Assembly (NCBI GenBank): GCA_964016885.1
Contig: OZ024742.1
Coordinates: 308,326,001-308,390,000 of the forward strand
DNA from: Eledone cirrhosa
Taxonomy: Eukaryota
Direction of reading: 5' to 3'
Length of the DNA stretch: 64,000 bases
The notes under the pieces were generated by a model. The model ran no database searches. It was not told where the DNA came from and saw only the letters and a list, made by a program, of their open reading frames with translations. Every line of letters starts with the position of its first letter. The stretch's first letter is position 1. Made by a program: the position numbers and the translations under genes. This document shows positions 1-64,000 of the stretch, one piece after another.

Positions 1-725
1 AATTCGGAAAACAAAAAGAAAAAGAACTAGGAATATATTATGGCTCGCTCCTCCTTTCTCATTATATATTAAAACTCCTATTGCTAAACTATTCTTTAAA
101 GCTCTCGACAAATTGCTTCCCTAGATATTACTCAATATTTAATAGAGATACTATAAAATTAACTTGTTCAACCACCAGTAATTTAGCGCAGAATATTAAT
201 AGAATTAATAATAGAAACTTAAAACCTAACCAGAATACCATTAGCAACCCCAGCAATATCCAATTTAATAATACGGCTCCTAGTAACTTGAATTTTGATA
301 AATGTAACTGTAGAAATAAATCTAACTGTCCGTTAAATAACAATTGTTTAGCTAAAAATATAGTATATAATTGTAATGTAAAAACTAAATTAAATTCATT
401 TAATTATGTAGGTTCTACTTCCACAGACTTTAAATCTCGTTTTAATAACCACAAATGCTCTTTTACGAATATAAATAAAAAATCTTCAACTTCTCTATCT
501 AGCTTACTATGGGACCTAAAATCAAAGAACATTAACTATTCTTTACTTTGGAATATTACCTCCAAAGCTCCTCCATTCAATTCTTCTTCTGAAAAGTGTG
601 CTCTTTGTATGGAGGAAATATTCTTTATATTAAAAAGCAAAAATTCTGTGAATTTAAGGAACAATCTTTTCAGTTGCTGCAAACATAGATTAAATTCAAC
701 GTTTAAATATGAATTTAAAATGTAA
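1..725 (+). mobile_element. Penelope-like element (PLE) ORF C-terminus: linker, Cys-rich knuckle and GIY-YIG endonuclease (frameshifted, runs off the window start)
   Basis: ORF 81..725 contains IFNRDTIKLTCS, CNCRNKSNCPLNNNCL, NIVY..YVG..FKSRFNNHKCSF and CALCMEE..CCKH. An upstream frame gives RNILWLAPPFS, matching the PLE 'IWFNPP' motif. Confidence 0.9.
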
Positions 726-1246
726 TATATAACTCATCTTATTAAACCTATCGATAAATCATTAGATTCCTTCATACAACTGCCTAAAACTCTCTTAAAT
801 GAAAAGAATTTTTCCTTAACAAAATGTTTCCTTGAAAATTCTTCTAGATAAACATACTGAACATTTTTTTTAAAAGAAGGGATTTTGAAAATTTCTCTTA
901 TGGGTATAAAAAATTAAGATAAACATACGGAAAGTTTCTAAAAAAGTTTTTTTTTGTTAATTCCTCTGATATAAAAAAAATTATAATTCATATTTTATAC
1001 TGTGGGTTTTTTTTCTATATATTCTTATATTTTTTAAATTATATTGCTTAAAAATTATATTGCTTAAAAATTATAATTCCTTTTAAAATTATATAATTAT
1101 ATTTTTGAAAATTGTAATTCCTTTTAAAATTATAATCCTTTTAAAAATTATAACTCATATTTTATTTTATATTATGTATTTTGTATTTATATATATATAT
1201 GTATATATATGTGTGTATATGTACGTATATATATATATATATATAT

Positions 1247-1440
1247 TGTGAAGGCGTGCGGCTGAGTGGTTATAGAATTGGATTCACAATCTTGAGGTTG
1301 TGAGTTCGATTCCTGGACCGGGCGTTGCGTTATGTCCTTGAGCAAGACACTTTATTTCACGTTGCTCCTTCTACCTGGAGTTGCGACCGAGAGATAGTAC
1401 TAGCAACTGGAAAGACCAACGAAAACATTGTTTCCTCGGT
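1247..1440 (+). mobile_element. tRNA-derived SINE with CORE/Meta-like central block
   Basis: A box GGCTGAGTGG, B box GAGTTCGATTCC, then TGTCCTTGAGCAAGACACTT. Confidence 0.75.
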
Positions 1441-2106
1441 CCGATTTGACGAAAGTCGATCGATTAAAAAATAAAAAATAAAATATATGTGTGTGTGTGT
1501 GTGTGTATATGTATATGTCTATGTATATGTATACATGTATGTATGACTATGTATGTGTATATATATCGAAATGTATAATTTGAATACATTCTATGAATGA
1601 ACTCGTATAAAAGGTTTTTTTACGGTTTATGCTTTAGATATATTCTTATGAAAAACTTTAAACATTAAGACGTTATAGTAAACAAACTTATATTTTAACA
1701 GTCACAACTGTATAACAGGTGGATTTATGAAATATATAAAATTTATAAAATTATAACTTACTATAAAAAAATATAAGGTTTTTTTATAATCTTAACTTTT
1801 TTTATCATCTTAACCTTTATAACATTTAATCCTTAGAGCTATCTAAATTACAAATAAATCACTTATTTTCCTTCACGCTGTATTGCTATTACGAAGAAGA
1901 GATTTTTCTTCGGTAAAATCTCTGAATTTCCATGGGTTTAGAAACATTCCTATATTTTAAACATAATTTTTTTGTTTTTATTATTTCTTATTATTTTTAT
2001 TGATAATTAATTGGAAAATTAATAATTAATTGTTGGTTGATGATTAATAATAAATGTATATATGGTTATGTAATAATAACATATATTTTTATAATGTTTT
2101 TTAATA

Positions 2107-2170
<64 letters not shown>

Positions 2171-2439
2171 ATATATATTCTTTTAATAATATATAGATCT
2201 CAATTTTTAATATATAGATCTCAATAATTTAATTGATAAATTAAACATTTAATCAAATTTAAACATTAGATAAAATTCTCCGGTTATTATCTTATATATT
2301 ATCCACGCTTTATTTACTCCGCGTAATTCATCCACTATATATTTATTCTTTCGCTTCATCATCTCATAAATTACGTTAATACAACACTCTCTCACTTAGT
2401 GTTTTCTCTCTTTCTCTTTCTTTTGTTTTCCTTCTTTGG

Positions 2440-2512
2440 GTTTGCTCTTTTTTTTCTTTTTCTTTTTCTTTTTCTTTTTCTTTTTCTTTTTCTTTTTCTT
2501 TTTCTTTTTTTT
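2440..2512. repeat. (TTTTTC)n simple repeat
   Basis: Seen directly. Confidence 0.95.
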
Positions 2513-2771
2513 TCCTATTCCAACGGCTTAATTTAAATGTACTGGGATTTAAACCTCTCCGACACTAATTTGCATAATAGACCAATAATAAAATTAGTAA
2601 CCCCACTATCCGGGGGCTTCCAACCGACATGGTCGCATTCTTTAAGGGTATGTCAATATCTGTTTATAAAACTGATCTATATTATATTTTATCTTATGAA
2701 AGCGCACCATAATTTGCTTTGGTGTCCTTGAAATATGTATAATGAAATAAATATGGTTTTATAAATATATT

Positions 2772-2907
<136 letters not shown>

Positions 2908-3009
2908 TAGGAAAATGTAGTGAAGCCAACTATTAGAGGACCCATATATATAGAGAAAGGAGAAAATATGCGATGAGATAGGGTTTGTTGAGGGGGATTG
3001 TTGTGGAGT

Positions 3010-3700
3010 TAGGAGATATCGGTTTTGAGGCGTTCGAATGTGTGATATTCAGAGATCTTTAATCTGGAGAGGGTAGAATGCATCAGTTCTTTATTATATA
3101 TTTGTGGTGTGGGAGCACCGATTGAAAAATCGGCCTTCCTGTTCAGGTAGATTATGTGTATATTTAGCTTTATCACTATACGCCATCTTTCCAGCATACA
3201 CAATTAACACTTCCTCCAGCCAATTGCATAAAATCGGAATCTGTCCATGATTTCCATTTGTGGGTGAAACAGATGCCGCTTTCTTTGGGATTCCACACGT
3301 GACTTGCAAAGTTAATGTTGGAGCTTTTAATCGGATACCCGAAGGTGTTCTCGAGGTTTAGAAGTGGTTTTTAAAGTGGCCTTTCGACATTCAGGCATAG
3401 TTTACTACCTCTAGCTGTTGGTTTGGTCGAGTAGTGGTAAATTGAGCTTCATATATCACGGAAGCTGCATTACATGCTGGGTTTAGAGGACATGTCCCTG
3501 ATCTTCAGCATGAGAAGACCGAGGAACAGGAACACATGAGACAACTGATGGTGTAAGATCTAGTGATTCTGGGACAGGAGTAGCTAGTTTTAATGGTATG
3601 TCTTTTAAACAGTGAAATGCATGTATATAAGAGCCAAGAATAAACACTATGAATAGCAATTGCTGCACGGGATCCCACTTGTGTGTAGGTTTATGAATGT
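3010..3700 (-). pseudogene. Degraded PLE GIY-YIG region
   Basis: Stitched minus frames give LFKRHTIKTSYSC..TCPLNPACNAASVIYEA..SHVWNPKE..KW..C*LCMLE, collinear with ORF 81..725. Confidence 0.75.
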
Positions 3701-4239
3701 TATGCATCATTATCTATCATATTTCATTAATGTGTATTTATTGGGTCGTCAAGTATGGAATTTGTAGAGTTATTTTTTCTACAAATTTCTACAAATTCCA
3801 TACTTGACGAACCTAATAGGTAATGAATTAATGAGGCAAGAAAGGATGGTTGTTCCTTGCAAAACCTGCAGGAAATGGTAATAATTTGTCTTAAACGTAG
3901 TGTTAGTCGGGAGATAATATATGTCGCGATAGCCACAAAAAAAAGGAATAATCAGCGCTAAAGTCTTCCCGGTGAGTTAATTCGAGGCTATTCAAAAACA
4001 ACGATAATAACGGAAGCAGCAACAACATAAGCAAATTATTTAGTTAAAACTAAACAATACTGTTGATACATCTTCTAGTGCATTCAATCATTTGATAGTT
4101 GATTCGTAAATATTTACTGCAACCACATCTGGCTAACGTAGGAGAGACGTGTATTATTACAATTTTAAATATATATTACCGTTAGAGTTAATTCTCCACA
4201 TCTATTCTTCGAAACAAACATTAAGTGTTAAGATAAGTG

Positions 4240-4410
<171 letters not shown>

Positions 4411-4456
4411 TTATCTTAAAATATATATATATACTTATCTTAATATATATATATAT

Positions 4457-4611
4457 AGGTACAAGTAAGACCCCGACGGCTGAGCTCAAGCCGTTTCGAC
4501 TTGAGCTCAGCCGTCGGGGTCTTACTTGTGCCTATTACCCACTCTACTACCCTAAGTATTGAGTACTTTGGTGCGTTATGGTCCACCTGGTTCCATACCA
4601 CTTTTCCTTCG

Positions 4612-4613
<2 letters not shown>
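4457..4613 (+). mobile_element. Mini inverted-repeat element, family A, copy 1: 3' half of an HHR plus tail hairpin, flanked by (TA)n
   Basis: Short reverse arm 4457-4500 and long arm 4501-4613. The reverse arm reads GAAA-cggct..agccg-TC-ggggtc. Tail hairpin at 4541-4567. Confidence 0.85.
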
Positions 4614-4668
<55 letters not shown>

Positions 4669-4883
4669 CGTGTGTGTGTGCGTCGTGTGTGTGTGTGTAT
4701 ATATATATATGTATGTTTGTATGTATGTATATATATGTATATATATGTGTGTGTGTGGAAGAGTGTGTATTTGTGTGTGAGTGTGCATGTATGTGTATGT
4801 TTATTTATGGATGGGGATATTGGTACGTGTGTCACACATACATACATATATATATATATAGGTATATATATATATAGGTGCAG

Positions 4884-4917
<34 letters not shown>

Positions 4918-5088
4918 TCATTTGTATAGAAGACGGGTCTGGAATTAGGAGATTGAATTGGATTAGTACATTTCACCGAGTTTTTTACTACAGAAAATAG
5001 TCTAATTATATACAGTAAAATAATGGGCATCAGCATGTGTGGGAATCGAACCTCAGGCTCTTATTTCTGGGATAATGTTGCAAACAGG

Positions 5089-5160
<72 letters not shown>

Positions 5161-5162
<2 letters not shown>

Positions 5163-5880
5163 TAGCCGAATTACCCGCGCCTTTCTGAGTTTCACACATT
5201 TTTTTTGTAAGAAAATGATGATTGATTTTAAATCAATGATATAATTTATTAAGAAAAAACTCTGCATTTCAATATTACTGGATGTATTATGCAATGCATG
5301 AAAAATTGGAGAACATTATTTTTTGTAATGGGCGGTGGATTGGCAGTATCGATAGAGGGTCGGATGCCATGCTTTCCAGCATAGTTACGTCCCTTTACGA
5401 TCTGAGTTCAAATCCCGCCGAGGTTGACTTTGCCTTTCATCCTTACGGGGTCGATAAAATAAAGTACCAGTAATGCACTGGTGAATTGCTGGCCTTGTGC
5501 CTAAAGTAGAAACAATTATTTTTTGTAATATATTAAATCAAAATTACATTATTAAATCTTATTCATATTTTGTCTCTTGTAAATCATTTTTTTTAAAATA
5601 TCAATTCAAAACTTAATCATTTCATTTTTGTTCAAATAATTAGTTTATTTGGGCTTCCAAACTTTCACTATAGAGGGTTTAACCCCATTAGGGTGTCTTA
5701 CTGTAATTGAAATTTGCTGAAATTTTGTGAATCGGCATCATATCTTGTCATTCACCTATGGTTTAAATTTCATATAAATCGAAGGGAAAAGATTTTCAGC
5801 GGCAGTTTGTACCACCGTGGAACCCTTCGATTAAAATGAAATATACTTATCCAAGTACCCTGGGCAATGTAGTTTCAGAA
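5161..5880. mobile_element. Possible Helentron/HINE-like non-autonomous element, with a SINE nested inside
   Basis: Starts ACTAGCCGAATTACCCGCGC after (TA)n, has internal AAATTTCATATAAATCG, and ends with a degraded ACCC-GGGCAA. Motif resemblance only. Confidence 0.3.
5331..5520 (+). mobile_element. tRNA-derived SINE (main family in the window)
   Basis: A box TGGCAGTATCG, B box GAGTTCAAATCC, core GCCTTTCATCCTTACGGGGTCGATAAAATAAAGTACCAG; TSD ATTATTTTTTGTAAT. Confidence 0.9.
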
Positions 5881-5882
5881 TA

Positions 5883-5967
<85 letters not shown>

Positions 5968-5969
<2 letters not shown>

Positions 5970-6058
5970 ATATTCTATCATACTCTGCTCTGTAAGAGTA
6001 TAGAGTGCTCAACCGGCATACCGGGTATGGAGGCATCTTAGCTACCATCAGACACACA
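5968..6058 (+). mobile_element. Solo PLE-type 3' tail between (TA)n tracts
   Basis: Bulged hairpin ACTC-TGCTCT-gta-AGAGTA-TA-GAGT-GCT at 5982-6009. Confidence 0.6.
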
Positions 6059-6219
6059 TATATATATAGGTATTAGAGGTGATCAGCAGTGATATATATG
6101 TAATATGTAATTAAATATGTATATGATGCTACACTGATTCTTTGTTCCTTTATATATATATATATAAAGGAACTAAGAATCAGTGTAGCATCATATATAT
6201 ATATACACATATATATACA

Positions 6220-6632
6220 TCCGGGAGAGATGACCCCTTAGCCTTTGTCAAGGCAGAATTCTAGGAGAAGGAAAACTCTGATATAACACCTGCAACCCTG
6301 ATGGTATCCAATGATGTTGACTTGTTCTTCTTTTTGGTAAATATCCTCTTGCTTAAGAGAGTGGGGCTGGCTTTGTGCAGTGCCTTTGCTCACTATAAAA
6401 GTTCACGGCACAGGCATTGCTTTATGTCTGGAGATCTCTCTGCACTTGTCGTCACATGGTACCATGGCCCCAGCACTGTGTGTCAATAATTGTCACAAGT
6501 GTACTGTTTGTACCAAAGTTTTCAAGTCGCTGGCTGGACTAAAAAGTCACACTTGTTCAGCGCATCGGTAGAGGTTCTCCTACATGGATATAAAGTAGAG
6601 GCCGTACTCGAAAACGAGTTGGCAGCCGCCAT
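6220..6632 (+). mobile_element. Internally deleted (bipartite) RTE-derived element: 5' UTR-like part, C2H2 finger and RTE 3' tail
   Basis: GAAGGAAAACTCTGA near the 5' end; CTVCTKVFKSLAGLKSH; tail GGCCGTACTCGAAAACGAG..GGCAGCC resembles the 3' end of the RTE at 58010-58040. Confidence 0.7.
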
Positions 6633-7367
6633 GTGTATATATATATGTATATACATCTATGTGTGTGTGTGTATGTAAAGGATCGCATGTTTAGAAGATT
6701 ATACTAAGGTATAGAACCTGCTTCTCCTTGTATAACAGAGATAGCCACAACTATGATCCTGATTCAATGTAACTGTTTTTTTTCTCTTCCTCTACATATA
6801 GATCTTGCTTCTCTCCTTTTCTTATCAGAGTTACAATATAACCATTATTGCTCTCTACTTATCTGAATGTAAATCCTGTTACTCTCTGTGTAGCTGTGTT
6901 CTAACGTACCAACTACTAACGCTATGACCCAACTACTATCGCTAGATATTGAGCCTGGTGTTTTGTGTAATACAGCTCTAATGTTACGTTTACAATGGAC
7001 ATGAGCCAGTCTAACATTTATCTCTGATACTTAACAGGGTTATAAAAAAAACTACAGCATCTCGGATCCTTGACCCAATATAACCGTTCCCTGTTTATGT
7101 TTAGATATACACCCTCATTCTTCTCTTTGCATGCTTTCTTTGTCTTTAGAATTTCTAATAAAGATTCTTTTCCTTTTTTCAATAACTCAGCAGTTCTATT
7201 ATTGTTAATTTCAGCATCTTCTCCAACTTTAGGCCTGGAAGCAGCAATATATAAACGGTTTCTCTTTACAACAGTATTTGCCATTATGACAATATTTGGA
7301 ATTGGAAAATATTTAACTCTTTCATACCTGACTCTTTAATAGGATTAAGACTAGACAAAAAAAACAT

Positions 7368-7551
7368 TAATTGTTTCTACTTTAGGCACAAGGCCAGCAA
7401 TTACCCAGTGCATTACTGGTACTTTATGTTATCGATCTCGTAAGGACGAAAGGCAAAGTCAACCTCGGCGGGATTTGAACTCAGATCGTAAAGGAACGTA
7501 ACTATGCTGGAAAGCATGGCGTCCGACCCTCTACCGATACTGCCAATCCAA
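7368..7551 (-). mobile_element. tRNA-derived SINE (main family)
   Basis: Near-identical reverse complement of 5331-5520. Confidence 0.9.
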
Positions 7552-8230
7552 TGAAATCTTTCTTCTTTTCTTTCTCATCTTTCTCTTTCTTTCGATCTTA
7601 CCTCTCTCCATATTCCTTTACATTACTACACTGGTTTCATTCAGATGTTGCCTGTAACCATCTCTCACCATTGAGTCTATGTATTAACTCTGCTTGGCAC
7701 ATCGCCACTCAATCCTAACATCTACGTATTTTATCAATCTAGCGTACTAACGTTCTCTAACATATCTAACGACTACACTTTTCATTTAAATTCTGTCTTA
7801 TGTGTTTAATACATCAACAACACGATATGTTTGAAGGTAGCCTCTGAAAACGTTTCTAAATGTATCCGAAAAGCATGCTCAAAAGAATCATATTTTTGGT
7901 GGTTTTTGTTTCTTTTGCTAAGGTGTCTTATTTTGCAAATTAACACTGTATCATATGAATTCCCGTGTGCCGACATTTATGATAATAGCTAATTTCCTGG
8001 AGCAAGATTTCTTAGCCTCCTGCATTCGTCACATACCGTTTTCTATTATTTGCGTGCAAAACTTGTAAAACGTGTAAATGCGACACACACACACACACAT
8101 ACACACACACACATACACACACACACACATACACACACACATATATATATATAATTAAAAGATCTGAGGCCATAATATATATATATATATATATATAATT
8201 AAAAGATCTGAGACCATTATATATATATAT

Positions 8231-8408
8231 AACGAAGGAGTTGTGGCAAGGAACCAGATGGACCATAACGCACCAGAGTACTCAATACTTAGGGTAGTAG
8301 AGTGGGTAATAGGAACAAGTATGACCCCGACGGCAGAGCTCAAGCCGTTTCGACGGCTATTTCAGCTGTCAAAACGGATTGAGCTCTACTGTCGGGGTCA
8401 TACTTGTT

Positions 8409-8411
<3 letters not shown>
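8231..8411 (-). mobile_element. Mini inverted-repeat element, family A, copy 2
   Basis: Long arm on minus 8231-8365, short arm on plus 8366-8411, (TA)n on both sides. Confidence 0.85.
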
Positions 8412-8451
<40 letters not shown>

Positions 8452-9038
8452 CGACAATAGAGAGAATGAAAGAGAGAGAGAGAACGAGGGAAAGAGGGAG
8501 GGATAGAGAAATAGAGAGACGAGCAGCGAGACGGAGATACACACCTAAGTATATCGTTTATGTACAATTTCTTTGTAACACAACGCATTCAATTTATTTC
8601 ATATATCGTTTATATTACTACCATTGAAAATTCTAATTCCATAGTATCCGCCGGTTTTTCTCGTTCTGTTTTTCTGTTCTTGCTTTCATGAACTTTTCAG
8701 TGAATATATTGTTGTTTCTTTGCTAAGTTCTGTCCTCGATATATTCTGGTTAATATTTTTTTCATTTCGTATCAATCTTTCATTCTTTCTCCCTTCCTTC
8801 TCGTATATTATCGTCTAAATTCGTATCACTTAAACATTTCTGACAGCTTGTTTACACCCAAACTACTATTCAAAACACCTACATAATATAGGCTTACACA
8901 CACACACACACACACACATATCTATATCTATCTATATATATACATACACATATATATGTATGTGTGTGCGTGTGTGTGTATGTATAAGTGTGTGTGTTTA
9001 TAAATATGTATACACACACACTCATACACACACACACA

Positions 9039-9150
<112 letters not shown>

Positions 9151-9198
9151 GAAATGAATAGTGATTATATAAAGTGTATATCTTTACTTTATTACTAA

Positions 9199-9237
<39 letters not shown>

Positions 9238-10364
9238 TATATTAAGAAGATATAATTCGAAACCTTTGTTAGGCTAAATTTATGCGATAAACCTATCCGT
9301 TTGGCTTCTTTCTCTCATTAATTTTTTTTTAAATTTAGTTATGTTTTTCCTTTTATTTTCAACGTATATTTCTTTATATCTTTCTTATAAACGTCTATTT
9401 ATATAATTTCCGACTCGAAAAAAAAAAAGTTTTATATCTCATATAGATTACTGTTAGTGTTTTAATGGGTACTTGGGAATAAATAAATGCAAATAATAAG
9501 AGACTAAAAACCAAAACCAGCGATACATCTCCACTAATATCAAAGCTATATAAGGACAGCAGGCGGGATGAATTATTTATAAAATACCCGATATCATATC
9601 TATGATGATAATCTAAACATATATGATATACATGTTGCTATCGTTGATCATGTGGATTTGTAGATATGTTAGAATATTCTTTGTTCCTGTTCTCTGTGCT
9701 CTTAATTCAAATCACGCCACTTTCACGTTTGTTTTCCATACTCTCAAGAGTTGATAAAAAGCACCAATTCAAGGTGGTATGTTGGTTATATATTGCTGGA
9801 ATTGTTAGGGGCTCTGTCTTGTGTTATGTCTTTCAATCTGTTGAATTCTGAGTTCGCCTGTAACGACTCTGGTTCTAGCTTTCCTGAAACTCTACATTTT
9901 CCTTAAACAATATTGGTGTCCTAGGAAAGGAAGACTTGTATGCATGGGTTTTCTGCATGTCTTCTGTGTCTTAGAAAGTAACTCTTAAGATATAAGGAGG
10001 CCCCCTATGCTGTTTGTTCTTGTTCTTGTTTGTCACACGTGAACCATGATCAGACATATCCTGAGGTATATTCCTGTTTTGTAATTATATTTTTGTTTTA
10101 TCGTGTCTTTTGTAGTTCAGAGCTTATTAGCCAATGCGTACCTTTTTTTAAAGGTGTTATTTGATAGAAACGTAGTTGCTATTCCCTGCTCCGTTATAAA
10201 GATTCCATTTTTTGTCTTTAAATGCATGCATGCCTGGCTCTGTATATCCTGAGGGAGTTATAGGGGCAAACAGATTGACATACGGCGGCGTGTCTAGAGC
10301 ATTTTAATAGACAGCGGAACCTATCTCCTCTCCAGATCTGAATACAGCGGATTTCTTCCAGAGG

Positions 10365-10570
10365 AAGATAAAGAGTGGGAAAATGGAAATGAGAAAGAGA
10401 TATTGAGGAAGAATCGACTCCATTACTAAACTGGTACTTTTCATCGACTTCCAATGAATGAAAGGCAAAGTTGACCTCGGCGGAATTTGAACTCGGAAAA
10501 CAGAAAGCCGAAACGAATACCGCAAAACATTCTATCTGACGTCCTAACGACCCTGCCAATTTGACGCCTT
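10365..10570 (-). mobile_element. Older SINE copy (main family or a relative)
   Basis: GAAAGGCAAAGTTGACCTCGGCGGAATTTGAACTC, the reverse complement of the core plus B box. Confidence 0.8.
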
Positions 10571-10650
10571 TTGTCTTTAAATATTGATATTTTAATATAT
10601 GAATGTATTACAGGGTAATACTTATATGAGAAAGTTTAACAATATAAGAT

Positions 10651-10834
10651 TGTTTCTACGTTAGGCACAAGGCCAGCAAATACCCAGTGTATTACTGGTA
10701 CTTTATTTTATCGACCCCGTAAGGATGAAAGGCAAAGTTAACCTCGGCGGGATTTGAACTCAGTATGGCGAGGGCCGTAACTCTATGCGCCAAAGCATGG
10801 CATCCGACACTCTACCAATACTGCCAATCCACAC
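10651..10834 (-). mobile_element. tRNA-derived SINE (main family) with a 17-bp TSD
   Basis: TSD GTTTAACAATATAAGAT at 10634-10650 and 10835-10851. Confidence 0.9.
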
Positions 10835-10899
10835 GTTTAACAATATAAGATGATCACCGTTTCGCGTTGTTGATTAGCTCCAGATCAAAACTATTTAGA

Positions 10900-12300
10900 T
10901 CTACACCCATAAATATTCCCGCAAAGCCCATCACTTATGTGTCTTTCAAAAACTGTCAAATCTATAACTTTGCTTTCATAGTTAAAAACCAGGAAGGGTC
11001 AATGACTCTTCCATTACTTCTGATCTTCCTGTTCATCGCCACCACTCTACGGTTTACATAATTTGGAATAAATCCCACCAGCTCTCTGATGCTTTATATA
11101 ACTGTTTCCACTGTAGGATCATATATGTCTTTTAAGTATTGATTTACACATCTTACGTGAGGCTCTGACTTAACCATTTGAGGTCATCGTCTCCATATAT
11201 AATAATAATCTTAATATATATACTGGAAATAAAGACATCCTTAATGTGTGGAGAAACAAAGAAGAAATTACAGAACCCGCATTGCTCGCAAACCTTGTGC
11301 ATCAATCAAACAAATGAGACTACTATCGCCATCACCATCAAATCGTTCGTGTCCAACTCCTAGATATCACGTACATATAAGCCAACACATCATTAAGTAA
11401 GAACACAGAGAACTGACGAGAGAACAAACACTATTATGCGTATCTAATATACGACAACAACACATTTAGAATGTCATAAGGTTACAGCTGTCCAGGCACA
11501 CTTACATATACATAGACACATTAGTATATCTCATCATATTTACATCATTCCTCCATTTCTTTGATACAGAAATACAACGTATTCAAAATTACATAAACAA
11601 AACGGTATCGTGTATCTAAAATAACAGATTAACAGAACTATTTTCAAAATCTATTTCCATTCGTACCCAATTGATGACAAATATTTTGAGGATAACCTAC
11701 ACCTCTACAATATTCCTAGAATATATGACTTTAGGAGGCATATCAATCTTGCCAGGATGATAATCTCACCTGACCGAAGAGTACCTTAAATGAAGTTCTG
11801 AGGCTGCAAGCATTAGCCTGGTGGGGTGGGGATGAAAGGATAATCTTAGAAATGTTCTTCCACATCACCCCCACATGCATATCTCACAGCCCAATAAGTT
11901 GTAAGCATTTTTTAACCTACCATCTATTAACTCTGGTTTTCTCCAAACCTGCACTGATCCAAGAACAGAGACATTTTACTATAGAGTTATGCCGACAGCG
12001 CCAAGAGAGAAATACTACACATATTCGAAAGTATGATTACACCTCTTTATCTGAATATGAACAACCCCAGCTGGAACTCCAAATGTCACTAACTTCGCCA
12101 TCGCTGATATCTCCTTTCAGCAAGGAATATTTAGCGAAGCGAGATAAAAGCTCCCAGGAACAAGCACCTACTAAACCAACCCTCATCTGTTGGGACATAC
12201 AATGACCTCCCAATTCTTGAAATGAAACATTGCCGCGTTTACACAAGGATAATCACTAGATCACCCTCATCAAAACCTGTTGCTACCTCCCTTCAGGTAA
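10900..12300 (-). pseudogene. Possible heavily decayed LINE RT remnants
   Basis: Scattered motifs across frames (KDIYDPTVETV; VTFGVP, similar to VTSGVPQG); no long ORF. Confidence 0.3.
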
Positions 12301-12945
12301 TCCCAATCTAATCGTCCCTTCTTCTCTCCTCATCCATATTGTGTTCTCCTTTTAAGCACCGCACTAAGAACAATCCCGAATGCTTCTTCATAATATATCG
12401 TCTCACTGAATTTCCAGGCCAGCCTATGTTATTCCTGCAACCATACAAAAAGAATGTTAACCTCGTCCATCTCAACAATAGGATTTTTATAGAAATTAAA
12501 AGAACAATTTTCACACGTTGAATCAAGAGAAAGACAACAGAAGCCTACAAATACTATGTTCAATCCATAATGGATTATACCAGTCGTGCCTGGCATTGAA
12601 TCTCTCAAGAACAAATATTAAAAATGACAACGTAAACGAACAGCACACTCTACATTATTATTTGCTACACACAGACAACAGCACGACACCATTATATGCA
12701 CAACCAAACAAAAACATTAAAATAACAGCCATCCTACAAATGCGAAAAGTAGTTTGTTACTGCAAGTTACGACATGTAAAAATCATATTACACTACATGT
12801 AAATTCACCTTCAAACAAACACTACATACAATATTTTGAAACACTGCCTCAACACCATCCTAGAAACATAGTAATTCCACCATCCTCAATCACTCACTTT
12901 CCCTCGCTCTCTATTTTTTCTCTCACTGTCTCTCTCGCTCTTGCC

Positions 12946-13037
<92 letters not shown>

Positions 13038-13595
13038 GATATATATATATACATATCTACACATGTACATATTTATATACATATGTACATATGTACTTAC
13101 ATATATGTATATTTATATATATATATGAAAGAGAGAGGGTGTGTGAAATGTGTGTGTATGTGTGTATGTGTATGTGTGTATGTGTGTGCGTGTATGTGTG
13201 TGTGTGCGCGCGTGTGTGTGTGTGTGTGTGTATGCATCATCCCAAACAAACATAAAACACAGAATTAACAACAGTAGAACAGTAGTCTTCCTCAAGGGCC
13301 CAACGGATTAATGGGATTCAAACTCATAACTATACCAGCGTGAGCCGTACATCACAAACTACTAAGCAACGCACTTTGACACCCGAATTTTTTAGGCCCA
13401 TTTTACACTAATGATATGGGATAACTAACTTCATTATATAAGTGATCTTAGCAGCGCGCTTTCACATCCTAATAATAAGTGACCCATGACTACCCTGGTG
13501 ATACAAGATAACTGACTTCTTACTTAATCGATACTAGAAAGATAGAAAATAGGAACCCGAAGCCTATAAATAGTGATATCAACAAACTGTAATGT

Positions 13596-13683
13596 ATAAT
13601 GTCTGTTTATCAACCATTAGAATAATATATTTTAATTGTAAATAGTTTGTTTGGTTAAGAAACTTCCTATTCTTTTGAACTCC

Positions 13684-13766
<83 letters not shown>

Positions 13767-13767
13767 G

Positions 13768-13825
<58 letters not shown>

Positions 13826-13980
13826 CAAATTTACATACATACATACATTTATACATTGATACATACATATATGTGTGAGGTCGATTGATATGAATTCGAA
13901 TTCAAAAGAATGATTATTTTCTAAACCAACCAGATATATACAATTAAAAGATATTTCAATGGTTGATAAACAGACATTAT
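13596..13980. repeat. 23-bp perfect inverted repeat flanking a microsatellite core (MITE-like or fold-back)
   Basis: ATAATGTCTGTTTATCAACCATT at 13596-13618 and its reverse complement at 13958-13980. Confidence 0.75.
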
Positions 13981-14422
13981 CAACGACATGTTTTATTCAT
14001 TTGAAAAAATAGTTAGGGTTAGTAATATGTGCATCAATCATAAAATGTGTCTAAGTTTGTCAGTGAGTATGTAAGTATGTGTGTAAGTGTGTACCTATAT
14101 GTTTATGAGTATATCGATGAATGTATGTGCTTCTACTTTGTTTTCCAAACCAATTTAGCTTTAGAAATGGAATGAAAAACATCAGAGATATTTTTTCTGG
14201 ATGTTGAAATCTTTAAATGAGTCACTAAACAATTATATTCTAGAAAATAGAAGAAAACATGTTTATGCTTTCGTCTTCTATTTCCTGGTCTCAGTTTACT
14301 TTGTGAAAACAAAATTATCCAGCCCAATTCATAACTCTCCCATTTCGAGGAAGTCAACAACTTACACATCCGAACATATTCGAGAAAAAGTACACGCAAG
14401 CACATACACACACTAGCATACG

Positions 14423-14461
<39 letters not shown>

Positions 14462-14514
14462 GTATATGTATATGTATATATATATATGTATATATATAAA
14501 TATATATATATATG

Positions 14515-14574
<60 letters not shown>

Positions 14575-14669
14575 TATATATATACATATATATAGAGAGA
14601 GAAAGAGAGGTTATATATAAATTGTGTAATAATATTCTCTCTCTCTCTATATATATATATATATCTATA

Positions 14670-14734
<65 letters not shown>

Positions 14735-14739
<5 letters not shown>

Positions 14740-14828
14740 GAAGACGGTTGAACTTCTTTACGTTGAGTACTCTCCATATTATTACATTAAGATTGACCAT
14801 ACGGAATTGACCAGCTTCAAACCCGAAT
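14735..14828 (-). mobile_element. Solo PLE-type 3' tail in (TA)n
   Basis: Minus strand reads ATTC-CGTAT..ATATG-GA-GAGTACT and ends TTCGTTT-(TA)n, like family A. Confidence 0.5.
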
Positions 14829-15396
14829 ATATATATATATAGTGAAAGAGAGGAAAGAGAGAGAGAGAGAGACTAAATAAGGTGTGTTGTTACACTGTAG
14901 TTTCACCTGTGTACTCACATGATTAACACTCCAGAATAATAAGACTTACCACTTAAACAAGCATTGAGTACTCATATTCGCGTCCGTCACGATCACACGG
15001 ATTACGAATACATATGTATATATATATCTGCGTTATATATATATATCTGCGTTATATATATATATATCTGCGTGAAATATTTTTCTCCCCTTTCTCTCAA
15101 TTTCAATCACTGTATGTCCCCCCCCCCCACACACTCTTTCCAGAGTTGAAAGAATCTTATTTTTCAGAGCTCTACCTTCACACGAAGCTTGTTATTATAT
15201 TGATTTTAGGACACTTTCTCCAACACCACTGCCCCTCCACTACACTCTATTTTAAGTCTTTTTTTTTATTCAATATCAATATTTCTCGGACCTCCCTCTT
15301 TTTTCTCTCTTTTTTATCTCTCTATCTCTCTTTCTTTCTCTCTTTCTCTCTCTTCTTCTCTCTCTCCCTCTCTCTCTCCCTCTTTCTCTCTCTCTC

Positions 15397-15450
<54 letters not shown>

Positions 15451-15796
15451 GTTAGTCTTATAACCTCATCAATGATTGACGCTTTCCTTTATCCTGTTTA
15501 CTTCAAGTCAGCCACACGTGTACAACAGGAACAATATACAAAACGAAGAGAAATTAGTCTAGATAAGATTTGTACAATATACAATAGATGTGGTTGCTGT
15601 TTAGCCCGGAAATAGGCGTGGAAAGCAGACATACTCATATTTAAAGGCATTCCGCAATTGTCTATCATGAAGTTTTGTATAATAGGGACTAAATTGTAAA
15701 ACGTGTTCTTCCATTGTTAAAGAATGTGGTTTAAGGCAGAATTGATTTTTTTTTTATCAGTTCTAGCTACCATGTAGAGACACGATCGTTGGCACA

Positions 15797-15873
<77 letters not shown>

Positions 15874-16064
15874 CCACACACACACATACACGCACGCACG
15901 AACTCACACATACACAATTCTAGTGGTACGAGCGACTATTGCGCGACTGGATGGTGTACCTCATTCTTGCAACTTACTTTGGATACAGTAATGCATTTGC
16001 ATATATCTGTGAATTGCTTTGGTTTTTACACACATACACACATACACACAGTCACACAGACGCA

Positions 16065-16197
<133 letters not shown>

Positions 16198-17599
16198 TAC
16201 ACACACACGCATACATACACACACACGCATACGAATTCAGACGTGGGTGTGTGTGTATCTTCCCTCCAGTGTTAAATAATTACCATGTGATTACTCGGAT
16301 CGATTTTCTGCTCACACCTGTCCTGAATCAGCTACGTTGGGCTGTTACATGTTAGTGGAAGGGGGTAATTCTAAGTACCCCTTCTTCCAAGAAGTGAAGG
16401 AAAACAGAGCTAGGAGCTAGCTGTGAAACTGTCCAGAAAGACCATGGAACGTGGCAGATGTGAAGGAATCGTACTCTATGACATAGAACAGTTTAAAAAT
16501 AAATACATACATGTGTTTAAATGTATTTAGGTATATATGTATATGTGTGTATGTATTATGCGTGTGTGTGAGTGTGTGTGTGTGTGTGTGTGCGCGAGTA
16601 CGTGAGAGAGAGAGTGAGGATTGTCTGTCTGTTTTTTTTATTTGCTTTGCGTGTGAAAACATGTCTTGAAATTGTTATTAGGATGGTTTTTCAGCTAATA
16701 AATTCAAACCTAGTTATTTTAGATCACAGTTTAAAAAGATTAATTAAAAAGATTAAATGTGACTTGCTTCCCCTTTCATGTTTTGTGTTCTGCATCACTG
16801 TTTACTGTGTTGTTGGGGTTTGATCTTAATATATTGGTTATGAGTATTTACATAAATTATTTACATTTGTCTTTTCCTTAATTTCTAACTATTTTCACTG
16901 ACCACCCTCAAAGTTGTCTGGTTTTTTTTGTTTTGTTTTTTCGCAACTGTTCATTATTTGAGTTTTAAGAATGTTTTACAGATTTTAAAGGTTTCAGATA
17001 TAGTGGTCACTTGTAGTTTATGTAGTCTTATGTGCTGTGGTCTTTCTACATGAATCAATTTCAATCATAATTTAATCCTGTAGCTCGAATATTAATAGGC
17101 ATGAACCTAAATGTATATTATGATATTGGGTCTACAAACACCGTCGACGATTCCTTTTATATTTCGTATAACATTAAGAGCGAGTGGACAGCTGACTTCT
17201 ACGCCAGGGTATATTTTCAATCTGTATCTAACAAACAACAATATCAAGGGGTTGTACTTTAATTTGGCGACAATTCTTTTAAGAGATTCTTTTAGTTGAT
17301 GTATATGTTTGTACGAGTATGTATGTGTATGTGCTTGCTTTTTGTTGCATTATATTATAATTATAATTGTTCAGTCAACTGCGCTGGATTTGAGATTTAA
17401 CTCATAGTTGTGGATGATAATAGCGTTTAAATGGGTATCAAAGAATAGATACCATTACCATTATCTTAACATTCTTATAAATTATGTCTTTCATGCTCTC
17501 TCATTTCTTTCATTGTATGGCCATTGTCAAGTATAATGTGTAGGTGTAAGTAGGTGTGGAAATATCATTTCATTATCATTTTGGTTTTCCTTTTATTCT

Positions 17600-17795
17600 T
17601 ATTATTTGTTGAATAGAAGAACATTGTTGAAAATGCATTATGGTATTTAGTTACCTTATGAGTTAAATACCACCTAGGTCAACATTGATGTTCATCCTTA
17701 TGAGTTTGATAAAATAAACTAACAATCAAGTACTGGGATTGCTTTGAGCGACTAACTCCAAGTGTTTAGTCAGTGACCTTGTGTTTATATTAGAG
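17600..17795 (+). mobile_element. Diverged SINE (main family relative)
   Basis: GAGTTAAATACC..GGTCAAC..TTCATCCTTATGAGTTTGATAAAATAAA. Confidence 0.6.
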
Positions 17796-17990
17796 ACTTC
17801 TTAATTTTCTTTTGATGCATTCCTGTTGTTATCCACCAGGTTTAAAGTTACCACAAAGGCATTCCTACCACTCTATATGTAGTTGTGGGTTTCACACATA
17901 TATAATTCCCATTGTTAATCTATCTATTCGACATAAATGTGTGTGTGAATGGGTATTAAATCGTTAATTCTTATATATTATATTATATTT

Positions 17991-18177
17991 GGTGAATTGG
18001 CAGTATCGGTAGAGGGTTGGACACCATGCTTTCTAGCATAGTTACGTCCCTTTACAGTCTGAGTTCAAATCCCGCCGAGGTTAACTTTGCCTTTCATCCT
18101 TACGGGGGTCGATAAAATAAAGTACCAGTAATGTACTGGGTAATTGCTGGCCCTGTGCCTAAAGTAGAAACAATTAT
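17991..18177 (+). mobile_element. tRNA-derived SINE (main family)
   Basis: Full match to 5331-5520; flanking direct repeat ATTATATTATATTTG. Confidence 0.9.
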
Positions 18178-18351
18178 ATTATATTTGATTTTACATTGTT
18201 AATCACCGTAGCTAGCTATTTCTCTTAAAATTTATATTAATCAAAACATCATTTGGGCTATTAACACTAAGCAGCTAAGACAACAATTTCGATTATATAT
18301 AAAAGCGCTTGCTCCCCTTCAAATTGCACACCCTATGTATATATATACATG

Positions 18352-18384
<33 letters not shown>

Positions 18385-20494
18385 CAACCCTTAGTAGGCA
18401 TCTATTAACTCTAATCCTAACCCTAGCCCTATAGAAACAAATAACTGCCAAAGCATTACGATCTTTCCGAATGTTAAACTGAGATAAATATATATATATA
18501 TATACATTTCTTTGTTGCATATTTAAAATGGATATATTTCATTCACATTGAGAATAAAAATATAACCATTACATTCATTGTACTATCAATACATGTAAAA
18601 CAAAATTTGCTATCAGACAATATCAAAGAACCAATTTGGTATTGTCTTAACCTAACGTACACTACACTCACACTTTTATAGATTCAATTTCTGCTGAAAT
18701 TGAATTTGTCTATTATTATTCTGTTAACATGTAATACAAAACATATATTTAGGAGGGCGTCCTCTTACGCAAAGTTATTTTGAAATTTCTGAAAAAAAAA
18801 TCATGATTAACCAAATAAAATACAGCTTGGAGCGGAGATTTACAGCATGCAATATTGTAATATTCTCTCTGGAGTTGCCAATCAAATTAACATTAAAGTT
18901 AGACGAAAATATATTGCCGAAAGAAAGAAAATTGTGTAATTTTAGATGATGATAAAATGTGATAGAGAAAGTGAAGGGAAGAAATATAAGCGATGAAAGA
19001 TGAAAATAGAATGAGAGTGAAATAGATAATTAGATGGGCAAAACCAGAGTTTAGAAGGAACGTCATTAATCTGTAAAAAGATACACATTTCGATCAAATA
19101 TAATTTAAATGTTGTGATCAAATAACATTAGGGAAAAATATAACTTTGGTTGAATGCAACCAGCCGAAAGGTGAGAGCTAATAGCTATGACGTATGACGT
19201 ATGACATAATGATTTCTTGAAAAATGGGCAAAACGATAATGTCATCTTTAGAGCTTTTTATTAGACCACCTATCTGCAACCATTCAAAGAAACAACGTGG
19301 CATGGGCATGAACCAAATGTAGGATGTCATGATGTTTATGACCTTTATGACATACCCATCTATATAAGAGTGAATTGACGCAATTCTAACGAGAAGTGGA
19401 ACTACATGGGAGAATTTCCAAGCTCGAGAATCAACTTAAAAGCACCGGATATTCCTATTACATCACATGCCATGAGCTACTCAATTTATTAGTGTCTATA
19501 TATTATATCTTGCACATACAACAAAAGAGCTGAGGCAAAATGTCTCGATATAAGTTTTAACAATTGATGTATAAGACCTACTCTAAGTCAGAAATAAAAT
19601 ATGCATTTGAACTCTTTATATTTATTTAGGCGTTGGGAATTTATTATTTGTGAATCTATAGTTATATAACTCCATGCGTATGATTTCTATGTGGTGAATC
19701 AGCTACATATGTATGATTATTTCGTGACTGTTCGAGTAAAATTCATGTATTTCTGTCAAAACAAGATCACATAGCTTAAATACAAACGTATTCCGTATGT
19801 TTACTCTGATATTTTCATTTTATTATTTGCTCTAGCCTCGAAAATAGAATGAGTTTAACGTGTTTCGAAACTACAATAATATAGTTTTCTATATCGATAT
19901 ATATCGGTGCGTTAAGAAATATAGCGAAAATAAAGAATCAATAATACATAATTTATTATTGCTATTAATCGATAACGATGCTGGAAGCTGATTAGTTACC
20001 AAAATAGAAAATAAATCAACCAGTGATTAGGAGTTTGTATAGAATCACATGTTACTGATAAGAAACTATTTAGAAATCATCACAGGTATTCTGGTTTGAT
20101 TGTCATCCACACTTGTCATACAATCCCTTGTTGCTGTTATTCAGATCTGCTATTTATTTATGGAAATTGCTTTTACACTGTGGTCAGCATCATTGTTTTT
20201 GATTTGAGGAACTGGGATGGTTTGTCGGTGGATTGTTTCTAGTTATATATTCGGCTTTGGCTTTTATAGTTAATGAGTTTCTGACTTGAAATCTGCATGT
20301 CACATCTTTCTCCTACCCAGGACAATATTTCACAGAGATATGCACATGTCAAGCATTTGTGATGTGAATATAAAACAGAGGCTGTTATTCGTATAAATGC
20401 AATAGAAATATATACTCACTTATAGATTAGAGAAATAATAGTATAAATAAACATTTAAACAAAATACCCGAATACATGTACACAAACTCGTTTG

Positions 20495-20770
20495 TGGTAC
20501 TGTTGTTGTAGTTTTTGTTGTTGGTGGTGATGGCGGAGGTGGTGATGGTGGTGGTTTGGGGTAGTTGTGGAGCTTCTGCTGGTGCTGGTGGTCCTGCTAA
20601 TGTTGATGATTGGGGTGGTGGTGGTGGTGGTGGCGCAGTTGTCGATTACTGTGATGGTGACGGTTTTGTTGTTGTTGGTTGTGATGTTTCTATTGTTGTG
20701 GTTTTTGCTGGTGGTGATGGTGGTATGAATGTTGGTGGTTTGTTGTGTTGTTGTTGACAGTGGTAGTTGT
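20495..20770. repeat. Degenerate (GGT/GTT)n low-complexity tract
   Basis: Seen directly. Confidence 0.9.
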
Positions 20771-21522
20771 AAAAGTTCTCAAAAACACACTGAGCCTATG
20801 GTACATCACTAAAGATTTCCCACACCATGTAATTTTTTCTAAAGTTCCCCTAACTCTCATCGGTAAATTGCAATAGTTTCAGCTAAACGTTTACATCTAG
20901 TTTTAGCATATTGTTAAGATGCATTTTTCTAAATCACTGACACATTGTACAAGCCATTTTTCCAGCTTGATTTCTAACTCAAAATCAAAGAGGAGACATC
21001 TATCTGCAACAATAACTTATTCATATCCTCTAATTGAGCCCAGCAATAACGCTGATATGTGTGTGAAGTCAGATATAGAATACATGATAACTTATAACAC
21101 TTTTCTTGACTGATTTACTAGAAGCATTGTCCGCAGATTACACAAACGTATCACAAAACACATTCACGTAAGTGCTTCCTCTGTTAAAACCACATCAGAA
21201 AAATCACAGAAAAATCACAGCCTAGATATCAAAGTTATCATTGATGTTACCAATAGGAAAGTCGGAAGTTTGCGTATCAAAAACGTTGTACAAGTGAGCA
21301 GCACGAAACTTATCATAAATAGCATGAAACCCATTGGTTATTGTGTCTGTAATAATCAATACAGGTTAACACTCATCTGGAGTAAATTCTACGCAGTGAG
21401 ACTCGGTCGTCGCAAAAATCACACATATGTAAGCTGTTGTTTTGTTTCTCTAAGTTGTATTTCTAACTTACAACGTACCGGTTTCCGAAAACAATCATAA
21501 CACACACACATACAGAGAGTGT

Positions 21523-21553
<31 letters not shown>

Positions 21554-21598
21554 CGTGCGCGCGCGCGTGTATGTGTGTGTGTGTGTGTGTGTGCGTGC

Positions 21599-21672
<74 letters not shown>

Positions 21673-22214
21673 ATGAGTTTGTGTGCGCAATAATAAATTT
21701 AGGTGTTTTTCCTTGAGCAATGTTGAGGGAAGTATTTCGGTAAAAATAATACAAAATCTACTGGCAGACACACAATGGTATTTCTGCCATGCCAATATTA
21801 GCGTGACTATTGGAAGAAAGCATTGAAAGAAATGAAAGCGTGACCTAGAATATATAAGATTTAATTTGATTCTGAAAACAGCCTATTATTTTCTTTATTT
21901 AGCTATTTTCATCTATTTTAATATATTGTCGTATATTCTCATCGTCAATAGCAATGTAAATTGACTTTCCATTTCCGTAGGAGTTTATGATTTATTATCG
22001 TGGCACAATTATAGTGATATGAAATGGAACCAAATAATTGAAAAGATGTGAATTTAGAACGTCAAATAGAATGCCCTGTTATGTTTGCTCCGGCTGTATG
22101 TAATGTGAGTTCAGATTTTATCGACGTCTAGTTTGCCACATAATCTGGTTGAGTCAATTCACCAACTCAAGTCGAATTATCTCATTCTCTTTTTTTATCT
22201 CCCCCCTCTCTCTC

Positions 22215-22258
<44 letters not shown>

Positions 22259-22864
22259 TCTCTCTCACTCTCTCTCTCTCTCTCTCTCTCTCCCTCTCTC
22301 TCTCTCATGCACACACACATGGTTGTCAGCATTGCACTGTAAAAATCCTACAGGCACATGCACACATTTATATATACATATACCCCATAGCTGGAGTACA
22401 GTTTATTTATTCGTTCGTAGCTTCTGATTAACTCCATCATTAGAATGAATGTGCTTATGAAAGGGTTATTACATTTCCACAAAAGGATATTGGAATAGAT
22501 TGGTAGAGGATTCAGTAACGTGAAACGGAATTCGTTGAAGTATTCAAATTATTTAATTTTCATTTATTGGCTTTGATCAGGTGTCAGTGGTTGGAATATC
22601 AGCTGAAACGGATGTGGTATTGAAGGATGTATAGGATGATGTCTGTAGGAAGGATCAGGTTTTTTTTTCTTTCCTTTACTGGATGCGGTACATACTACTA
22701 TATTAGAATTGCTAATATAAGGTATTACCTTCTGGCTTTGGACAATAATCTGTGCAAGTGGCCTTGTGGAATGTCAACTTGTCTGCATTTGATATTTATT
22801 CGAGAACAATAAGTTTATGTGTCTACACGCGTAGATGCGCTTTGCTATTTTATTTAACACGTTT

Positions 22865-23080
22865 GTTTCTGATTTTGGCACAAGGCCAACAAATTTGGGG
22901 GATGGGAAAGTCAATTATGTCAACCTCAGTGCATTACTGGTATTTTATTTCATCGACCCTGTAAGGATGACATGCAAAGCTAACTTTGGCAGGATTTGAA
23001 CTCAGATCATAAATGGGTGTAACCCTATGACATAAGGCATGTTTCCCGGCGCACTACCGATACTTCCAATCCACTGCCCA
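22865..23080 (-). mobile_element. SINE (main family, older)
   Basis: TTTCATCGACCCTGTAAGGATGA..GGATTTGAACTCAG..CCAATCCAC. Confidence 0.85.
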
Positions 23081-24291
23081 TATTTAATTTAACAAATTGA
23101 AATGTCATGTTGTGATGTTTTAATTATCTGCTAAATGTAAGCCGTATCTCTTCTTTTCTTCTTCCGCTTCAGATCCTATTGCGCCACGGTAACAGACTGG
23201 GCGGCAGGGGGGGGGGGGCTTTTCACATGATCGCAAGCCCTGTGACGGATTTACTTCCAGTTCAAGCCCACATATCTCAAACAGTTCTTGTCGGCCTTGT
23301 CTTGTTTACTACACCTCACTGGGGCAACCTTATATTTCATCTTCCAGAGATTCATAATATCAATATACTAATTATGCCTTATGTGAGATTATTATATCTT
23401 TGTTATTAATTCCTTCTTTCGAGGACGACACAAAGTATATACTCGGATCTACGCAATCCAGTTTCCTCTTTCGTAGTGAGTGACCTATATTATTTAGATG
23501 TTTATTATATTGAATAGGCAGGATGGTTAGAGGGTCGGGAAAACTCGGCTCTTTGCCGAGTGTATACTTGTTTTGCATTCTTCAAGGATCGAGAAAATCT
23601 CGTACCAGACAAACCGTTAGGCCGAATTAATCGAATAATTTCTCCGCACACGTTTCTAGCTCTGTAGCTTTGAAAGGATTTAATATATGAGAACGCTAAT
23701 TTGACGGACAGAATGCATTGTAATATTTACTTGGACTCTTCTACGTCTTAATTTGCTTTTCACACTTCAGTTATGAAATATGTACCACTCATGTGCTGGT
23801 GTTTATGTAAACGCTCTAACGTGTATTACATCGCTCCTTTGCCTGGAATCGGACTTCCATCGGTTTGGGTCGGTGATGTTTCCAGTTATTCTATCAACGA
23901 TAGAACCTACTCTATTTCGTCTACTCAATTTCACTCACAATATTTGAGTCGACCAAGACATAGAGTAAATGGCACTTACAAGGTGCCAAAGTGGGATCGA
24001 ATCTGAACTATTGATTGCGAAACGAACTTCTTAACCTTTTGGTTATTATCCTTCCTCGTTTCTATGCAAGGGACCGTTAACATTAACAATTTGTATGGCT
24101 GCCATATTAAGTAGGCTACAATTCTTCGTACATTGTTGTGATATAGAGGGCAAATTATTTTAGTTTTGTTCCAGATCTCCATTAATAGAAATTAATAACT
24201 GCAAGAATAGAACAGTTTTACTTTTCCAATAGAAAAATGAGCGTATAAGCCTTAGAGCCAAACTATATATATATATATGTATGTATGTGTG

Positions 24292-24357
<66 letters not shown>

Positions 24358-24374
24358 CATACACAGAGGTGTTC

Positions 24375-24620
24375 GCATCTTGCCAACACCGCTTCCGACA
24401 CTCTTTCCAAAACTTTAAACCCTATATATAACAATGTCAGACTAGAACCGTCACTACCCCTAGCAATTAGCATCAATAGCACACCTTACACCTCATCTCC
24501 ACACCCATTTATATACTCTAAAGGTAATACTGGCAGCATTTTAGTACCATCTACCCTGGGGATATCCCCATGTACTTCTAATTCTGATATCTCGGCCGTG
24601 GACTACTGAAACTGCATTGC
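24375..24620 (-). pseudogene. RTE LINE RT N-terminal fragment
   Basis: Minus frame [44 protein letters not shown] matches RTE IP.DW..PIYKG.GD..YRGISLL..KVLER. Confidence 0.6.
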
Positions 24621-24779
24621 ACAAATATATGATTAATATAAACTGTAGACACGGTATTGGTTGTGATAACATAATCCTGTGCATGGAATGCCACGATGAG
24701 ATAGATTGGTGATTAAGTAGGTAATCTTATTGTTATACGATCAGTTAAATAAATTATGCACAGGTGATACATGAGTTAG

Positions 24780-25600
24780 GAGTTTCTCTGTTGCTTGATG
24801 ACCTGATTGGTATCTTTTGATGAGAGAACTGGCCCCCGTACCACCCTGGTGAATTTACCGGGGATGCAGTCATACAATGACCTGAAACTTGCCGGGAGTC
24901 TTGTATGATAATAAGACCATTATTAGTAGTGAGACCCATATAATTAATTTTGTAGTCTGACTCTTCTTATAGATTGTCCAGGTGTGGCACTCCATATTAG
25001 ATTGTAATCATCATGATATGAACTCCTTTAGTACTTATTAATAGACTCCACTCTAATTTGTAGATAAGATACCTAATTTAATTTATATGTGAGATGGGAG
25101 TTTATGTATTGCTTGATGGCCAGACTGGTGTCCTTATATGAGAGATTTGATCTCCAGATTGTAATCATCATGATATAAACTCCTTTAGTACCTATTAATA
25201 GACTCCACTCTAATTTGTAGATAAGATACCTAATTTAATTTATATATGAGATGGGAGGTAATCTATTGCTTGATGACCAGACTGGTGTCTTTATATGAGA
25301 AATTTGATCTCCGGACCATCCTGATGATATTCAGATTTACCAAGGATTCAGACATACAATGACCCAGAGCCTACCGGGAGTTATATATAATAATAGGACC
25401 ATGCCAGGTCCTGCGGGAGGAATTACATTTACAAAGAACATTGATTTGGAGGTCTGACTCCTCTTATAGAATGTACAGATATGACACCCCTTAATAGAAG
25501 GTAATCATCCTGATATATACACCTTAGTACTTCTTAATAGACAACACTGTAACCTATAAATAAGTAACATAATCTAGAAATTAGTTATAACATCATATGA
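24780..25600. repeat. Nested tandem duplication: a young 157-bp unit twice (24999-25155, 25156-25313) inside an older, roughly 330-bp duplication
   Basis: AGATTGTAATCATCATGATAT at 24999 and 25156; TGCTTGATG, ATACAATGACC and GTCTGACTC each recur. Confidence 0.85.
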
Positions 25601-26182
25601 TAGACACTTATTTGAAACACCATTAATGTAATTTAGGATAGTAAATTTAACTAAGAAAACCAGTTAGTTACCTCCCCTCACGCAATAATTCCCCTGGTCA
25701 TACAGACACTTCTAGAATATAATATCATCACACAAAACTAAACAACATGATCTATTAATTAAGAATCGACAAGATACGGTTTTTAACTTGGTTATATGCT
25801 GAACCATCGTGAATTATATGATAGACCCGTGCTCTATATATTGCGTCTCATGGATTATGTGAGTGGTGGTGTGAGCGAAGACAGTGGTACTGTTTTGCCT
25901 ACGATATAATATGGTTTATAATATGTTTGAAATTTTTGATATTTTGGTGTTTCTCTACATTCGGGACTGTATATCATACAGGTGTATGCGAATAAATGAT
26001 TTAATAATTCAGCCCACATAATAATATCGATTGCCTGCTTCAACTGCCTGACCCGGCAAATAACATTCTGACGCACTCTAATCCTGTATAAATAAGACAC
26101 GCGTGCATGCTACACGTGAGATTGTTTCATACACTGACTACTCTAAACTTTCCTCTTGCTTTATCTTCAGTCTGCCAATGCT

Positions 26183-26281
26183 TCATTTTTATTTTCATTT
26201 TTATTTTTATTTTTATTTTTATTTTTATTTTTATTTTTATTTTTATTTTTATTTTTATTTTTATTTTTATTTTTATTTTTA
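26183..26281. repeat. (TTTTTA)n simple repeat
   Basis: Seen directly. Confidence 0.95.
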
Positions 26282-26687
26282 ACCTTTATATGTAAATTGC
26301 CATGATATATCATTTTGATGGATGTCATCCCACTGTGGATCAATATGTACATATGTTTTATATATCTCTTGTGTTGAAAAGGAGGTCAAGTATGTTATAG
26401 ATCACTAAATAGTTGCTCCGAAGAATCCAAACCTCGGTTTGGAGGAAACAATTGTAAGCAAATAAATGATTTAAACTGAACTTTGATTATTGTAATCTCT
26501 ATATAACTGCTCTGTAAAACAACCGATGTTATTACATTGAGCTATTTATCTTACTGGTAATAAGATAGTAATTAATGACTATCTTTCACTATTTAAGGTT
26601 TGTATAAAAAATATATTATCATAAAAGGTTTTATTATGTACATAACCATAACTAGTATCCTTAATACTGATATATATATATATATTT

Positions 26688-26930
26688 CACATTGCTCCAG
26701 TTTACTCAGCTGTAGAAATTTAGATGATAGGGACTGGGGTCACTATCATTCCACTGTAAAGTGGTCGTGGAGGTGCCACGGCAAAAAAGCACCCAGCACT
26801 CACTGTAAATGAGGTTGGTGTTAGGAAGGGCATCCAGCTGTAGAAATCAAGCCAGAATCAGTTCCCGTCCCACCCTTGCAAGCAGGGAAAGAGCGGACGT
26901 AAAATGAAATGAAAATGAAATGAAATGAAA
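26688..26930 (+). mobile_element. 5'-truncated SINE with an RTE-derived 3' tail ending in (TGAAA)n
   Basis: GTTAGGAAGGGCATCCAGCTGTAGAAA; 26864-26890 is identical to the 3' end of the RTE at 29099-29125. Confidence 0.8.
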
Positions 26931-26980
<50 letters not shown>

Positions 26981-27314
26981 TTTTGAAAAGTATCTATATT
27001 TGAAGTTCTTTTTAAACTTTAATTAGTTACCTACCTAGCTGTGTGTGCTTACACTCGTTACAAATTATCCGCTGTGATTGTTTCATACTCGTTCATATAT
27101 ATATATATCTATCTATATATATATATATAGAGAGAGAGAATTTAGTATATCTACTAACATATGCGTACAGATGTACGCTAATGCTAGCAAATACACAGGT
27201 TATGTCATAGTACCTAGGTGGTTCAATGCAGGAGGATGCAGAACAATAATATAAAAGACGTAAAATAAGAAAATTAAAATTTTTTTTTTTTTAAATTAAC
27301 TTACTAAAATGTTC

Positions 27315-27396
27315 ACTCCAACTAATTAGTTTCGGCAATGGGATAAAGACAGTTACGTAATTTAACTGTCGAGAATTCATTGCGTCATCAGGGAGT
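27315..27396 (-). ncRNA. Type-I hammerhead ribozyme motif
   Basis: actcc-CTGATGA-c-gcaatg..cattgc-c-GAAA-ctaattag-TT-ggagt; predicted GUU cleavage. Confidence 0.85.
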
Positions 27397-27807
27397 CTAT
27401 TCTCAGCTAAGTCTCCAGGCAATGCGCGGACACTGGGGACTCATATAAAAATAATAATAATTTAGTAGATGAAACAGCTAGCGGGGACTGGATTCCATGC
27501 ACTGAAAAGCTCGCTGTCTCTGGTCAAGTGGCTGATTCTAAAGAACCAATCACGTGACACTGAGGCTAGTCGGTAGGAGTGGGATGGTAAGATGACAGAA
27601 GCCTACTATCACAATTTTTTTTAAAATTAACTTACTAAAATTTTCACTCCTTGATTGATTCCTTAGAATCAGCCACTTGACCAGAGACAGCGAGCTTTTC
27701 AGTGCATGGAATCCAGTCCCCGCTAGCTGTTCCATCTACTGAATTATTATTATTTTTATATGAGTCCCCAGTGTCCGCGCATTGCCTGGAGACTTAGCTG
27801 AGAATAG

Positions 27808-27889
27808 ACTCCCTGATGACGCAATGAATTCTCGACAGTTAAATTACGTAACTGTCTTTATCCCATTGCAGAAACTAATTAGTTGGAGT
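27808..27889 (+). ncRNA. Type-I hammerhead ribozyme motif
   Basis: Inverted copy of 27315-27396, with palindromic stem III CTAATTAG. Confidence 0.8.
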
Positions 27890-27949
27890 GAAAATTTTAG
27901 TAAGTAAGTTAATTTAAAAAAAAAATTTTTTTAATTTTCTTATTTTACG

Positions 27950-28302
<353 letters not shown>

Positions 28303-29071
28303 GTATATATATATATATATATCAATCGATTTCTAGTTAATATAAATGCTCGGATGTATTCATTGGAAACTTTGAGCATATTCTACAGAGGTTATGGCGC
28401 ATGTTTCTCAGATATGACATCCTTAATTTAATTTTGGCTATATATACGGCTCCTTAATTGTAGAACTAACTTAGTTGAAAGGACTTGGCTGCTATATCTA
28501 GCTGTCGATAATCCTATTCACGCCACTGGGATGACGCTGGTACGATGTATGTATTTTTTGTAAAAACGCGACAGATCTGCATTTGCTGTGTAAACACAGA
28601 TAGTTAAATCTTCTCCTTTGCTGACGATTCGGATTTAACTACTGTGATTTACCGACTGATGGTGAAATATTTTTCTTTATTTAATGAAATATATTCAAAG
28701 GTGTTTAATCCTTTTTAAATGGTATCTATATTTGAAGTTCTCGTTAAACTTTAATTAGTTACCTTCCTAGCTGTGTGTGCTTACACACTTTACAGATTAT
28801 CCCCTGTGATTGTTTCATATGTTTATTTTATATATATATACATATATCAATCGATTTCTAGTTGATATATATATATATTGCTTACGTCAAGTGAATGCTT
28901 ATATATTGCTAAATCTTGTAATATTTAAACACATATATGAGCCCGCCCGAGGTGAAGATGAAGACCGTAGGGAGAAAGGTAAGAAATAGAATTTGAGTCC
29001 ATGCCGCTTCTTGATTTGCTTTCCTATTATTACATATATATATATATTTGTATATGTATATATACATCTAT

Positions 29072-30290
29072 ATCATCATCATCTTTCTTTTCCCTGCTTT
29101 TCCCTGCTTGCAAGGGTGGGACGGGTCCTATTCAGCACATCATCTCTCCACTTGTCATGGTCCTTCGTCATCTCCAGCGTGAGCTTCAGTGATCTGGTCT
29201 TCTCTCACCACCTCCGCCCATATTTTTCGTGGTTTTCCTCTACTACTTCTTCCTTGAACTGGCATTTACCCAGCTGTCATCCTCCATGCGCATCACATGT
29301 CCATACCATCGCAGTCTTCTCTCCCGCACACTACAACTTATTCCTCTTAAACACAGTTTCTCTCTCAACACACCTATGCTCGGTCGTTCACGCACATTGA
29401 CATTGCACATCCAACGGAGCATGCTTGCCTCATTTACCTCCAGCCGTCGCATATCCTCTGTAGTTGCTGCCCATGTCTCACTACCATGCAGCATCGCGTA
29501 TCTCACACAGGCATCATATAACCAGCCTTTCGTACGCAGGGAGAAACCCTTCTTCGTCAGCAGAGGATGCAGCTCCCTAAACTTCTTCCAACCTGTCCTT
29601 ATTCTAGATACTATGGCCTCGGAATACCCCCTTCCCATGCTAATCTATTCACCTAGGTACCGGAAGCTATCAACTACTTCTATAGAAACCACCTGTATTT
29701 GAAAAATGTGTCTATCAATGCGACTTATACTGTCAAATTTCCCTGTACATCTACTGCATACGAGTTTTGTCCTCTTTTCTACTCATCAACACTTTTGTCT
29801 TAGATAGGTTCACTCTCAGTCCTCTTAATTCCAACTGCTGTTTCCATGGGCCAGAATTTATTTTCTAGCTCCTCTACTGATTCTGCTATAAGAACCAGAT
29901 CGTCAGCATAGAGAAGTTCCCAGGCAGTCTTAAACTCCTCTGTTATGGCTTGAAGGACTATCATGAACAGGTGCGGGCTGAGGACCGAACCCTGATGTAC
30001 TCCTACTTGTATCTGGAATTCCTCACTAAACTCCATTCCTACCCTCACTTTACTGACAGCACCTCTGTACAAAGCTTGCACTGTCCTCACAAGTCATTCC
30101 TCAACACCTAGTTTCCTTAGGGACCACCAGCCTACAGATCGGGGTACCCTATCAAAGGCCTTCTCTAGGTCAACAAAAGCTAAGTATAGTGGCTTATTCT
30201 TCTCTCTTGTAGTTGTCTCACTGAGAAGAGGGCATCTGTTGTACTTTTCCCAGGCACAAGACCAAACTTCATTTTTCTCCTCTGATCTGA
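29072..30290 (-). mobile_element. 5'-truncated, decayed RTE LINE (RT plus C-terminus)
   Basis: VDLEKAFDRVP, GVHQGSVLSP, LLYADD, MLHGSETW, RRLRWYGHVMRME; (GAT)n tail. Confidence 0.93.
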
Positions 30291-30578
30291 GAACGCGTCA
30301 CACATATCTTACTAACCATGAAAAGTCCAGATATCTGTTGCAAAATGCATTAATCTTTCATCAGTGACATTTAATCAACCTGTGAATATATATAGACTAG
30401 AGCCTATAATGATTTTGCGTGAACCTTCGCTGGAGAATCTCATTTGCCTATCGCAAATAGAAAGCTTCTTCTGGAAATGCTGATTGGTATATGATACGAA
30501 CCTGGTAATATATGTTTATATATGACCAGAAAAAATTGGCAATGACGTTGGAAGAAATCAAATTGCAATAAACACATA

Positions 30579-30720
30579 ATTGTTTCTACTTTTGGCACAA
30601 GACCAGCAATTACCCAGTACATTACTGGTACTTTATTTTATCAACCCCGTAAGGATGAAAGGCAAAGTTAACCTCGGTGGGATTTGAACACAGAATGGCA
30701 AGGGCCGTAACTCTTTGCGT
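30579..30720 (-). mobile_element. 5'-truncated SINE (main family)
   Basis: Matches 10651-10790. Confidence 0.88.
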
Positions 30721-30934
30721 CAATAAACAAATAATGGTCGAGAATTAGGAGGAGGACGATAGGACGCATAGATATAAGTACGTATATATGTGTATGCTTG
30801 TGTGTATGTGTGTATGTACATATATGGGTGTATGCATGTGTATATGTGTATGTACATATATGTGTTTATGCTTGTGTATATGTGTGTATGCTTGTGTATA
30901 TGTGTGTATGAACATATATGTGTATTTATGTGTG

Positions 30935-31045
30935 CCTGTAAAACAAAAGCTTCCGTGCAGTTTGTTTCTTCAACTAAATTCCACTCACAAGTTAATGACT
31001 ACACCTAGGCTATGGTAGAAGTAAATTATCCAAGATCCCATCAAT
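30935..31045 (-). mobile_element. Decayed fragment of a second SINE family (related to 47040-47210)
   Basis: GCTTCCGTGCAGTTT..TAAATTCCACTCACAAG..GGCTATGGTAGAAG. Confidence 0.5.
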
Positions 31046-31579
31046 AGAAAAATAAAAGAAACCTTTGTAGATATAGGTAATGGGTATATTGCTTATATAA
31101 CAGATTTCTTCAGATAATTGATGATAGAATAATGTGTCTTCGTCGTTGTCTTAAACAGCCGAACGATAACACGACATCATGATTCAATTCAACGGCATAC
31201 TGAAAGTGTAATATTTCTCTGCTGGTCTGATATTCTTAACGATTCTTAGCAGGTTACATGTTGTTACTGAAAGGAAACAAGGATACAATTAATTTGCTTT
31301 TGATAAATTGATGATTGATTGTTTATTTCTTTTGTTATTTATTTAGCATAATGTTTGTACATTAGGTAGGATTTCAAATAAATGCTGTATCTGATATGTT
31401 TCTGAATTAAAGCTACTTTCACCGTATGGAGCATAGGGACGTCACATGTGAGGTGTATATATATGTATGTTGCATTTCTGTTTTGTTTTTTCTCCGTTAC
31501 TATTAAATAATGATAAATCAGCCTGTTGGTGGTAACAACAAGTTGATTTATTATCATTTGATAATAATAACGTGATTTC

Positions 31580-31890
31580 AAATCTAAAATCACATGAAAG
31601 ACTACCGTTATGCAGCCCTATCCCTCCAATACTAGGTGAGATAACATATGTGGTATGCAGAAAAATTTGCAAATCAATTTCTGGCTTTAAAAAGTCTATG
31701 AAATTATGTAAGAATGACATCCCACAAACTAGCCCAATTAATCCCATAGAGGACACGTCTTTTGTCTGTCACATTTGCTGCAGGCCGTCAAATCTGCATT
31801 GTTTCATTGATCAGGTGAGTCTCAAGGCTGATCAATCGAAATTGCGTCACAGTGTGTCTCTGATCAAGTCATCGGAATACATCGGAATAT
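31580..31890 (+). pseudogene. Decayed RTE-BovB-like 3' end
   Basis: ORF 31572..31904 has RLP..ILGEI..GFKKSMK..FVCHIC, which parallels 58693..59007 and 58328..58792. Confidence 0.5.
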
Positions 31891-34800
31891 ATATAGTCAT
31901 ATAGATAGCTACATAGATAGATAGATAGATATGTAGATATAGATATAGATATAGATATAGATATATACATATGTGTATTTGTATGGGTTACATTCACTCT
32001 GCCAATATGTGGTTGAGTTTGGTGTCACCACCAAAATTTCTTGAAGTTCCTACTTTTTGTAGAACTGTTTGTACCTGTATATTTTGATTTTGGGCAAATA
32101 TCTAAGCTGTTGTATTTTAGTGTATTTTTATGTTCTTCTTTCTTTGATGTTGATAATAACTTTTATTCGCTACGTTGTGAGTATAAAAATATTTTTATGC
32201 TACTTGTGATGTCAAAGGTGAAATGTTGTGGTTGTGTCTTTACTCCCCTCTGTCTCTATTGATTTGTGTAGTCTTCAGAGAGACATATAGTTTATTTTTT
32301 AGTTGTTTTCTTTGTGGTTTACTCTATACTGCGTTTGCTGCTATGGTATATACAATACCTCCTGCACTCTCGTGTATTATATGCATGTTGTTTTCGACGT
32401 AAAATCCTGTGTGTTGTGCTTGTGTTTAATCCTCTTGAGCAGTCGTTCGTTTTATTTTATTTTCAATGCATATTCATTGTACAATTTGTTATATTTCAAT
32501 ATATTAGACCTTGTTACTTCTGCTTATAAATCTCTGTACAAGCGTATATATTTCCGACATTGACAGTTTTCTTTACATCTTCATTTTTCTTCCTTCATGC
32601 CTTTTTTGTAATGCTCCTGTGTATTGAATTTATAGTGTTCATGTGTAATAGATCGTATTACTGCAATACCACAATCCTATTACATAACAATACATTATCC
32701 GAACGCTTTTAACTTTATTTTATTCTCGAGGCTAACTGTAAGAGGAGATTGTTTTCTGTGTTAACCGTGTAAGATGAGACCGCTTGGAAATTATTCTCGC
32801 ATCGTGACCGCATAGTGACATTACGAAACGTTTTGTATACTTGAAATAATAATTTGGAAACAACCACTAAGTATTAACAATACTGTCAATGTAATGAACA
32901 AGGGAAATAATTCGAACCTAACAATCGTTAACCATGTGACTCACAGTAACTTAAATTCTAACCTACGCACACCGATGCCTTGCTCATACGTCCCATATAA
33001 TATGATGCGTTAAACTTTCGAACACAAGCGTTCGGATTTTATTCCAAATTCTCACATATACCTGGCATGAGCTCATATATACAGATAGCTCACTTCGCTT
33101 CATCTTTCTGCCCACGCTTGAACCGCTTATTTTTCCTATCACATACTCACTCTTTCTGCAGAAAAAAGACTCCTTCAACTCTCTAGCTTCCTCTCTGCGA
33201 TTATATCATATTCAGGATCACTATTGATTTAATTCTAAGAGGATAAAACATAAATATCCTATAATAAGTTGACCCATCTAATGTAGATAACTTTCCCTCA
33301 AGCCGAACTGTTAAATATTTTCTGACAAATCAATATACTGATGTCATGTAGAGTAAAGTCTTCTAACCAGAAGTTTGGTGAAAATAATGTTGATTAGAAA
33401 TTATTATCTGAGTGTAGGTCGTTTATACGTTATCAATATAGCTATCACTGCTTTATCCTGTGACAGAAAATTAAATAGTGTTCCAGCTGAGTATAATATT
33501 TGTGTTAGCTAGTGTACCACAGTTAACCCATCGAATGTATCAGAGTAAAATCTCCTCTGAGAATCGTTTCTACACACATGTACTACAAGACTACAAAAGA
33601 CTCGTCAAAATGAACCACGCTGCTGTTGTGTGTGGCGTTAAACTGGAATACAATCTACATCTATACTTCAATAGAGTTGATCGAGACATTAATGTAATAG
33701 AATATATGCATTAAAATGTTTGTACCGCACAATATTCAACACCCATCCACTAACTCACTAATTACACACAAAGACACACACAGAAACATGCTGACACGCG
33801 TACACGCATACACACACATATATATATATACTATCACGCATTGCTCACATCACCCGCACTACCTCACACATATGTCTCTATATATATTTATATATAAAGA
33901 ATATGTGAGAGCGTGAGGAGGTGGCAGTGAGAGATCCATTCTGTTATATTGTGCTCCAATAAATAGATTAGTTAATAGATAGCTAAAATCTCATCAAGAA
34001 ACCCCGAGATAAGCAAATAATATACATACGTAGTTGTCGTTGCCATTTTGAACTTCCTGTCGTTTTGTATTTCCTGAGACTTAAGCTGATAAGAACTTAA
34101 TACACTAGTTAATGTTTCTGTATTAGATTGGAACTTAGGCTATTGATAATGGGCGCATAAATTATTTAATTTTAAGTTCTAATTAAAATCTCCAAGTAAG
34201 TCTTTAAATCACGAGGAGAGGAAGAAGAGAAATGAGAAAAGCGAAATCAGTGTGAAAGCAAAGTCGATAACCTGGCCATTTAAACAGGTGTCTTCGATAT
34301 ATGAGAACAATTAGTTAATGATACTTCTAACGTAAACGAAACCGAAGGGGATGAGTTACAACTTGGAATAATTGAGTTGTTTATTTCTTTCATTGCTTTC
34401 CTGAAAGCAATGTTAAGATGTTCTTAAACTTACAGCAATGACTATGACATTCAGGCAATGATAACATCTGACAATAATGATCAATGTTATTAGAATACGT
34501 TATTTATTTAGATTAACATTGAATTAGCTATTTTGGAATCTCTTTATTTGGGTGATATCAGAAGAATATTCACATCCTCTGATTGATATCATGTGATTAT
34601 CCTTTATATAGCGTCAAGTATAATGAAATCTGCGATAGCTCGTATTGCGAAGATATTTGCTGACTGGTTAGGTAATCGTTGGTTCTTATACCGAGAAACT
34701 CCCGGGGGTATACAATTAACCTTAAATAGCATAATCTACATAGATTTAAAATCCCTGCAAAGATCGGAACTAGAGTTCTTTTCGTGCGCATCGTAATAAC

Positions 34801-35196
34801 GAATATGAGTTGCTTTCTGTTTTAATTCATTGTATCCATCAACCATGTGAAATTTTATACCAGAATAAGAATCACTATTTTTTTGTTCATTGTAACACTC
34901 AACAATAAGCTGAACATTTATGATCAGATATAGAAATATTATTTCCTCCCTCGGTAAAGTGTTTAATTGATGTTTAACATCGAACTAGAAAATAGAGTTG
35001 ATTTAATTTAAAACAGCTATTTATATATATATATTGTTATACTTTGGGAGGGTCATGTTGACAATAAGAAACACACGCACCAGTTGCTTTCACTTCAATT
35101 TATTATATATTTATAAATTTATAAATTTACAAATTTACAAACTTATAAATTTCTGGTTGGTTGGTTGGTTCCACAACCAGATAGTTGTTTATATAT

Positions 35197-35241
35197 AGTC
35201 ATAGTCCTTTCGTCACACACTCTGTGACCTCTTCAGTGACT
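35197..35241 (-). ncRNA. Minimal type-I hammerhead motif
   Basis: agtca-CTGAAGA-g-gtcac..gtgac-GAAA-ggac-TA-tgact. Confidence 0.7.
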
Positions 35242-35801
35242 GGGGATTCCTTTCTTCGTTTCTGTGCCTTTCCTTTCTTCTATCCTACGCCATTTTGTTT
35301 CTGTGTGTGTGTTGTGTGCTCAGTTTGCGCATGCGCCACATCCGGGTGTCTGTGTGTGTTTGTGTTCATTTATCTATTTGTTTATTTATTTATTTATTTA
35401 TTGTTGGTTGGTTGTTTGTTCTATGTGTGTGTGTGTTTTCATTTTGTCCTGTGTGTGTTTTCATTTTGTGTGTGTTTTCATTTTGTCCTTAATTGTAAGT
35501 TGTTTGTTCTATGTGTGTGTGTGTTTTCATTTTGTCCTTAATTGTAAGTTGTGATGTTGCTGTTCCACTCATATTTGAAAACACACACAGGACAAAATGA
35601 AAACACACACACACATAGAACAAACAACCAACCAACAATAAATAAATAAATAAATAAATAAACAAATAGATAAATGAACACAAACACACACAGACACCCG
35701 GATGTGGCGCATGCGCAAACTGAGCACACAACACACACACAGAAACAAAATGGCGTAGGATAGAAGAAAGGAAAGGCACAGAAACGAAGAAAGGAATCCT
35801 C

Positions 35802-35846
35802 AGTCACTGAAGAGGTCACAGAGTGTGTGACGAAAGGACTATGACT
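35802..35846 (+). ncRNA. Minimal type-I hammerhead motif
   Basis: Inverted copy of 35197-35241. Confidence 0.7.
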
Positions 35847-36066
35847 ATATATAAACAACTATCTGGTTGTGGAACCAACCAACCAACCAGAAATTTATAA
35901 GTTCGTAAATTTGTAAATTTATAAATTTATAAATATATAATAAATTGAAGTGAAAGCAACTGGTGCGTGTGTTTCTTATTGGCAACATGACCCTCCCAAA
36001 GTATAACAATATCGGTTTCAACACACGATTTCAGATAAAGAATCTTGCTAAACAAATTCAGAAACG

Positions 36067-36114
<48 letters not shown>

Positions 36115-38732
36115 TATATATATATATTTTTTTTTTTTTTTGTAGTTTGATGTTAATTATGTAAAGCCCAAGCTGGGTACTCAACATTCCTTCCTGAATA
36201 TCTTGGGATGCAATATCTCCATAGATATTCTAAACCATTACAGATAAGATACGATATATGTTCAAAAGCAAATTCTTTTTTAATAATTCAGTCTAGAGGA
36301 AACCGTGACCGATGCGATCGATGTATTTTATGTTCTGTTTGAATATATGCATATTGATGTATATAGAGAAAACATCACCCGGGAAATATTCGAGACAGCT
36401 GATGTTCTGGAGAAGAAAGACTGAGATGGCAGTTAAAGCGGGGTCTAGGTGTGGGCCTGAGTGAAGGGCGAAATAAACCACACTGTTAATGTAAAGATTG
36501 AGCAAAAGACATAATGGTTATATTCATAAACACTGTGTACTTTGAATGGAAGAGTAACAAAGAGATTGGGGCAGTCTTTTGGAACTAAAATGCATTAGTA
36601 TCGTTAAAGAAGCAAGACTTTCATCACGCTGTGAATTAGTATATGTAATACAGTCATAATTGGTGCGTCTGTTTATTTAAGAACAGAGATTGGGATTCAG
36701 AACAGAAAATGATGAACTTTAGTGAATCGCGTTGGTGCATGCATAGAAATTGAATTCAAAATATGTGAAATGTGAATCGAGGCCGGGTCGTTGATTTTAC
36801 TTTGGCTCGCTAAATTTAAAATTAGAATTGTAACATTAACGTTTCATTTTAATGGGGTTGTTGTCATCATCAACAAACGAAACGGCATCACAGGTTTCAT
36901 TTATACAGAAAAGACATTTTCTTGTACAGCACTCATTATCACAAAACATTTATTTCGAGTAGCTGAAGTGTTAAAATGCTTAACGAAAATATATTTAAAT
37001 TATCTGTTAATCTCATTTCCCAGTGTTACTCAATGTTTCCTTAACATTTTGTGTGATAAGCTAATTGTTATAGTGTGAGTAAGTAAAGTTTAAAAAAACG
37101 TTTGTTCCCTACTGATAGAGTTTAAGAAAGTGCAGTATTCCTTGCACCCGAGGCCAAATAATAATGCTAGGCTCTCCTCTTTTATTTTTCATAATAACGA
37201 CTTATAAGTCTATGGTCATTTATGATTTTGTAAACAATTGAAATATCCAAGCCATCTTATACTAATCAACATAAAGATGTGGGCGGCGTTCATTTAACGA
37301 TCTACAATAGACTATACCACTCCTCAATATTTCGTAAACTTCTGTATATCTAACAAAACAATATTATATTTAATCTGTTAATCAGGAAGACAGAATGTGC
37401 CAGTTCTGTTTAATGTTGTATTAAATACATTGTGGCACTTTAACCTAACTCAACCTTAAAAGTTCTGCAATAAACTAATCCAATAAATTTGACATTAAGT
37501 AACATAAAGCTAAGATTAATCTTAAGTGTGAGTATTTATGCATATATGAAAATATACAAAGTTTATGCATAATAAAAATATCAGTTTGATTTGTGGAAAC
37601 ATGTCACAAATCCTCATGAAGTCAATGGTTTCGACAATAACTTACGCCTTCTTCTTCTTCTTCTTCTTCTTCTTCTTCTCCTGCTCATTACTGAGAGCAT
37701 CATGGAGGCAGAGTCCTCAAACACATCTGCCTGTGGGACCTGTCAATTCCAGCAGAATCCCCAAGTGAAACCAGCCGAGCTCATGGATGATATCCAATCA
37801 ACTTGTTCGGAGATCTACCACTTAGTCTCCTGCCTGAATGTTTATAATTTACACAAACTGTCTCAACAAATTCTCCTAAAGCTATGGCAAGTCCAGCAAT
37901 ACAGTGACTGAATTCTAGGCTGCTAAGATATGTATGCGAGGATTTGACAAAAGCAATAGTTTTGCATTTGATATCGAAGCATTCGGCTGTATTGCGTTAA
38001 AGCCCAAGATAACTTTACTCCATTATAGAATTCATCCATAATCGTTCATTTTACAGAGGCGTCCTGCTACTTCACGCCATTTAGATGTAAAACGACGAAA
38101 CTCTCTCAATTTTGAATGTTTGAACAGGTTAAGTTGTATCTTCCTAAACATTAAATAAAGCAGGCATTAAACACACTCAGCCTAAACATCTTCGACCAGA
38201 CATATTTTTTCAATGAAGATAGATGCTTGGAATGAAACATGACAACCGTTTTCCCGCTAACAGCAAAATAAGCGAAACAACAAACATGAAAGAAGCAACT
38301 TGATACGCCAGCTTCCAGCATCAGGTATTCTAGACACATAAACCCTCACAATAGACTAACGCGTTTACAAACTCTGGCGATATAAAATGGCGCGTACACG
38401 TTCCGAAAACATTAAAAACAAATACTATGATTTCTCTTCAGGAATAGAACTCTATCCAGGATTGATCAAGTATTCTGCCTCTTCAGAACAGAACTTATAA
38501 CAGTCATATAACACCATATAGCTCTGATGAGTATCCTCAACCGGTCAGGCTGTATTTCGGTCGTGTAGTATTTCGATAACCTCGTATACGGCTGTGATAA
38601 TTGGAAGTAGAGAGCAAAATACATAATGTTAAAGAATACAGCAACAAGGTTAAGTCGTTATTAATCCAGGGAATTATGTACCTTTCTGAACGTATGCATA
38701 TAGGTGCGCACGCACACATACACACACACACC

Positions 38733-38772
<40 letters not shown>

Positions 38773-38776
<4 letters not shown>

Positions 38777-39344
38777 GGAAAGAATGAAATGAAGGTTCAT
38801 TTCTCACTCTTAGTACGGCTGATACTTAAATGTAAGTATGTATACGTACATACATATATGTATACAGACGTACAGTAATACAGTAGTATGTATATATATA
38901 CATACAGGCACACATATATATATATATATATTTACGTATGGGTTTACCGAACATTTATTATAATGTTCGGTTTGTTTGTAAACAAACGGCCCGAATTAAG
39001 CCGTACAGTGTTCGGTAACCACAGTCGCCCTTTTGTTCAACACTGACAAAGGAACGATGAACTAGTTTCAAGCTTATTAGCTATCGTCATCATCGTATAC
39101 CTTCCTGTCAGATGATTGAACGTTTGAAAGTATATACTTTCCTTATGCATATTAACGGTTGAGCAGCCTAATTTGCATATCGAGTGAGTTAGTCGCCCGG
39201 GCGTATCGAAAACGATAAATGGATAAATGAAAAAAAATGAAATGAAATGAAATTTCTCACTCTTAGTACGGCTGATACTTAAATGTAAGTATGTATACGT
39301 GCATACATCTATGTATACAGACGTACAGTAGTATGTATATATAT

Positions 39345-39352
<8 letters not shown>
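38773..39352 (-). mobile_element. Direct-repeat-bounded non-coding element (repeats of about 120 bp, period about 450 bp) with an internal HHR
   Basis: TTCTCACTCTTAGTACGGCTGATACTTAAATG at 38801 and 39254. Confidence 0.65.
39055..39095 (-). ncRNA. Minimal type-I hammerhead motif with a C3-to-A change
   Basis: cgatg-ATGACGA-t-agc taataa gct-t-GAAA-ctag-TT-catcg. Confidence 0.65.
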
Positions 39353-39420
<68 letters not shown>

Positions 39421-39480
39421 CAAAAAAACAGACAAACGCAGGAGTAAATTATTAGTTACATATATATATATATATATATA

Positions 39481-39641
39481 TCCGTGTAAAGTTGATGGCT
39501 GAGTGAAAGAAGTACTCAATACCGAAGTAGAGTTTTAATTAGCATTTTTATTAAGGCTAAAAAGTGAGTCTTGTTACTCTGGAGTTTCGTCTATTTATCA
39601 CAGAGTCATCAGAAAAGAATTCTTGCCTTAATAAAAATGAA
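39481..39641 (-). mobile_element. 160-bp HHR plus tail-hairpin element with a 15-nt inverted short arm
   Basis: HHR at 39569-39618, hairpin at 39511-39533, and GCCTTAATAAAAATG present on both strands. Confidence 0.8.
39569..39618 (-). ncRNA. Type-I hammerhead motif
   Basis: tctttt-CTGATGA-c-tctg tgataaa taga-c-GAAA-ctccagag-TA-acaaga; GUA site. Confidence 0.75.
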
Positions 39642-39650
39642 TATATATAT

Positions 39651-39999
39651 ATTTGTTTTGCGAGGTTTTTGATATGAAATCGTGTGTCGAACCAAATATT
39701 GTTATACTTGGGGAGGGTCATACTGTTGTAATATTATTGCCAGAATTAATAACAGAACACACTCACTGTTTGGTTGGTTTTCGCTTCTGTATCTTTTATA
39801 TCAGTTAATTTATTCGGTCCTCAATGTTTACAATTGTTAGACTATATATGTGTTTGTGTCTATATTATATCTGGGGTTTTTTTTTTTACCGAATAAATTA
39901 ACTGATATGAATGATACAGAAGCGAAAACCAACCAAACAGTGAGTGTGTTCTGTTATTAATTCTGGCAACATTATTACAACATTATGACCCTCCCCAAG

Positions 40000-40003
<4 letters not shown>
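39651..40003. mobile_element. Family C-related asymmetric inverted repeat (tail only, no HHR retained)
   Basis: TTGTTATACTTGGGGAGGGTCAT at 39699 and its reverse complement near 39985-40001; the left arm extends about 50 bp further. Confidence 0.8.
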
Positions 40004-40041
<38 letters not shown>

Positions 40042-40044
40042 TAT

Positions 40045-40170
40045 ATATCACCTTGATCACCTTGACCAACCAGTCTGTCGAGCGCCAATCGGCGCCGCCG
40101 GTCACAGCACGTCGTGCTGTTTTAGACATAAGATAACCCCATCCCACTGGCTGGGTGGGCAGGTCGATAT
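40045..40170 (-). mobile_element. Short GC-rich LINE/SINE 3'-end fragment with a (CAAGGTGAT)2 tail
   Basis: Tandem terminal repeat ATCACCTTG twice, embedded in (TA)n. Confidence 0.45.
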
Positions 40171-41274
40171 ATATATATATATATATATATCAACGTGGTG
40201 CACACACATATAAATACGTACACATAAACACGTGTATGCATCGACCATCTGTGGAAATACTACCAGTTCGTTTGTGCATGAGCGTTGAAAAAATGCATAG
40301 AACATAAATGGAATTATATGATATGCTGTCAGATTTGCCTTTCTCACATATCCATGAAAATGTCAACATTGTCAATCTTCCCTGAACATGTCGAGAACGT
40401 CAAACCGTATTTGTGTATACCCCTGTAGTCGCTAGTTAATATAACATGAAAGTGTGATATGTTTTCTTTGAAAATAATTACACTAGAGAAACATTTATTC
40501 ATAATATATTCAACACAAATATCATTTTGCAATTTAATCATTATTTGCAAATTATTATTTAATTTCTATAAAAATATATATTATAATATCAAGGACATAG
40601 ATGTACATGTCTCTATGTTTTTGATGGAGAGCAAATGATTGACACAGAGATGTGGTTGTTTCATCGAAAGAAAAGAAATGAACAAAAGGTACACCGAAAG
40701 AGAAGGAACTATTTGTTTTTAATTACTAGCCTATAATATAATAATATAGACAAATGGAAGATTAAATATCGTTAAATTTAAATTCAAGATCTCATAATGA
40801 AAAAAAAATGAAAATAGACGAATGTAAATTTGAACAATTCAAGAATATTAGGATAACATTAAAATAATGTGTAATTATGTAAGTATTTGAAATGTATGAA
40901 ATGATCCCATTTCTCTTTTCAGATTAAAACTTTGTTGCCCAGGAAATTTGACATGATATATTTTCAATTACCTTGCTTCAATTACCTTGCTTTAGAAATT
41001 AAATTGTATATTTAATAGATATTGATAGAAAATTATTTTCTACAAAATTACTTTTAAATTGAAAATCAACATTAAAGAAATATAACAAATTCCCAATCTC
41101 TTACGGCAATAAAAGACGTATACATCTCATATGCAACTGTAACGTATACAAACATATATAGTTACGTATTACATAGAAACAAGTACAGTCCAGACATGAC
41201 ATTTCACCGAAGGTTTATAGCAATCTTTTGTCTTATTACTTTCTATTATCTATCGTATTCTATATAAGTGTCGC

Positions 41275-41410
41275 AAGCAGCGAATTGACAGAGTCGTTAG
41301 AACGTCGGATATAATTCTTTGAAGAATTCGTTCTGGCTCTCTACTCTCTGAGTTCAATTCCCGCCGATTTCAACGCAGTCTTTCATCTTTTCGAAGTCAA
41401 TAAAAACGTA
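41275..41410 (+). mobile_element. Diverged SINE (main family relative)
   Basis: TGACAGAGTCGTTAG..GAGTTCAATTCCCGCCGA..TTTCATCTTTTCGAAGTCAATAAAA. Confidence 0.7.
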
Positions 41411-43039
41411 GCACTCTAGAGTCGTTTCTTTCTCTATATATCTTTCTCGCTTTCTTTCCTTCACTCTCTATTCTTCTCTGCTGTTCTTCTCTATTCTTCA
41501 TCTGCTGTGTTCAGACCTGGAGAGGAAATGGGCTCCGCCAAAAGCGAAAGTACCCAAGAAACTCCGTATGTCAATATGATACCCCTTTGACTATATCAAA
41601 CGTTACGGGTCCATACATATATATATATGCCGTAGATGTATTCTACTATCTAAAGCTCAGCACGTCAATATGGAGAGTTGAGTGCAAAATCTAGTCTTTT
41701 TATTTCAGATTACAAACATTCCTTTTATCAACGTTAGGATTCATTGCGGTGACAGCTACGTACTCAATATCGGTAAGGAAAAGGTGAGAAAGCTTATCTA
41801 AATACTGATATCCTCCGGTCCCAGGCTGAGGTTTTCTTCGGCAAAGTTGTGAGGATGGATCCGGCCTGAGAAGAAATCTCGTGAGGTGGAATGGCTGATA
41901 CATTGTGTGTGGCTGACTAATTTCAACAGCAATACTTTCACATAAAATCCGCAGGACGCATCATTCGTACATTCCCTAGCCATGTGGGTAAAGCTTGCCT
42001 CACCTTTCTCTCCAATTTTTCCTCTCTGTTTACCCTCTTCAAGGATTTCATTTTAATCCATTTGTTTTTCTTTTTTAAATACTTTCATTATTGTATACCT
42101 CTGTTCACCACTCAATTAGTTGCTTACATGTAATCCCCTATACTTGATCATTTTATAAAGAATGACATCTGGATGAGCTGAGTTCAAGGAAACTACGAGT
42201 TAAAGGCTATTAATTGTGTTTCTCTAATATAGTGATGTTTTCTCTACGGAAGTCTCTTTGACGAAAATAGGGACCCTAGACACACCCAACAAAGATGTAA
42301 ACGGTTACTATTATTTGATACAGCTCATCAATTGTATAAAACAGGCAAAATGTCGCTGTTTTTGAATATTGTTAGCTCACCTCTAACAGAGCACACCTAC
42401 GACCACAGGTATTCAAGTTATAGCAATAATATACCTCGCGTCCTTTAAAGTATTTATTTGATATGTGGGGATTATCTGACTGCTATTTCAACTAGATCGA
42501 CCGATCGAGTTGTCGTCTACCTAGTTGACTTGGTAGGAGCAATACATTGTGTATTGTTGTTTCATTAACTTGCAGAGTGAAATTCAATTCCTTTGATAGA
42601 TCTGATCAAAGACAAAAAATGCCTACACTGTTTCTCTGTTTAACCAATTCTATCCCGATCACTCAAAATTTGACACAATATGAGTTATGAATGGATCACC
42701 AGATTCGAACTCTATAGAATACTTACATCAGAGGATCAGTTTTTTCAAGAACGGATCAATTATATAGGTATTGACGACACCCTGATACTCGATTGTTTGA
42801 TGTCTGAAAGCTACAACTACAAGCATAACTATTCATTTTTCCCTGAACATAGCCATAATCGAAGTTCATAAATAATTCAAGTTGATTAACGATATTTTTT
42901 TCTACTAAAGCAACTCATGCGTAATTGTTTTTACCAAATTACATTTCATTGATATACTTCACAGGAGCCTACAACAGTTTGGTTGATCGTGAGACACCAA
43001 AATAAATTGTTTATCTTATACTGAATATAGATTTTGAGG

Positions 43040-43220
43040 GATGTGGATTGGCAGTATCGTTAAAGCCTCGAATAGAATGATTTATGATATTCAAGTCCCA
43101 CTAAAGTCAACTTTGCCTTTCATACTTCGGGTTCTATTAGTATTGGCCAGCTACCTGTGGCGGTATAATCGACTTTCCCGTCTCCTCAGAATTACTGGCC
43201 ATGTGGATTAATTATAAACC
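43040..43220 (+). mobile_element. Diverged SINE (main family)
   Basis: GTGGATTGGCAGTATCG..GTCAACTTTGCCTTTCATAC. Confidence 0.75.
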
Positions 43221-43744
43221 ATATACTGATTGTAGTACTCTTTTGTTGATTACGCCGAGCAGTGCCGTGATCGTGCATTGCTTTGATCATAGGCATATTT
43301 AGCAGGTCAAGTGACCAATTAAAAGCTGTCTCGGTAGATTACAATGGTCTTATATCCTGCCTCCTTTCCCGTGTTCACAGGATAAATCGGGACTGCTAAG
43401 GATCGATTTGTCAATTATACATTTCTACCGCCTCTGAGATGTGGCGTGGTCTAACTTTTCCCTTCATATTTATAGCTATGTGAGCTAGACAACTTGCTAG
43501 ATAAGTTCTTGGCTCTAGACTGAGCAGAGTGCCGATGCCCTTACATTCACTGCCGATACCTAAATACTAGTTATCTACCTATTATCCAATAAAATACATA
43601 CCAACGCAAATTGCTATTTGATAGGAAACGAATTAAGATTTAACACAGATATATCTATTACAATATCAAATACATATGCATACATATACGTACGTACATA
43701 CAATTACATCACACACAGACACATATATATAAATATATATATTT

Positions 43745-43948
43745 TTTTCTCAACCTGTTAGTTCTTTCGTTACTTTGGTATATTGTGTGTTAGATTTTGC
43801 CTACCACAATTTTCGATTTGTCAAGCTATTTAAACGTATGTTATTACTCTAAGGATCTACCTTATTGAGTACTTTGCTAACTCATTATTTCATATAGTAG
43901 GCCGAATTTGCTTGCAAACCGCCAGAGATTCGATTTTACTAAGTATCC

Positions 43949-43951
<3 letters not shown>
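43745..43951 (+). mobile_element. Solo PLE-type tail between (TA)n tracts
   Basis: ACTC-TAAGG-atcta-CCTTA-TT-GAGTACT at 43846-43873. Confidence 0.6.
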
Positions 43952-44018
<67 letters not shown>

Positions 44019-44040
44019 GGATATATATATATATATATAT

Positions 44041-45139
44041 GAGAATAAACGTGCTGCGTGGTTGCTAATGGGTTACATATGAATAAAGTTAGTCCTTCAT
44101 CAGTGATCTTCCAACCATCATTGGTATTTCATCGCTTTAAAGACCATATACCTCCGGTTGGTGCGAGCAACGGCTAAAAAAAGTCGTTGGGACACGTAAA
44201 TAAAGGGGACACGAGAGTGTAAACAAACAAAGATGGTGAAGCAACGAAAAGTGAGGAAGAACGAGTCAAGTCCCAAATTTCCATGAATATAAGTTCGGTG
44301 AAATCGTGAACGAGAGAGAATAAAGACCATCAAACCTGGTTGGAATGTGAGCAAGGAAGGAATTCCGTACAGGTCTAACGGGAGGAAGAAGGAATCTAGT
44401 CTGTGAATTCGGTGAACGTAAGTTCTGTGAAATCGTAGACGAGAGAGAGAAAATAAGCGAACCAGCCTGACCAAGAGTGCGAAAGAAAAGAATTACGCAC
44501 AGGTCAAACGGGAAGAAGGAGGAGGAGGAGGAGAGGTAGTAACAGAGAGTGAGTGAGTGAAGGGTGAGGAAGAGGCTAACAGAGATAGTGACTGTTAGAG
44601 AGGGTAAAGATACAGAGAAAGAGGAAGCAGTAAGAACGAAATAGACGGGTCACAACGGGGGAAAAATATGTGTAAATATGAGAATACACGTGCTGCGTGG
44701 TTGCAAATGGGTTACATATGAATAAAGTTAGTCCTTCATCAGTGATCTTCCAACCATCATTGGTATTTCTTCGCTTTAAAGACCATATACCTCCGGTTGG
44801 TACAAGCAACGGCTATAAAAATCGTTGGGACACGTAAATAAAGGGGACACGAGAGTGTAAACAAACAAAGATGGTGAAGCAACGAAAAGTGAGGAAGAAC
44901 GAGTCAAGTCCCAAATTTCAAAGAGTGCGAAAGAAAAGAATTACGCACAGGTCAAACGGGAAGAAGGAGGAGGAGGAGAGGTAGTAACAGAGAGTGAGTG
45001 AGTGAAGGGTGAGGAAGAGGCTAACAGAGAGAGTGACTGTTAGAGAGGGTAAAGATACAGAGAAAGAGGAAGCAGTAAGAACGAAATAGACGGGTCACCA
45101 ATGATGGTTGAAAGATCATTGATGAAGGACTAACTATAG

Positions 45140-45140
<1 letters not shown>
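44041..45140 (-). mobile_element. Family D: tandem 639-bp unit (second copy internally deleted) plus a 40-bp inverted short arm, in (TA)n
   Basis: GAGAATA.ACGTGCTGCG at 44041 and 44680. The second copy lacks about 190 bp. ACCAATGATGGTTG..GATGAAGGACTAAC is inverted at 45097-45137. Confidence 0.8.
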
Positions 45141-45180
<40 letters not shown>

Positions 45181-45182
<2 letters not shown>

Positions 45183-45579
45183 TGAACAAAAAGGAAAAAC
45201 GAACACACACATATACATATATGTGTTCAAATCGTAAGGGACCAGATTCGCTAAGGTGAAGAGAATACTGACTATAGACAATAGGGTTTGTCAGACCCAA
45301 TTTAAGAATAGATCAAGAAAATAAATACAAACCACAATTCTGGTTTGTATTAATTTTCTTGATTTATTCTCAAATTGAGTCTAACAAACGCTATTATCTA
45401 TAGTTAGTATGGTCTTCACCCTAGCGAATCTGTTCCCTTACGATTTGAACACTTATATGTATATGTGTGTGTTCGTTTTCTGTTTTGTTTAGTCATATTA
45501 TACGGCTCGGAAAAATCTCTTTCCTAGAGCTAATTTATTGTAAGAGACTATTTTGAGTTTCTAACTCAATATATGCCTT

Positions 45580-45582
<3 letters not shown>
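45181..45582. mobile_element. Older asymmetric inverted repeat (arms of about 150 bp) with a tail hairpin on the right arm
   Basis: Arms 45181-45334 and 45341-45492; GCTC-GGAA-aaatctct-TTCC-TA-GAGC at 45505-45530. Confidence 0.75.
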
Positions 45583-45625
<43 letters not shown>

Positions 45626-45716
45626 ATCTGTATGTCTGTATGTATGTGTGTGTATATATTTTATTATTTTTTAATATAAGGAACTGTTTCTCTGTTTTTA
45701 TTCATTGTTTTTATTA

Positions 45717-45763
<47 letters not shown>

Positions 45764-45768
<5 letters not shown>

Positions 45769-46370
45769 CTTTCATATTTACATAACGCGAAATGGAAGAA
45801 ATAGAAACACAGCTGTACCATTTTCTTTCCTTAGTAAGAATTATTTAAATATAAATGCATTTCTTTATTTCTGATTTGTCGACGTAGCATGACGGAAGCA
45901 CTAGGTCCAGAGTTTGGACGTTTGAACACACAGCATCACAGATTAGTCGAGGGAAATTTACTAAGAGCTTAATTGCTGCGCTGTTCAATTCAACAAACTA
46001 ATATATATTCATATATGCTAACGGATTACATGGAATTATAACTACGTTATAGACCCTACCACGAAAGGTAGACCACATTGAGTAAATATATAATCCATGT
46101 AATCCGTTCGCATATATGTATATATATTAGTTTGTTGAATTGAACAGCGCAGCAATTAAGCTCTTAGTAAATTCCCCTCGACTAATCTGTGATGCTGTGT
46201 GTTCAAACGTCCAAACTCAGGACCTAGTGCTTCCGTCATGCTACGTCGATAAATCAGAAATAAAGAAATGCATTTATATTTAAATAATTCTTGCTAAGGA
46301 AAGAAAATGGTACAGCTGTGTTTCTATTTCTTCCATTTCGTGTTATGTAAATATGAAAGTAATATATATA
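45764..46370. repeat. About 280-bp-arm near-perfect inverted repeat with a roughly 45-bp spacer, at a (TA)n tract
   Basis: 45764-46047 versus 46091-46367; no canonical HHR found. Confidence 0.9.
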
Positions 46371-47039
46371 AGATTTGGAACTCGATGAACCAAAAACGTA
46401 ATTGAGCGATTATGTTTAATTTGTTTTGTTTTTAAACTGTCTGATCACGTGAGAGTAAAGTAAACAGTGCTGTAGATAGATTGATATGTAGTTATAAGAT
46501 GAAATGAGAGAATAAAACAGATATGATGAATAAGATGTGAATTAGCGAGACTGACAACCTTGTGTGAGTTGAATGAAAATTCCATTGATTGAGTCGAACT
46601 AAATAGGAGATTTAACCAGACATCAAGTCAAACAGAGCACCTGAATTATCTGAAGTGAAGACTTTATAGAAGTTTCTTGGAAACAAATCAAAAGTTTTAG
46701 TGATATATCGTTCAGACCTGAAAAACTCTAACAACCCAAACGAGGAGTAATGTGAAAAACGGAGACAAATGAGACAAAATGTGGAGATTTTATATAATGA
46801 AACCTATACCCATTTTCAAAAGTGGGTGGGAGATCTCCCCGCCGGACGGGGATAGTTGACAGGTCCGTATCGTTTCTTGCTCGAACGTCAGCTCAGCGAC
46901 CGAAACTAAAGTTGTAAGGTAACGGGAAGTTGTCTAAAGTATGACACTCCAACAGGTTGTTACAGCTGTTAACTCTATCAATACATCATGTTTACAATTA
47001 GCGGGCGGCGAGTCAGTGGGTTCAGTTATTTCATACAAA

Positions 47040-47400
47040 TCATGGCTGGAAACAGTATGACTGAATAGTTACGAAGTTCGCTTTGCCATCATTATGCTTC
47101 GGGTTCGAGTCCACTGTGTAGTATCTCTGGTAAGTGTTATTTACCATAACTTCGGATAGACCTACACGTCGTCATTAAACTTATGTAGACGGAAACTGTT
47201 TGGAAACCCATCGGATAGTCTGTACCTGTAAATCGAATGTCTAGCTAGCCTTGTCACATAATATGCCAAGCTGAATCCTCCTGAGAATTACGTAAGAGCG
47301 CATGTCTGTAAAATTCTCAGGCATGTACACATTAATTTCATATGTAGGATGTTGTTTTGATCCAACACAGAACATACAACATCGAAACTGACGAAGGTTC
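47040..47400 (+). mobile_element. Diverged tRNA-derived SINE (second family)
   Basis: B box GGGTTCGAGTCC; GTAGACGGAAACTG core. Confidence 0.6.
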
Positions 47401-47957
47401 CATTCTATATCATAAATAACTTCTAGAGTAGCAAATGGTCTGTATTTTATGGATGTGAGCTACAAGTATATATCATGTTCACACCTTAAACAAGATCTTT
47501 ATCGGCATAAGTGATTAAAAATCGATATTTCGATGAGCCAAAGCTGCATTTGGTATACTAAACTAGGAATAATGTTCTGTGAAATGAATAATGCAAGCGG
47601 AGTAAGAGGTCACATGATATCACAAGTGTGTCAATCGAATTCGTGGCGTATGTGAAGTAGTGTAATTAAAGTGATTGAGCTGACTGGCTGCTTATTTTTT
47701 CCTCTATAGTACTCGATACAAAAGAGAGCCTCTCTGTAGTTGTTTTACTTGCTAGAAATAGAAGTCAATATACGCTTAAACTGCATAACATCCTCTTTAA
47801 AACTGATAGATATATTGGATAATATAGCCATGGATATGTGTCGACGGCACGTGAAATTTAATCACGTTAACATGTCAATTCAAAGCTGTCAATTCAAGTA
47901 ATTTAGATGTGTGGTATTTTGCCAAATTTAATAGTCATTATCATAGTCACTATATTA

Positions 47958-48345
47958 GGTTCTGAGTTCAAATCCCGTCGAGGTTAGATTTGCCTGTCAT
48001 CCTTACATGGTTGATAAAATAAAGCACCAGTAATGTACTGGGGTAAATCTAATCGACTTTCCCTTTCCCAAAACATTATTGGCCTTGTGCCTAAATCAAA
48101 AATCATTATTATAGTCATTATATTACGTGTGGATTGGCAGTATCGGTAGAGGGTCGGGCGCCATGCTTTTAAGCATAGAGTTATCTCCCTTTATGATCTG
48201 AGTTCAAATCCCGTCGAAGTTGGCTTTGCCTTTCATCCTTACGGGGTTGATTAAATAAAGTGTCGGTAACACACTAGGGTCGATGTAATGGACTTTTCAC
48301 TTCCCTTATATTGTTGGCTTTCTGACAAATGTAGAAACAATAATT
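47958..48345 (+). mobile_element. Two adjacent SINE copies (47958-48110 truncated; 48128-48345 full)
   Basis: Each has GAGTTCAAATCCCGTCGA and the TCATCCTTAC core. Confidence 0.85.
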
Positions 48346-48427
48346 ATAGTCAGTAAAAGATATCACTACACTTCTGTTTGCCTTACGTAAGACATTTTCT
48401 AATCAGTTGTTAATGACTTGTGTGTTA

Positions 48428-48541
48428 GTTATGGTAGTAATGCTCTATATACTGTTTGTAGTAATGCTCTATATACTGTTAGTTATCGTAGTAATGCTCT
48501 ATGTACTGTTAGTTATCGTAGTAATGCTCTATATACTGTTT
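48428..48541. repeat. Roughly 30-bp minisatellite, about 4 copies
   Basis: GTAGTAATGCTCTATATACTGTT repeated. Confidence 0.9.
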
Positions 48542-49966
48542 CAAATAGAACATAATTCATTGTTTCTTTTCCTCGTGTTCGTTCTATCATTGCGAAACAT
48601 TCGTTTATCTGCACGTACGCGAATGTGTGTGTGCGTATGTCTGTGCACGTCTGTGTGCTGGTATATGTCTGTAATTGTGTGTGCGTGTATGCGTGTGTTT
48701 GTGTATGTGTGTGTGCTTGTATATGCGTATGTAAGAATACAGTATATGTTCTTTTTTCATTTCTTTGTGTGTGTGAGCACGTGTGTTTTTCTATGTGTGC
48801 GGGTATATGTGTGTGTCTATGCGCGCGTGTGTGTGCATATGTATGTGTGTGTGCTTGTATATGCGTATGTACGTATTCCAGTGTGCAAGAATACAGTATA
48901 TGTTCTTTGTTCGCCACCTGGTGGTGAAAACGCAGGTTATGTTTCCTTAATTTTCTTTTATTAACCAAGTAATTAATCTAATGGCGTTCATTTCTTAATT
49001 GAAAACTTACTAAATTAACCTAAAGTTACTAATTAATCTTAAACTGTCACTTCTCCTATGATTGTTTTTATTTGATTAATCCCCATGACTTTATATTACT
49101 AGAACATTAGATGTTGTGGCATTGATGCCATTCTATAGAAAGTACTTGACGTAAAGAAAATGGTTGTCACTGAAGCAAAACATTTTGTCTTAAATTACTT
49201 TGCAAGAAATTTACATTTTGTTTTATTGTTATCACGACAGATGTGTGTATAATGCTATACACTGACTTCTCTTGTTTAGACACAAAGAAATACGAGAAAC
49301 TGATATTCTCTCACATGCATGCATTTCTCTAGGGCATGGCCAATATAAGTAGAGTGAAAAGAGCTTCAATTGTTGATGGAAAATATATATCAAAGACTCA
49401 GATTGAATATACGTATCGAGTAATATATTGGTGCAAAGTTACCACGTATATTCACTTCGTAACTTTCATACAATATTACGTATCATAAATTAATGAATTT
49501 GTGATTAAATACAAAACTCTATACAATAGACAAGAAATGATGACTGTTTGGCGAGGTCAGCGTCGTTGGTTCACAAGGAATCATGACCGAATATATCCCT
49601 CATTGAACCATGTATCAATAAATTACATACACGAGCGACGAAAATATATAAGCACTGAATTGTTTGCTACTTTTTTGAGGGAGGGGGTTGTACATAAGTT
49701 ATAATACAGTGGGAGTGGTTACAAGAGTATATAAGATATTGGGTAAAATTTTGATTAATGAAATCACGCTCAGTTCCTTTTTCTTTCTATTCAATCTGTG
49801 AATCTCTTTATCTCTCCACCTCTCTCTCTCTCTCACTCTCTTTCCATCTCCCTCTTTCTGACACCCCCACACACTTCTTTATTCAAATATAGAGAGATAC
49901 CCTGAGCAAAAGTATCACACACAAATGCTTGACAATATATATATGTATATATATATGTATATATAA

Positions 49967-50181
49967 AACGAAGGAGGTGCGGTAAGGAACCAGATGGACC
50001 ATAACGCACCCGAGTACTCAATACTTAAGTTAGTAGAGTGGGTAATAGGAAAATGTATGACCCCCGCGGCAGAGCTCAAGCCGTTTCGACGGCTATTTCT
50101 GGACTAAATTAGAATTCTAATTTAGTCCAGAAATAGCCGTCGAAACGGCTTAGCTCTGCCGTCGGGGTCATACATTTTCCT
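49967..50181 (-). mobile_element. Mini inverted-repeat element, family A, copy 4 (perfect palindromic centre)
   Basis: Centre CTGGACTAAATTAGAATTCTAATTTAGTCCAG; hairpin at 50013-50039 on minus. Confidence 0.85.
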
Positions 50182-50203
50182 ATATATATATATATATATA
50201 TAT

Positions 50204-50277
50204 GTCCATTACGAGCTGAGGATCCGCTAAGGTGAAACAATTGTTCGCGGTATGCTGAACTAACTGTTGTGTAACCA

Positions 50278-50280
<3 letters not shown>
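50204..50280 (+). ncRNA. Stand-alone 77-bp minimal hammerhead insert in (TA)n
   Basis: CTGAGGA-t-cc gctaa gg-t-GAAA-caattg-TT; stem I imperfect. Confidence 0.65.
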
Positions 50281-50355
<75 letters not shown>

Positions 50356-50360
<5 letters not shown>

Positions 50361-51230
50361 AATACATTAACAGAGAAAGCTTTTAGCGATACTCCGACCG
50401 ACTCCCATCTCACTCAACAAACATTAGGATATACCTGAGTATAATCCCAATTAAGCGTTTGGGATGCTAACTATATTGTATTTCGTGGATAGTCGGCTGT
50501 ATTATTTTATATGAGACATAATTAAATAAATCTCTTTTTCCATACGATCGTTTCGTTATAAGATTTCTACAAGGTGGGAAAATAATGTCCAAGTTATGTA
50601 GAAGCTTGCATATAATCCATAGATATCCATGCAAGAGGGCTCTCATCAGTGGATGCCCAAGTAATATCAATATAAAAAAACTACAATGATATTAATATTC
50701 AACGATGGTCCCCGTCAGTGCTAGAAGGACTGCTAAGTTTGAAACTCTAGCAGTTCTTCAAAAAGAAATTTCACACTGTCCCCAAAATAGGAAGGGGAGG
50801 TCATCGTAAAACATAAAATAATATACACGTAGGTCATTGAACCCTATTAGGAATTCTAATCACGTGTGAACGAACTCGAATGGATATTAAAAAAATAAAT
50901 CTATGTACATATTACTTATATATGCATAGAGGTATTTTCTCAGGAAAAATAACAGACATGAGATACAGGAAGAAACAATCAATATTTCATATAAAGAATA
51001 AATAAAGATAGTCATACCTAAATATCTGGAAATTTTATTATCTGGCCATCCAAGAGTATAATACTTAATACATTAACAGAGAAAACTTTTAGCGATACTC
51101 CGACCGACTCACTCAACAAACATTAGGATATACCTGAGTATAATCCCAATAAAGCGTTTGGGATGCTAACTATATTGTATTTCGTGGATAGTCGGGTGTA
51201 TTATGTTATATGAGACATAATGAAATAAAT
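50356..51230 (-). mobile_element. Retrozyme-like non-coding unit: direct repeats of about 165 bp (period about 707 bp) with an HHR just before the 3' repeat
   Basis: AATACATTAACAGAGAAA..GAGACATAAT at 50361-50522 and 51068-51222. Confidence 0.75.
50539..50653 (-). ncRNA. Type-I hammerhead with a large branched stem-II insertion
   Basis: tcca-CTGATGA-g[..cttgcat/atgcaag..ttctaca/tgtagaa..]c-GAAA-cgatcg-TA-tgga. Confidence 0.7.
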
Positions 51231-51250
51231 ATATATATATATATATTTAA

Positions 51251-51330
<80 letters not shown>

Positions 51331-51334
<4 letters not shown>

Positions 51335-51456
51335 CTTTTGAATTTGTTTTGCAAGATTTCTTATCTGAACACGTGTGTTGAAATAGATATTGTTATACTT
51401 TGGAGGGGTCAAGCTGCCAATAAAAACACCTGCAGATTTTGATTTTCACTTCAATC
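51331..51456 (-). mobile_element. Solo family C 3' tail
   Basis: GAATTTGTTTTGCAAGATT..TGTTATACTTTGGAGGGGTCA matches the reverse complement of 35985-36068. Confidence 0.8.
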
Positions 51457-51530
<74 letters not shown>

Positions 51531-51832
51531 ATTTATGTTAGGCTTAACAATGGGAAGAACCAGTGGTGCGGGTCTTCCGGGTGCTATCGATATAACATCA
51601 TATTTGAAGGCTGCCCCCGAATCGAATATTCTATTTTCTAACTTCAATTATTTCTATCCCCTATCTTCTATTCTATGTTTCGTTTCAACGTAATCCTGTT
51701 ACATAATTCAAAAAATAACACCTGATGGAATCGCCTATTCTTGAATCATAATCAGATGTTAGAGCTGGGCCATCAAAATATGCATAGTAAATTTTCTAAT
51801 CCGGCCTTCTGTTGTTGTTTTATGAGTATATA

Positions 51833-51875
<43 letters not shown>

Positions 51876-51995
51876 GTGAATATATATATATATATTTATA
51901 TATATATATATACTCATAAAACAACAACATAAGATATATATATATATATATATATAATATATAAGAACAAAAGATGGTTAAAAAAGTTCCATGTA

Positions 51996-52062
51996 TTTTA
52001 TTATGCGCATTTCAAAAACAAGTATCATCATGCAATAATATTTGTGTTTTCATCAGATAAAA
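51996..52062 (-). ncRNA. Type-I hammerhead motif
   Basis: Inverted copy of 52190-52256. Confidence 0.8.
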
Positions 52063-52189
52063 CAGGAAGACATGATATGAAGGTTAAAAAACACTTGTGG
52101 ATAGTGCAGTTTTAAATCAACATATGATATATTGATTTAAAATTGCACTATCCACAAGTGTTTTTTAACCTTCATATCATATCTTCCTG

Positions 52190-52256
52190 TTTTATCTGAT
52201 GAAAACACAAATATTATTGCATGATGATACTTGTTTTTGAAATGCGCATAATAAAA
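52190..52256 (+). ncRNA. Type-I hammerhead motif
   Basis: ttttat-CTGATGA-aaac..gtttt-t-GAAA-tgcgca-TA-ataaaa; palindromic stem III. Confidence 0.85.
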
Positions 52257-52428
52257 TACATGGAACTTTTTTAACCATCTTTTGTTCTTATATATTATGT
52301 ATACTCCAGTCCTACAAACTGTAGAGTGCTTCTTATCCGATATCTGCATTGCTTTATTGTACTACAATAAAACTCACCTTCTACATATATATATATATAT
52401 ATATATAGTAATAATAATAATAATAAAT

Positions 52429-54179
52429 TTACAATGAAGCTCTTGCTCGAAGTGGATTTGTCGATAAGGTAGCATATACAGAGTACGAAAATAGACCTAG
52501 AAGAAATAGATCCCGTCGCATTTGTTGGTATAACTCACCATATAATATGGAGGTGGCCACACCATTAGCTAAGATCTTTCTTTCCCCTATTACGAAGAAT
52601 GTTTCCCCTACACATAAATATAGTAACATTTTTAATAGAAATACTTTTAAAATTTCTTACTCTACGACTCCTAACCTTGCACATAACATCACAGCTCCAA
52701 ATTTAGCTAAACTACCTAGCCGTAGGAACACGTGCAACCCTGTAGTTAATACTAACTGTAATTGTAGGAATCGGGTTGATTGCCCCCTATCCGGGAAATG
52801 TCTCTCTAGCAACATTGTCTACAAAGGTAAGGTTGTAACACCCACGTCCCGTAGGGCCTACATAGGGTTAACCGCCAATAGTTTCAAGCAGCGTCTTTAC
52901 ATGCATACCCATTCTTTTCGTTACCCTCTAAGAAGGAATATGACGTCACTTTCAGCTTATATCTGGAGTCTAAAAGACAACCAAACCCAATATAAGTTAC
53001 ACTGGGAGATCCTAGCTAGGGCTAGATCGTATAACGGAAATAAAATACCATGGGACCTCTGCGCCGCTGAGGCCCTGGAAATACTCTACGCCACAGACCA
53101 CATCTTAAACAAAAAATATGAGGCAATTTCGCTTGTAAACATAAATTGCACAAAACTTTCCTGTATTACAGTCCCACGTTATACCCTAACGGATAGTACG
53201 ATCTATACGTGGATATTTTACGTCTTGATGTGGGAGTTAAGTATATGTTTTGTTTATACCTTTACTTATTTGCATAGGTAAGTATATATTACCCGTATTT
53301 TTTGTGAAGGTGCGTATACCGTCTCGTACGTATATTTGATTGTTATGGCGTATAATTTTTTTATATATTCTGGTACTTATGGTTCGGCTATGTGTATACG
53401 GGAGTTTTGCGTTTGTGTGAGTATGCTGGTTCGTACGTATGTAGGGCGTGTGTATATGTGTACTTCATGTTTTGGTTGACTTACGTCTCCGAACATTCGT
53501 GTATTTACATGTAGGTATGTGTGTGCGCTTGTTATATACGTATTTATTTATTTATATACGTTTATATAATTATTTATTTATTTGTATACACGCACTCACA
53601 CACACACATATTTATATGTGCGTGGTTTTATTTACCTATGGTAGTTTTTGCATATGCTTGAGTATGTACGTATTTGTTTGCGTGTATGTATTTATTTATT
53701 TCTATTACTTCTGTATTGTATTTATTTACTTTGTTCTTAACTCTGTAGCGGAGATTCATTCGGTCTCCTAGTTAGAATTTTAGTCTACGACTTCTGCTAT
53801 ACCATTTACGTGGTTTTGCCTTTGCGTGCTATTGTTCTCCACGGTCCACATATGACGTATTATCTTCGTTTTTTTTTTTCGTTCATTGCCAGAGAACGTC
53901 TCTATTGCACCACCTAAGAGAACATTAGTCTACGACCTCTTTTATACCATAAACGTGGTTCTGTCTTTGCGCGTAATTGTTTTTCACCGCTCCTATTATA
54001 TTCGTTTTTTCTTGTTCTTTGCCAGCGAACGTTTCCACGAACCAAAGTATCGTCTTCCTGTCTTCCTCCGATTGCAACGTTTTTTGAAATATCCAGTTCT
54101 GCGTTTACAGATTGACTTTGTTAGTTTCAGAAGATCCCGTTAAGGGTGAAAGCAGCGATTTTTTGCTTAAACTTTAATC
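52429..54179 (+). mobile_element. 5'-truncated PLE: linker, GIY-YIG ORF, long 3' UTR and terminal HHR
   Basis: YNEALARSGF..RRICWYNSPY, IFNRNTFKISYS, CNCRNRVDCPLSGKCL, NIVY..YIG..FKQRLYMH..SF, DLCAAE. Confidence 0.92.
54123..54173 (+). ncRNA. Hammerhead motif with a U4-to-A change at the end of the PLE 3' UTR
   Basis: agttt-CAGAAGA-t-ccc gttaa ggg-t-GAAA-gca..tgc-TT-aaact. Confidence 0.65.
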
Positions 54180-54761
54180 TGTGTGTCTGTGTGTGTTTAT
54201 GTTCATTTATCTGTGTGTGTGTGTTTATGTTCATTTATCTATTTGTTTATTTATTTATTTATTTACATGTTATTGGTTGGTTGTTTGTTCTATGTGTGTG
54301 TGTGTTTTCATTTTGTCCTTAATTGTAAGTTGTGATGTTGCTGTTCCACTCATATTTTCTATTTAATTTTGGTTGTAATTCTTTTATGTTTATTGCCTCT
54401 GTAATTTGTCTAAACATTGCATCTTTTCTGTGTGTAGATTCTATTTTTATTTCTATGTTCTCTAATTTACCCTTGTGTTCTATCTTAGCAAACTGAGCAC
54501 ACAACACACACACAGAAACAAAATGGCGTAGGACAGAACAAAGGAAAGGTACAGAAACAAAGAAAGGAATCCCCAGTCACTGAAGAGGTCACAGAGTGTG
54601 TGACGAAAGGACTATGACTATATATAAACAACTATCTGGTTGTGGAACCAACCAACCAACCAGAAATTTATAAATTTATAAATTTATAAATATATAATAA
54701 ATTGAAGTGAAAGCAACTGGTGTGTGTGTTTCTTATTGGAAACATGACCCTCCCAAAGTAT

Positions 54762-54770
<9 letters not shown>
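54180..54770. mobile_element. PLE family C 3' end with an internal inversion (ORF end on minus 54180-54490, HHR and tail on plus 54488-54770)
   Basis: Minus frame RQITEAINIKELQPKLNRKYEWNSNITTYN* is a GIY-YIG C-terminus; HHR at 54575-54619. Confidence 0.85.
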
Positions 54771-54816
<46 letters not shown>

Positions 54817-54819
54817 TAT

Positions 54820-54873
<54 letters not shown>

Positions 54874-54914
54874 TTAAATAAAAGTCAAATGATTAAAATT
54901 TAGCTTCGTTTATT

Positions 54915-54969
54915 ACTGCTATATATATTTCAGTGACAGCCATCTTTGGCTGTGACATCTTCAGGCAGT
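54915..54969 (-). ncRNA. Type-I hammerhead motif
   Basis: actgc-CTGAAGA-t-gt c acagcc..ggctgt c ac-t-GAAA-tatata-TA-gcagt. Confidence 0.85.
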
Positions 54970-57087
54970 TTGCATTAGTATGGTATAGACAAGTACATAT
55001 GTTGTTTAGGTGTATGATATTGTCAATACTCTGATATGCCCAGTTCCTTGTTGGGTTGTTAATTCACAGGGGAACTGGAGTCATATGAATTCAAACAAAC
55101 GAATTTCAGTGTCACAGGTCCCCTTCTCCTCTCATTGGTCAGTTATTAGAACATTCCTCATTCTAAGTGTTGTTATTGTTGGAGTTAGCTTAAAAATTGA
55201 TAACATGGTAGAAGGGACAAGGTGTTAAAGGAACAAAATAACAAAATAACAAAAAAAGTGTCAAACTTCCCATTGTTCAGTTCTGAGAGCATTCCTCAGT
55301 CAGAAGTCTATAGAATTCTTTCTGGGGTGAGGCTCCCTGTCGTGTTTTTGCCTGCTATTGTTCCGTACATTTGACCTCCACCATTATTTTGGTACTGTTG
55401 TTGTTGTAGTGGTCAGCTTATATCTTGCTGCTGCTAACAGTTTAGAAGTATCCAGTTTGTGTTTTTTCTTCATCCCTCCCGCCACCATCGTAGTGGTGGT
55501 GGTGGTGGGGGGGGGGGGTTATTTCATGTATATGAAGAAATATATGGCAATAAATGAAGAAAACAGAAAATAAATAAATAATATAATAAAGTAATTAATA
55601 TAATTTGTGTAATTTGAAAATAAATAAATAAATAGAAAATAAAGAATAAAGAGTAAATGAGAGATTGGTGAAAAAGTAATGATAATGTATATGGAGAGGT
55701 GAGAAATAATGTAGGATAAAGTGTGTGTGTGTGTGTGCTATAACCAATCTCAAGGTCAGAATATGTTGGATAGATTGGTATGAGACAAGATGTTAAGATG
55801 AGATATTCAATGTGTTTGTGTTATAGTCTATCTCAACTTAAAATAAATATAAGGTGATACAGTAAAGAGGGCAGAAAACAAAAAACAAATTAATAAAGAG
55901 AAATCAAGATTTAAGATTGGAACTTGAAAGTCAGAAATCTGGTAAATTAAAAGTGTTTGTGTTATAGATGTTGGCCAAATTATTATGGCTGTGTCCGATT
56001 CTATCTCTAGGATATCATGGTGTCTGCTCTGCCTGGGTTGTTCCCTGTGGCTTGAGGGGAGTTCACAACCTAGGGTGTTGTTATTGCCCATATAGCTTGA
56101 GGGAGGTCTGGCCGAGAGGTGTTTTCATGTTCTGTAGAAGTCCCTATAGCTTGAGGGGAGTTCACATCTTCTTGTGTTGCTACTGTCCATATATCTTGAG
56201 AAAGGTCCCGGCTCTAAGGTGTCTGCATGTCCCGAAGAAGTCGGTTCTGAGGTTTATCAGGCCGCTTTCACCTCTTAGTATCTCGAGGGTCTCGTTCAGT
56301 CATATTTTGCATATGCAAGATCCCCCTTTATCGGGTGGTACTTTCCTGATTATGTACCAGGCCAGAGAGTATGGGGTCCTGTCCAGCTTAAGCTTCCAGA
56401 TCAGGTCGGAGAGAGCTGTGCTTTTCCTTTTGGCCTCCTTCTTGAATTAATGGTGATGGCTGTACCAGCGGTCCTTAAAGCTCGTTGATGTGGCTCCTAT
56501 GTAGAGGTTAAAACCCCCAACTCCGAACACCTCTACATAGGAGCCACATCAACGAGCTTTAAGGACCGATGGTGGCGGGAGGGATGAAGAAAAAACACAA
56601 ACTGGATACTTCTAAACTGTTAGCAACAGCAAGATATAAGCTGACCACTACAACAACAACAGTACCAAAATAATGGTGGAGGTCAAATGTACGGAACAAT
56701 AGCAGGCAAAAACACTACAGGGAGCCTCACCCCAGAAAGAATTCTATAGACTTCTGACTGAGGAATGCTCTCAGAACTGAACAATGGGAAGTTTGACACT
56801 TTTTTTGTTATTTTGTTATTTTGTTCCTTTAACACCTTGTCCCTTCTACCATTTTATCAATTTTTAAGCTAACTCCAACAATAACAACACTTAGAATGAG
56901 GAATGTTCTAATAACTGACCAATAAGAGGAGAAGGGGACCTGTGACACTGAAATTCATTTGTTTGAATTCATATGACTCCAGTTCCCCAGTGAATTAACA
57001 ACCCAACAAGGAACTGGGCATATCAGAGTATTGACAATATCATACACCTAAACGACATATGTACTTGTCTATACCATACTAATGCAA

Positions 57088-57142
57088 ACTGCCTGAAGAG
57101 GTCACAGCCAAAGATGGCTGTCACTGAAATATATATAGCAGT
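57088..57142 (+). ncRNA. Type-I hammerhead motif
   Basis: Inverted copy of 54915-54969. Confidence 0.85.
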
Positions 57143-57331
57143 AATAAACGAAGCTAAATTTTAATCATTTGACTTTTATTTAACTTTATTTTACACTACT
57201 CCGGAGTAACCAAACCAACCTGAGCACTTCGTCGAGTGCTCCAGCCTGCATACTGAGGTGTTGGTATACAACCAACATAAACTCAAAATCTATATATATA
57301 TATATATATACATACATATATATATACATAT

Positions 57332-57375
<44 letters not shown>

Positions 57376-58007
57376 TCATAAAAATAACAACTGAAGAGCG
57401 GATTGGAAAATTTAAAGATATATTTATAAGTGTATGTGTGTGTGTGTGTGTGCGTGTATATCAGTGTGTGTGTGTGTGTGTGTCAGTATGTGTATATTAT
57501 ACGTGTGTGTGTGTGTATCTGCGTGTTTGTGTGAGTGTGAGTAAATGAGTGCGTGTATGTATGTGTAATTGTATGAGTTGGTTTTAGGGAGCTGCAGCAA
57601 TCCAAATGAAGCTATACATATCGATGTAACAATGCCAGGTACGGATAAGTAAACAAAGAACAGTGAAAAAATAACAAACATTTCATAGTTCCTTATATTT
57701 TGTCTCAGATATCCACTGAGGAAATGAAATGTGAAAGAAATGTTGGAAAGTTACTTTTACGTCCATTGCATCAGATTTTTATTTATTTATTTTTGCCAAT
57801 ACGAAAATCAACTGCAATGGAAGCTTAAGTCACATTCTGACATTTCTATAACATTTTCTTTCGTCATTCCATATCTTAATTGTGCACTAAGAAACCGAAG
57901 TATGCAATAACTGTAGATACATACACACATACAAACATATATATATATATGCATACACACATATATATGCATACACACACACGCACACACACACATATAT
58001 ATATATA

Positions 58008-61000
58008 TGATGGCTGCCCCCTCGTTATCGAGTATGGCCATTGCACGAGGAGAAAAGAAAATATAAAAAAATTAATAAATAAATAAAAAAAAAAAATAAA
58101 AAAAAAAATAAAGAAAATATATATATATATATATACACACATACATATACATATATACACACATATATATATATACAAACACATATACATTAATAACAAT
58201 AATAATAATAATAATAATAACAATAATAATAACGACAACAACAATAATAATATACATATACATATATATATACACATACACGCACACACATAGACATATC
58301 TATACACACACACACACACGATAGCAACTAACAGTGCTGCGATCGAATGTGGCTTTTTAGCCCAGCCAATGATCTAAAATGTCTTGCACAGAGTCGGCAA
58401 CCAAAACATTCACTGGGAATAGTCGGTTGTGGTTGGAGTTCATGTACTTTTGCATGTCGCTTGAGCCCTCCTGCTGATTTACATTCTCTACCACATGTTT
58501 GGCAAGCATGATGAGTAGCATCTCCAACAGCAGCCTGGTAGTCAACCACTAGTCTTACTTTATGACTGCGAAGATGACTTTCGAGTCCAGCTTTGCTTAG
58601 GCAGAGTCTCGCACAGACGCTGCATGACAGCACCATAGGAGGACCCTCGCCGTCTGGAAGTGCAACAGCAATGCCCTTTCTCACATCCCGCTTTACTTTC
58701 TCGTATGCGATTCGAGATGCCTCAAAGGCAACTTTTCCTTCATATACAGTCTTTCTCCATTTATTACGATCAGCAGCAATATATTTTCCCATGTATCAGC
58801 AGAGATGTTAGCGTCTTTCAAAGAGGCTTTCAAGGAATCCTTATACCTCTTTTTTGGTTTATGTGGCGGTCGTTTTCCTTTAACCAATTCTCCATAAAAG
58901 AGTTGTTTTGGTATTCTAGAATCCTTCATCCTGGCAAGGTGACCACTCCAACGGAGTCGTTGCTTAAGCACAAGAGCTTCTATACTGTCACACATAGAGC
59001 TTTCCAAAATCTCGACATCACTGATGTGATCCCTCTAGTGAACGCCATGGATCCGTCTGAGACACATCTGATGGAAACGCTCCAATTGCTTAAGATGGTG
59101 TCGATATGTGACCCAGGTCTCGCAGGCATAAAGAAGACAAGAGAGCACACATGCCCTGTACACCTTTACCTTTGTCCTCCTGCATATGTCTCGCCGACCC
59201 CAGAGTCGCCTTTCTAGCTTTCCGAAAGCATCCCTTGCTTTCCTAATCCTAAGTGAGATTTCACTGTCAAGGTTGCTGTATCGATTGGCAGTGCTTCCCA
59301 GGTAGACAAGCTGATCAACCTCTCCAAGTCGTCTACCATACACATAGATATTTGGTTAAGTGTACTGCTTACCAGGGGCAGGTTGGTACATGACGAAGGT
59401 TTTCTTGAGACTGACAGTCAGACCTAAGGCAGTGCAAGCGTCAGAAAATGCATTCAAAATGTGCTGCATATCACTCTCTGTGTGCGCTACGAGATCGCAA
59501 TCATCTGCATACAAGAGGTCTCTTATGATTGATGTAAATACTTTTGTCTTTGCAGCAAAGCGCCTGATGTTAAATATGCTGCCTGAGGTTCGATATCAGA
59601 TGTAAACACCATGCTCGCAATTCCTGAATGCAATACAGAAAACCATTGCAAAGTATATTGCAAACAGGGTCGGTGCTGGAATATCCCCCTGTTTCACTCC
59701 ATTTTTTATTGAGATAGGCTTCGACATGTTACCTCCGACATTAACCCAAGCCTTCATGTCGTCATGGAAAGACCTAACTAAAGCAAGGTACTTATCAGGG
59801 CAACCAAATTTCTGGAGAACCTTCCATAATGCATCCCTGTTAACAGTATCGAAAGCTTTTATCAGATCGACAAAAACCTGATACAGATTCAAGCCTTGTT
59901 CCATGCACTTCTCCTAGAGCTGTCTAGCTGAGAAGATCATATCAGTAGTGCCGCGTCCAGCACGAAAACCAGATTGACATTCAGGAAGAACACATCTGCA
60001 ATGTGTGTCAGCAGACGGTCCAGAAGCACCCCACATAAAACTTTCCCTACGACAGAAAGCAATGATATACCTCTGTAGTTCCCACAATCAATCCTGTTAC
60101 CCTTTCCCTTGTACAAGACCACCATTACTGCATCTCTCCAGTCCTCAGGTATGGATTCATTAGCCCATATCCTGCCAAACAAAGAGTGAAGATGTTACAG
60201 GAGTCCCTCACCACCATATTGTAGGAGCTCAGCATGTATGCCATCCATACCTGGAGATCTTCCACTGTTCAGCTTCGAAATAGCCACTGCAACCTCCACA
60301 CGCGTCGGAGGTTCTGCGAGAGCTACTTTCACAGGACTTTCTGGAATGAGATTGAGGAAATCTTCACTGACGACAGACGGCTGATTCAAAAGATCATCAA
60401 AGTGCTCTCGCCACCTTCGTAGAATTCCTTGTGAGTCACGAAGAACTTCTTTGCCATCTTTGCTGCGAAGCGGTGTCACCAGAGAAGAAGACAGTCCATA
60501 AACCTCACGCAAGAGACTGTACAACAGCTTTGTGTTATTGGAATTTGACGCAGTTTGTATCTCATCAGCCTTCTCACTCCACCACTGATCCTTCATCTGA
60601 GAAAGACTCCGCCTAACATGTGATTTTACATCCTTGAGTTCCTCATGCACGTATTCCTCTCCTGTGGTTTTGCCGTCAAGTAGCGTGACAGAACATGCCT
60701 CTTATCAGCCAACAAGTCTTCTATATGTAGATCATTCTCATTAAGCCAGTCCTGATGTTTTCTCTGCACCAATCCCAGAACACGCCTGCCTACATCATAA
60801 ACCGACTTTTTAAGGGTCGGCCAATCCTCACCAAGATCTGCAGTCTGCATCTCTTCTTCCAATGTCCTCTTCACGTTTTTATCCTTAAGACGAGCAGCAT
60901 TCAATCTTTTGGGCAGGGCAACACCAGGAGCCCTGATTTTACGTTTAGTGATTAGTTTCACTTTTGCGCGTACCAGGCGGTGGTCCGTCCAGCACTCAGC

Positions 61001-61513
61001 TCCACGAAGAGCACGAACACACTGCACATCCTGTCTGTCACGCATCCCGACTAGGACGTAGTCCAAAAGATGACAATCCTTAGATGCAGGATGCATCCAT
61101 GTGGTCTTGAATTTGTTCTTGTTGGAACATGGTGTTGGTAACACACAGATCCAGCTCCTCACACATCTGCAGCAGGAGCACACCATTGTTGTTACACTTT
61201 CCCACCCATGCCTTCCGATTACATTCCATGTGTTAAAATCCCTACCCACTCTAGCATTAAAGTCATCAAGCAGGATGACTTTGTCTGCCTGAGGGATATT
61301 TCTTAAAACACCTTTCAAGGCATGGTAAAAGGACACTTTTTCTTCATCGACAGAATTCATAGTTGGAGCATACACACTCACCAGGGTCGCATATCTTCCT
61401 TTGTCCAGCGGAATTCTCATGGACATAAGACGCTCACTAATCCCTACTGGGAAATCTTCTAATTTATTCACAAGTACAGTCTTAACAGCAAATCCTACCC
61501 CAGCCTCTCTTCT
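58008..61513 (-). mobile_element. RTE-BovB-like LINE (partial APE endonuclease, RT, three C2H2 fingers), disrupted by frameshifts and stops
   Basis: GVGFAV, SVYAPT, DFNARVG, LDY, TDH; NYRGISLLS; VDLIKAFDTVNR; GVKQG; LYADD at about 59500; LRWSGHLARM; fingers in ORF 58328..58792. Confidence 0.96.
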
Positions 61514-61518
61514 GATAT

Positions 61519-61551
<33 letters not shown>

Positions 61552-61593
61552 TATATACATACATATACATACATACATACATACATACATACA

Positions 61594-61701
<108 letters not shown>

Positions 61702-61713
61702 CATATATATCTA

Positions 61714-61783
<70 letters not shown>

Positions 61784-61813
61784 TATAGATAGATAGATAG
61801 ATAGATAGATATG

Positions 61814-64000
61814 TTTCTTTATTAGCCACAGGGGCACAACAGAAGGGGGCAAATACAAAGGGGGGAGTTTACATACAATAAAAACGTGTAAAATGTCATC
61901 ACAAATGTAATTTAAAAAGTTAGTCGATTTACCCCAATAGAGGAAGACAGTTTATATGGGTAACACATACCCCCGAAAAAATGTGCAACCCTCATCCCCA
62001 GCAGTACGAAGAGTTTGTACTCCTTTCCTCTCCTCCTCCTTTTCCTCAACCTACAGGCTGATATAGAGAGAAGGCCCATTCACTCGGGCCATTCTCGCCA
62101 CTTTCACCCACCTTTCATAAAACTTGCTGGGGTACAGCACCTCTCTCTCCATCCTGATTCTTCTTCCAAAGTGGTATTTGAAAAAAAGAATCAGTTGTTG
62201 GCCGGAGAGAAAGGTGTCTGACCTCAGCCCTTTCAACCTTGTCCACCATACAACCTCTTTCGCCATAGCTATCACACAAAGGAAAACGGCCTCTCCTTCG
62301 TTTTTGAAGGAGGGTGGCGGTTTGATCATGACAATGGACTCGGTGGTCAACTGGATTGGTCCCACCCGCGACAATAGTCGTTCTAAATAGCCCTACAGGT
62401 CAGTGACGCCCGGGCAGTGTATGAATGCGTGCGCGACGGTTTCTTCGTCTCGCACGCACCTCGGACAGATCTTTTTTGCAGGGTCCCTGCCCGGGCGCCC
62501 ATGTCTGTAGAGCTTGTCTCGAACTGGTAGAGTTCCTCGGTAGCACTGCCAGGCCAGGGACTTTTGGAAGTTGTCCATCGGTCCCGGGCGGAAGGTCCTA
62601 CCGAACAGACTGGCCAGTTCATCTTCCTCCACGCCTAGAGTTTCACCGAGCGCGTCGTCGCACTTGCTGCGGACCAACCCTCTATAGAATGACGAAGTGG
62701 AGTCTCCACTGATCGCCGGGTCCGCCTGCCAGAGGGCTGTGAGCGCCTGAGCACATTCGATGTGCCAGTCGCCCATTTTCCTCGGTCTCTGCTTGACCCA
62801 GGACTGCAGCTCGGTCAGCGAGACGAGTCGTGGGAAGGCTCGCCTCACGAACGGGGCCCACACCGGTTGTCCGGTGAGGAATACGTAGAGATGCCGCAGC
62901 CTGAGCGCGTGTTTGCGCATCGTCAACCACGGCATCCCCAGCCCTCCGTTAGAAGGGTGTTGGCAGCAGATGGATCTTCTTACCAAAGGAGCCCGCCTCT
63001 TCCAAAGAAATCGGAAGAGGGCGCGCTCCATTTTGGCGAGCGTTTTGGCTGGACAAGGCACGACGGTCAAGCGGTAGTAGATGGCGGACGCTATAAAAGT
63101 GTTCGCCACCTCCGCTCGACCTTTCAAGGATAGTTTGCACTCGGCCCACTTCTGGGTGAGTGCAAACACCTTGGCCGTCACTTCGTTCCAGTTCTTCTCC
63201 ACCTGGAGGTCCGGACCAAACCAGACCCCGAGCAGCTTTACCGGTCCTTCCGTCCAGCGTCCGACGACGCTATCGGAAGGCATCGGTCTGCCTCTCCACG
63301 ATCCGAGTTGCAAACCGATGGACTTGTCCCGGTTCAGCTTCGCTCCTGTGAGACGTTCGTATTCCTTTAGTAAGGTGCCGACTTCCTCGATTTGCGAGGC
63401 GCTCGACACCATTACTGTCACGTCGTCGGCGTAGGCCGACGCCGCTTTCCGCAGTCCCGGTTCCAGAGGGATGCCCTGCAATAGCTCCAGCTTCCGCAGT
63501 AGTGGCTCGAGAGTCAGTACGTACAGAAGGGAGGAGAGAGGGCATCACTGTCGAATGGATCGCGTAATATGGAACGGCTCCGAGAGGTAACCGTTCACCT
63601 TGACCCTTGAGCAGATGTTGCTGTTGTGCATTGCAGCAATCCAGCCCCTGAACATGGGTCCGAAGCCTGCCGCCTCGAGCACCGCATCCAGGTAACGATG
63701 GTCAACCCTATCGAAAGCCTTAGACTGATCCAAGTTGATCAGGGCCCCACCGAAGCCGGGTTTACACCCTACCCTCTCTATGATGTATCGCATGAGGTGG
63801 AGGTTGTCGTGTATGGACCTGGTCGGGATCGCGCATGTCTGCGCTTCTCCCACCAGGTTCTCGACGACAAGCGCCAGCCTCTTTGCCAACACCTTGGCCA
63901 AAATCTGTAACTCTGTGTTTAGCAGAGTTATGGGCCGGAAGTTGCCTATGTCATCCCCCTTATTCTCGTCCTTCCTGATTAGTGTGACCACGCCCCCGGT
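61814..64000 (-). mobile_element. L1/Tx1-clade LINE ORF2 (RT plus zf-RVT), young, continuing past the window end
   Basis: NFRPITLLN, LDQSKAFDRVDH, AYADD, SLKGR, GGLG, CPRC..ETVAHAFIHC; AATAAA near the 3' end followed by (ATCT)n. Confidence 0.95.

What the first reader, a model, noticed from the sequence alone, without database searches (positions are those of the whole stretch)
27140..27957. Element 5' end falls exactly at its own predicted hammerhead cleavage site
Seen in sequence: the minus arm begins at 27650 with GGAGTGAAAATTTTAGTAAGTTAATT, the sequence that follows the predicted GUU site of the HHR at 27315-27396. Homology stops precisely at the scissile position: 27645-27650 CACTCC is followed by TTGA rather than AACT. 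The cleavage-to-cleavage unit is about 331 nt and non-coding. Inference: the template was a ribozyme-processed RNA, which is genomic evidence that the minimal HHR was active and that this is a retrozyme-like non-autonomous PLE derivative.
Basis: partly seen in the sequence, partly recalled or inferred. Interest (0 to 1): 0.75.

Follow-up and report, generated by a model that had tools for sequence, protein, structure and literature searches.

The report
Two-armed retrozyme insertion at ribozyme cut
This is one back-to-back insertion of an abundant, roughly 545-base non-coding jumping repeat with a predicted self-cutting RNA fold; one piece starts exactly at the predicted cut, and genome-wide, copies stop about five times more often at or just after that site than just before it, which likely records occasional self-cutting (or blockage) of the RNA while a Penelope-type enzyme copies it.

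Summary
The base-level observation holds: family homology ends at 27650, the first base after the predicted GUU cut. The 331-nt unit does not hold. The family unit is about 525-555 nt; here a 36-nt piece (unit 1-36) is joined to unit position 254, a junction seen once in the genome. The family has thousands of arms in (TA)n. In 108 of 109 two-armed insertions one arm has a short 3' end (+70) and the other a long one (+185), the Penelope 'tail' pattern. Most arms read through the site (2059 intact against 27 clean starts). Starts run at about 1% per position from +16 down to -2, then fall to about 0.17%. The site is therefore the edge of a hot zone, not a lone spike. When one arm starts there, its partner starts nearby in 18 of 37 cases, against 10 of 67 in controls. 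Best reading: a non-LTR retrozyme moved by Penelope-like enzymes, with a minority of templates cut or blocked at the ribozyme. Reverse-transcriptase stalling at the fold is not excluded. One copy is joined to a coding Penelope-like fragment. The scan noted similar elements before on other DNA (unreviewed).

The parts
27615..27650 (-). 36-nt 5' piece = family unit positions 1-36, starting at the first base after the predicted cut; joined to unit position 254 (about 217 nt skipped)
   Evidence: 36/36 identical to a natural unit in L027; differs from both local copies; junction unique
27651..27651 (.). single base at the head-to-head junction that fits neither arm (A on the minus strand); likely a non-templated addition
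   Evidence: sequence; A precedes GGAG in 21 of 27 pattern hits (T was excluded by the pattern) and in 10 of 10 '+1' starts
27140..27613 (-). long arm: unit 254 through one hammerhead to the long 3' end (about +185)
27140..27249 (-). 'tail': about 110 nt present only on the long arm, between the two fixed 3' ends
27315..27396 (-). type I hammerhead motif, minus arm; predicted cut between 27320 and 27319; C.C mismatch at the base of stem II in this copy
27320..27331 (.). 12-nt palindrome (stem III region), ending exactly at the cut; predicted to drive a double hammerhead
   Evidence: present in 249 of 279 distinct motif strings; dimer -53.8 against 2 x -22.5 kcal/mol
27652..27957 (+). short arm: unit 315 through one hammerhead to the short 3' end (about +70)
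27808..27889 (+). type I hammerhead motif, plus arm; predicted cut between 27884 and 27885
27095..27139 (.). left (TA)n/(GA)n target tract
   Evidence: sequence
27958..28009 (.). right (TA)n target tract; no target-site duplication can be read
   Evidence: sequence

Best explanation
This is one head-to-head, two-armed insertion of an abundant, roughly 545-nt non-coding hammerhead repeat (a non-LTR retrozyme) that was likely pasted into a (TA)n tract by a Penelope-like reverse transcriptase/endonuclease, and its 36-nt piece likely ends at 27650 because the RNA being copied was cut, or blocked, at its hammerhead. Shown: the anatomy, unit length, two fixed 3' ends used one per arm, read-through of most sites, and a step in 5' ends at the cut.
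For: Unit 543-550 nt in a natural tandem array. At least 4736 arms in the wider family. Stem II and its inner hairpin covary: 7 pairs changed on both sides, 95% of cells paired, 0/500 shuffles as high, slid controls 32-47% (16 chosen variants, related sequences). 108 of 109 two-armed insertions pair one short with one long end, 1 long-long, 0 short-short. Step: 10/19/10 starts at +1/-1/-2 against 28 over 11 upstream positions. Partner arm starts in -2..+19 for 18 of 37 cut-site arms against 10 of 67 control arms (p=4e-4; per event 15 of 33, p=1.4e-3), while same-site partners in controls are 1 of 23 and 1 of 44. Arms of one insertion differ by 2.5% (median, n=46) against 8.4% between insertions. 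L330: a short family arm joined head-to-head to a 5'-truncated coding element ending in that element's long end. Two start sites = tail and both-strand priming were shown in vitro for an anole PLE (PMC11167929).
Against: Most arms read through: 2059 intact against 27 clean starts. Starts at +3..+16 are as dense (about 1% per position) as at the cut (24 of 30 inspected rows were true ends). A control site at -81 also shows a pile-up: 34 of 91 ends in two edge positions, partly an edge artefact. The base of stem II is C.A in 262 of 279 motifs instead of the usual G-C, and GUU lets A14 pair with U17; both are predicted to weaken catalysis. PMC11167929 found the hammerhead dispensable in vitro and no RNA reads starting at the cut. 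No monomer homology was found to the two coding PLE-like families sampled, so the driver is not identified. The chimera is a single case.
Confidence: 0.6

Rival explanations
1. Same element and same Penelope-type insertion, but the 5' ends near the site come from the reverse transcriptase stalling at the folded ribozyme, plus AT-rich microhomology joining, with no cutting.
For: The hot zone +1..+16 matches the 3' strand of the predicted extended stem I. The 12-nt palindrome duplex (-10.8 kcal/mol) begins at -1. Ends are spread over +3..+16. Another pile-up lies at -81. Core features are non-ideal.
Against: Independent stalls would not make both arms end together, unless both meet one shared dimer duplex. 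Exact palindromic junctions centred on the cut recur (L033, L034, L035/36, L040, L045, L051, L056). No comparable step in the GC-rich control (maximum 4 of 26 per position; 30 of 79 loci analysed).
Confidence: 0.27
2. One reading: the template was a fully processed 331-nt cut-to-cut monomer.
For: The distance from 27650 to the next cut is 331 nt. L041 has a similar arrangement (+1..about +48, then unit 255).
Against: The family unit is about 545 nt. The junction is unique. The arm continues 185 nt past the second site, which a linear monomer cannot template.
Confidence: 0.04
3. The 36-nt piece is a templated filler copied from nearby DNA during junction repair, and its start at +1 is chance.
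For: Short inverted or duplicated fillers are common at family junctions (L005, L022, L053, L330).
Against: The piece matches another genomic unit 36/36 but differs from both local copies. Background start rate is about 0.17% per position.
Confidence: 0.09

Closest known systems
Metazoan non-LTR retrozymes (Cervera and de la Pena 2020, PMC7229834: passages and Discussion read; Li, Clavereau, Pollet, bioRxiv 10.64898/2026.07.22.740005: part 1 of 5 and passages read)
   Same: Non-coding tandem unit with one type I hammerhead per unit, GC below 45% (37%), thousands of copies, mostly few units per locus, PLEs proposed as drivers.
   Different: Unit about 545 nt (longer than the 170-400 nt studied experimentally, within the preprint's 51-972 bp). 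Long branched stem II and C.A at its base. Insertions are two-armed and inverted with fixed 3' ends, which the passages read do not describe. Expression, circles and cleavage are untested.
Endonuclease-bearing Penelope-like elements (Craig et al. 2021, PMC8557442, passages; Arkhipova et al. 2013, PMC3846280, passages; Frangieh et al. 2024, PMC11167929, parts 1-2 of 4)
   Same: Inverted 5'-truncated arm, tail often at one end only, (TA)n targets, hammerhead upstream of two fixed 3' ends, palindromes at inverted junctions.
   Different: No ORF. Tail about 110 nt rather than 30-40. Pairing of short and long ends is near-absolute here (108 of 109). A genomic step of 5' ends at the cut contrasts with the absence of RNA ends at the cut in the anole study.
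PLE minimal hammerheads (Cervera and de la Pena 2014, PMC4209133, parts 1-2 of 4 read)
   Same: Short stem I (5 bp), long stem II, extra base after A9, palindromic stem III suited to dimers.
   Different: Lacks the conserved G10.1-C11.1 closing geometry (an extra A or C precedes G12); stem III palindrome is 12 nt.

Membership tests
non-LTR retrozyme | tandem non-coding unit with a type I hammerhead in each unit | tested here: met
non-LTR retrozyme | hammerhead fold kept by compensatory change | tested here: met
   (stem II 100% paired, 2 of 6 pairs changed on both sides; inner hairpin 5 of 6)
non-LTR retrozyme | canonical G10.1-C11.1 core closure | tested here: not met
   C.A in 262 of 279 motifs; a U.U mismatch there is described for an axolotl retrozyme (PMC7229834 passage), so this is not disqualifying
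non-LTR retrozyme | self-cleavage of the transcript | not testable with these tools
   only indirect genomic footprint
non-LTR retrozyme | abundant monomeric circular or linear RNA | tested here: inconclusive
   no RNA holder listed
PLE-type insertion | inverted 5'-truncated arm, one-sided tail, AT-rich target | tested here: met
autonomous PLE | RT plus GIY-YIG ORF | tested here: not met
   no ORF in the unit
derivative of a named PLE | homology to the pLTR of a coding PLE in the genome | tested here: inconclusive
   none to the two families sampled (30 and 29 loci); many other families were not sampled (69,524 candidates)

The most novel reading that the evidence does not exclude
The family is a fossil record of the Penelope insertion reaction. 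A dimeric enzyme always primes one strand at the short site and the other at the long site. The RNA is sometimes cut as a double hammerhead inside that complex, so both arms stop together. The same complex can carry a retrozyme RNA and a coding PLE RNA side by side (L330). This would be in vivo evidence that animal PLE-type hammerheads cut, and direct evidence that PLEs move retrozymes.
Probability: 0.3. Interest if true: 0.72.

Novelty: new member of a known kind. Interest (0 to 1): 0.44.

Why it matters
Two open questions are stated in the papers read: whether PLE-type hammerheads cut in vivo (PMC4209133, PMC8557442, PMC11167929) and whether PLEs mobilise animal retrozymes (PMC7229834). This family gives countable footprints for both: a step of 5' ends at the cut, paired ending of the two arms, a near-absolute short-plus-long rule, and one chimera with a coding element. 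It also names exact positions (+1, +70, +185) for an in vitro test. The single locus alone is an ordinary, slightly rearranged copy.

Tried and rejected
Rfam at gathering threshold: no match in the window. RNA runs: no RNA holder listed; no evidence either way. Contigs of 4 runs (one study, kind not on record): at 27612-27613 loose ends continue with the normal family sequence in all four runs; no listed piece bridged the locus junction, which is uninformative. A 331-nt family was rejected. Control at unit 254: only 2 hits and no denominator, so uninformative as a rate. The abundant coding family in the window (52427-53281) as parent: no DNA homology. A second coding family as parent: none. 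Clade assignment of these ORFs: Pfam gave nothing, PDB nothing, Atlas unavailable, homologues unnamed apart from PF26215/PF28514 accessions; calling them PLE-like rests on recalled motifs plus the description in PMC8557442. A first 3'-end classifier was too loose (15 long-long calls, most spurious) and was replaced. GTAA repeat state as a test of one versus two RNAs: discordant in 22 of 62, near random, not decisive. A spliced-intron explanation of the 37-253 skip was rejected: no GT..AG ends. Literature: 6 searches ran; none listed a paper reporting genomic 5' ends at a PLE or retrozyme hammerhead cut, but subscription papers and supplements were not seen.

Full report
OBSERVATION. The region holds two inverted arms (277-nt core, 95% complementary), each with a type I hammerhead motif. 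The minus arm begins at 27650 with the bases that follow the predicted GUU cut; 27651 matches neither arm. Both motifs fold with a 6-bp stem II carrying an inner hairpin (z -3.3 and -2.9). Rfam found nothing.

THE UNIT IS NOT 331 NT. In the own genome (3.0 Gb) no other match covered the whole 331 nt; long matches began at query 38-43 (40 of 1992 candidates scored). Upstream of that point other copies carry the normal family sequence. A natural array has periods of 543, 547 and 550 nt, and 31 distinct cut-to-cut stretches measure 481-555 nt. Against that unit the locus reads: 27650-27615 = unit 1-36, jump, 27613 = unit 254 through one hammerhead to about +185; plus arm 27652 = unit 315 through one hammerhead to about +70. 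The junction pattern is found only here. L041 has a similar but independent jump to unit 255. The 36-nt piece is identical to a unit in L027 and differs from both local copies, which fits an RNA origin better than local DNA copying (inference).

THE RIBOZYME FOLD IS SELECTED BUT IMPERFECT. In 16 chosen variants 95% of cells pair and 7 of 20 pairs change on both sides (related sequences, so the shuffle count is not a probability). Of 279 distinct motif strings, 249 keep the 12-nt palindrome, 261 the GUU triplet, and 262 have C.A at the base of stem II. Two copies fold as a double hammerhead-like dimer, 8.8 kcal/mol better than two monomers. PMC4209133 describes such PLE hammerheads as dimer-dependent and weak in vitro.

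INSERTION PATTERN. Arms end at one of two fixed TATAT-like points, +70 or about +185, against (TA)n. Of 109 distinct two-armed insertions recognised by end motifs, 108 pair one short with one long end. Those loci were chosen by 5' features or by similarity, not by 3' ends. A one-sided tail is known for PLEs (PMC8557442, PMC3846280), and PMC11167929 showed that it lies between two reverse-transcription start sites. Arms of one insertion are much closer to each other (median 2.5%) than to other insertions (8.4%), the partner being nearest in 23 of 46, so both usually come from one source.

DO 5' ENDS FAVOUR THE CUT? Read-through is the rule: 2059 intact sites against 27 hits with a clean start (2 of these are read-through variants on inspection). 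A window scan from -13 to +3 gave 151 hits; the first 100 were listed and fetched. Of 94 distinct rows 15 were dropped as indel or point variants (one of them, L039, was in fact a true +1 start). The 79 kept fall as +3:7, +2:5, +1:10, -1:19, -2:10, and 28 over -3..-13 (p=7e-11, or 2e-9 after removing duplicates by hand). Starts at -1 and -2 are T bases and can be +1 starts with an added A on the cDNA (inference). Scaled to about 2200 arms this is about 0.9% per position at the site and 0.17% upstream. Control at -81: 131 hits against 3565 intact; of 91 true ends, 34 sit in the two edge positions and 57 over 14 others, so lesser hot spots exist. A GC-rich control was flat (26 true ends in 30 of 79 loci). 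Downstream, 972 hits lack the GG at +1/+2 against 4736 that have it (wider family). In 30 inspected rows 24 were true ends spread over +3..+16, about 1% per position. So the cut is the upstream edge of an 18-nt zone where roughly a fifth of passing arms stop, not an isolated spike.

PAIRED ENDING. When an arm starts at +1/-1/-2, its inverted partner starts in -2..+19 in 18 of 37 cases, against 10 of 67 for control arms (p=4e-4, per event 15 of 33, p=1.4e-3; the narrower -2..+4 test gives p=0.005 per arm and 0.04 per event). Controls show no general symmetry (1 of 23, 1 of 44). Several junctions are exact palindromes centred on the cut with one A/T. This points to a limit shared by both cDNAs: one cut RNA, two RNAs cut together as a double hammerhead, or a shared dimer duplex that blocks both. 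The data cannot separate cutting from blocking, because the palindrome ends at -1 and the extended stem I covers +1..+14.

DRIVER. The window holds a fragment of an abundant coding family (52427-53281; 69,524 candidates; 709-aa open frame in L256) with motifs recalled as PLE-like; profile searches did not name it. It shares no DNA with the unit. In L330 a short family arm is joined head-to-head to a 5'-truncated member of a second coding family (52% identical to the first) that ends at its own long end. This obeys the short-plus-long rule across two RNAs. It is one case, and insertion of one element at the head of the other is not excluded.

VERDICT. A new member of the non-LTR retrozymes with Penelope-type insertions. 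Earlier unreviewed notes of this scan reached like conclusions on other elements; I read them after the counts were made. Papers seen: PMC11167929 parts 1-2 of 4 and passages; PMC4209133 parts 1-2 of 4; PMC7229834 passages and Discussion; PMC8557442 and PMC3846280 passages; bioRxiv 10.64898/2026.07.22.740005 part 1 of 5 and passages. No supplements were read; they may show such junctions.

Noticed in passing
window 52427-53281 (+): 3' part of a very abundant coding element (RT and endonuclease-like motifs recalled as Penelope-like); open frames of up to 761 codons elsewhere in the genome; two 3' ends about 95 nt apart in sampled copies.
   Followed up: partly
window 51949-52303: Near-perfect palindromic insertion of another family with a hammerhead-like motif on each arm (cores near 52196-52250 and 52056-52002); its centre is not at the predicted cut.
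   Followed up: no
window 28007-28215, 4455-4630, 8218-8413, 49950-50173: Tiny two-armed copies that are the 3' end of the coding family seen in L330 and L371-L399; short and long ends about 78 nt apart. Its 3' region looks like a hammerhead with stems and GAAA but no CUGANGA box.
   Followed up: partly
L330:2031-4860 (G000:C1:110735500-110743500): Chimera: short arm of this repeat joined head-to-head to a 5'-truncated coding element, with a small hairpin filler at the junction.
   Followed up: partly
long 3' ends across loci: The two TC units of the template are expanded to six or more in 70 of 201 long ends and never in 82 read-through sites; possibly reiterative synthesis at priming, or later microsatellite growth.
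   Followed up: partly
unit +16 to about +112 (window 27304 to about 27208, minus strand): GTAAGT ... pyrimidine-rich ... AG resembles a retained intron, as in Penelope pLTRs; the AG is kept across subfamilies.
   Followed up: no
unit about 283-288 (window near 27580, minus strand): CACUCC pairs with the first six bases after the cut in the predicted circular monomer fold and could block stem I.
   Followed up: no
L017, L020, L191, L206, L312: Several junctions pair one arm starting at -80..-92 with the other at +9..+15, positions that face each other across the extended stem I.
   Followed up: no
window 35031-36012, 45758-46370, 54868-57189, 5336-7550: Further large inverted-arm insertions, at least two abutting (TA)n; likely other Penelope-type families.
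   Followed up: no
window 26980-27087 and 28712-28819: A 108-nt direct repeat (91%) flanks the cluster on both sides.
   Followed up: no
window 58328-63544 (-): Fragments of two LINE-like reverse transcriptase or endonuclease frames (by recalled motifs).
   Followed up: no
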